A stretch of 32,000 bases of DNA from Neisseria flavescens (lineage in GTDB: Bacteria > Pseudomonadota > Gammaproteobacteria > Burkholderiales > Neisseriaceae). The stretch spans positions 54,381 through 86,380 of the forward strand of contig NZ_LAEI01000041.1 of assembly GCF_001618065.1 (NCBI RefSeq). Reading direction: 5' to 3'. The position numbers and the translations under genes were made by a program. The number at the start of each line of letters is the position of its first letter. The stretch's first letter is position 1. Of this stretch, positions 1 to 32,000 are shown one piece after another. The notes under the pieces are model-generated. The model was not told the origin of the DNA, made no database searches, and was given only the letters and a program-made list of their open reading frames with translations.

Positions 1-1
1 A

Positions 2-133
2 CGTACCGCTGAATCAGCTGCATCTGAGCCTGTTGCATCTGAGCCGGTAGCTGCTCCTGAAACTGCTGCTCCTGAAGCTGCGGCTTCTGAGCCTGCCGCC
101 AAAGCTGCTCCTGTTAAAAAAGCAAAAAGATAA
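2..133 (+). CDS. 3' end of a CDS entering from the left edge; Ala/Pro/Glu/Ser-rich low-complexity tail with a basic end (KKAKR)
   Basis: Frame 2 is open from the window edge to TAA at 131-133 (..ASEPVASEPVAAPETAAPEAAASEPAAKAAPVKKAKR*). It is absent from the ORF track because it has no start in the window. A DUS hairpin follows at 202-244. The product cannot be identified from this tail. Confidence 0.45.
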   Translation, partial: RTAESAASEPVASEPVAAPETAAPEAAASEPAAKAAPVKKAKR

Positions 134-201
134 GCTTCATAAAATTCAAGGAAGTCACTCTCATCAATACTCCGGATGAAGACAGACTTAGAGCAACTTG
201 A

Positions 202-244
202 AAACAAAGGCCGTCTGAATATGTTTCAGACGGCCTTTGTTTTT
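202..244. terminator. DUS inverted-repeat hairpin, probable terminator
   Basis: aaacaaaGGCCGTCTGAA-tatgt-TTCAGACGGCCtttgttt followed by a T-run. Confidence 0.6.
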
Positions 245-294
245 CATGTATAAGGGCATTATTAGGAAATATGGTTTTGGTTTTATTAAAAAAT

Positions 295-327
295 AAAAAA
301 AGACGTGTAACGGATACACGTCTTTTT
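295..327. terminator. Rho-independent terminator just downstream of clpX, bidirectional in form
   Basis: Stem agacgtgta / tacacgtct (301-309 / 315-323), loop acgga. An A-run lies on the left and a T-run on the right, so either strand reads hairpin plus U-tract. The clpX stop is at 340. Confidence 0.75.
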
Positions 328-339
328 GGAGAATGAGCC

Positions 340-1605
340 TTATTGCTTATATTCACTGCCGTCTTCGCGGAAAAGTTTTGGCTGTTCGCCTTTTTCCACC
401 ACCTCTTTATTGATGACGACTTTTGCTACGCCTTTTAAATCTGGCAGGGCGTACATGGTGTCTAAGAGGCAACGTTCGACGATAGAGCGCAGGCCGCGCG
501 CACCGGTTTTGCGTTCCATTGCCAGTTTGGCGATGCTGCGCAAAGCATCTTCTTCAAACTCAAGGCCGACATTTTCCATTTCAAACAAGGTTTGATATTG
601 TTTGACCAAGGCATTTTTCGGTTCGGTCAAAATGTTGACCAAAGCATCTTCATCCAATTCTGCTAATGTAGCAATCACGGGCAGACGGCCGATAAGCTCG
701 GGAATTAAACCGAATTTAATCAAATCTTCAGGCTCGACTGTCTCAAACAGGGCTGAAATATCGGCGTTTTCATCTTTACTGTGCACCGCCGCACCAAAGC
801 CGATACCGCCTTTTTCAGTACGTTGACGGATGACTTTTTCCAAGCCGGCAAATGCGCCACCACAAATAAAGAGGATGTTGGTGGTATCAACGTTGATGAA
901 TTCTTGGTTCGGATGTTTGCGGCCGCCTTGAGGGGGAACGCTGGCTACCGTGCCTTCAATCAGTTTCAGCAAGGCTTGTTGCACGCCTTCGCCAGATACG
1001 TCGCGCGTAATGGACGGATTGTCGCTTTTGCGTGAAATTTTATCGATTTCATCGATATAAACGATGCCGCGCTGGGCTTTTTCAACGTCAAAATCACATT
1101 TGCCCAAAAGTTTGGTGATGATTTGTTCGACGTCTTCACCGACATAACCGGCTTCGGTTAAAGTTGTGGCATCCGCCATGACAAAAGGTACATCCAGTTT
1201 GCGCGCCAAAGATTGCGCCAACAAGGTTTTACCTGAGCCGGTAGGGCCGATGAGCAGGATGTTGGATTTGGACAATTCAACTTTGCCCTCCGCTTTCGGG
1301 TGGCGCAGGCGTTTGTAGTGGTTGTAAACCGATACTGCCAACGCTTTTTTTGCGTGTTCCTGGCCGATAACGTGGTCGTTGAGGTTGGCAACGATTTCGG
1401 CAGGGGTAGGCAGTTTTTTCTCGGCGTTTCCTTCTTTCACTTTGGCAAGCTCGTTTTCAATTTCGCCGGACTCGTTGTCTTGCAGCATCATGCCGCAAGT
1501 TTCTACACATTCGTTGCAGATGAAGGCGTGTTCGCCTTCGATCAGATTTTTAACGTCGTTTTCGGACTTCCCGCAGAATGAACAGGTGCGTTTTTCTTCA
1601 GACAT
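340..1605 (-). CDS. clpX: ATP-dependent Clp protease ATP-binding subunit ClpX
   Basis: N-terminal zinc ribbon CSFCGK..ICNEC, Walker A GPTGSGKT, and full-length ClpX-like sequence. Start reassigned to the ATG at 1605 ([13 protein letters not shown]); the 44 aa upstream in the track ORF do not look like ClpX. Confidence 0.95.
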
Positions 1606-1895
1606 AATAATTTCTTCGTATGGTTGTATAGAGGCTGTGTTGTAAAGGGGGAACAGATATTTCGGGCGTATTGCCGAATTGAGGGAATGCCTCTGACAAA
1701 GGAGCCTAAGTATAATGACTATCTTGTGTTTTTTCAAATCAGAGCAGGCATTGTGCTGTATCGTCTAAGAAACAGATGCGGGTGCTGGATTTGAATATCT
1801 CGCAAACAAACGCAAAGTTTTCTCAACTCGCTTTACAATTAGCGAAAAATTTAACAGAATGTTGAATTAAATGTATTTTTTTTGAATTGGCAGAT

Positions 1896-2828
1896 ATGAA
1901 ATTCTATAAAACTTTAGGAATGGTATGGACAGGTGTGGCATTGGCCTTTGCTTCTGCGCCTGCCGTTGCCTATGATATGGATGTATTGGGACAATTTTTG
2001 GAGCAAAATTTCCCAGTGCAAAATGACCCGATGGAAGCTTTTGCGTTGAGTCATGCCGACCAAGTCGAAGCTCAAGCCGCTTTGGCAGGTCCTCTGCTTT
2101 CTTCGCAATCTGCTTTGATTTTCAATAATAAAACCGGTGAAGTGCTGTATCAGAAAAACCCTGATCGTGTCATGCCGATTGCTTCTATTTCCAAATTGAT
2201 GAGCGCGATGGTGGTGTTGGATGCGCATCTGGATATGAACGAGCCGATTACGATTACCGAGGCTGAAATCGACCGTCTGAAAGGTACGGGCAGCCGTTTG
2301 AGCATCGGCACGACGCTGACACGCGGCGAACTGTTGCACCTGAGCCTGATGAGCAGTGAAAACCGTGCTACTCATGCGTTGGGCCGTACTTATCCGGGCG
2401 GTATGAGTGCGTTTGTTGCGGCAATGAATGCCAAAGCGCAAAGCCTGGGTATGACCAGCAGCCGTTTCTATGAGCCTACCGGTTTGAATTTCCAAAACGT
2501 TTCCACTGCACGCGATTTGAACCGCATGGTTGCGGCAGCCAGCAAATATCCGCTGATCCGTAAAAATTCTACTTCAAATTACGGCTCGGTTTGGACGGCA
2601 AACGGTCGTCAAAACTACAAAAACTCCAATGCCTTGGTGCGTGAGGGTAGCTGGAATATTGAATTGCAGAAAACCGGCTATATCCGCGAGGCAGGACGTT
2701 CTATGGTGGTTAAGGCCAATGTACAGAATCAGCCGATTACCATTGTGTTGCTCAACTCTCCATCTTCTACAACCCGCGTAAATGATGCGCGTAAGATTGA
2801 GTCTTGGATGTTGCAGCGCCGTTCTTAA
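1896..2828 (+). CDS. pbpG: Low-molecular-weight penicillin-binding protein, D-alanyl-D-alanine endopeptidase (PBP7/PbpG type)
   Basis: SxxK (SISK), SxN (SEN) and KTG (KTGY) motifs at class-C PBP spacing. Signal peptide MKFYKTLGMVWTGVALAFASAPAVA. The ATG at 1896 is preferred over the TTG at 1887. Confidence 0.85.
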   Translation: MKFYKTLGMVWTGVALAFASAPAVAYDMDVLGQFLEQNFPVQNDPMEAFALSHADQVEAQAALAGPLLSSQSALIFNNKTGEVLYQKNPDRVMPIASISKLMSAMVVLDAHLDMNEPITITEAEIDRLKGTGSRLSIGTTLTRGELLHLSLMSSENRATHALGRTYPGGMSAFVAAMNAKAQSLGMTSSRFYEPTGLNFQNVSTARDLNRMVAAASKYPLIRKNSTSNYGSVWTANGRQNYKNSNALVREGSWNIELQKTGYIREAGRSMVVKANVQNQPITIVLLNSPSSTTRVNDARKIESWMLQRRS

Positions 2829-2839
2829 ATGTTACGCTT

Positions 2840-2872
2840 AAAGGCCGTCTGAAACCGTTCAGACGGCCTTTT
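2840..2872. terminator. DUS inverted-repeat hairpin terminator after pbpG
   Basis: aaaGGCCGTCTGAA-accg-TTCAGACGGCCttt followed by T. Confidence 0.65.
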
Positions 2873-2936
2873 GTGTAAAGTGTATTAAATTTGGGTACAA
2901 TATCGTTACATTTACTTAAAAACACAGAGAGAAAAC

Positions 2937-3710
2937 ATGTTGAAAAAATGGAATAAAAAATATTGGGCCGGCATGGGCGTGATTTTGGCGTTGACCGGCT
3001 GTACTTCTGTAGCGGATATGGTTGGCTACGATACTGCGACTTTAAATGAAGACGCGGCTAAAAGTTACTCACAAGTCATTCAAAACGCGCGTGGTCAAAA
3101 AGCTTTGGATGTTTCATCTCCAACTGCTCAACGCGTTCAACGCGTGTTTGCACGTCTGCGTCCTCATGCTGAGCGCGCCAACAAAACCGGCGTGCCTTTC
3201 AACTGGCAGATGAACGTTATCCGCAGTGATGAAATGAACGCATGGGCAATGCCGGGCGGTAAAATGGCCGTGTACACCGGCATAGTAGAGAAATTGAAGC
3301 TGACTGATGATGAAATTGCCGCCGTTGTCGGCCATGAAATGACCCATGCTCTGTTGGAACACAGTAAAAAAGCTTTGGGCGGACAAGTATTGACCGGCTT
3401 GGGTGGTTCGATTTTGGCCAGCTCAACCGGTGTGGATGGTGATTTGGTCGGCTTGGGTGCAGATTTATTGGCAACCAAACCGTTCTCACGCCATCAGGAA
3501 AGCGAAGCTGATGCCGGCGGTGTACGTTTGATGGCTGAAGCAGGCTACAACCCTGAGGCTGCGGTAAGCGTGTGGGAAAAAATGAACAAAGTACAGGGCG
3601 GCAGCTCATTGTCTATTTTGTCGACCCACCCGACCAATCAGGCGCGTATCAATGCAATCCGCAAAATGTTGCCTGAAGTAATGCCGATTTATCAGAAAAA
3701 CAAACGTTAA
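2937..3710 (+). CDS. M48 family zinc metalloprotease, lipoprotein (YcaL/LoiP-like)
   Basis: Lipobox LALTGC, HExxH (HEMTH), a downstream ESEAD motif and a C-terminal THP motif, all typical of M48. RBS gagag upstream. Confidence 0.85.
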   Translation: MLKKWNKKYWAGMGVILALTGCTSVADMVGYDTATLNEDAAKSYSQVIQNARGQKALDVSSPTAQRVQRVFARLRPHAERANKTGVPFNWQMNVIRSDEMNAWAMPGGKMAVYTGIVEKLKLTDDEIAAVVGHEMTHALLEHSKKALGGQVLTGLGGSILASSTGVDGDLVGLGADLLATKPFSRHQESEADAGGVRLMAEAGYNPEAAVSVWEKMNKVQGGSSLSILSTHPTNQARINAIRKMLPEVMPIYQKNKR

Positions 3711-3728
3711 TTCGATGTATTGATGATT

Positions 3729-3767
3729 TTGCCGGTTTGAACAGATGATTCAAACCGGCAAAGTTTT
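3729..3767 (+). terminator. Rho-independent terminator after the M48 protease gene
   Basis: 13-bp perfect stem ttgccggtttgaa / ttcaaaccggcaa, 7-nt loop, then agtttta. Confidence 0.7.
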
Positions 3768-3773
3768 ATGGTT

Positions 3774-4274
3774 TCAGCCTGACAGTTTGGCAAAATTATC
3801 CCAATTTGCCTGAACGTAGGCTGCCGCAGTTTCCAAGTCTTCGTCGGCAACGTCATAATAATCGCCGTCAAGCTCTTCAAAATCGGGAAAAGCTTTGCGG
3901 ATTTCGTCGAAATCCCTTTGCTCGTCTGCCATTTTTTCAATGGCTTCGCCGTGTTTTTCGTACAGGGCTTTGGCTTTGTCTAAGATTTTCGGTATCGGCT
4001 TGATGCGCCAGCGTCGCAGGCTGTCGGCAACCGGATTGCCGAAGATGTATTCTCCGTATCCTGAAGCGATAAGCTGTACGAAGCCGCCTTCTTGAATTTG
4101 GCTGTCGAGATAGCAAAGGGCGGTCAATGTATGCTGTTCGTCGTTAAGGCCGGACATTTCCTCATCTCCTGCCTGTTCGGTGTGATCCAAATAGGCTGCG
4201 CTGAGTGTATAAAGAAATGAAGCGGAATCGGAAGTATCGAAATCTTGAAGGCGGAGCAGTGTAGTCATAATCAT
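3774..4274 (-). CDS. Small strongly acidic cytoplasmic protein, DUF4375/DMP19-like (possible DNA-mimic protein)
   Basis: 166-167 aa. By my count about 34 Asp/Glu versus about 14 Lys/Arg. The central EGGFVQ motif resembles the NGGFxQ signature I associate with DUF4375. The family assignment is from memory and not verified. First ATG at 4274; the track start at 4277 is TTG. Confidence 0.55.
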   Translation of the reverse strand: MIMTTLLRLQDFDTSDSASFLYTLSAAYLDHTEQAGDEEMSGLNDEQHTLTALCYLDSQIQEGGFVQLIASGYGEYIFGNPVADSLRRWRIKPIPKILDKAKALYEKHGEAIEKMADEQRDFDEIRKAFPDFEELDGDYYDVADEDLETAAAYVQANWDNFAKLSG

Positions 4275-4380
4275 CAAAGGCCGTCTGAAAAAAGTGATTA
4301 TATAATGTTTTCAGTCGAACCTAGCGGCCGTTTTGCTTTACAATATCGGAAGATAAGAAAACATAGTGAGGAACCAAACC

Positions 4381-4578
4381 ATGAGTACACAGTCTGAAAA
4401 AAACGTTGTAGTCATCAAGCCGCAGGATTTGCCGCTGCATTGCTCCGGCCCTAATCATGAAACATGGGACGGCCATCCGCGCGTGTTCTTGCCGATTCAG
4501 TCCAACAGTGAGATTGAATGCCCGTATTGCGGCACTTATTACCGGCTTGATGGCGAGATTCCGCATCACCATTACTAA
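4381..4578 (+). CDS. Stand-alone zf-CHCC zinc-finger protein (NDUFS6 C-terminal-like)
   Basis: LHCSGPNHETWDGHPRVFLPI...IECPYCGTYY matches the C..GHP.V....CpYCg pattern. ATG at 4381 preceded by the gagga RBS; the track start at 4366 is GTG. Confidence 0.7.
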   Translation: MSTQSEKNVVVIKPQDLPLHCSGPNHETWDGHPRVFLPIQSNSEIECPYCGTYYRLDGEIPHHHY

Positions 4579-4581
4579 TCT

Positions 4582-4938
4582 ATGCCTATGTTGAACAAAA
4601 TCATCTGCGCTTTGTGCGTGAGTTTGTGCGCTGCGTGCGGCTCGTATAAGGCCGTGCGCCCTGATGCGCCGTTACCGGTTATTGCACAGGCGCAGACGTA
4701 TTCTGTCCGTTATCAATCCGCACAAGGTCGGACGATTACTGCAATTTATATCAACAGTCACAGCCCGATGATGGTTGAGCTGCGTGAAGGCAATACGGTT
4801 GAGAAACTGGTGCAAGTCCGCTTGCGGAGTCAGGGCGTCGAGTACGCCAATCCAAGCTCGCGTTGGCAGATTGGCGATGGGTTTGCCGTACTGATTCGCG
4901 GCGGAAAAGAGGTTGTATTTAAAGAGATTGTGGAATAG
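4582..4938 (+). CDS. Probable small lipoprotein, possibly MliC-fold
   Basis: Signal peptide with LCAAC (an atypical lipobox). The C-terminal pattern SQGVEY....W...G.A.L resembles the MliC family. Starts 4 nt after the zf-CHCC stop. The fold assignment is tentative. Confidence 0.55.
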   Translation: MPMLNKIICALCVSLCAACGSYKAVRPDAPLPVIAQAQTYSVRYQSAQGRTITAIYINSHSPMMVELREGNTVEKLVQVRLRSQGVEYANPSSRWQIGDGFAVLIRGGKEVVFKEIVE

Positions 4939-4944
4939 GGCGGT

Positions 4945-5979
4945 TTAGCCTTTCGCCAAATATTTGATTAAAGGTTTGGGCAAACCATAATCCGCCAAAT
5001 GTTCCGCTGATACCCAAAGGCCGTCTGAAAGATGTTCAGACGGCCTTTGTTGCGTCTGAAAAGGAGTAATCATCAATAAGCGGTGGGTCAGGCGGTGGGT
5101 AAATGTGGTTTGTTCTTCAAGGCCGTCTGAAATAATGCCGAAGCGTTCGGAGTAAGCATACAAATCGTCTAATTTTTCAAAACAGGGTACGCAATACAGA
5201 CCGCCCCAAATGCCTTTGGCAGGGCGTTTTTCAAGCAATAATGCGCCGTCAGTGTTATGAATAATCAGCCAGTAAAGCGGTAGGGTTTGCACTTCTGGAG
5301 CAGTTTTTTTGCGAGGCAGTTCGTCAATGCGGTTTTGTTTTCTTGCTTCGCAGATATCTGCCATAGGGCATTGATGGCACAAAGGTTTTGTTCGTTTGCA
5401 GACGGTTGCGCCCAAATCCATCAGCCCTTGTGTATAGGCAGGCATATCGGCGTTTTCAGACGGCAGCAGGCTTTCGGCAAGCGTCCAGAGCGAGTTTTCA
5501 AATTTTTTATCTTGCGGATTGCCGTCTTGGGCAAAGACACGGCAGAGAACGCGTTTAACGTTGCCGTCCAAGATGGTTTCGCGTCGGTTGAAAGCAAAGG
5601 CAGAAATGGCGGCGGCGGTACTTCTGCCTACGCCGCAGAGTGTTTCCAAGTCTTTGCGTTTGGGCGGAAAGATACCGCCAAATTGTCCGACGACTTGTTG
5701 CGCGGCTTTGTGCAGGTTGCGTGCGCGGCTGTAATAGCCCAAACCTGCCCACAAGGATAAAACCTCGTCTTGCGGCGCAGCGGCAAGCGATTGCACGGTT
5801 GGGAATTTGGCTAAGAAACGCGGATAGTAGTCCAATACGGTAGCAACCTGCGTTTGTTGGAGCATGATTTCTGAAAGCCAGACGGAATAAGGGTCTTTGA
5901 CCTGCCAAGGCAGGTTGTGGCGGCCATGCTGCCGTTGCCAATCGATGAGTCGTCGTGCGAAGGATGTTGGTGTGCTCAT
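4945..5979 (-). CDS. mutY: A/G-specific adenine DNA glycosylase MutY
   Basis: HhH-GPD region, 4Fe-4S cysteine cluster CKRTKPLCHQCPMADIC and a C-terminal NUDIX-like domain; 344 aa. Confidence 0.93.
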   Translation of the reverse strand: MSTPTSFARRLIDWQRQHGRHNLPWQVKDPYSVWLSEIMLQQTQVATVLDYYPRFLAKFPTVQSLAAAPQDEVLSLWAGLGYYSRARNLHKAAQQVVGQFGGIFPPKRKDLETLCGVGRSTAAAISAFAFNRRETILDGNVKRVLCRVFAQDGNPQDKKFENSLWTLAESLLPSENADMPAYTQGLMDLGATVCKRTKPLCHQCPMADICEARKQNRIDELPRKKTAPEVQTLPLYWLIIHNTDGALLLEKRPAKGIWGGLYCVPCFEKLDDLYAYSERFGIISDGLEEQTTFTHRLTHRLLMITPFQTQQRPSEHLSDGLWVSAEHLADYGLPKPLIKYLAKG

Positions 5980-6051
5980 TAATATTTACTTTTTAATTAT
6001 TTATTTTTAAAACAGTATGTTACAGCATAAAATACAAAATAATAATCAGAA

Positions 6052-6080
6052 TTGACTTATCTTGTGGAGGGGTATATAAA
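6052..6080 (+). promoter_or_regulatory. Candidate sigma70 promoter for the alcohol dehydrogenase gene
   Basis: TTGACT (6052-6057), 17-bp spacer, TATAAA (6075-6080), about 60 bp upstream of the ATG at 6142. Confidence 0.45.
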
Positions 6081-6141
6081 TATAGTTAACGTGGATTTAC
6101 GCTGTATTGTTAAAGTTTATTAACCGCTCAAGGAGATTCAC

Positions 6142-7182
6142 ATGAAAGCAATGGTTTATCATGGCGCAAACGACATTCGCTTCGAAGAAAAACCTCGCCC
6201 TCAAATTATCGATCCGACCGATGCAGTCGTCAAAATCGTTAAAACCACGATTTGCGGTACTGACTTGGGTATTTGGAAGGGTAAAAACCCTGAAGTTGCC
6301 GACGGTCGTATTCTCGGTCATGAGGGCATCGGTATTGTAGAAGAAGTCGGCGATGCTGTAAAAAACATCAAAGTCGGTGATAAAGTCATTATTTCATGTG
6401 TCAGCAAATGCTGTACTTGCGACAACTGTAAAATCCAACTTTATTCACACTGCCGCAGCGGCGGTTGGATCTTGGGCTATATGATTGACGGTACTCAGGC
6501 CGAATACGTCCGTACGCCTTATGCCGACAACAGCTTGGTTCCGTTGCCTGACAACGTCAACGAAGAAGTTGCCCTGCTGTTGAGCGATGCTTTGCCGACC
6601 GCCCACGAAATTGGCGTGCAATATGGTGATGTGAAACCTGGCGATACCGTATTCATCGCCGGTGCCGGCCCTGTCGGTATGTCTGCATTGCTGACTGCGC
6701 AACTGTATAGCCCTGCCGCTATCATCGTTTGCGATATGGACGAAAATCGTTTGAAACTGGCGAAAGAATTGGGCGCGACCCATACCATTAACCCTGCTTC
6801 CGGCGATGTAAGCAAGCAAGTTGCCGCTATCGTCGGTGAAGACGGCGTAGATTGCGCCATCGAAGCGGTCGGTATCCCTGCGACTTGGAATATGTGCCAA
6901 GACATCGTGAAACCTGGCGGCCATATTGCTGTGGTTGGTGTACATGGCCAATCCGTTGATTTCAAACTGGAAAAACTGTGGATTAAAAACCTTGCCATTA
7001 CTACCGGCCTGGTTAACGCCAATACCACAGAAATGCTGATGAAAGCCATTTCCAGCAGCTCAGTGGATTACACCAAAATGATGACCCACCATTTCAAATT
7101 CAGCGAATTGGAAAAAGCTTACGATGTGTTCAAACACGCTGCTGAAAACCAAGCCATGAAAGTAGTTTTGGAAGCGGATTGA
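6142..7182 (+). CDS. Zinc-dependent medium-chain alcohol dehydrogenase
   Basis: GHEGIGIVEEVG catalytic-zinc motif, CxxCxxC structural-zinc region (CCTCDNCK..C) and GAGPVG Rossmann motif. RBS aaggaga. Confidence 0.9.
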   Translation: MKAMVYHGANDIRFEEKPRPQIIDPTDAVVKIVKTTICGTDLGIWKGKNPEVADGRILGHEGIGIVEEVGDAVKNIKVGDKVIISCVSKCCTCDNCKIQLYSHCRSGGWILGYMIDGTQAEYVRTPYADNSLVPLPDNVNEEVALLLSDALPTAHEIGVQYGDVKPGDTVFIAGAGPVGMSALLTAQLYSPAAIIVCDMDENRLKLAKELGATHTINPASGDVSKQVAAIVGEDGVDCAIEAVGIPATWNMCQDIVKPGGHIAVVGVHGQSVDFKLEKLWIKNLAITTGLVNANTTEMLMKAISSSSVDYTKMMTHHFKFSELEKAYDVFKHAAENQAMKVVLEAD

Positions 7183-7211
7183 TTTGAAAATCGCTTAATA
7201 TGCCGTTAATT

Positions 7212-7243
7212 AAAGGCCATCTGAACATTCAGACGGCCTTTTT
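7212..7243. terminator. DUS inverted-repeat hairpin between convergent adh and trmA
   Basis: aaaGGCCATCTGAA-ca-TTCAGACGGCCttt. The left arm carries the variant GCCATCTGAA, which gives one A.C mismatch (7219/7234). Confidence 0.6.
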
Positions 7244-7251
7244 ATATGATT

Positions 7252-8334
7252 TTATTTTTTCTTCAACCAAACGCCGCTTTCGATATGGTGGGTAAATGGG
7301 AATTGATCGAACAGGGCGGCGCGTTCGATAGTATGGGTTTGACAGAGCGTATCGAGGTTGGCGCGCAGGGTCTCAGGATTGCAGGAAATATAGAGGACGT
7401 TGTCGAATCGGGCAACCAATTTAAGCGTCTCATTATCAACACCGGCGCGTGGAGGATCGACAAAAATAGTTGAAAAATCATAGTTTTTCAAGTCGATGCT
7501 TTGTTCTTGCAGGCGGCGGAATTCGCGGTTTTGCGTGTAGGCCTCGGTAAATTCTTCCGCAGACAGGCGGGCGATTTTAAGATTGGTAATTTGGTTGGCT
7601 TCAATATTCCATTGGGCGGCGTTGACGGAGGTTTTAGATACTTCGGTCGCCAACACTTGATTGAAATGTTGCGAAAGCGGCAGGGTGAAATTGCCGTTGC
7701 CACAGTACAACTCAAGCAGGTCTTTGCCTAAGTTTTGCGCAGCATCACACGCCCAAGTCAGCATTTTTTGGCATACTTGGGCATTGGGTTGGGTAAAGCT
7801 GCCCTCGATTTGACGATAGCGGAAGGTCTTGCCGTTGACTTCCAACGCTTCGGTCACAAAATCTTGGCTCAATACGATTTTTTGTCCGCGGCTACGGCCG
7901 ATGATGTGGATGCCCAAATTGTGCGCCAGCTCTTGCGCGGCTTGTTGCCATGCTTCGTTCAGCTTCTTGTGGTAAATCATGGTAACCAGCATTTCGCCGC
8001 TTAAAGTGGATAAAAATTCGACGGCGTACCAGCGGTTTTTCAGCTCGGGATGATTGGATGCGGCTTCAATCAATTTCGGCATCAAGGTATTGATGGATTC
8101 GGACGCGGCAGGAAATTGGTCGCAACGGATCAGACTTGCCCCACTTGCCTTTTGCTCGCGTTCAAACATGGCGTAAAACATTTCGCCGCCTTCATGCCAG
8201 ATGCGGAACTCGGCACGCATCCTGTAATGCTGTTCCGGAGATTCAAAGACTTCAATTTCAGGGAAATCTAGTCCTTGGAAAAGTTGCTGAAGATATTGCT
8301 TTTTGTCGGCTAGTTGTTGCTGGTAGGCAGTCAT
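7252..8334 (-). CDS. trmA: tRNA (uracil54-C5)-methyltransferase TrmA
   Basis: 360 aa. SAM-methyltransferase motifs ELYCGNGNF and DPPRAG, plus the catalytic YISCNP region. Confidence 0.9.
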
Positions 8335-8391
8335 TGGGGCAGTCTTTCAGAAAATAATGGCGAATTATAATATAGTTGGCGCAAAGATACG

Positions 8392-8427
8392 AAAGGCCGT
8401 CTGAAACATCGGTTTCAGACGGCCTTT
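8392..8427. terminator. DUS inverted-repeat hairpin downstream of pta
   Basis: aaaGGCCGTCTGAAac-atcg-gtTTCAGACGGCCttt. Confidence 0.6.
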
Positions 8428-8451
8428 GATTTCAAAGTATCAGCTTGTCAA

Positions 8452-9954
8452 TCAGCCTTGCATTTGTTTGGCTTGAACGGCAGTCAGGGCGATGGTGAAG
8501 ACGATGTCTTCAATCAATGCGCCGCGGGACAAGTCGTTAACCGGTTTACGCAAGCCTTGCAGCAACGGGCCTACGCTCAGGACGTTGGCGCTGCGTTGTA
8601 CGGCTTTGTAAGTACAGTTGCCGGTATTGAGGTCTGGGAAAACCAAAACGGTTGCTTGACCGGCGACAGCGCTGCCCGGAGCTTTGGATTGGCCGATAGA
8701 TGGAACGGTAGCCGCATCGTATTGCAGCGGGCCTTCGATGGCCAAATCAGGGCGTTTCTCTTTCGCCAGTTTGGTTGCTTCGATCACTGCATCGACATCA
8801 GGGCCGCTGCCTGAGTTGATGGTAGAGTAGGAAATCATGGCTACTTTTGGATCGATACCGAAAGCTTTGGCGCTGTCGGCAGATTGGATGGCGATGTCGG
8901 CCAGTTGTTCAGGCATTGGGTTCGGATTAACCGCGCAGTCGGCAAATGCCAATACTTGGTTAGGCAGCAACATGAAGAATACGCTGGATACGAGGCTTGC
9001 ACCCGGAGCGGTTTTAATCAGTTGCAGGGCAGGACGGATGGTATTGGCAGTAGTGTGGACTGCGCCGGAAACCAAACCGTCCACGTCGTTTTGAGCCATC
9101 ATCATGGTACCCAGTACGACGGTGTCTTGCAGCTGTTTGCGTGCATCTTCAGGAGTCAGGCCTTTGGATTTGCGCAATTCGCACATCGGCTCAACGTATT
9201 GCTCAACCAAAGTAGCAGGATCAATGATTTCCAAAGAATCAGGCAGGGAGATACCGCGTTCTTTCGCTACGGCTTCAACTTCTTCGCGGGTAGCCAACAG
9301 TACGCAACGGGCGATGCCTTTTTCGTGACAGATAGCGGCGGCAGCGACGGTGCGTGGTTCTGCGCCTTCAGGCAGAACGATGCGCATATCGGCTTTGCGT
9401 GCGAAATCGATCAGGTTGTAACGGAATTGAGCTGGAGACAGGCGTTTGGCTTCGCGTTTGGCCAAAGCGGATACATCTTGCAGTTTGTCGCTGGAGCCGA
9501 AGAAAGTCAGGCCGGTTTGCTCGGCAACTTGTGCGCCTAAAGCGGCTGCTGCGCCGTCAATGATAAAGCCTTCCAATAAGCCCGGGGAGTTGGTGTAGAG
9601 CTGTTTGGTGAGGTTTAATTGTTGGGCGACGGTGGCTGCGTCGGTGTTGTCGGATTTCAGCGCCAATACAACGCCTGCGTCCAAAGACAACGCCAATTCG
9701 ATGTTTTTGCCTGCCAAGAACAATTTGTCTGCATCAGGAGTGATGCCTTCGATAACGAGGTTATCTGCATTCAATGCTGCAACTTTACCGACAAGTGCGT
9801 CAAACCAGTCGTCGCTCTTGCCTTGAGCCAACAGGGCTTCTGTAGTGGAGTCAACGGCTTGGAAAACTTGTGCATTTAATGCCGCTGCGAATGCTTTTGC
9901 CGCTGCATCGGCGCTCAGGCCGGTAGATACCGGTGCGATCAGGATTTTTGCCAT
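8452..9954 (-). CDS. pta: Phosphate acetyltransferase Pta with a short N-terminal domain
   Basis: C-terminal PTA_PTB domain (IVLPEG..., ...[10 protein letters not shown]...). Start moved to the ATG at 9954 (MAKILIAPV), which follows the agagagga RBS. Confidence 0.9.
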
Positions 9955-10102
9955 TTTGTGTCCTCTCTTTCGGTGATTGTAGAAGGGTGTTGCTGGGGCG
10001 CAGCTGGTGCTGCATTTTATCACTTTGGGATAACATATACACGGTCATATTGACATATGTCATCAGGCCGTCTGAAAAGTATAAACGCAATGGACCAAGT
10101 CC

Positions 10103-10168
10103 ATCAATCCCCAATTGCCGCCAAAAGCTCGGCTTGATGTTCGGCAATCAGGGCATCATGATTTTCTC
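10103..10168 (-). pseudogene. Orphan remnant of the prfA 3' end (last ~17-21 codons plus stop)
   Basis: 10103-10156 aligns to 11973-12026 with 3 mismatches. Weaker similarity, with a 1-nt indel, continues to about 10168/12039. On the minus strand it reads ..[16 protein letters not shown], against ..[16 protein letters not shown] in the intact prfA. Confidence 0.75.
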
Positions 10169-10384
10169 TAAAAGTATCAGTTTACATATTTACTCAAAAT
10201 AAATATTTTTTAATTTTAAAAAAGATCGCACTATTTTAAATATACTGTTCATAGGGGAAATTCTGGTATTCAGGTAATTTAGAAATGGAGATCAGTGATT
10301 GAAGGTTAAGTCATAATTTTTGGAAGTATTAGAGTATCAGTAAAATAGAAATGAGTAAGACAAAGTTTGATTAATTCATTGGGA

Positions 10385-10418
10385 AAGGCCATCTGAAATT
10401 TTTGTTTCAGATGGCCTT
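10385..10418. terminator. Variant-DUS hairpin terminator after the DUF805 gene
   Basis: aaGGCCATCTGAAa-tttttg-tTTCAGATGGCCtt. Both arms carry the same variant (GCCATCTGAA), so pairing is kept. Confidence 0.6.
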
Positions 10419-10429
10419 ACTCTAGAAGG

Positions 10430-11065
10430 TTAGTTTTCAGGCATACTACCCCATTGATTATCCCCATTGAAGGATGGTTGGCACATCAAAACAATTAGCC
10501 AGATTGGGCCAATAATAGGAATAAGTATAATGAGAAACCACCAACCTGATTTTCCTATATCATGGAGACGGCGAATAACGACAGATAAAGATGGAATAAT
10601 TACAGCTAGAGCAAATAGGTAATATAGGAGGAAGAAAATATCTCCAAGACTTCTGCTAATTTCAGACATTATTATTGCGACAATAAAAATGGAAAAATCT
10701 GCAATTATTCTAAAGAGTGTATATCCCCAAAATTCTCGTTTGGATGCTCTCCCTGAAAATTGTGCATAACGTTTAGATAGCGTTTCCAAAAATAAGGCAA
10801 ACAGTGATAATTGTCCATTTTCATTTCTGGATTGCGCCACAGTATTGAATGCATTTACGACATTATTAGATGAACTGCTATTTAGTGCCTTGTAAATACC
10901 AATAGCCTGACCATCTCCATTAATATCAAAATCAACATTCATGCCTCGAGTAGGAATGTTTTGTTCTTTCCATTCTTCGCTTTTAAATGGATAACGCTTA
11001 CCATCCTCCCCGTTGATCAGACCACCACCGTTTTGAATTGAAAAGTCTAAAATTTGTCCCTTCAT
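10430..11065 (-). CDS. Membrane protein: N-terminal cold-shock-like beta-barrel fused to a DUF805 (YhaH/YhaI family) domain
   Basis: DUF805 signatures FSGRASKREFWGY and RRLHDIGKSGWW..IPIIGPIWL....C.P...G.N.WG, with 3-4 hydrophobic helices. N-terminal 60 aa: GQILDFSIQNGGGLINGEDGKRYPF...GMNVDFDI. ATG at 11065 with the aggag RBS; the track GTG at 11074 lies inside that RBS. Confidence 0.8.
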   Translation of the reverse strand: MKGQILDFSIQNGGGLINGEDGKRYPFKSEEWKEQNIPTRGMNVDFDINGDGQAIGIYKALNSSSSNNVVNAFNTVAQSRNENGQLSLFALFLETLSKRYAQFSGRASKREFWGYTLFRIIADFSIFIVAIIMSEISRSLGDIFFLLYYLFALAVIIPSLSVVIRRLHDIGKSGWWFLIILIPIIGPIWLIVLMCQPSFNGDNQWGSMPEN

Positions 11066-11083
11066 TTGTATCACTCCTAATAT

Positions 11084-11392
11084 TTAATTGATTTCTAAGT
11101 AGAAACTACTTTTATCTTTATTCTGCCATTTAATTGAGTAAGTGATGTTTTCACTTCCTTTTGTTGTGGTCAATTTGGCAGAACATACTCTTATTTCGGC
11201 ATCATGATTAACGGCAGTTTCTTCCACATCATCCAATGAAACAAATTGACCTAAAAGAAATGAGCGTTGGTTAATGATTTTTTTAACCAAATCTTCTGCA
11301 TCACTTGAACCGCATGAAGGTAAGCCCCCCATACAACCAGTTAATAACATTACTGGTAAAATCCCAGCAAAGAGATAGTGTTTAATTTTCAT
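11084..11392 (-). CDS. Small lipoprotein of unknown function
   Basis: Signal peptide plus canonical lipobox LLTGC. RBS gaggtg. 18 nt upstream of the DUF805 gene, so the two are likely co-transcribed. Confidence 0.7.
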   Translation of the reverse strand: MKIKHYLFAGILPVMLLTGCMGGLPSCGSSDAEDLVKKIINQRSFLLGQFVSLDDVEETAVNHDAEIRVCSAKLTTTKGSENITYSIKWQNKDKSSFYLEIN

Positions 11393-11430
11393 TTGGTCAC
11401 CTCAAGATTTAAAGTTTCATAAAAATGGAA

Positions 11431-11489
11431 AAGTACAGTAAAACTGTATGAAGTATTGCATTTAAGTATTTTTATGTCAAGAAGTACAG
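11431..11489. promoter_or_regulatory. Divergent promoter region with candidate operator repeats
   Basis: Palindrome TACAG-taaaa-CTGTA at 11434-11448. The octamer AAGTACAG is repeated at 11431-11438 and 11482-11489. The region lies between the divergent lipoprotein and XRE genes. Confidence 0.45.
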
Positions 11490-11533
11490 CAATACAATTT
11501 CAATTGAATCTATTTCTCTCTAATATCTTTTGC

Positions 11534-11872
11534 ATGAATATAAGTCGTGCAATTAGATTTTTGAGAAAACAAAAAGGTTGGACACAGCAGCAACTTGCTG
11601 ATTTTGCAAATACTTCGAAAAGTAATATCTCCAATCTTGAGAATGGTAATCAAGGATACAGTGAGGCTATCTTAAAATATCTTGCTGATGCATTGGGATG
11701 CCGTGTTTCGTCTATTTTTCTGCTAGCAGAATACTTGGAAAGACAGCAAAACAATACATTAAAGGATTTAGAAGAAATGCCGGTCGAACTGATTTTTTTA
11801 CAACTTCCTGAACCTTTACAACAGTCTTTTAAATTATTGATGATCCAGACCTTGGAGCAAATCTCAAAATAA
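11534..11872 (+). CDS. XRE (Cro/CI-type) helix-turn-helix transcriptional regulator
   Basis: HTH_3 pattern LRKQKGWTQQQLADFANTSKSNISNLENGN. ATG at 11534 (MNISRAIRFL). The upstream 26 codons in the track begin at a TTG and look non-coding. Confidence 0.8.
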   Translation: MNISRAIRFLRKQKGWTQQQLADFANTSKSNISNLENGNQGYSEAILKYLADALGCRVSSIFLLAEYLERQQNNTLKDLEEMPVELIFLQLPEPLQQSFKLLMIQTLEQISK

Positions 11873-11904
11873 ATACTGTTTTATAGGTTTGTTTGTTTTT
11901 AAAT

Positions 11905-11940
11905 AAAATCCGTCTGAAATTTACATTTCAGACGGATTTT
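11905..11940. terminator. Variant-DUS hairpin between convergent XRE gene and prfA
   Basis: aaaaTCCGTCTGAAat-ttac-atTTCAGACGGAtttt. Both arms lack the leading GC of the canonical DUS. Confidence 0.65.
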
Positions 11941-11972
11941 ATATTGGTAATGATGATCAGAGTGAGGCAAAT

Positions 11973-12039
11973 ATCAATCCCTCATTGCCGCCAAAAGCTC
12001 GGCTTGATGCTCGGCAATCAGGGCATTGGTGATTTCTTC
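11973..12039. repeat. Direct repeat partner of 10103-10168 (the functional prfA 3' end)
   Basis: See the pseudogene feature. The two copies are offset by 1870 nt. Confidence 0.75.
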
Positions 12040-13050
12040 CAAGTCGCCGTCCATCACAAAATCCAGTTTGTGCAGGGTAAGGTTGATGCGGTGGTCGGTC
12101 ACGCGGCCTTGCGGGTAGTTGTAGGTGCGGATGCGTTCGCTGCGGTCGCCGCTGCCAATTAGGGATTTGCGTTCGGCGGCTTCTTTGGCTTGTGCTTCGC
12201 GTTTTTGCGCGTCGTTTAAGCGGGCGGCGAGGACTTTCATCGCCTGTGCTTTGTTGGCATGTTGGCTGCGGCCGTCTTGGCATTCGACCACCATGCCTGT
12301 CGGCAAGTGGGTAATGCGGACGGCGGAGTCGGTTTTGTTGATGTGCTGACCACCAGCACCGGATGCGCGGAAGGTGTCGATGCGCAGGTCGGCCGGGTTC
12401 AGTTCAATGTCTTCCAGTTCGTTTGCTTCGGGCATGACGGCAACGGTACAGGCAGAGGTGTGGATACGGCCTTGGCTTTCGGTGGCAGGAACGCGTTGTA
12501 CGCGGTGGCCGCCGGATTCAAATTTCAGACGGCTGTATGCGCCCAAGCCGATAATGCGGGCGATGACTTCTTTATAGCCACCTAATTCGCTTTCGTTTGC
12601 GGAAACGATTTCAACCTGCCAGCGGTTGCGCTCGGCGTAGCGGCTGTACATACGCAGTAAATCACCTGCAAACAGCGCGGCTTCGTCGCCGCCCGTTCCG
12701 GCGCGCACTTCGATGAAGATGTTTTTGTCGTCGTCGGCATCTTTTGGCAATAGCAGTTTTTGCAATTCGGTATCGAGCGTGTCGATTTTGGCTTTGGCCG
12801 CTTCGATTTCTTCGGCGGCAAAGTCTTTCATTTCGGGGTCGGACAGCATTTCTTCGGCATCTGCCAAGTCGCTTTGCGCCAGCTGATAGTTTTGGAAGAC
12901 TTCGACTACGGGGGTCAGTTCGGCGTGTTCGCGTGTGAGTTTGCGGTAGTTGTCCATGTCGGACGTGGCTTCAGGCTGACCGAGCAGGTGCGTGACTTCT
13001 TCCAGTCGGTCGCTGAGTTGTTGTAGTTTTTCTAAGATAGACGGCTTCAT
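11974..13050 (-). CDS. prfA: Peptide chain release factor 1
   Basis: GGQ motif ([10 protein letters not shown]) and PxT-type decoding region ([10 protein letters not shown]). Start moved to the ATG at 13050 ([10 protein letters not shown]). Confidence 0.95.
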
Positions 13051-13152
13051 AAATTTTCCAAAATACGGATGCCGTCGAGTGGTCTGCAACGGCGAAATAA
13101 GGAGTCATTATAATGGGTTTGAATGAAAATTCAAAAAGATATGATGGATTGG

Positions 13153-13196
13153 AAAGGCCGTCTGAAACCTGTTTTTAAGTTTCAGACGGCCTTTTT
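13153..13196. terminator. DUS inverted-repeat hairpin downstream of the NRAMP-fold gene
   Basis: aaaGGCCGTCTGAAac-(10 nt)-gtTTCAGACGGCCttttt. Confidence 0.55.
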
Positions 13197-13205
13197 CATA
13201 TGGGC

Positions 13206-14474
13206 TTATTTAGGAGCAGCCAAGATGCCTGTTTGGTTCAGCAGGAACAAAACGGTAAAGCCGGTTAAGTAAATCAAACCGATAATGGCAAGGAAATTCA
13301 TGCCCATGGTCAGTTTGTGGCGTTTGTCGCCTTTGACGAGGCGGTAGTTCAGCCAAGCGAACACAGGGGCGGCAACGAAGGCGGTGATCATGGCGAATTT
13401 GAGCAGTTCCGCCATCGCGCTGTTGAACCAGAAAATTACGGCCAAGCCTGAGCCTGCAACCCAGATGTTCCAAGCAAACAATTCGACATTGCCGGTTTTG
13501 TCTTTGCCGCGCAGCAGGCGTACCGGTTCGGCAATCGCGCGCGCGTAGCCGTCCACTACGGTAATGGTGGTGCCGTACATGCAGGCGAAAGCAATAAATG
13601 CCACTAATGGACGAGACCAGTCGCCGATGGTAACGGCGTACATATTAATCAGTTGGCCAACATATTTGCCGCCCGCCATTTGCACTTCCTCGCCGTTGCC
13701 GTATTGTACATATGCACCCAAGGCGAGGAAAACGACCGCCAAAATCGCGCTGGTAATGTAGCCGACGTTGAAGTCGAAAATACCGTCGCGGTAGCTGGAA
13801 GGGTTGATGCGTTGTTTTTCGGTAACCCACAAAGAGTTGATGGCGGAAATTTCAATCGGTGCAGGCATCCAGCCCATCAGCGCGATGAGGAAGCCCAAGC
13901 CTGCTAGTGTCCACGGGGTAGGCTCGATAAAGTCGGGTTTCATCTGCATGCCGCGAGACATGGCCACGGCTGCTGCGGCGACGGTGGCAATGGTCAGGCT
14001 GACGATGATGATTTTGGAAACGTTGTCCAATGCTTTATAGCGGCCACTTGCCAAAATCAGCAGGCAGGAAACCATAATCATGACGGACACCATGCCGGCA
14101 TCGAAAGTCAGCGACGGGATCGCCATTTTGACGATGGCGGCGGTAACGATGGCGACTGCACCGGCATTAATCGTTGCTGATGCAATACATAAAATCAAAA
14201 ATACCCACAAATAAACGCGGCTTTTTTCGGCATAGCCCTCAATCAGGCTTTTGCCCGTGTCCAGCGTGTAATGTGCGCTGAAGCGGAAAAACGGGTATTT
14301 GAACAGGTTGGTCAGAATGATAATCAGCGCAAGCTGCCAGCCGTAAAGTGCGCCTGCCTGCGTGGAGGCAATCAGGTGCGAGCCGCCGACTGCCGCCGAA
14401 GCCATCATGATACCCGGGCCGAGGGCATTAATTTTGCTTTTCCAAGTAGAGGAGTGTGTATGTTGTTCTGCCAT
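13206..14474 (-). CDS. NRAMP/SLC11-fold transporter with a non-canonical TM1 motif
   Basis: 422 aa, about 11 TM helices. GPGIMMASAAVGGSHLIASTQAGALYGWQL aligns by eye to the MntH TM1 region GP....IDPGN....QAGA.fGYqL. TM6 is GWMPAPI, against the canonical MPH. Confidence 0.8.
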   Translation of the reverse strand: MAEQHTHSSTWKSKINALGPGIMMASAAVGGSHLIASTQAGALYGWQLALIIILTNLFKYPFFRFSAHYTLDTGKSLIEGYAEKSRVYLWVFLILCIASATINAGAVAIVTAAIVKMAIPSLTFDAGMVSVMIMVSCLLILASGRYKALDNVSKIIIVSLTIATVAAAAVAMSRGMQMKPDFIEPTPWTLAGLGFLIALMGWMPAPIEISAINSLWVTEKQRINPSSYRDGIFDFNVGYITSAILAVVFLALGAYVQYGNGEEVQMAGGKYVGQLINMYAVTIGDWSRPLVAFIAFACMYGTTITVVDGYARAIAEPVRLLRGKDKTGNVELFAWNIWVAGSGLAVIFWFNSAMAELLKFAMITAFVAAPVFAWLNYRLVKGDKRHKLTMGMNFLAIIGLIYLTGFTVLFLLNQTGILAAPK

Positions 14475-14761
14475 AAGTATTTTCCGCCTGTTTCAGACGG
14501 CCTTATTATCAAAAAAAAGCATATTTTAACGTAAATAAAAAGTTTGCCCAATAATATGCGTAATACTTTTTATCAATCAAGTGGAAAATACGGCTTGAAA
14601 AAGCTGAAATGGTGCAATGAACGATATTTTGTGCCAAAAACATTTTTTCAGACGGCCTTGTATCGCTTTTTATTCATGAATATGGGGTAGGGGAGGCAGA
14701 GTGTGTTGGTTTGGAAACGAAATGGTAGGGAAAGGCTTTTTGATGCCTTGAGGTCGGCATA

Positions 14762-15529
14762 TTAAGGGGAAGTATGGAGCAGGGAATCCACGTTTTGCTC
14801 GGTGATTTCAGCCAGTTGTACCAGTGGTACGTCGCGCAATTCGGCGGCAATTTCGGCGATACGGCGGATGTTGGCTGGTGTATTGGTTTCATGGCCGAGC
14901 ATAAAAGGGCTGTCGGTTTCGAGAACAAAATCCGTGTCGTCTAAGGCTTGTAAGGCGGCACGGACTTTTTTTGCATTGGGATTGAGCAGCAGCGAGCCTA
15001 TGCCGATTTTGAAGCCGAGTTTCACCAAAATCCGTGCTTCTTCTACGCTGCCGGAGAAGGCGTGAACGATACCGCCTCGTGTGAAACCGGCGGTTTTGAC
15101 GGCGGCGGCAATAGCGGCAGAGGCTTTCAGATTATGGATGATGACGCGGCGGTTGAGGTTTTGGGCGAGGATGAGTTGGCGGATAAAGACGTCGGTTTGC
15201 GTGTCGCGTTGCGCTTGGGTTTGCTCTTTGCCATAAAAATCCAAGCCGATTTCGCCAACCCATGCTTGCGGATGCCGGATTAATTCGGACTCTAATTCTT
15301 GGAATGCCGCCTCGTTAAGGCCGTCTGAAAACCACGGATGAATGCCCAAAGCGATATGGATGTTTTCAGACGGCCTTTCCAGCTGCGCAACTGCCCGCCA
15401 ATCTTTGGGGGATGTAGCCGGTACGATAAAACGCGCCACGCCGGCGGCTTGCGCTTCGGTAAGCACGGCAGGCAGCGTATCGGCAAGTTTGGGGTCGGCA
15501 AGATGGCAGTGGGTGTCGGTGAAAGTCAT
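14762..15529 (-). CDS. tatD: TatD family metal-dependent hydrolase/DNase
   Basis: N-terminal DTHCHL motif and conserved His/Asp/Glu pattern; 255 aa. 13 nt downstream of ansA. Confidence 0.85.
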   Translation of the reverse strand: MTFTDTHCHLADPKLADTLPAVLTEAQAAGVARFIVPATSPKDWRAVAQLERPSENIHIALGIHPWFSDGLNEAAFQELESELIRHPQAWVGEIGLDFYGKEQTQAQRDTQTDVFIRQLILAQNLNRRVIIHNLKASAAIAAAVKTAGFTRGGIVHAFSGSVEEARILVKLGFKIGIGSLLLNPNAKKVRAALQALDDTDFVLETDSPFMLGHETNTPANIRRIAEIAAELRDVPLVQLAEITEQNVDSLLHTSP

Positions 15530-15542
15530 ATTTAATGGCGGT

Positions 15543-16526
15543 TTACAGCAGATTTAATTGTCGCAATTCCTGTTGCACCTTATCCGCATTCCAGTCATGA
15601 GATACGGCAAAGGTCATCAATGCAGTGGCGGTTTCAAGGTTGCATTTGCCGCCGTTGATGATACCTGCCTGACGCAAAGCATCGCCTTGGGCATAGACGG
15701 CGGCGGCGCAACCTTGCGGCACTTGGCTGATGTTGAGCAGCAATTTTCCTTGTTGCGTAAAGGCTTGGACGGATCGGACAAACGCATCGTTGCTTGGCGC
15801 ATTTCCGTGGCCGTAGCTTTGCAGGATTAGGGCTTGGGCGGAAAGATAGGGCAGGCTGTCTGAAAGTTCTTGTGCGGCATAACCGGGAATCAGCGTGCGG
15901 ACGGAAACTTTGGCTTCAGGATTTGGAAGACGCGGTTTGAGGCCGTCTGAATGTTGGGTCGGGGCGGTACGAATATTGTGCCAACCTTTGTTTTCATCCC
16001 ATTCTGCGAGTGCGCCAAAATGCAGGTTGTCAAAACCTGCGGCGGTCTCGGTGCTGACCTTGCTGCTGCCGACGGCGGGGAAGAGTTTGCCGTCAAAGGC
16101 AATGGCCACTTGTTTGAGCTTGAGCGAGAAGGCGGAAACGGCGGTGGCAAGGTTGCGCGGCGCATCGCTGTTGGCGGCATCGTAAGGCCATTGTGAGCCG
16201 GTCAGGATAACGGGTTTGTCCAAGCCTTGCAGCGAAAGGGCGAAGAGGTTGGCGGTGTATGCCATGGTATCCGTGCCGTGCAGCACCAAGATGCCGTCAT
16301 AGTCAGGCAGTTTGGCAATAATAAGCTCCAGCCAGTCGCGTTGGTTTTGCAGCGTTACTGCGGACGAATCGATGAGCGGCTGGCAAACGTGCCATTCGAA
16401 ATCAAGGCCGTCTGAAAAGGGGGCAAGGGCTTTATCGACGAGCGCGGTGTCGGGGCGCAGGCCGGCGCTGCTTTGGGTCATGCCGATGGTGCCGCCGGTG
16501 TAGAGGACGAAGATTTTTTGTTTCAT
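15543..16526 (-). CDS. ansA: L-asparaginase, type I (cytoplasmic)
   Basis: N-terminal VLYTGGTIGM active-site motif and HGTDTM motif; 327 aa. Confidence 0.88.
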   Translation of the reverse strand: MKQKIFVLYTGGTIGMTQSSAGLRPDTALVDKALAPFSDGLDFEWHVCQPLIDSSAVTLQNQRDWLELIIAKLPDYDGILVLHGTDTMAYTANLFALSLQGLDKPVILTGSQWPYDAANSDAPRNLATAVSAFSLKLKQVAIAFDGKLFPAVGSSKVSTETAAGFDNLHFGALAEWDENKGWHNIRTAPTQHSDGLKPRLPNPEAKVSVRTLIPGYAAQELSDSLPYLSAQALILQSYGHGNAPSNDAFVRSVQAFTQQGKLLLNISQVPQGCAAAVYAQGDALRQAGIINGGKCNLETATALMTFAVSHDWNADKVQQELRQLNLL

Positions 16527-16547
16527 GGTGTTTCTGATGAATGATTG

Positions 16548-16584
16548 AGGCCGTCTGAAAGCAGGGAAGTGTTTCAGACGGCCT
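16548..16584. terminator. DUS inverted-repeat hairpin downstream of dedA
   Basis: aGGCCGTCTGAAa-(13 nt)-tTTCAGACGGCCt. Confidence 0.55.
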
Positions 16585-16592
16585 GAAATGGT

Positions 16593-17255
16593 TTATTGAT
16601 CGGCTTGTTTTTTGGCTTTTGCAGCGCGTTTTTCGTGTAATTTTTCACGGAAGAAGGTATGGCGGCGGTGTTTTCTCCACCAAATCCAGCCGACGATGAC
16701 TGCGCCGATGCCCAGTACGGTAAAGATACCGGATTGCAGGCTGTGCATTTTTTTCATCAGCCAGTCGGTATTGCGTGCGCCGTATTCGCCCAGATAAATC
16801 CAAACCGGAACGGAAATCAGCGCAGCCAAGCCGTCCATCAGGATGAAGCGCAGGTAGGAAACCTTGCGGCTGATGCCTGCAGTCACGAAAACGGCAGTAC
16901 GCAGGCCAGGCAGGAAACGGGCGACGAATAAAACCCAGTTGCCGTATTTGTCGAATTTTTCCTGTACTTGGGCATAGCGTTTGGGCGTCATCACGCGGGC
17001 AATCGGTTTGAATTTAAGGATTTTTTGTCCCCAAATCCGGCCGGCCGCAAACATAAAGCCGTCGCCTACCAATACGCCAAGCATGCCGACGGCAAACATA
17101 ATATGCGAGTTGGTATAACCCAGGCCGGAAATCACACCGCCGGTTACCAGTGTCAAATCTTCAGGAATCGGCACGCCGAAGCCGCAAATAACCAAAACGA
17201 AAAACACGGCCGCATAGCCGTATTCAACGAAAAAAGATTCTAAAATTGCAAACAT
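16593..17255 (-). CDS. dedA: DedA family inner membrane protein
   Basis: Typical DedA/SNARE-associated pattern (GVPIPEDLTLVTGG, ...RFLPGLRT...) with several TM helices and a basic C-terminal tail. Confidence 0.85.
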   Translation of the reverse strand: MFAILESFFVEYGYAAVFFVLVICGFGVPIPEDLTLVTGGVISGLGYTNSHIMFAVGMLGVLVGDGFMFAAGRIWGQKILKFKPIARVMTPKRYAQVQEKFDKYGNWVLFVARFLPGLRTAVFVTAGISRKVSYLRFILMDGLAALISVPVWIYLGEYGARNTDWLMKKMHSLQSGIFTVLGIGAVIVGWIWWRKHRRHTFFREKLHEKRAAKAKKQADQ

Positions 17256-17540
17256 GGCCGCCGTCCCACGATAAATATTGATTGATGACTGGATTAAGTT
17301 GGAATTTTACCAAAGATAAGGCTGTCTGAAAGCAATCACAAGCAGATATTGTTTAAATTTGACGGTAGTTTGCAAAAAAACTCGAAATTCGGACGTGGAA
17401 AGTTGGGATTTGAACAGATTTGGCAGGTACAATAGCTGCTGGTTTATCTTTCAAACCCGAAATGGAAGTCTGTTTTCAGACGGCCTGTTTGGAAAGTTGG
17501 TTGTGGAATTAAAGAATCTAAAATTCAAAAGGAATCCATT

Positions 17541-18050
17541 ATGTACACTTGTACTTCCTGCGGCGAAAATCATGAAGAGATGCCCGCAATCGGCTTTATC
17601 ACTCCAGATCCCTATAATGAGTTAAGCGAGGACGAACGTAGTACCTACCAGGCCGAGTGTAACGGTGATTTCTGCATTATCCGCTATCCTGACCAAACTG
17701 ACCGCTTTATCCGCACGGTGCTGCATATCCCCATTATCGGACATGAGGAAACGTTGGAATACGGCGTATGGGTATCTGTCAGCGAAAAGAGTTTTAACGA
17801 TTATAAAAGCCACTTCCATGATAATCCGGAAAACGTTGTTTATTTCGGTATGATATGCAACTGGCTGCCCCCATATGAAACCAACACCTTCGGTCTGCAT
17901 TGTAATGTCGTTACTCAGCTCAATAACCAACGTCCTCTGCTACAACTCCATCAAAGCAGTAAACATCCGCTGGTACGCGACTTTTACCAAGGCATAGAAT
18001 ACGCTGAAGCGCAGGCAAGGATAGATGCGGTATTCGGATCGGATTACTAA
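17541..18050 (+). CDS. DUF2199-like cysteine-containing protein
   Basis: Good RBS (aaggaa). N-terminal CxxC (CTSCGENH). My recollection is that DUF2199 proteins start this way; not verified. Confidence 0.6.
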   Translation: MYTCTSCGENHEEMPAIGFITPDPYNELSEDERSTYQAECNGDFCIIRYPDQTDRFIRTVLHIPIIGHEETLEYGVWVSVSEKSFNDYKSHFHDNPENVVYFGMICNWLPPYETNTFGLHCNVVTQLNNQRPLLQLHQSSKHPLVRDFYQGIEYAEAQARIDAVFGSDY

Positions 18051-18090
18051 GAACAAAAGGTAAACATTCCTCTCTTGAACGAAACCATAC

Positions 18091-18318
18091 TTGATATTTC
18101 CTACCTTTTCCTGCAACTGTTTTGTAAACCTGTCCGCTATTGAGCAAATTGTCCACTTCAGCGGAATGCCTATTACCTTCGTGTCTGATACGATTACAGG
18201 TGAAACGTGGATAGATTTCTGCTACAAGGGCTGGAAGTTCAGTATTCACAACCCATATGGTACATATTGGTTTTTGCTGAAAACAGCGAATGCCCCAAAG
18301 CCATATTGCAATATATGA
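18091..18318 (+). CDS. Doubtful small ORF or gene fragment
   Basis: TTG start in the track; the first ATG at 18166 would give 50 aa. No RBS and no recognisable domain. Lies in a lower-GC stretch ahead of a DUS hairpin. Confidence 0.2.
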   Translation: MIFPTFSCNCFVNLSAIEQIVHFSGMPITFVSDTITGETWIDFCYKGWKFSIHNPYGTYWFLLKTANAPKPYCNI

Positions 18319-18321
18319 TTC

Positions 18322-18360
18322 AGGCCGTCTGAAATCCAAAATTTGGTTTTCAGACGGCCT
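18322..18360. terminator. DUS inverted-repeat hairpin upstream of ubiD
   Basis: aGGCCGTCTGAAa-(13 nt)-tTTCAGACGGCCt. Confidence 0.55.
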
Positions 18361-18375
18361 CAAATAAGGATCAAC

Positions 18376-19854
18376 ATGAAATACAGAGATCTGCGAGAAT
18401 TTATCGCCGGATTGGAAGCTGATGGCAAACTCAAGCGCATTCAGCATCCGGTGTCGCCGTATTTGGAAATGACCGAAATTGCCGACCGCGTGCTGCGCGC
18501 CGAAGGGCCGGCGTTGTTGTTTGAAAATCCGATTAAGCCTGACGGTACGCGCTACGATTATCCCGTGTTGGCGAATCTGTTTGGTACGCCTGAGCGTGTG
18601 GCGCTGGGCATGGGTGCGGACAGCGTATCCAAGCTGCGCGAAATCGGGCAGACGCTGGCGTATCTGAAAGAACCCGAACCGCCCAAAGGCATTAAGGACG
18701 CGTTTTCCAAACTGCCGTTGCTGAAAGATATTTGGAGCATGGCGCCGAACGTGGTGAAAAACGCGCCGTGTCAGGAAATCGTGTGGGAAGGTGACGACGT
18801 TGATTTGTATCAACTTCCGATTCAGCATTGCTGGCCGGAAGACGTTGCGCCGCTGGTAACGTGGGGCTTGACCGTAACGCGCGGGCCGCACAAAAAACGC
18901 CAGAACTTGGGCATTTACCGTCAGCAGTTAATCGGCAAAAACAAGCTGATTATGCGCTGGCTGTCGCATCGCGGCGGCGCGTTGGATTATCAGGAATTCC
19001 GCAAACTCAATCCTGACACGCCGTATCCCGTCTCCGTTGTCCTCGGTTGCGACCCCGCCACCATTTTGGGCGCGGTAACGCCTGTTCCCGATACTTTAAG
19101 CGAATACCAGTTTGCCGGACTGCTGCGCGGTTCGCGGACGGAGCTGGTGAAATGTATCGGCAACGATTTGCAAGTGCCTGCCCGTGCAGAAATCGTGTTG
19201 GAAGGTGTCATTCATCCAAACGAAACCGCGTTGGAAGGCCCATACGGCGACCACACCGGCTATTACAATGAGCAGGACCATTTCCCTGTGTTTACGGTCG
19301 AGCGCATCACCATGCGTGAAAACCCGATTTACCACTCTACCTACACAGGCAAACCACCCGATGAGCCTGCTGTTTTGGGCGTGGCGTTGAACGAAGTGTT
19401 CGTCCCGCTTTTGCAAAAGCAGTTCCCCGAAATCACCGATTTCTATCTGCCACCCGAAGGCTGCTCCTACCGCATGGCGGTGGTCAGCATGAAAAAACAG
19501 TACGCCGGACACGCCAAGCGCGTGATGATGGGTTGCTGGTCGTTCCTGCGCCAGTTTATGTACACCAAATTCATCATCGTAGTCGATGACGATGTGGACG
19601 TGCGCGATTGGAAAGAAGTCATCTGGGCGGTAACCACGCGCATGGACCCTGTACGCGACACTGTTTTGGTAGAAAATACGCCCATCGATTATCTCGACTT
19701 CGCCAGCCCTGTCAGCGGACTCGGCGGCAAAATGGGTTTGGATGCGACCAACAAATGGCCGGGTGAAACCGACCGCGAATGGGGGCGTGTGATCAAAAAA
19801 GACCCTGCCGTTACGGCCAAAATCGATGAGATTTGGGAGCGTTTGGGTTTGTAG
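18376..19854 (+). CDS. ubiD: 4-hydroxy-3-polyprenylbenzoate decarboxylase UbiD
   Basis: Full-length UbiD-like sequence, 492 aa from [13 protein letters not shown] aagga at 18366-18370. The track's 11-codon extension overlaps the hairpin. Confidence 0.93.
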
Positions 19855-20043
19855 ATGTCGGATTTATTGGAATTTCTACTGCAAATATTGATGGAAATGA
19901 TTTGGTCTATGTTTGAGGGTACGGTAGAAATATTGAGGCTCGATTGGAGAAAAAGAAAACTCTCCAAAAAAGGCTTGATAATGTTGGCGATATGGTTTGC
20001 CATCATTGTTGCACTGATTGTGTATATGGTCATTCCTAAGTGA
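19855..20043 (+). CDS. Hypothetical small membrane protein (62 aa)
   Basis: Its ATG directly abuts the ubiD TAG. Amphipathic N-terminus, basic patch RKRKLSKKG and one C-terminal TM helix (LIMLAIWFAIIVALIVYMVIP). Distinctly AT-rich, with no clear RBS. Confidence 0.4.
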   Translation: MSDLLEFLLQILMEMIWSMFEGTVEILRLDWRKRKLSKKGLIMLAIWFAIIVALIVYMVIPK

Positions 20044-20071
20044 ACATTTTATTCTGATAATGTATCTGTTA

Positions 20072-20110
20072 AAAGGCCGTCTGAAACTTTTTGGGTTTCA
20101 GACGGCCTTT
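20072..20110. terminator. DUS inverted-repeat hairpin between the small ORF and asmA
   Basis: aaaGGCCGTCTGAAac-(7 nt)-gtTTCAGACGGCCttt. Confidence 0.6.
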
Positions 20111-20121
20111 GATTTGAAAAC

Positions 20122-22215
20122 CTAGCGCGGTTTGAGCCACTTCCATTGTTCTTGTATGGTTTTTTGAAGGGCTTTTTGTTTTTCTGCCGGTGTGTTCATG
20201 CCATTGGTCAAGCGGCTGTAATCGAGGGTAATGGAAGGGTTTTGTACGGTACCGCCGATTTTTAGGGGAATCGGTTTGTTTTTAGGTTGCAGTACATTGC
20301 TGATAAGCAGGTTTTCGGACAGCTTTTGGGTATTCAAATCGGTATAGCCGCTGCTGACAACGTGCAGACTGTCGGAAAACAGTTCGGTGTTGATATGATG
20401 GCTGATGCCTTTCTCGATTTCGCTATTGAGGATGAAATGATGGAAAGGGGTTTTGAGGTTGCTGTTGTCGATTTTTTCCGAAGAGATGCCGTTTTTCAGA
20501 ATGCTGTCCATATCGATGCCGTGCCATGCGCCGTTGGTAATATCGAGAAGCAGGCTGCCGTTTAAGGCTTGTATCATTTGGGCACGGTCATTGCCGGTAG
20601 TTTTAATGTCGATAACGGCGTCGCCGCTGCCGCTGAAGCTGTGGAAACCGAACAGGTCTTGTAGCAGCGGCTGAATTTGTATGCCTTTTGCGTTTTGCTG
20701 AAGGTGGTAGGAAGCAGGTTGGGTCGCCGCAATACTCAGGCCGCCCTCGGTTTTGCCGCCATAAAGCCCGGCTTTGAAACGGTGCAGGGCGATATGTTCT
20801 TTATCGGCGGTGAGCAGGGATTCGACGTTTTCTAATTGCAGGCCGGCAGTTTGAATGCTGCCGATTTGGAGGTTGGCCTCAATGTCGGGCAACCAGGATT
20901 TGGCCAGCAGGGAAGGAAGATTCAGTGATGGCTGGGTTTTCAGGTCTTCCAAGTAAGGGGTCAGATTCAGTTTTTGTAAGGCGATACCGGCGTCAAGGTG
21001 CGGACGAGGTTGGGCATCGCGTTGGTATTTAAAGGCCAATGCAAGGGCTTGTCTGTCAAATGCGCCTTTCAGACGGCCTTCCCATGTATTGAGACTGAAA
21101 TTGGCCTGTCCTTCAAGGGTACTGATGAATCGGGGGCGGGGAAGGCGGTTGATGGTGTCTTGCAGGGTGCTGAGGTGTAGTTTTGGTGCATCGATGCCTT
21201 TGCCTTTTTGCCAAACCAACGGGCTGGAAAAGGTAAAGTTGGTTTGGAGGCGGTCGTTTTTATGGCTGCCTTTGAGTTCAAAATTGGCGGCGGTCAAAAC
21301 AGTTGGATAGAGGTTGGTTTTGTCCAGTTTGAATGAACCGTCCCATTGGTTGTTTTCACTGCCGGCGGTCAATGCACCGTTGAGTGTGTTGAGGTGCAAA
21401 TAGCCGTTTTTAAACTGCAAGAGGGGCGAACGTACGTTGATATGTAAGTTTTGGTAGCCGCTTTCGGCTTGTAGATTGAAGTCGCGGAAAAGGGCGGTTT
21501 GGTTTTGCCAATTAAGGCTGCCTGCGATTTGGGCATCCAGCTTGTTTTTGAGCAATACGGTTTGCAGGTTTAATTTGAGGGCGGGAACGCTCCAGCCGGC
21601 ATCATCTTGTACAAGATGGCCGGCGCCTTGCCAACTGATGGGGTTGCCGATGTTTTGCAGTGTGCCGCTGATATCGAATGGACGGCCGTCTGAATCAGCT
21701 CTGCGCAGGGAAAATTGCAGGTTGTTTAAGGCAATATTTTGCTCTTTAGTGTGATAACGGATGCTGCCGTTATTGATGATGATGCGGTTGAGCTGAAAAC
21801 TTTCTTTTGACGATGGGTCTTGTTGCAGGCAGGCGGGCAGATGGTGTTTTGAGTCCAGTGTCAGTGTCGGGTTTAAAAGAATCCATTTCTCAAGAATGGG
21901 GGCATCCGACCATAGGCTGCTCCAACCAAAGCCCATTTTTGACTCGGCGATGTTCAGCGTCGGTGTGTCAGGTTCGGAAGAGGAAAGGCTGAGGTCTTTT
22001 AAAATTAGCGTGGGGCGTGGCAGCCATTTTCTGCCGATAGTGGTGTTGTATTTGATTTGGCAGCCATGGGCGGAAAAGTTTTTTTGTATGAATGCGTCAA
22101 TGTTTTCTGTGTTGAATATGCGGAACATTAAGGCACTCAATACCGCCGCGAGGCATAAAAGCGCGGTAATGCCGAAAACCAGGGATTTCAGCCAAAATTT
22201 TCCTGAGTGCAACAT
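20122..22215 (-). CDS. asmA: AsmA family outer-membrane biogenesis protein
   Basis: About 700 aa with an N-terminal membrane anchor (LVFGITALLCLAAVLSALMF) followed by a long beta-rich periplasmic region typical of AsmA. First ATG at 22215; the track start at 22230 is TTG. Confidence 0.8.
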   Translation of the reverse strand: MLHSGKFWLKSLVFGITALLCLAAVLSALMFRIFNTENIDAFIQKNFSAHGCQIKYNTTIGRKWLPRPTLILKDLSLSSSEPDTPTLNIAESKMGFGWSSLWSDAPILEKWILLNPTLTLDSKHHLPACLQQDPSSKESFQLNRIIINNGSIRYHTKEQNIALNNLQFSLRRADSDGRPFDISGTLQNIGNPISWQGAGHLVQDDAGWSVPALKLNLQTVLLKNKLDAQIAGSLNWQNQTALFRDFNLQAESGYQNLHINVRSPLLQFKNGYLHLNTLNGALTAGSENNQWDGSFKLDKTNLYPTVLTAANFELKGSHKNDRLQTNFTFSSPLVWQKGKGIDAPKLHLSTLQDTINRLPRPRFISTLEGQANFSLNTWEGRLKGAFDRQALALAFKYQRDAQPRPHLDAGIALQKLNLTPYLEDLKTQPSLNLPSLLAKSWLPDIEANLQIGSIQTAGLQLENVESLLTADKEHIALHRFKAGLYGGKTEGGLSIAATQPASYHLQQNAKGIQIQPLLQDLFGFHSFSGSGDAVIDIKTTGNDRAQMIQALNGSLLLDITNGAWHGIDMDSILKNGISSEKIDNSNLKTPFHHFILNSEIEKGISHHINTELFSDSLHVVSSGYTDLNTQKLSENLLISNVLQPKNKPIPLKIGGTVQNPSITLDYSRLTNGMNTPAEKQKALQKTIQEQWKWLKPR

Positions 22216-22350
22216 GGAATGAACAGACAATTCAGATTCTCGCTTTGATGGGAGCTTTAAGGAGTGATTGGGAGTTTAAGCCTTGCTGCTTAAGCGTGTG
22301 GAAGTATAACACAGAGTGGGCCTGTGTTTCAGACGGCATGGGCATATGAA

Positions 22351-22376
22351 TAAAAACACCGCCCAAAGGCGGTGTT
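22351..22376 (-). terminator. Rho-independent terminator of rpsO
   Basis: Stem aacaccgcc / ggcggtgtt with loop caaa. On the minus strand a U-tract follows (plus-strand A-run 22352-22356). Confidence 0.75.
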
Positions 22377-22391
22377 GATTTTAAGCATAAA

Positions 22392-22661
22392 TTATTTACG
22401 CAGACCCAGGCGGGTAATCAGTGAACGGTAAGTATCAGGCTGAGTACGGCGCAGGTAAGACAGCAGGCGACGACGTTGGCTAACCATTTTCAACAGGCCG
22501 CGACGGCTGTGGTGGTCTTTAGGGTTAGCTTTGAAGTGAGGAGTCAGGTCGTTGATGCGGAAAGTCAACAGAGCGACTTGTACTTCAGAAGAACCGGTAT
22601 CGCCTTCTTTGCGTTGGAAATCTTTAACAATTTGTGCTTTTTGTTCTACGGTCAATGCCAT
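22392..22661 (-). CDS. rpsO: 30S ribosomal protein S15
   Basis: [33 protein letters not shown]... is a typical S15 of 89 aa. Start moved to the ATG at 22661. Confidence 0.95.
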
Positions 22662-22870
22662 GATGGATAACTCCGAAAATAAAAGAACCTTTTTAGGTTC
22701 GGACAAGTTTGCCAAGCCAAACGACCTAAGCAAACTCCTAAGTGCCTTTTTATAAAGACGGGCGGATTATGCCACAATTTGTCTTTGTGTGCCACATCTT
22801 TTCAGACGGCCAAAAAAAGCGGCGATACCTTCCAGTACCGCCAAAGCTGCTTTGGTGATAAAACTAAACT

Positions 22871-23626
22871 TTATTTGCTTGCGCAGCGGAAGCCTAAGTT
22901 ATTTAAAACATATTTGGATTGCAGGCTGGTACGGATGCCGTAACGCAAGAAAGCCGCATAGTTGGATGGGTCGCTTGAGCCTACGGATGCGCCGCTACAG
23001 AACATTTGTGTGTTGGATGAGCCGGCTGAGAGTTGGCTGCTATTAAAGTCTTCAGTCCATTCCCAAATCAGGCCGTGCATATCGTATACGCCCCAGTAGT
23101 TGGGTTTGTTTTTACCAATGTCGTGCAGGCCGTTGCGGCCGCCGTCTGCATACCAATCTAAGATGGTGCGGTTGTAGCCGGGTTCGGCAGAGCCGTCTTT
23201 TTGAGTGGCAGAGGCCAAACCTGCAAATTCCCACTCGTCAATAGTCGGCAGGCGTTTGCCTTTGGAAACGCAGTAGGCATTGGCGGCAAACCATGAAACA
23301 TTGGTTACCGGATGTTTGAGTTCGCTAGCTTTAGGCGCATAACTGTTGCTGCCGTTTTTCACCCAATGTTTCAGGTAAGCTTTTTCAGCTTGTTTGGAGC
23401 CGATATTACCTTTTTGCCATTGCGGATGTGTTTTCACAAATTCGGCAAATTCGGCATTAGTCACCGGATATTTGTCAATCTGGAAAGGTTTGACTTTAAT
23501 AAGGGAAGTTTCTTTTTTGAGATAGAGAGGACGGTAGCTACCTCCTTCGATTTTTACCATTTCGGCCGCCGCTGCACTGCCGCTTGCGACAAGGGTAAAT
23601 AGGGCGATGAGTGGTATGAGTTTCAT
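22871..23626 (-). CDS. Secreted formylglycine-generating-enzyme (FGE-sulfatase/SUMF1) family protein, NirV-like
   Basis: Signal peptide. Family motifs HPVTNVSW, NxWGxYDMHGxxWEW and GFRC. Lies immediately downstream of the nirK-type nitrite reductase gene. Confidence 0.8.
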   Translation of the reverse strand: MKLIPLIALFTLVASGSAAAAEMVKIEGGSYRPLYLKKETSLIKVKPFQIDKYPVTNAEFAEFVKTHPQWQKGNIGSKQAEKAYLKHWVKNGSNSYAPKASELKHPVTNVSWFAANAYCVSKGKRLPTIDEWEFAGLASATQKDGSAEPGYNRTILDWYADGGRNGLHDIGKNKPNYWGVYDMHGLIWEWTEDFNSSQLSAGSSNTQMFCSGASVGSSDPSNYAAFLRYGIRTSLQSKYVLNNLGFRCASK

Positions 23627-23753
23627 AACGGGCTTTCTAATCTAAATACGGGATTATTAGGCTTTGATTATATAGCGAAACCGGATAAAAATCCTGAGAA
23701 GCCTTCTGATTATTGTGCTTTGGGCTTATCGGGTTCGTGAATGCTTGAAACCG

Positions 23754-23797
23754 GTTTTTCAGACGACCTTCGATGCTTGAGAGGTCGTCTGAAAAAC
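23754..23797. terminator. Hairpin built from a variant DUS (GTCGTCTGAA) between aniA and the FGE-like gene
   Basis: gttTTTCAGACGACCt-(12 nt)-aGGTCGTCTGAAAaac. Confidence 0.5.
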
Positions 23798-23893
23798 CAA
23801 TCTTTCGATTGGTCGTGGAAGAAAGCCACTGTTGTCCTTGCATCAGCCGGAACAGCAGTGGCTTTTTTCTGTTTCTATGCCGAGATGACTGGA

Positions 23894-25078
23894 TTAGTAG
23901 CCACCTTTATCTGCAGATGCTGCGGAAGCAGGCGCTGCTGCGGAAGCAGCTGCTGGAGCAGAAGCGGCAGCACCGGCAGGTTGGTAAGCGGTGTCGCTCA
24001 GTTTTTTGGTCATGATTTCAGGGTTTTCGTTACCCTCAACTTTCAATTGACCCAAAGCACCTTTGTTGAACGCACGGAAGATAGAGTGGTCAACTATAGT
24101 GTAGCTGCCTGGAATATCGACTTTGAATTCGATCATGGCGGCGCCACCGGCAGGAATCACAGTGCTTTGTACGTTTTCGTTAATCAGTTTACCACCTTCA
24201 ACATATACTTTGTCGAAGATTTCGCCGATAACGTGGAAAGAAGATACCAAGTTAGGACCACCGTTACCAACGTACATACGAACAGTTTCACCAGCTTTGG
24301 CTTTCAGGGCGTTGTCACCGGCGATAGAGCCTACGTGACCGTTGAATACAACGTATTCAGGTTGTTCGGCAATCGCTTTGTCCATATCGAAAGGTTGCAG
24401 GCCTTGAGCGCCTTTTTTACCTTTAGTATAGAAGTCGCCTTGTACGATGTAGAACTCTTTATCTACTTTAGGCAGGCCTTCTTTAGGTTCAACCAAGATC
24501 AAACCGTACATACCGTTGGCGATGTGCATACCTACAGGAGCAACGGCACAGTGGTAAATGTACAAACCGGCTTGCAGAGCTTTAAAGCTGAAAGTAGAAG
24601 TGTGGCCTGGGGCAGTGAAAGAAGCTTCTGCACCACCGCCTTGACCGGTAGCAGCGTGGAAGTCAACGTTGTGAGGAACGGTAGAAGAAGGATTGTTAGA
24701 GAATTCTACTTCTACGGTATCGCCTTCGCGTACACGAATCATTTGGCCCGGAACGTCGCCGTTGAATGTCCAGTAGTGGTATTCAACACCGTCTTCCATA
24801 GTCATGGTTTTTTCGACGGTTTCCATTTTAACGCGTACTTTAGCCGGATGATCGCGATCGATTGCAGGTGGAACTTCCGGAGCGTGAGTCATGATGGCAT
24901 CGACTACAGGCAATTCTGAAGAAGGAGTCTCGGCAGCAGCTTGTGAGTCAGAAGCAGCAGCAGGAGCTTCGGCAGAAGCGGTGGCAGCCGGAGTTTCAGC
25001 TGGTTTAGCAGCTTGTTCGCCGCATGCGGCCAGTGCAAATACAGAAGCGATAAGTGCAGCTAAGGTTTGGCGTTTCAT
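23894..25078 (-). CDS. aniA: Copper-containing nitrite reductase (NirK type), lipoprotein AniA
   Basis: Lipobox ALAAC. Cupredoxin copper ligands (HNVDFH, ..YHCA..HI.NGMYG). Ala/Ser/Pro-rich N-terminal linker and C-terminal tail. Confidence 0.93.
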
Positions 25079-25143
25079 GTTTAAAGTTTCCTTATTGTAA
25101 GAAAAGTTAAGTATCCTGATAGGATGGTTTGAAATTTTGTATG

Positions 25144-25185
25144 ATTATGTAGGCGCTTGTTTGGGTGTATTTTGACATAAATCAA
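25144..25185 (-). promoter_or_regulatory. Candidate class II FNR-dependent aniA promoter
   Basis: FNR box TTGAC-ataa-ATCAA at 25172-25185, one mismatch to TTGAT-N4-ATCAA. Minus-strand -10 CATAAT at 25149-25144. This puts the box centre about 41.5 bp upstream of the inferred start site. Confidence 0.6.
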
Positions 25186-25418
25186 ATTGTTCAATGAATA
25201 TGAATCTTTTAATCCTTAAATACTCCTTTAGTAGTATAAAAAACTAAACCGAAAAGTTTATTTTTGTGTGAAAATGTTAGTGTGGGCTTAACACAAAATA
25301 TAACAAAGGAGGAGTTATACAGGATAATAGGAATCAATATCATGTAAGTTAATGGTTTTAAAGGAATATTATTGACAAAATATTTCTTTACTTTTAAAAC
25401 CGTGATACAATCTTTAAC

Positions 25419-25435
25419 ATTCATATTTAATGAAT
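25419..25435. promoter_or_regulatory. Palindromic operator candidate (NsrR-type) over the norB promoter
   Basis: ATTCAT-attta-ATGAAT is a perfect palindrome. It sits just downstream of an extended -10 (TGaTACAAT, 25403-25411) and 44 bp upstream of the norB ATG. Confidence 0.45.
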
Positions 25436-25478
25436 TAATACCCAACCACTTTATTACCAAAATCAAGGAGTACTCAAA

Positions 25479-27734
25479 ATGGGACAGTACAAGAAGCTTT
25501 GGTACTTGCTGTTTGCCGTACTGGCAGTATGCTTTACCATTCTTGGTTATATGGGTAGCGAAGTCTATAAAAAGGCTCCGCCATACCCTGAACAAGTCGT
25601 TTCTGCATCCGGCAAAGTCCTGATGACCAAAGACGATATTTTGGCAGGTCAATCTGCATGGCAAACTACCGGCGGTATGGAAGTCGGCTCTGTATTGGGT
25701 CACGGTGCATACCAAGCTCCGGACTGGACTGCCGACTGGCTGCACCGCGAGCTGGTTGCATGGTTGGATCTGACTGCACAAGAAACTTACGGCAAAAAAT
25801 TTGACGAAGTTTCTCCTGAGGAACAAGCTGTTCTGAAAACCCGTTTGGCTGACGAATACCGCAACCAAAGCCGTATTAAGGAAGACGGTTCTGTCGTTAT
25901 CAGCGATACCCGCGTGAAAGCGATCGAAAGTATTCTGCCTTACTATCACGGTGTGTACAGCGACGATCCTAAGTTCCAAACTACTCGCGAACACTTTGCA
26001 ATGAAAAACAACACATTGCCAAGCCAAGAAGCGCGTGAAAAACTGTTCAACTTCTTCTTCTGGACTTCTTGGTCTGCTTCGGCCAACCGTCCTGACGAGA
26101 ACTTCACTTACACCAACAACTGGCCGCACGAGCCTTTGATCAACAACGTACCGACTACTGAAAACTACATGTGGTCCTTCACCAGCGTGGTATTGTTGCT
26201 GATGGGTATCGGCTTGCTGATGTGGGGTTACTCTTTCTTGACCAAACACGAAGAGGTTGAAGTACCTACTGAGGATCCTATTTCCAAAGTACAACTGACT
26301 CCTTCTCAAAAAGCGTTGGGCAAATATGTATTCCTGACTGTTGCGTTGTTTGTCGTACAAGTACTGTTGGGTGGTTTGACCGCTCACTATACTGTCGAAG
26401 GTCAAGGCTTCTACGGTATCGATACTGCCTTGGGCTTTGAAATGGCCGACTGGTTCCCATATGCGCTGACCCGTACTTGGCACATCCAATCCGCTATTTT
26501 CTGGATTGCAACCGGCTTCCTGACAGCAGGTCTGTTCTTGGCTCCGATTGTGAACGGCGGTAAAGATCCTAAATTCCAACGTGCCGGTGTGAACTTCCTG
26601 TACATCGCCCTGTTCATCGTAGTCGGCGGTTCTTATGCAGGTAACTTCTTTGCTTTGACCCACATCATTCCGCCTGAGCTGAACTTCTGGTTCGGTCACC
26701 AAGGTTACGAATACTTGGATTTGGGTCGCTTCTGGCAACTTCTGCTGATGGTCGGCTTGCTGTTGTGGCTGTTCCTGATGTTGCGTTGCACCATTTCTGC
26801 CTTTAAAGAAAAAGGTACAGACAAAAACCTGTTGGCTATCTTTGTAGCTTCTATGGTTGGTGTGGGTGTGTTCTACGCTCCTGGCCTGTTCTACGGTGAG
26901 AAATCTCCAATCGCTGTGATGGAATACTGGCGTTGGTGGGTGGTTCACCTGTGGGTAGAAGGCTTCTTCGAAGTGTTCGCTACTGCTGCCTTCGCATTCA
27001 TCTTCTACAACATGGGCTTTGTCCGCCGTAGTACTGCCACTGCTTCTACTTTGGCTGCTGCTGCCATCTTCATGTTGGGTGGTATTCCAGGTACATTGCA
27101 CCACTTGTACTTCTCTGGCTCTACCTCTGCCTCTATGGCAATCGGTGCATGTTTCTCCGCTTTGGAAGTTGTACCTTTGATTCTGCTGGGTCGTGAAGCT
27201 TACGAACATTGGTCTTACCAACACCTGTCCGACTGGGCGAAACGTCTGCGTTGGCCTCTGATGTGCTTCGTAGCAGTTGCCTTCTGGAACATGATCGGTG
27301 CCGGCGTATTCGGCTTCCTGATTAACCCGCCGATTTCCCTGTTCTACATCCAAGGTCTGAACACTACTGCAGTTCACGCTCACGCGGCTCTGTTCGGTGT
27401 GTACGGTTTCTTGGCTCTAGGCTTCGTATTGCTGGTTGCACGTTACCTGAAACCTAATGCTCAATTTGACGACAAACTGATGACTTGGGGCTTCTGGCTG
27501 CTGAACGGCGGTCTGGTGGGTATGATTGCCATCAGCCTGTTGCCGGTCGGCGTGATTCAAGCTTACGCTTCTATCACTCATGGTCTGTGGTATGCACGTA
27601 GCGAAGAATTCCTGCAAATGGAAATTTTGGATACCCTGCGTTGGGTTCGTACCGCTGCTGACTTGATCTTCATCGGTGGTGCTGTCTGCGTTGCTATCCA
27701 AGCTACCAAAATCGTATTCAGCCGCGATAAATAA
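25479..27734 (+). CDS. norB: Quinol-dependent nitric oxide reductase (qNOR) NorB
   Basis: 751 aa. N-terminal extension plus a 12-TM heme-copper-oxidase-like core with conserved His ligands. RBS aaggag. Confidence 0.95.
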   Translation: MGQYKKLWYLLFAVLAVCFTILGYMGSEVYKKAPPYPEQVVSASGKVLMTKDDILAGQSAWQTTGGMEVGSVLGHGAYQAPDWTADWLHRELVAWLDLTAQETYGKKFDEVSPEEQAVLKTRLADEYRNQSRIKEDGSVVISDTRVKAIESILPYYHGVYSDDPKFQTTREHFAMKNNTLPSQEAREKLFNFFFWTSWSASANRPDENFTYTNNWPHEPLINNVPTTENYMWSFTSVVLLLMGIGLLMWGYSFLTKHEEVEVPTEDPISKVQLTPSQKALGKYVFLTVALFVVQVLLGGLTAHYTVEGQGFYGIDTALGFEMADWFPYALTRTWHIQSAIFWIATGFLTAGLFLAPIVNGGKDPKFQRAGVNFLYIALFIVVGGSYAGNFFALTHIIPPELNFWFGHQGYEYLDLGRFWQLLLMVGLLLWLFLMLRCTISAFKEKGTDKNLLAIFVASMVGVGVFYAPGLFYGEKSPIAVMEYWRWWVVHLWVEGFFEVFATAAFAFIFYNMGFVRRSTATASTLAAAAIFMLGGIPGTLHHLYFSGSTSASMAIGACFSALEVVPLILLGREAYEHWSYQHLSDWAKRLRWPLMCFVAVAFWNMIGAGVFGFLINPPISLFYIQGLNTTAVHAHAALFGVYGFLALGFVLLVARYLKPNAQFDDKLMTWGFWLLNGGLVGMIAISLLPVGVIQAYASITHGLWYARSEEFLQMEILDTLRWVRTAADLIFIGGAVCVAIQATKIVFSRDK

Positions 27735-27754
27735 TCTTAAGCTGAATTAAATCG

Positions 27755-27786
27755 AAGGCCGTCTGAAAAGTTTTCAGACGGCCTTT
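27755..27786. terminator. DUS inverted-repeat hairpin terminator after norB
   Basis: aaGGCCGTCTGAAaa-g-ttTTCAGACGGCCtt. Confidence 0.65.
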
Positions 27787-27829
27787 CTGTTATAATTTCA
27801 ATATTCTTAAATCGACAAGACAAAACATT

Positions 27830-28729
27830 ATGTTTAACCAAGCTGCTCAAGAGCTGACCACTGTTCGCGATTTATTGCGTTTCGCCGTCAGCCGTTTTAA
27901 TGATGCCGGACTGTTTTTCGGACACGGAAGCGATAATGCCCATGATGAGGCAGCCTATCTGATTTTGCACACTTTGAATCTGCCTTTGGATACGTTGGAG
28001 CCTTATTTGGATGCCAAATTGTTGCAAAGTGAGAAGGAAGAGGTATTGTCCATTCTCGAACGCCGCGCAGTGGAGCATATTCCTGCCGCGTATCTGACAC
28101 ATCAAGCATGGCAGGGCGAGTTTGATTTTTATGTCGATGAACGTGTCATCGTGCCTCGTTCTTTTATTTATGAATTGCTTGGCGACGGTATTCGTCCTTG
28201 GATTGAACACGATGAGTTGGTGCATCGTGCTTTGGATTTGTGTACCGGTAGCGGCTGTTTGGCCATTCAAATGGCGCATCACTATCCCGATGCACAAATC
28301 GATGCCGTTGATTTGAGCTTGGATGCGCTGGAAGTGGCTGCGATCAATATCGAAGATTATGGCTTGGAAGACCGTATCAGCTTGGTGCATACCGATTTGT
28401 TCGAAGGTTTGGATGAAACCTACGACTTGATTGTTTCCAATCCGCCTTATGTTGACGCGGAATCTGTGGAAGCGTTGCCTGATGAATACCTGCATGAGCC
28501 GGAATTGGCTTTGGGCAGTGGCGAAGATGGTTTGGACGCTACACGTCAAATCATTCTGCAAGCGGCGAAATATTTGAATCCGAAAGGTGTATTGTTGGTT
28601 GAAATCGGTCACAACCGTGACGTATTGGAAGCGGCTTATCCAGAATTACCGTTTACTTGGTTAGAAACCAGCGGTGGCGATGGGTTTGTATTCTTGTTGA
28701 CCCGTGAGCAATTATTGGGTGAAGAGTAG
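27830..28729 (+). CDS. prmB: 50S ribosomal protein L3 glutamine N5-methyltransferase PrmB
   Basis: NPPY motif (VSNPPYV) and SAM motif LDLCTGSGC. The N-terminal region (GHGSDNAHDEAAYLILH) resembles PrmB rather than PrmC. Confidence 0.85.
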   Translation: MFNQAAQELTTVRDLLRFAVSRFNDAGLFFGHGSDNAHDEAAYLILHTLNLPLDTLEPYLDAKLLQSEKEEVLSILERRAVEHIPAAYLTHQAWQGEFDFYVDERVIVPRSFIYELLGDGIRPWIEHDELVHRALDLCTGSGCLAIQMAHHYPDAQIDAVDLSLDALEVAAINIEDYGLEDRISLVHTDLFEGLDETYDLIVSNPPYVDAESVEALPDEYLHEPELALGSGEDGLDATRQIILQAAKYLNPKGVLLVEIGHNRDVLEAAYPELPFTWLETSGGDGFVFLLTREQLLGEE

Positions 28730-28750
28730 TTTATTTTGATATGAATAAAA

Positions 28751-28785
28751 CAAAGGCCGTCTGAAAATTTTTCAGACGGCCTTTG
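28751..28785. terminator. DUS inverted-repeat hairpin terminator after prmB
   Basis: caaaGGCCGTCTGAAaa / ttTTCAGACGGCCtttg. Confidence 0.65.
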
Positions 28786-28954
28786 TTCTGTATAATTTTT
28801 AATGTTTTAAGAAAATACAAATGCCTATAGAATGCCGAATATGAAATCCAAGCAGGCTTTGAAACTATAGCTTATAATATTCGTCATAGTTTCTAATGTC
28901 AGTGAATTTTTATTACTGACTTTTTGTAGAACATATACTGCCAAACGCCATATT

Positions 28955-29692
28955 ATGAATAATTATTTAAAATCAGGCCTGTTGGCCGCTGCCTTGTTCA
29001 GTATGCCCGTTGCCGCCTTTGCCCAGCAACATACCGTTTATTTCAATCAAAACGGTAAACTGACGGCGACCATGCCTTCGGTTGCTTATGTCCGCCAATA
29101 TAAGATTGAGGCAGGCAAGGCGCAGGTGCAGGATTTTTACTATCCATCGATGAAAAAATATTCTGATCCGTACGAGATACCTGCTGGTCAGATTAAGGTT
29201 TTTGTGCCGGCTCTGGATAACGGTACGCTGACTCTGTGGCATTTTAACGGGCAGAAAAAGATGGTTGGCAGCTATCGCAACGGCAAACCGCATGGTGAAT
29301 GGGTCAACTGGTATCCAAACGGCAAAAAATCTGCGGTAATGCCTTATCAAAATGGCTTGAGTGAGGGCGTGGGTTCACGCTATTACCGAAATGGCGTGAA
29401 AGAAAGCGAAATTCAGTTTAAGCACGATAAAGCCAATGGTCATTGGAAACAATGGTATTCAGACGGCAGCCCGAAAACCGAAATGATGATGAGCAATGAC
29501 AAACCGACGGAGATCATCAGTTGGGATGAAAATGGCCGCATCGTGTCTGAATTGAGTATTCGCAACGGTAAACGTAGCGGCATTATTTTGGATTGGTACG
29601 ATGATGGTGCGAAGAAATCCGAGTTAGTTTATAAAGACGACCAGTTGGTGAAAAAAACTTTCTGGGATACGGACGGATACGTCCTTGAATAA
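28955..29692 (+). CDS. Secreted MORN-variant repeat protein (YwqK-family repeats)
   Basis: SPase I signal peptide (..PVAAFA-QQ). Tandem repeats of about 23 aa of the type G.W..WY.NG.K. No obvious RBS. Confidence 0.7.
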   Translation: MNNYLKSGLLAAALFSMPVAAFAQQHTVYFNQNGKLTATMPSVAYVRQYKIEAGKAQVQDFYYPSMKKYSDPYEIPAGQIKVFVPALDNGTLTLWHFNGQKKMVGSYRNGKPHGEWVNWYPNGKKSAVMPYQNGLSEGVGSRYYRNGVKESEIQFKHDKANGHWKQWYSDGSPKTEMMMSNDKPTEIISWDENGRIVSELSIRNGKRSGIILDWYDDGAKKSELVYKDDQLVKKTFWDTDGYVLE

Positions 29693-29702
29693 TTTTGATC
29701 AT

Positions 29703-29737
29703 AAAAAACCGCAGGCTGATCAGCTTGCGGTTTTTTT
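29703..29737. terminator. Bidirectional rho-independent terminator between the MORN gene and apt
   Basis: A6 run, then stem ccgcaggctga / tcagcttgcgg (one G.U pair), then T7 run. Confidence 0.8.
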
Positions 29738-29738
29738 A

Positions 29739-30299
29739 TTACATACAGCCTTTGTTTTGGCACAGGGTAAATAATGGCGCGCCGCTTTCACGGATTTTTT
29801 TGCCGCCATCCAAGTCGGTAAATTCCAAAATGGCAGCCGCTTCGATTACTTCACCACCCAGTTTGCGGATAAGCTCGACACCTGCCAGCATTGTGCCGCC
29901 GGTTGCCACTAAATCATCTACCAACAAAACGCGTGCGCCCGGCTTGATGGCGTCGGTATGGATTTCTACCGTTGCTTCGCCATATTCCAAAGCGTAACTT
30001 TGAGAAACCGTATCAAACGGTAGTTTGCCTTTTTTACGGATGGGAACAAAGCCGACATTCAGCTGATAGGCCAAAGCTGCACCAATGATGAAGCCACGCG
30101 CATCCAAGCCTGCAACGACATCAACTTTCTGCCCCATATAGCGGTAAACCAGTAAATCGACCAGCAGGCGGAAATATTCTGCGCTTTGCAAAACGGGAGT
30201 AATGTCATGAAACAAAATCCCTTTTTGCGGCCAGTTTTCAATTTTACGGATTTTGTCCGCTAAAGCTTCTACGCCCATTACTTCAGGATGAATCAACAT
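29739..30299 (-). CDS. apt: Adenine phosphoribosyltransferase
   Basis: PRPP-binding motif [13 protein letters not shown] and overall Apt-like sequence; 186 aa. Confidence 0.93.
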
Positions 30300-30467
30300 C
30301 TCGACATTCCGAAATCAAAAAGTTTTTAATACGATATTGTAGCGGTCATATGCGGACTTGCCAAATTAATCGATACAATAGCCAAATTTTGTAACATGCC
30401 GTCTGAAATTCCGAGAAACATTGTGTTGTGTTATAATTTACAGATACATACCATCGGCTGAACCACC

Positions 30468-31085
30468 ATGCAAAATCATAAAAAAGGCAATATTTACATC
30501 ATTTCTGCCGCTTCCGGTACAGGTAAAACGACTTTGGTGTCACGTCTGTTGAAAAATCATGACGACATCCGTGTTTCCATTTCTCATACTACGCGTCAGC
30601 CGCGTGAGGGTGAGGCACATGGCGTGCATTACCACTTTGTTCCCAAAGAAGAGTTTGAATCACTAATTGAGCAAAGAGCCTTTTTGGAACACGCCAATGT
30701 GTTCGGCAACTACTACGGCACCAGTATCGCCGGCGTGAATTCCTTGAGCGAAGAGGGCTATGATGTAATTTTGGAAATTGATGTGCAAGGTGCAGCGCAA
30801 GTGCGTAAATCGTTGCCTGAAGCCAGCAGCATTTTCATCCTGCCACCTTCCTTTGAAGTTTTGGCGCAACGTTTGATCGGCCGTGGTACAGACAGCGAAG
30901 AAGTTATTCAAACACGCCTCTCAAAAGCCCGACATGAGATTGAGCAATCCGTTTTGTTCGATTACGTCGTCGTGAATGACGATTTGGATCGTGCCGAAGC
31001 CGATTTGTTCCACATTATTAAAGCAGGCCGTCTGAAAAAATCCTCTCAACAGGGATTTATTTCAAACCTGTTGGAAAATTCGTAA
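30468..31085 (+). CDS. gmk: Guanylate kinase
   Basis: P-loop SAASGTGKTT and the TTRQPREGE guanylate-binding motif; 205 aa. Confidence 0.93.
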   Translation: MQNHKKGNIYIISAASGTGKTTLVSRLLKNHDDIRVSISHTTRQPREGEAHGVHYHFVPKEEFESLIEQRAFLEHANVFGNYYGTSIAGVNSLSEEGYDVILEIDVQGAAQVRKSLPEASSIFILPPSFEVLAQRLIGRGTDSEEVIQTRLSKARHEIEQSVLFDYVVVNDDLDRAEADLFHIIKAGRLKKSSQQGFISNLLENS

Positions 31086-31137
31086 AAAACAGCGAAAATA
31101 ACCGTTTATTTGAAACATAGAAAGAAAGCAAGCAAAC

Positions 31138-31344
31138 ATGGCTCGTATTACTACTGAAGACTGCACAGGTAAAATCCCTAACCACTTCGACCTTACCCTC
31201 GTTGCCGCCCGTCGTGCACGCCAGCTCGAAAACGGCAATACGCCATTGGTTGACGACATCCGCAACAACAAACCAACCGTAACCGCCCTGCGCGAAATCG
31301 CAGCCGGACAAATCGGAACCGAGCTGCTGACCCGCAATAAATAA
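31138..31344 (+). CDS. rpoZ: DNA-directed RNA polymerase omega subunit
   Basis: MARITTEDC...ARRARQL is a typical omega of 68 aa, in the conserved gmk-rpoZ-spoT order. Confidence 0.92.
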
Positions 31345-31450
31345 ACCAACCGGCAAACCGATAAAACCGCCGCGCGGACTGTATCGGTGCGATATAACAA
31401 CCGATACAGTCTGACGGCTTAAAAAAATAGCCATAAAAGGCCGTCTGAAA

Positions 31451-32000
31451 ATGCCAGCCCCACTGCCTACCGCCCCCTATGATCCGTTAACAGCAGAAGC
31501 GCGCGAGCTTCTGTTTCGCACCGCATCCTATCTCAATACCAATGAGCAGGCCGAGCTTGAAAGAGCCGTTGCCTACGCTTTCCACGCCCATGACGGACAA
31601 ACCCGTAAAAGCGGCGAACCTTACATCACCCATCCCCTTGCCGTTGCCACGCAGCTTGCGATTTGGCACATGGATGTTCAAGGCCTCTGTGCAGGCGTTA
31701 TGCACGATGTATTGGAAGATACGGGCGTAACCAAAGTCGAAATGGCGGCAGAATTCGGCGATACCATTGCCGAAATGGTAGACGGCCTCTCCAAACTGGA
31801 AAAGCTCAAATTCGAAGATCATGCCGAGCATCAGGCGGAAAGTTTCCGCAAGCTTATCCTCGCCATGACTAAAGACGTGCGCGTCATCGTCGTCAAACTT
31901 GCCGACCGATTGCACAATATGCGCACCCTTGGCTCTATGCGTCCGGAAAAACGCCGTCGCATCGCCAAAGAAACCCTCGAAATCTATGCTCAAATCGCCA
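31451..32000 (+). CDS. spoT: Bifunctional (p)ppGpp synthetase/hydrolase SpoT/RelA family, 5' part (runs off the window)
   Basis: My own translation from the ATG at 31451: MPAPLPTAPYDPL...AHDGQTRKSGEPYITHPLAVA...MHDVLEDT...DRLHNMRTL (HD hydrolase domain). Not in the ORF track because it has no stop in the window. Confidence 0.88.
   Translation, partial: MPAPLPTAPYDPLTAEARELLFRTASYLNTNEQAELERAVAYAFHAHDGQTRKSGEPYITHPLAVATQLAIWHMDVQGLCAGVMHDVLEDTGVTKVEMAAEFGDTIAEMVDGLSKLEKLKFEDHAEHQAESFRKLILAMTKDVRVIVVKLADRLHNMRTLGSMRPEKRRRIAKETLEIYAQIA

Follow-up and report, generated by a model that had tools for sequence, protein, structure and literature searches.

The 3′ end of prfA occurs twice in a 32,000-nucleotide stretch of the Neisseria flavescens contig NZ_LAEI01000041.1 (the whole stretch is referred to as the window), and the two copies bracket an AT-rich islet next to pta. 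The question raised by this locus is how a segment that is flanked by a duplicated gene end and lacks a recombinase gene came to be inserted there. The features of the locus are listed in Table 1. Formal alignment confirmed the duplication with three mismatches that an earlier note on this DNA had described: the copies form a 54-nt direct repeat identical at 51 of 54 positions, and the local alignment score was 94, compared with 20.7 ± 2.5 when the neighbouring sequence was shuffled. The orphan copy on the left has the reading given in that note, and no ORF of at least 40 aa ends there. The prfA gene completed by the right copy is 98-99% identical to prfA of the N. subflava/mucosa/sicca group. 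The functional copy is an imperfect inverted repeat (consensus CCCTGATTGCCG-N21-CGGCAATGGGGG), and the 54-nt repeat ranks in the top 1-3% of 54-nt windows for DNA hairpin stability (13 kb, three empty-site genomes). A weaker similarity had been reported to continue to about 10168/12039; patchy matches over about 10-19 nt and one indel are indeed present, but they are not significant on their own. The junction between the islet and the orphan copy shows a 3-nt ATG microhomology and patchy matches, an overlap too short for significance.

Table 1. Coordinates of features at the prfA/pta locus, numbered from the first nucleotide of the window.
Feature	Position	Strand	Evidence or remark
pta (phosphate acetyltransferase, 500 aa), conserved flank on the orphan side	8452-9954	-	Pfam PTA_PTB, E = 1e-121
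Native prfA-pta intergenic spacer	9955-10102	.	Colinear with the spacer of empty sites L001, L005 and L007
Repeat, orphan copy	10103-10156	-	Reads ..AELLAAIGD*; same place as the prfA end in empty sites
AT-rich islet tail without ORF	10157-10384	.	No database match
Hairpin of two near-DUS arms, GCCATCTGAA	10385-10418	-	14-bp perfect stem, -21.7 kcal/mol, z = -8.3
Inner-membrane protein, 211 aa	10430-11065	-	Pfam DUF805, E = 7e-31, residues 103-209
Small lipoprotein, 102 aa, lipobox LLTGC	11084-11392	-	ORF
Divergent control region	11393-11533	.	Promoter-like site and palindrome
XRE-family helix-turn-helix regulator, 112 aa, convergent with prfA	11534-11872	+	Pfam HTH_3, E = 3e-11
18-bp perfect hairpin	11903-11942	.	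-23.4 and -24.3 kcal/mol, z = -8.6 and -9.5
Repeat, functional copy	11973-12026	-	Last 50 nt of prfA, TGA stop and 1 nt
prfA (peptide chain release factor 1, 358 aa, intact)	11974-13050	-	Pfam PCRF and RF-1

The locus was compared across 80 species loci, 20 long contigs and 28 metagenome contigs; 20 of the occupied loci had been chosen by exact identity of a cargo protein. The islet is a presence/absence polymorphism in the N. subflava complex, with 25 empty and 27 occupied loci (window counted), and was present in about one fifth of the sampled metagenome contigs. The empty sites, for which the earlier note had suggested a search, lie in three species-representative genomes (L001, L005 and L007) and 22 metagenome contigs. 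Each has a single copy of the prfA end, followed by a spacer of 150-165 bp and then pta, with flanks colinear with those of the occupied sites. The pta protein of the window is 97.8-99.2% identical to that encoded after prfA in the three genomes, and the orphan copy together with the sequence downstream of it is colinear with the empty sites. The boundaries of the repeat are sharp in the comparison of empty and occupied loci, and the junctions are identical in 17 of 17 distinct occupied haplotypes (window counted). In the other 16 of these haplotypes, 0-2 nt separate the two repeat copies, each of which has the host-lineage consensus ..AAMGD*. The three mismatches in the window are private SNPs of this strain, and not donor versus recipient alleles as had been proposed.

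Only two states of the locus, empty or occupied by this islet, were seen across this whole set of loci and contigs, and alternative cargo at prfA/pta was rejected accordingly. The suggestion that the junction serves as a landing site for accessory genes is thus not supported, as the 51 other loci of the complex are empty or carry the same islet only. Within the 80 species loci, a second copy of the locus's own prfA end within 10 kb was found in L003 alone, together with the same islet; none of the 79 other species' prfA loci had a duplicated prfA end, and an arrangement expected of a donor (native prfA followed by the cassette) was absent among all 80.

The segment between the copies (10157-11972) is 1,816 bp long with a G+C content of 32.9%, against 48.5% in the rest of the window, in agreement with the compositional break first noticed. 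The window's islet contains no canonical DUS 10-mer, while the whole window contains 41. This absence had been taken as a mark of the insert; it is real in the window but private to this strain, as the islets of all 16 other distinct occupied haplotypes carry 1-2 canonical DUS 10-mers. The loss of both DUS from the window's islet is due to a compensatory double substitution that affects both arms of the prfA-proximal hairpin (11903-11942), which is a canonical DUS inverted pair in L003 and 15 other haplotypes. This hairpin could serve prfA and the XRE gene as a bidirectional terminator, and the hairpin at the other end (10385-10418) is likely the terminator of the lipoprotein/DUF805 operon. 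One AG-DUS is located in the prfA-pta spacer (10065-10076). The AT-rich tail of the islet is not homologous to the related cassettes of other species described below. Within it, 21-22 nt echo the XRE gene's 3′ end (10193-10214 and 11863-11884; score 30 against a shuffle maximum of 28, of borderline significance), and a longer hidden duplication between the islet ends was rejected, this echo being all that turned up. An ncRNA in the tail was likewise rejected, Rfam giving hairpin noise only, and a resemblance to the Neisseria dif site, judged by eye, was put down to chance (8 of 11 matches in one arm, XerD arm unmatched).

The cargo consists of an XRE regulator gene and, divergent from it, an operon that encodes a lipoprotein and an inner-membrane protein. 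The XRE gene is likewise called at 112 aa in 18 of 20 contigs. For the inner-membrane protein, the start was placed at an ATG three codons inside a 214-aa ORF with a GTG start, giving 211 aa. Its AlphaFold2 model (pLDDT 86) matched CspB in Foldseek over residues 1 to about 65 (TM 0.75, rmsd 2.1-2.5 Å). According to the model, residues 1-60 are an N-terminal cold-shock-like OB domain and the rest is the helical membrane domain DUF805, so that the protein is predicted to tether a cold-shock-like nucleic-acid-binding fold to the inner membrane. The protein also matches phrog_12855, annotated as 'moron membrane protein', and its exact sequence is indexed in 2,104 sample blocks. The lipoprotein belongs to no Pfam, NCBIfam, PHROG or PADLOC family; only 7 clusters of homologues were found, nearly confined to Neisseria, and its gene always adjoins the DUF805 gene. 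In the control region, a promoter scan identified TTGACA-17-(TG)AATACT on the minus strand (11480-11452, 10 of 12 matches), and a palindrome TACAG-N5-CTGTA lies at about 11435-11449. Both are conserved in the cassettes of N. cinerea, N. polysaccharea and N. animalis, and the palindrome is a putative operator. None of the three islet proteins has a nuclease or recombinase domain in Pfam, PADLOC, PHROG, NCBIfam or Foldseek. A known defence system was rejected because the PADLOC matches were to generic HTH only. Candidate roles for the inner-membrane OB/DUF805 protein are phage exclusion or DNA uptake.

Nucleotide diversity was 0.008 in the islet and 0.036-0.050 in prfA, the spacer and pta, an approximately 6-fold difference that is partly an ascertainment effect of selecting 20 loci on an exact cargo protein; the XRE gene and the non-coding parts of the islet, which lay outside that selection, were equally uniform. 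The step in diversity at the repeats is sharp, and beyond 50-100 bp from them the flanks of occupied loci are as diverse among themselves as those of empty loci and as the two groups are from each other. This pattern fits a single ancestral insertion that transformation and homologous recombination later reshuffled, and is compatible with, without proving, exchange of the islet by recombination in the flanks. It also bears on the converse history, with the islet as the ancestral state and the empty sites produced by deletion between the repeat copies. Recombination between 54-bp direct repeats would remove the islet precisely, and some empty sites may indeed be revertants; however, some insertion or duplication would still be required to explain the duplicated gene end, the break in G+C content is clear, diversity is lower in the islet than in the flanks, the islet is missing from most of the sampled lineages of the complex, and in the outgroup N. 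iguanae prfA adjoins pta with the islet absent. An ancestral islet is therefore hardly credible to us.

No recombinase or transposase gene was found in the islet, nor within 10 kb of it in the 20 long occupied contigs with genes listed, where the neighbouring genes are housekeeping genes. Together with the empty sites and the duplication, this gene content substantiates the earlier reading of an insertion that has its own prfA end and no recombinase. One of the two mechanisms offered for it was site-specific integration followed by loss of the recombinase: the islet would be a remnant or satellite of an integrative element, and it or a larger ancestor would have entered through a tyrosine or serine recombinase that uses the prfA 3′ end as its attachment site, the recombinase gene having been deleted or the enzyme acting in trans as for a CIME. 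The direct repeats do take in the 3′ end of a conserved gene, stop codon included, and reconstitute that gene, and imperfect prfA-like similarity extends on the islet side of the orphan copy, so that a repeat running from within prfA to 1 nt past the stop with a patchy continuation resembles an attP/attB pair. The low G+C content, the repressor-like XRE gene near one end and the sharp diversity step also agree with such an element, although the step is equally expected where homologous recombination ends at heterology. Against it stand the lack of a recombinase in those contigs, the 51 loci without a larger or alternative element at the prfA site, and the single prfA end in all 79 other species. 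The islet DNA had no match in phage or plasmid collections, and viral contigs contained neither the repeat core nor the DUF805 protein, on which grounds a phage, plasmid or viral origin was rejected. Finally, homologous cassettes at pepN/relA and rho/rdgB are flanked by repeats unrelated to that of prfA. With the same cargo found elsewhere between different repeats and no integrase within 10 kb, we regard site-specific integration as unlikely.

These homologous cassettes, in other Neisseria species, define a conserved, Neisseria-restricted three-gene module at three chromosomal sites. In all three lineages the cassette is AT-rich and lies between direct repeats of 41-54 nt, and all three repeated targets can form hairpins. 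The repeats at the homologous cassettes, and those of a maf island beside one of them (a 46-nt duplication), comprise whole DUS hairpin terminators with 3-6 nt on each side. When pepN homologues were looked up, their synteny differed, so they were uninformative as an empty comparator for pepN/relA. The recurrence at hairpin-capable targets, and the nucleic-acid-binding type of the OB fold predicted for the membrane protein, would suit a novel autonomous unit in which the cassette drives its own insertion, making target duplications of 40-55 bp with a preference for hairpin-forming sequences. We consider this highly improbable. The three proteins lack nuclease and recombinase domains; the DUS-hairpin repeats may be the units' own terminators or recombination products of dispersed DUS hairpins; no empty comparator was found for the other two sites; and DNA identity between cassettes at different sites is only 72%, which gives no sign of recent movement from one site to another. 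Moreover, inserts other than the cassette bear the same kind of duplication, namely the maf island and a lipoprotein gene at the 5′ end of prfA. In the latter case, found in N. sicca VK64 and one contig of the subflava complex, 78 nt from the prfA 5′ end are duplicated on either side of an insert of about 840 bp, and both donor-type and recipient-type alleles are present.

The 78-nt duplication also bears on hairpins as targets in general. It is not hairpin-prone, about 80% of windows folding at least as stably, and a hairpin target was accordingly rejected as a general rule. A preference of long target duplications in Neisseria for hairpin-forming inverted repeats, by a structure-specific route in which a cruciform or hairpin would be broken, unfolded and filled in and would capture transforming DNA, is in our view very unlikely. 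It would draw on the hairpin stability of the duplicated prfA end and on the whole DUS hairpins in the repeats of the homologous cassettes and the maf island. If true, such insertions would be recombinase-free but non-random, with the XRE/lipoprotein/OB-DUF805 cassette as a passenger that recurs in the process or even promotes it.

Taken together, these observations lead us to favour, with slightly better than even confidence, a single recombinase-free illegitimate insertion in an ancestor within the subflava complex, probably through transformation, with subsequent spread by recombination. The AT-rich islet of 1,816 bp would have entered once, at the prfA 3′ end, in an ancestor within the Neisseria subflava/perflava/flavescens complex, by illegitimate recombination of the type known as insertion with long target duplication, most likely during natural transformation with foreign Neisseria-type DNA. 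The event duplicated 54 bp of the target, leaving one copy to complete the essential gene prfA and the other as an orphan beside the native spacer and promoter of pta; an essential gene can evidently tolerate an insertion into its own end. The islet itself is a self-contained module, made up of the XRE repressor, the divergent operon and a probable hairpin terminator at each end. It would later have been transferred among strains, and lost from some, by transformation and homologous recombination in the flanks, and it now persists as a presence/absence polymorphism. The comparisons establish that the islet was inserted, that its target was duplicated, that there is one set of junctions, that mobility genes are lacking and how diversity is distributed; the route of the first event, the way in which the islet spread and what its cargo does are deduced from these. 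Illegitimate recombination after transformation was the second mechanism in the earlier note; it is the more plausible of the two because of the analogous event at the prfA 5′ end, though the allele evidence then offered for it was wrong.

A related route starts from a circle carrying the cassette and a captured prfA end of about 54 bp or longer, integrated in the manner of Campbell by a single RecA-mediated crossover. The product of such a crossover is exactly the structure observed, with two copies identical or nearly so at origin, and 54 bp is within the range usable by RecA. Transforming DNA, however, enters Neisseria as linear single strands, and the circle has no known source, with no replicon or plasmid match. 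We hold this route to be quite improbable, although it is not separable from the favoured illegitimate insertion on sequence alone.

Among known systems, DNA transposons and insertion sequences differ from the islet, which has no terminal inverted repeats at its ends, no transposase and a duplication as long as 54 bp. Minimal mobile elements of Neisseria were reportedly described by Saunders & Snyder in 2002 (Microbiology 148:3756) and by Snyder et al. in 2007. The islet is similar to these in being an accessory cassette between conserved genes without mobility genes, and its movement from strain to strain could be explained in the same way, by transformation and flanking recombination. Sites of minimal mobile elements are defined by alternative cassettes at one site, whereas prfA/pta holds one cargo or none in the 51 other loci. 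To our knowledge, minimal mobile elements have not been described with a duplicated gene end.

Elements that are flanked by att sites but lack an integrase include the CIMEs of Streptococcus thermophilus ICESt1/3 and the cargo-only satellites of integrative islands. As in CIMEs, the direct repeats of the islet include a gene 3′ end and rebuild the gene, prfA, and there is no recombinase in cis. Unlike for CIMEs, a cognate autonomous element or integrase for the prfA site was not found among the 80 species loci, and the cargo is also located at other sites without prfA sequence. Homology-facilitated illegitimate recombination after transformation, of which de Vries & Wackernagel and Prudhomme et al. 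are both said to have given accounts in 2002, shares with the islet the recombinase-free capture of foreign DNA in a competent species, and the insert at the prfA 5′ end is an analogue with a donor-type allele. The 3-nt ATG at the junction of the islet and the orphan copy is too short a microhomology for significance, and the islet, unlike the prfA 5′ case, has no donor-type allele on the anchor side. Classical events of this type delete recipient DNA and do not duplicate it.

Of the known classes, insertion with long target duplication comes closest, here with cargo other than restriction-modification genes. This class is reportedly also treated by Nobusato et al. in Gene 259:99 of 2000. Its criteria are a repeat of more than 30 bp, an insert of less than 20 kb and no other mobile element (Furuta, Abe & Kobayashi 2010, NAR 38:2428, PMC2853133). 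Among the published cases are H. influenzae inserts with 46-bp repeats that overlap the 3′ ends of genes, inserts of low G+C content and examples from Neisseria, and the hosts are mostly naturally competent (PMC2853133). The islet corresponds to them in each of these respects: it is missing from close relatives with colinear flanks, its 54-bp target is present once in empty and twice in occupied loci, it comprises 1,816 bp and three genes without integrase or transposase, and it is low in G+C, with a repeat overlapping a gene 3′ end in a competent host. The published survey gathered restriction-modification genes and proposed restriction-induced breakage as the driver (PMC2853133). In the islet there are no restriction-modification genes and no nuclease, only the XRE regulator, the lipoprotein and the OB/DUF805 membrane protein; this is a difference from how the survey was assembled and not from the rearrangement itself, and it weakens the need for restriction-enzyme breakage in such insertions. 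The islet is a real insertion of an already described kind, and neither a new class of mobile element nor a general landing site. It adds to that kind a new instance with population data (25 empty and 27 occupied loci with one set of junctions), which go beyond the published cases in pointing to later spread by homologous recombination.

The AT-rich islet between prfA and pta is an insertion polymorphism. In the window it lies between two copies of a 54-nt direct repeat that differ at three positions, the right, functional copy consisting of the final 50 nt of prfA, the stop codon and one further base, and the left copy being an orphan beside pta. The local alignment of the copies scored 94, against 20.7 ± 2.5 for shuffled neighbouring sequence, and the G+C content of the 1,816 bp between them was 32.9% versus 48.5% in the remaining window. 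This confirmed the description, in an earlier note on this sequence, of an AT-rich segment bracketed by a repeated prfA end; the additional similarity reported there past the repeat was present, but only as short, patchy matches. Another direct repeat, of 21-22 nt (CTCAAAATAAATA..), occurs at 10193-10214 in the AT-rich tail of the islet and at 11863-11884 at the 3′ end of the XRE gene. It scored 30, the highest of 300 shuffles being 28, and could be left over from an earlier rearrangement.

Features of the prfA-pta region (window coordinates)
Feature	Position	Strand	Remarks
pta	8452-9954	minus	148 nt separate its start from the orphan repeat copy
Orphan repeat copy	10103-10156		
DUF805 membrane protein gene	10430-11065	minus	211 aa; downstream of lipoprotein gene
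Lipoprotein gene	11084-11392	minus	102 aa; divergent from regulator gene
Promoter-like site and palindrome	11435-11480		between the divergent genes
XRE-family regulator gene	11534-11872	plus	112 aa
DUS-type hairpin	11903-11942		18 bp
Functional repeat copy	11973-12026		
prfA	11974-13050	minus	PCRF and RF-1 domains

One genome per species was scanned with PrfA, which yielded 80 loci. The site was empty in three close relatives (Neisseria sp. 27098_8_112, N. subflava C2011009653 and N. flavescens CNF), in which prfA, with a single copy of its end, is immediately followed by a 150-165-bp spacer and pta; across 21 kb, the identity of each to the window is about 95.5%. Neisseria sp. HMSC078H04 carries the islet with both repeat copies and 100% identical proteins. 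In alignment, the repeat edges were sharp, and the orphan copy and everything past it were colinear with the empty sites; that the islet is ancestral and the empty sites are deletions is scarcely credible. The N. sicca/mucosa group has different prfA neighbours of normal G+C. Sample blocks indexing the exact cargo proteins numbered 2,104 and 2,867, and the islet context was identical in each of the 20 long contigs read. When metagenomes were scanned with a degenerate pattern of 28 nt taken from the repeat, they yielded 28 contigs, 22 of them empty, five with the same islet and one truncated; none had alternative cargo at the prfA/pta junction. A metagenome contig of the complex (L121:2475-3443) lacks about 305 nt within the Nramp gene upstream of prfA.

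The islet junctions were identical among 17 distinct occupied haplotypes, which points to one ancestral event. The three mismatches in the window are private SNPs; in the other occupied haplotypes there are 0-2 nt differences between the copies, each of which reads ..GCAATGGGGGATTGAT (MGD*), as does the consensus at empty sites and in other Neisseria. Canonical DUS 10-mers number 41 in the window, mostly of the AG-DUS dialect, and none lies in its islet. This absence is private to the window strain, the islet of 16/16 other haplotypes having one or two. The window hairpin is retained, yet both of its canonical 10-mers were destroyed by a compensatory change in the two DUS arms, G>T in one and C>A in the other. 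Thus, the reading of the mismatches as donor versus recipient alleles in the earlier note is without support, and its observation of an islet devoid of canonical DUS holds for this strain only. Its interpretation as a real insertion stands, since empty sites exist, whereas a landing site for multiple accessory genes was not found, the sites surveyed in the subflava complex being either empty or filled with the same islet.

Nucleotide diversity was 0.008 in the islet, versus 0.050 in prfA, 0.040 in the spacer and 0.036 in pta; the loci compared include 20 that had been selected by exact identity of one cargo protein. The XRE gene and the non-coding islet parts, which are outside that selection, were equally uniform. 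Once 50-100 bp separate the flanks from the repeats, their diversity was equal within occupied sites, within empty sites and between the groups. These values are compatible with one insertion of fairly recent date, whose linkage to the flanks was later eroded by frequent homologous recombination, which would stop at the heterology. Repeated site-specific integration predicts the identical pattern, so diversity leaves the choice between these models undecided. No evidence favoured a site-specific system: the islet and the 10 kb around it had no recombinase, no further element was found using the prfA-end site, the prfA end was duplicated in 0/79 other species, and the repeat core and cargo were missing from viral, phage and plasmid collections. 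An integrase, lost or acting in trans, is an unlikely source of the islet at the prfA end, and Campbell-type integration of a circle is more doubtful still.

The cargo had no match to any recombinase, nuclease, defence-system or RNA family, and we consider it very improbable that the cassette mobilises itself. The AlphaFold2 model of the 211-aa membrane protein (mean pLDDT 86) has an N-terminal five-stranded barrel followed by a helical membrane domain. The barrel matches cold-shock proteins (Foldseek, TM 0.75, rmsd 2.1-2.5 Å), and residues 1-60 are predicted to form a cold-shock-domain-like OB fold, conserved from Neisseria to Acinetobacter; the protein would amount to a membrane-tethered fold of nucleic-acid-binding type. 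The divergent genes are separated by a strong promoter-like site, TTGACA-17-TGnAATACT, and, following it, a palindrome, TACAG-N5-CTGTA, both conserved in cassettes of four species, and the palindrome is a likely operator for the XRE regulator. Stable hairpins occur at both module ends. As a guess, the cargo has a regulated envelope or exclusion role.

Three-gene homologues in the same order, with about 70% protein identity, occupy the pepN/relA interval of N. cinerea and N. polysaccharea (L101-L106, L109-L111), sometimes with an intervening maf island, and a 47%-identical version is located at rho/rdgB in N. animalis (L107-L108). DNA homology of these cassettes to the window islet is limited to 11854-10430 at 72-73% identity; they are long-standing, separate residents rather than recent copies. 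They are also AT-rich and are bracketed by 41-48-nt direct repeats that are DUS hairpin terminators, identical even in the loop in N. animalis. In Acinetobacter the membrane protein occurs on its own. At another locus (L114:803-4594), a 45%-identical OB/DUF805 homologue adjoins AlpA-like and YagK/YfjJ-like genes, which suggests that proteins of this type are carried by P4-like islands in other bacteria.

Analogous insertions were found in Neisseria. At the prfA 5′ end, N. sicca VK64 (L002:9104-10082), one MAG (L010) and a subflava-complex metagenome contig (L132:1883-2861) carry an insert of about 840 bp that encodes a 220-aa lipoprotein and also contains a DUS hairpin of the mucosa dialect. 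The prfA start is duplicated over 78 nt on the two sides of this insert, with 90% identity across 61 nt. Of these two copies, the functional one is an N. elongata-type allele, and N. elongata (L014) has the lipoprotein gene natively upstream of prfA without an orphan copy; the arrangement resembles a donor/recipient signature left by illegitimate recombination following transformation between species. In N. polysaccharea-type genomes, the maf (MafB toxin/immunity) island adjoining the homologous cassette has a duplicated DUS hairpin terminator of about 46 nt on its flanks, single-copy in a maf-less strain (L101:5643-9225, L109:4604 onward and L110:4604-7700 versus L104:5635-5696). From these two nearby analogues it is evident that events of this kind recur in Neisseria and need no recombinase.

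The duplicated 54-nt target (11028-11081 in the empty-site loci L001, L005 and L007) is an inverted repeat, though an imperfect one, CCCTGATTGCCG-N21-CGGCAATGGGGG. Its DNA hairpin stability ranks among the highest 1-3% for windows of this length (13 kb, three empty-site genomes), and each of the other long repeats by these cassettes is an entire DUS hairpin. Breakage directed by structure is hinted at, but the rule is not general, as the 78-nt duplication at the prfA 5′ end has no such tendency to form hairpins.

An insertion with long target duplication is recognised by a repeat of >30 bp and an insert of <20 kb, in which any other mobile element is lacking; cases in the literature, found mainly in naturally competent species, include H. 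influenzae repeats of 46 bp over the 3′ ends of genes, inserts of low G+C and examples from Neisseria (PMC2853133). The islet has this structure (54-nt repeat, 1,816-bp insert, no mobile-element gene) and recombinase-free analogues; therefore, illegitimate recombination is favoured. On balance, we lean towards a one-off event of this kind during transformation, which would have inserted the islet, followed by its spread via homologous recombination. The islet is neither a new mobile-element class nor a multi-cargo landing site. It adds to insertions with long target duplication a case that has good population evidence and whose cargo is something other than a restriction-modification system.

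Follow-up and report, generated by a model that had tools for sequence, protein, structure and literature searches.

An AT-rich cassette of an XRE regulator, a lipoprotein and a DUF805 membrane protein found at four sites on Neisseria and Kingella chromosomes

Between pta and prfA, the window (the whole 32,000-nt stretch of Neisseria flavescens DNA that was analysed) carries an islet at positions 10430-11872, in which an XRE/HTH_3 regulator gene is divergent from a gene pair for a lipoprotein and a DUF805 membrane protein; an Nramp gene is also among its neighbours. An earlier note on this DNA had listed three ORFs here, and all three were present at the same coordinates in the ORF listing of the window. 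The regulator gene (11534-11872, + strand) encodes 112 aa, the lipoprotein gene (11084-11392, - strand) 102 aa and the DUF805 gene (10430-11065, - strand) 211 aa. For the DUF805 protein, the start is the ATG used by all orthologues. The start of the XRE gene is likewise the ATG used by its orthologues; the mechanical ORF begins earlier, at TTG 11456. The 18-nt gap between the paired genes was exact, running from the lipoprotein stop at 11084 to the DUF805 ATG at 11065, with an intercistronic spacer at 11066-11083 (- strand). The ribosome binding sites described for the two operon ATGs could also be read: AGGAG (11078-11074) lies 8 nt before the DUF805 ATG and GAGGTG 5 nt ahead of the lipoprotein ATG. 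The G + C content of the cassette was 34.2%, against 47.6% for the window, in agreement with the AT-rich character ascribed to it.

On its left side, the inserted AT-rich DNA is bounded by one copy of a 54-nt direct repeat (10103-10156), which is 94% identical to a second copy at 11973-12026. The ORF listing and repeat search showed that the right copy (- strand) is the functional 3' end of prfA, and the left copy a duplicate, since diverged, of the final 17 prfA codons plus the stop. This duplication of a target gene resembles the outcome of a single crossover or of a site-specific insertion more than that of an exchange through flank homology. The left copy is followed by an AT-rich non-coding spacer inside the islet (10157-10384), with no ORF of at least 40 aa wholly within it. 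An Rfam search of the islet yielded no RNA family. A perfect 14-nt inverted repeat, AAGGCCATCTGAAA / TTTCAGATGGCCTT, follows at 10385-10418 (- strand), 12 nt past the DUF805 stop; this degenerate, uptake-sequence-like hairpin is probably the operon terminator. On the other side, a perfect 18-nt inverted repeat, ATAAAATCCGTCTGAAAT / ATTTCAGACGGATTTTAT, forms a second uptake-sequence-like hairpin (11903-11942), which in the repeat search also paired with the left hairpin as a direct repeat. It probably serves as a bidirectional terminator for the XRE gene and prfA, and as the right border of the cassette.

The assignment of the regulator to HTH_3 (PF01381) was confirmed, with 44.5 bits against a gathering threshold of 23 (E = 1.5e-11, residues 7-58). 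In the protein, the HTH (residues 1-60) is followed by a C-terminal extension, helical and some 50 residues long, and there is neither a sensor nor a peptidase domain. Compared with its orthologue at the pepN locus, it shows 83% amino acid identity, with a pN of 0.10 and saturated pS. The recognition helix hardly differs between Neisseria and Acinetobacter. Its best PADLOC matches were HTH proteins of defence systems (HTH_VI, 7e-16; CapH, 6e-9), and the NCBIfam RstR model matched at 5.6e-9; the matches to the CapH, control-protein and RstR models lie below the family cutoffs and indicate a generic HTH only. A type II toxin-antitoxin regulator of the HipB/Y4mF type was considered and rejected: TIGR03070 scored 41.2 bits against a cutoff of 71.65, the regulator is divergent and not co-transcribed, and the trio contains no known toxin family.

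The divergent control region (11393-11533) was delimited by its promoter match and by conservation in orthologous intergenic regions. The predicted operon promoter is near-consensus sigma-70 and the best promoter match of the region (10/12 plus TG). It has a -35 TTGACA (11480-11475), a 17-nt spacer and an extended -10 TGcAATACT (hexamer 11457-11452), and the arrangement TTGACA-17-TGCAATACT is conserved. A palindrome, TACAGT-AAA-ACTGTA (11434-11448), lies at the predicted start site, and an inverted pair, GTATTGC (11453-59) and GCAATAC (11489-95), overlaps the -10 of both divergent promoters. The elements are kept in orthologous intergenic regions, including those of Kingella and Acinetobacter populi. 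A conserved promoter with a palindrome at its start site fits repression by XRE. We infer that XRE would bind the palindromic elements and hold both promoters low, in a homeostatic manner. In other repressor-gated cassettes, namely those of restriction-modification C-proteins, CBASS CapH and CTXphi RstR, the gene for a small Cro/CI-type HTH protein likewise lies upstream of the cargo or diverges from it, and the operators overlap the promoter, as the predicted operators do here. Unlike CBASS CapH, however, the cassette has no CapP-like protease partner, and its cargo is unrelated.

The product of the first operon gene has a signal peptide that ends in the lipobox LLTG before C20. This agrees with the pattern for bacterial lipoproteins ([LVI][ASTVI][GAS]C at the end of the signal peptide), here MKIKHYLFAGILPVMLLTG followed by C20, so that lipidation is predicted. 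The Neisseria and Kingella orthologues and P0007 all retain the lipobox cysteine. According to the AlphaFold2 model (pLDDT >80 for residues 25-102), the mature domain of about 80 aa would combine a four-stranded sheet with a single helix. Two cysteines, Cys27 and Cys70, are invariant, and the periplasmic domain is a small one of the disulfide type. Searches of the lipoprotein against Pfam, NCBIfam, PHROG and PADLOC gave no family match. Foldseek with the lipoprotein model returned non-significant matches only (NTF2/cystatin-like and miscellaneous; best E = 0.11 in PDB and 0.03 in BFVD), and therefore no fold family was assigned. A family profile nevertheless collected about 320 representative clusters, which makes the lipoprotein a member of an undescribed periplasmic domain family without a Pfam model. 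Two members, P0230 and P0324, carry this domain and DUF805 in a single polypeptide and so connect the products of the operon; elsewhere the domain is paired with rhomboid, SHOCT, DUF2628, GYF_2 and zinc-ribbon membrane modules. No relative was found in a scan of 2.9 million IMG/VR viral contigs, nor with tblastn in 50,697 GenBank phage genomes. In Acinetobacter and Alkanindiges, a small lipoprotein also adjoins the CSD-DUF805 gene. The 'VNRGxC' lipoprotein of Acinetobacter was tried as a homologue and rejected, because hhalign aligned it with the Neisseria family over the signal peptides only.

The second operon product belongs to DUF805 (PF05656), as had been proposed, with 107.5 bits against a cutoff of 25.7 (E = 6.5e-31, residues 100-206, model positions 1-110 of 111). 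DUF805 is a large family of membrane proteins: a total of 1223 homologues was found, that is, more than 1,200 clusters from one query. In the predicted layout (AlphaFold2 mean pLDDT 81), a linker of low complexity joins an N-terminal OB fold to the DUF805 membrane domain. What had been noted as a soluble N-terminal domain is modelled as a cold-shock-domain-like OB fold, a five-stranded beta-barrel (pLDDT 83-89) encoded by codons 1-60 (10886-11065, - strand). These codons form the most conserved part of the protein, and the domain is predicted to be cytoplasmic. Foldseek against PDB matched it to Bc-Csp/CspB (E = 2.6e-4 to 1e-3; TM 0.73-0.80, normalised to the Csp chain), whereas PF00313 (CSD) did not match the protein even at E = 1. 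A profile search found 2kcm as sole match among the PDB sequences, with a marginal E of 0.027. In an alignment by eye, the counterparts of RNP1 (KGFGFI) and RNP2 (VFVHF) read GGGLIN and RYPFK. As modelled, the domain is thus CSD-like by fold but not a PF00313 family member by sequence. SO_1732 (PDB 2kcm) and ECA1580 (PDB 2k5n) also open with an OB/CSD-like barrel within a larger protein (Foldseek probability 1.00, TM 0.59-0.68). Their C-terminal membrane part, however, is presumably DUF1294 and not DUF805.

The DUF805 domain itself is encoded by codons 100-206 (10448-10768, - strand) and carries the motifs GRAsKREfW and RRLHDiGKSGWW, with hydrophobic stretches at residues 114-168 and 170-199. 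The charge distribution suggests that its C-terminus faces out; the fusion proteins suggest that it faces in. A spanin pair (Rz/Rz1) was rejected as a model for the two products. An i-spanin has a single N-terminal TM helix and a long coiled coil in the periplasm, its o-spanin partner is a proline-rich lipoprotein, and holin and endolysin genes lie close by. The membrane protein of the cassette is instead polytopic, places its OB domain in the cytoplasm and has hardly any mass in the periplasm; the lipoprotein folds as an alpha/beta domain, and there are no lysis genes nearby. A holin reading was rejected as well, since the PHROG holin match is weak and not significant (E = 0.012).

The three genes travel together and occupy four chromosomal sites in Neisseria and Kingella. 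The pta/prfA site is shared by the window and loci L022 and L023 (96% identical over 12.3 kb). The pepN/relA site is used in N. polysaccharea, N. viridiae, N. uirgultaei and metagenomes, the rho/rdgB site in N. animalis and the leuA/mltG site in Kingella kingae. Homology among the cassettes extends precisely from one stop codon to the other (10430-11873, blastn). The spacer at 10157-10384 is not common to the cassettes elsewhere, as the blastn homology begins only at 10430. With 34-40% G + C, against 46-51% for their hosts, all copies are comparatively AT-rich, and inverted repeats of the uptake sequence (DUS) flank the cassette at all loci. The three ORFs are intact in every copy examined, and the Neisseria and Kingella copies keep the same gene order, spacing, ribosome binding sites and promoter. 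Purifying selection acts on all three genes. For the DUF805 gene, dN/dS was 0.10-0.11; for the lipoprotein gene, pN was 0.16-0.17 with synonymous sites near saturation, and the single computable dN/dS was 0.06. Recurrence of the trio in the same layout, with a dN/dS of about 0.1 or lower, is far above chance.

A motif-based scan of 185,579 species representatives found the trio in at least six species, which is a lower bound; by the same scan, it is missing from most representatives of competent Neisseria species. A metagenome scan with the DUF805 profile, filtered on the RRLHD motif, returned mostly generic genes without the OB domain and gave eight useful loci. The pattern predicted for an empty pta/prfA junction had 0 matches in metagenome contigs. 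The closest full-length homologues of the DUF805 protein occur in naturally transformable Neisseria, Kingella and Acinetobacter, including A. baylyi. In Acinetobacter populi, the XRE orthologue (58% identity, same operator motif) is divergent from genes for a 156-aa protein and HSP20.

Minimal mobile elements of Neisseria are reportedly variable cassettes moved by transformation and recombination. Like them, the islet is short, AT-rich, devoid of mobility genes, bracketed by uptake sequences, located between housekeeping genes and present in some species only. Unlike them, the same cassette occupies four different sites, so that exchange through flank homology alone does not explain its spread. 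The islet is a self-contained, horizontally relocating cassette. The cautious core of the earlier note stands: the unit is an envelope module, compact and regulated, that moves horizontally and has been assigned no role. Of the outcomes that the note named as refuting, two did not arise: the three genes do co-occur outside this genome, and profile searches did not assign them to a well-characterised pathway. As to the word 'mobile' used there, it fits the distribution, from which mobility is deduced, but the cassette contains no mobility gene.

The likeness to phage moron, superinfection-exclusion or abortive-infection modules that had been suggested is only weakly borne out. Some backing comes from PHROG 12855 ('moron, membrane protein'), which matched the DUF805 part only (E = 1e-23), from copies in gene transfer agent (GTA) clusters and prophage fragments, from the Acinetobacter contexts and from the phage dependence on YhaH discussed below. 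The islet of the window, however, lies in neither a prophage nor a defence island, and at all four Neisseriaceae loci such a location was absent, the flanks being housekeeping genes. PADLOC-DB v2 matched XRE through its HTH, but gave no match for the lipoprotein or the DUF805 protein; no system model matched the Kingella and Acinetobacter orthologues of the operon products. No profile search placed the trio in a characterised pathway. DUF805 pieces are very rare in phages, with just two distinct GenBank phages among the 50,697 genomes. CSD-DUF805 genes lie antisense within GTA-like tail clusters on at least seven IMG/VR contigs, and DUF805-only genes were found in lambdoid prophage fragments and beside an integrase. 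These distant relatives in GTA clusters and lambdoid fragments are flanked by phage genes, but the cassette of the window is not. The A. johnsonii copy sits in an island with integrase, AlpA, DUF932 and YqaJ, and the A. baylyi copy adjoins a WYL gene and the PADLOC candidates PDC-M40B and PDC-M09A.

A literature search for DUF805 / PF05656 by name gave no functional study. The experimental data on the family are limited to the need of phages for YhaH, the Cpx induction of yhaHI and the repression of Salmonella yhaH by SdsR. The first DUF805 phenotype dates only from 2025, when E. coli YhaH was found to be needed by two phages (PMC12548472), PhiWec188 and PhiWec190, with complementation of the defect (PMC12548472, PMC12695924). 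The E. coli genes yhaH-yhaI-yhaJ are induced by CpxR, yhaI being up 3.2-fold on arrays (PMC2731931). Salmonella YhaH rises towards stationary phase, and the RpoS-dependent sRNA SdsR represses yhaH together with heat-shock and envelope genes (PMC5137417). YhaH and YhaI (PF05656, COG3152) have the motifs GRxxRxE(F/Y)W and RRLHDxGxSGWW and a small polytopic topology in common with the cassette protein, the close homologues of which carry the JGI label 'YhaH (DUF805 family)'. They differ in that they are about 120 aa long, lack the OB domain and are core chromosomal genes under Cpx/SdsR control, not part of an XRE cassette; YhaH is a distant paralogue. We know of no adjacent lipoprotein partner of YhaH or YhaI. 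The cassette is a compact and genetically tractable version of the DUF805 family: it brings its own repressor and a dedicated partner in the periplasm, and its cytoplasmic OB domain hints at a ligand.

Superinfection-exclusion proteins such as T4 Imm and Sp, HK97 gp15, P22 SieA, T5 Llp and phi80 Cor act at the DNA-entry or receptor step. Like the products of the cassette, they are small inner-membrane proteins and/or lipoproteins, encoded as accessory cargo and expressed apart from the lytic genes; they share no sequence or fold similarity with the cassette proteins. We tentatively favour, as a possibility and not as a probable function, that the pair alters an inner-membrane step in the entry of phage or foreign DNA. 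The lipoprotein and the DUF805 protein would cooperate across the inner membrane and the periplasm. That they act together is argued by the fusion of the same domains in one polypeptide in other bacteria, and also by the unrelated small lipoprotein that holds the neighbouring place in Moraxellaceae. Exclusion-like action could consist of occupying, mimicking or modifying a DUF805-type inner-membrane factor that some phages need, with the OB domain as cytoplasmic contact or sensor. A burst of expression would follow arrival of the cassette in a new cell. Control of phage or DNA entry, if true, would add an inner-membrane barrier to the few defences known in Neisseria and would explain the DUF805 genes embedded in GTA clusters. 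Against such a barrier weighs that needing YhaH, as the two phages do, differs from excluding a phage. The Cpx induction and SdsR control of yhaH, moreover, point to envelope stress rather than to a phage barrier.

An accessory for envelope stress or homeostasis is accordingly a close rival to the entry barrier, if itself a rather doubtful one. The lipoprotein and DUF805 pair would then have been acquired as a paralogue of Cpx-type stress membrane proteins, with its level set by XRE. Under stress it would serve to stabilise or mend the inner membrane and the periplasm, and it would have no direct role in conflict with phages. Besides the regulation of yhaH-yhaI-yhaJ in E. coli and of yhaH in Salmonella, this is consistent with the HSP20 small heat-shock gene opposite the XRE gene of A. 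populi, with the partner modules of the lipoprotein domain, which are typical of 'stress membrane proteins', and with the position of the Neisseriaceae islets among housekeeping genes. All the stress data, however, come from distant paralogues without the OB domain. Nor does the stress reading account for the sporadic distribution, the use of four different insertion sites, a base composition that stays AT-rich, a private repressor that lacks a sensor domain, or the copies in GTA clusters, prophage fragments and integrase islands. A stress device would be a modest addition to accessory-genome biology. An abortive-infection effector appears unlikely. Here the OB domain would detect a phage nucleic acid or protein in the cytoplasm, upon which DUF805 would turn membrane-damaging; the lipoprotein would act as its modulator, and the task of XRE would be to hold a dangerous operon nearly silent. 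A repressor-controlled small membrane protein on a mobile AT-rich cassette suits such a role, as do an OB/CSD fold, a classic nucleic-acid-binding module, joined to a membrane domain, the weak holin match, the HTH_VI and CapH matches of XRE and the candidate defence genes near the A. baylyi copy. On the other hand, the aromatic RNP1/RNP2 residues of true cold-shock proteins are largely replaced and the Pfam CSD model stays unmatched, the effector has no PADLOC match, the holin match lacks significance, and DUF805 paralogues of the YhaH type are expressed constitutively without toxicity.

DNA from gene transfer agents enters recipients via competence proteins. A tethered OB domain could meet single-stranded DNA at the competence channel and promote or restrict transformation or GTA transfer, which we consider quite improbable. 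The closest full-length homologues do come from naturally transformable lineages and more distant ones lie inside GTA clusters, uptake-sequence hairpins bracket the cassettes, and in Foldseek the OB fold matches binders of ssDNA and RNA. However, the taxonomic pattern may reflect no more than phylogenetic closeness to the query, hairpins of this kind are common terminators in Neisseria, residues for nucleic-acid binding show poor conservation, the cassette has no competence gene beside it, and most competent Neisseria species lack the module by the scan of species representatives. A related proposal, to which we likewise give little credence, is a two-part envelope gate for incoming nucleic acid. 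The OB domain would capture or sense ssDNA crossing the membrane, supplied by natural transformation, gene transfer agents or filamentous phage, and the DUF805 protein would be channel-associated and coupled to the periplasmic lipoprotein. Such a gate would explain why OB-DUF805 occurs in competent Neisseriaceae and Moraxellaceae and in GTA tail clusters; it would also provide a first molecular function for DUF805 and for the new periplasmic domain alike. Least credible, and already disfavoured, is a decaying, functionless remnant of a larger mobile element. The lack of mobility genes could be read in that way, as could the duplicated gene end and the additional 270 nt of non-coding spacer that flank the islet. 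Nonsynonymous change, however, is far below synonymous change (dN/dS of about 0.1 for the DUF805 gene, pN of 0.10-0.17 for the lipoprotein and XRE genes), and the three ORFs have stayed intact, with their order, spacing and signals conserved from Neisseria to Kingella.

The three genes described in the earlier note were found as open reading frames where it had placed them. The DUF805 gene (10430-11065, minus strand) encodes a protein of 211 aa, counted from an ATG common to every orthologue, of which residues 100-206 match Pfam DUF805 (E=6.5e-31). Upstream lies the lipoprotein gene (11084-11392, minus strand; 102 aa), with a signal peptide closing in the lipobox LLTG|C and no matching model in Pfam, NCBIfam, PHROGs or PADLOC. 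The XRE regulator gene (11534-11872, plus strand; 112 aa, HTH_3 E=1.5e-11) is divergent from these two. The short intergenic gap and strong ribosome binding sites were also confirmed: the gap, of exactly 18 nt, includes AGGAG, and GAGGTG precedes the lipoprotein ATG.

The G + C content of the islet is 34%, versus 47.6% for the window. It lies between pta (8452-10023) and prfA (11974-13089), and the window is 96% identical over 12.3 kb, cassette included, to Neisseria sp. HMSC078H04 and N. flavescens CD-NF3. The last 17 codons and stop of prfA form one copy of a 54-nt direct repeat (10103-10156 and 11973-12026, 94% identical). The left copy is non-functional and would end in ...AAIGD*, where the functional prfA ends in ...AAMRD*. 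The repeat appears to have been left by an insertion that supplied a new 3' end for the gene, or by integration through a single crossover. Between the left copy and the cassette is an AT-rich non-coding spacer of approximately 270 nt (10157-10429). It contains no whole ORF of at least 40 aa, matches no Rfam family and is not homologous to the cassettes at the other sites; it closes with a perfect 14-nt hairpin bearing a degenerate uptake-sequence-like motif (CCATCTGAAA).

The same layout, with the XRE gene divergent from the lipoprotein and DUF805 genes, was present at three further sites. Between pepN and relA, or pepN and a MafB toxin island, it occurs in genomes titled N. polysaccharea, N. 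viridiae and N. uirgultaei as well as numerous metagenome contigs, with 69-72% protein identity to the window for both operon products and 83% for XRE. At the protein level alone, a close DUF805 homologue also carries the label N. cinerea. The other sites are rho/rdgB in N. animalis (47-62% identity) and leuA/mltG in Kingella kingae (45-63% identity). The window and the pepN-site cassette are homologous at the DNA level (72% identity) over 10430-11873, with the stop codons of the DUF805 and XRE genes as exact limits. In each copy the G + C content is below that of the host (34-40% versus 46-51%), and the cassette is flanked by inverted-repeat hairpins with uptake sequences, which can also be read as direct repeats of 27-40 nt. 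The edges in the window differ slightly from those of the other copies by the duplicated prfA 3' end and the 270-nt spacer on the left. Since the cassette contains neither an integrase nor a transposase, its mobility is deduced from this distribution. One motif-based scan of 185,579 species representatives detected the lipoprotein in just 6, a lower bound because the scan pattern misses Kingella.

Purifying selection acts on all three genes. The dN/dS of the DUF805 gene is 0.10-0.11; the lipoprotein gene has a pN of 0.16-0.17 with synonymous sites near saturation (the single computable dN/dS was 0.06), and the XRE gene a pN of 0.10 with synonymous sites saturated. That the cassette is a decaying remnant is thus scarcely credible to us. 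The genes are real, intact and under selection, and two of them form an envelope operon linked to a repressor; the AT-rich islet that carries them has moved between sites within the Neisseriaceae.

Of the sigma-70 matches in the region, the operon promoter (11480..11452, minus strand) is the best: it consists of TTGACA, a 17-nt spacer and TGcAATACT, and scores 10/12 plus the extended -10 TG. A perfect palindrome, TACAGT-AAA-ACTGTA (11434-11448), follows directly downstream, where transcription is predicted to start. This promoter and a plausible one for XRE (TACAAT, 11493-98) both have -10 elements overlapped by an inverted GTATTGC/GCAATAC pair. Orthologous intergenic regions retain the -35, the TGCAATACT element and the downstream repeat, in N. 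polysaccharea-type cassettes as well as in N. animalis, K. kingae and even Acinetobacter populi, and the XRE recognition helix is nearly invariant over the same set. Given these conserved elements and a regulator with no sensor or peptidase domain, it is reasonable to infer that XRE represses the operon and its own gene through the palindromes as putative operators. The A. populi orthologue (L048/L049, 2674-5051; 58% identity) shares the operator-like TGCAATACT motifs and lies divergent to a gene for an uncharacterised 156-aa protein and an HSP20 gene. This block, together with a GST gene, lies between infC and rpmI-rplT, normally a tight ribosomal operon, which it splits.

In the AlphaFold2 model of the DUF805 protein (mean pLDDT 81, 18-sequence alignment), residues 1-60 form a five-stranded barrel. 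Foldseek matched it to bacterial cold-shock proteins (E=2.6e-4, TM 0.74-0.80) and to the structural-genomics OB domains 2k5n and 2kcm, the latter being the sole match in a profile search of PDB sequences (E=0.027). The model thus gives the protein a predicted OB-fold head, which is its best-conserved part (invariant I5, L6, D7, F8, G15, D21, R24, Y25, F27, E31, W32 and K33). The Pfam CSD model does not match the protein, and little is left of the aromatic RNP1 and RNP2 motifs; as modelled, the barrel resembles the CSD in fold but falls outside the CSD family. Judged by charge distribution, the N-terminal half is in the cytoplasm; from charge and fusion proteins, the side of the C-terminus is ambiguous.

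A word-indexed search yielded only 7 relatives of the lipoprotein, and a profile search of 1.84 billion representatives 320 clusters. They share a domain of about 80 aa with the motifs LPxC...IRxC...YxIxW, in which the model (pLDDT >80) packs a single helix against a four-stranded sheet. The domain has no significant structural neighbour, and no Pfam model covers it (0 of 146 scanned members matched one over this domain). Among the best 150 profile matches, 39 are short lipoproteins, 59 carry the domain behind N-terminal transmembrane segments and 30 are tandem arrays; in the relatives P0189-P0338 such arrays reach 5 copies. Fusion partners are rhomboid, zinc ribbon, GYF_2, DUF2628, SHOCT and, in two unrelated proteins (P0230 and P0324), DUF805 itself. 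The lipoprotein belongs to a new periplasmic domain family, tied to DUF805 by fusion and neighbourhood. A Lamellibrachia endosymbiont MAG (L027, 91-558 and 969-1600) has a TM-anchored member (43% identity) with no DUF805 gene, adjoined, on a reading of translations only, by a CcdA/CcdB-like toxin-antitoxin pair. Local duplication of the domain is suggested by another contig (L021, 77-1111), where a tandem trio of small genes encodes a membrane protein, family lipoprotein P0007 (37% identity) and a secreted paralogue of weak similarity (24%).

A functional partnership of the two operon products is supported by the DUF805 fusions and also by gene neighbourhood: in Acinetobacter and Alkanindiges, genes for DUF805 proteins with the OB-fold head (OB-DUF805) often adjoin that of a different, non-homologous small lipoprotein (C-terminal motif VxVNRGxC...TDxGxYxF; L018 4436-4945, L052 6313-6888, L054 4606-4959 and 5701-6504, L057 1167-1484). 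This family matches no Pfam model and looks like a non-orthologous replacement of the Neisseria lipoprotein. By these sequence criteria, the lipoprotein and the DUF805 protein are probably physical partners.

Several relatives have a phage-like context. On at least 7 viral-database contigs (IMG/VR, high-GC alphaproteobacteria; L028-L032, L038, L039, L042), GTA-like clusters with confirmed GTA_TIM, GTA-gp10 and tail-tube domains have OB-DUF805 genes (28-39% identity) in antisense orientation between their tape-measure gene and the tail gene that follows; L039 and L042 have two tandem copies. DUF805 genes without the OB domain occur in lambdoid prophage fragments and adjoining an integrase. Those of enterobacterial fragments L033, L034 and L036 (around 5000) are antisense among nin/Q-region-type genes, that of L044 (5016-5729) directly adjoins the integrase gene, and a VapBC-like pair adjoins one of the lambdoid-fragment genes. 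PHROG 12855 (moron, membrane protein) matches the DUF805 part of the window protein at 1e-23. In A. johnsonii OB-DUF805 lies within an integrase/AlpA/DUF932/YqaJ island, and in A. baylyi (L050, 5666-9649) it adjoins a WYL regulator and three uncharacterised proteins. Two of these three match the PADLOC candidate systems PDC-M40B (4e-37) and PDC-M09A (1e-17), and the region may be an uncharacterised defence locus. Against a phage link, however, PADLOC matched neither operon product, GenBank phages almost never contain DUF805 and never the lipoprotein, the latter is absent from IMG/VR, all four Neisseriaceae sites are among housekeeping genes, and in A. populi XRE is paired with HSP20 instead. 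By the tests run, the cassette fits none of the known defence, toxin-antitoxin, spanin or prophage-moron families.

The literature contains no functional study of DUF805 as a family, only data on single members. The phages PhiWec188 and PhiWec190 cannot infect E. coli without YhaH (DUF805, 121 aa), and a wild-type yhaH copy restores phage sensitivity (PMC12548472, PMC12695924). CpxR induces yhaH-yhaI-yhaJ (PMC2731931), and the RpoS-dependent sRNA SdsR represses Salmonella yhaH (PMC5137417). As to the biological role of the cassette, our leading reading, held tentatively, is an inner-membrane barrier to phage or foreign-DNA entry. An envelope-stress accessory is possible, if doubtful. An abortive-infection-type membrane effector seems unlikely, and a factor acting on imported ssDNA, in competence or GTA, distinctly improbable. 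The remaining probability goes to a role not yet imagined. The cassette combines components of known kinds, accessory cargo gated by XRE and a membrane protein of the DUF805 type, and is of moderate interest, mainly as a tractable way into DUF805 biology.

Elsewhere in the window, the ribosomal protein S15 leader (22605-22728, minus strand; RF00114, 58.6 bits) was the sole Rfam family to reach its gathering threshold. A further sharp AT-rich patch, of 31% versus about 48% G + C, lies between large ORFs at 25001-25500.
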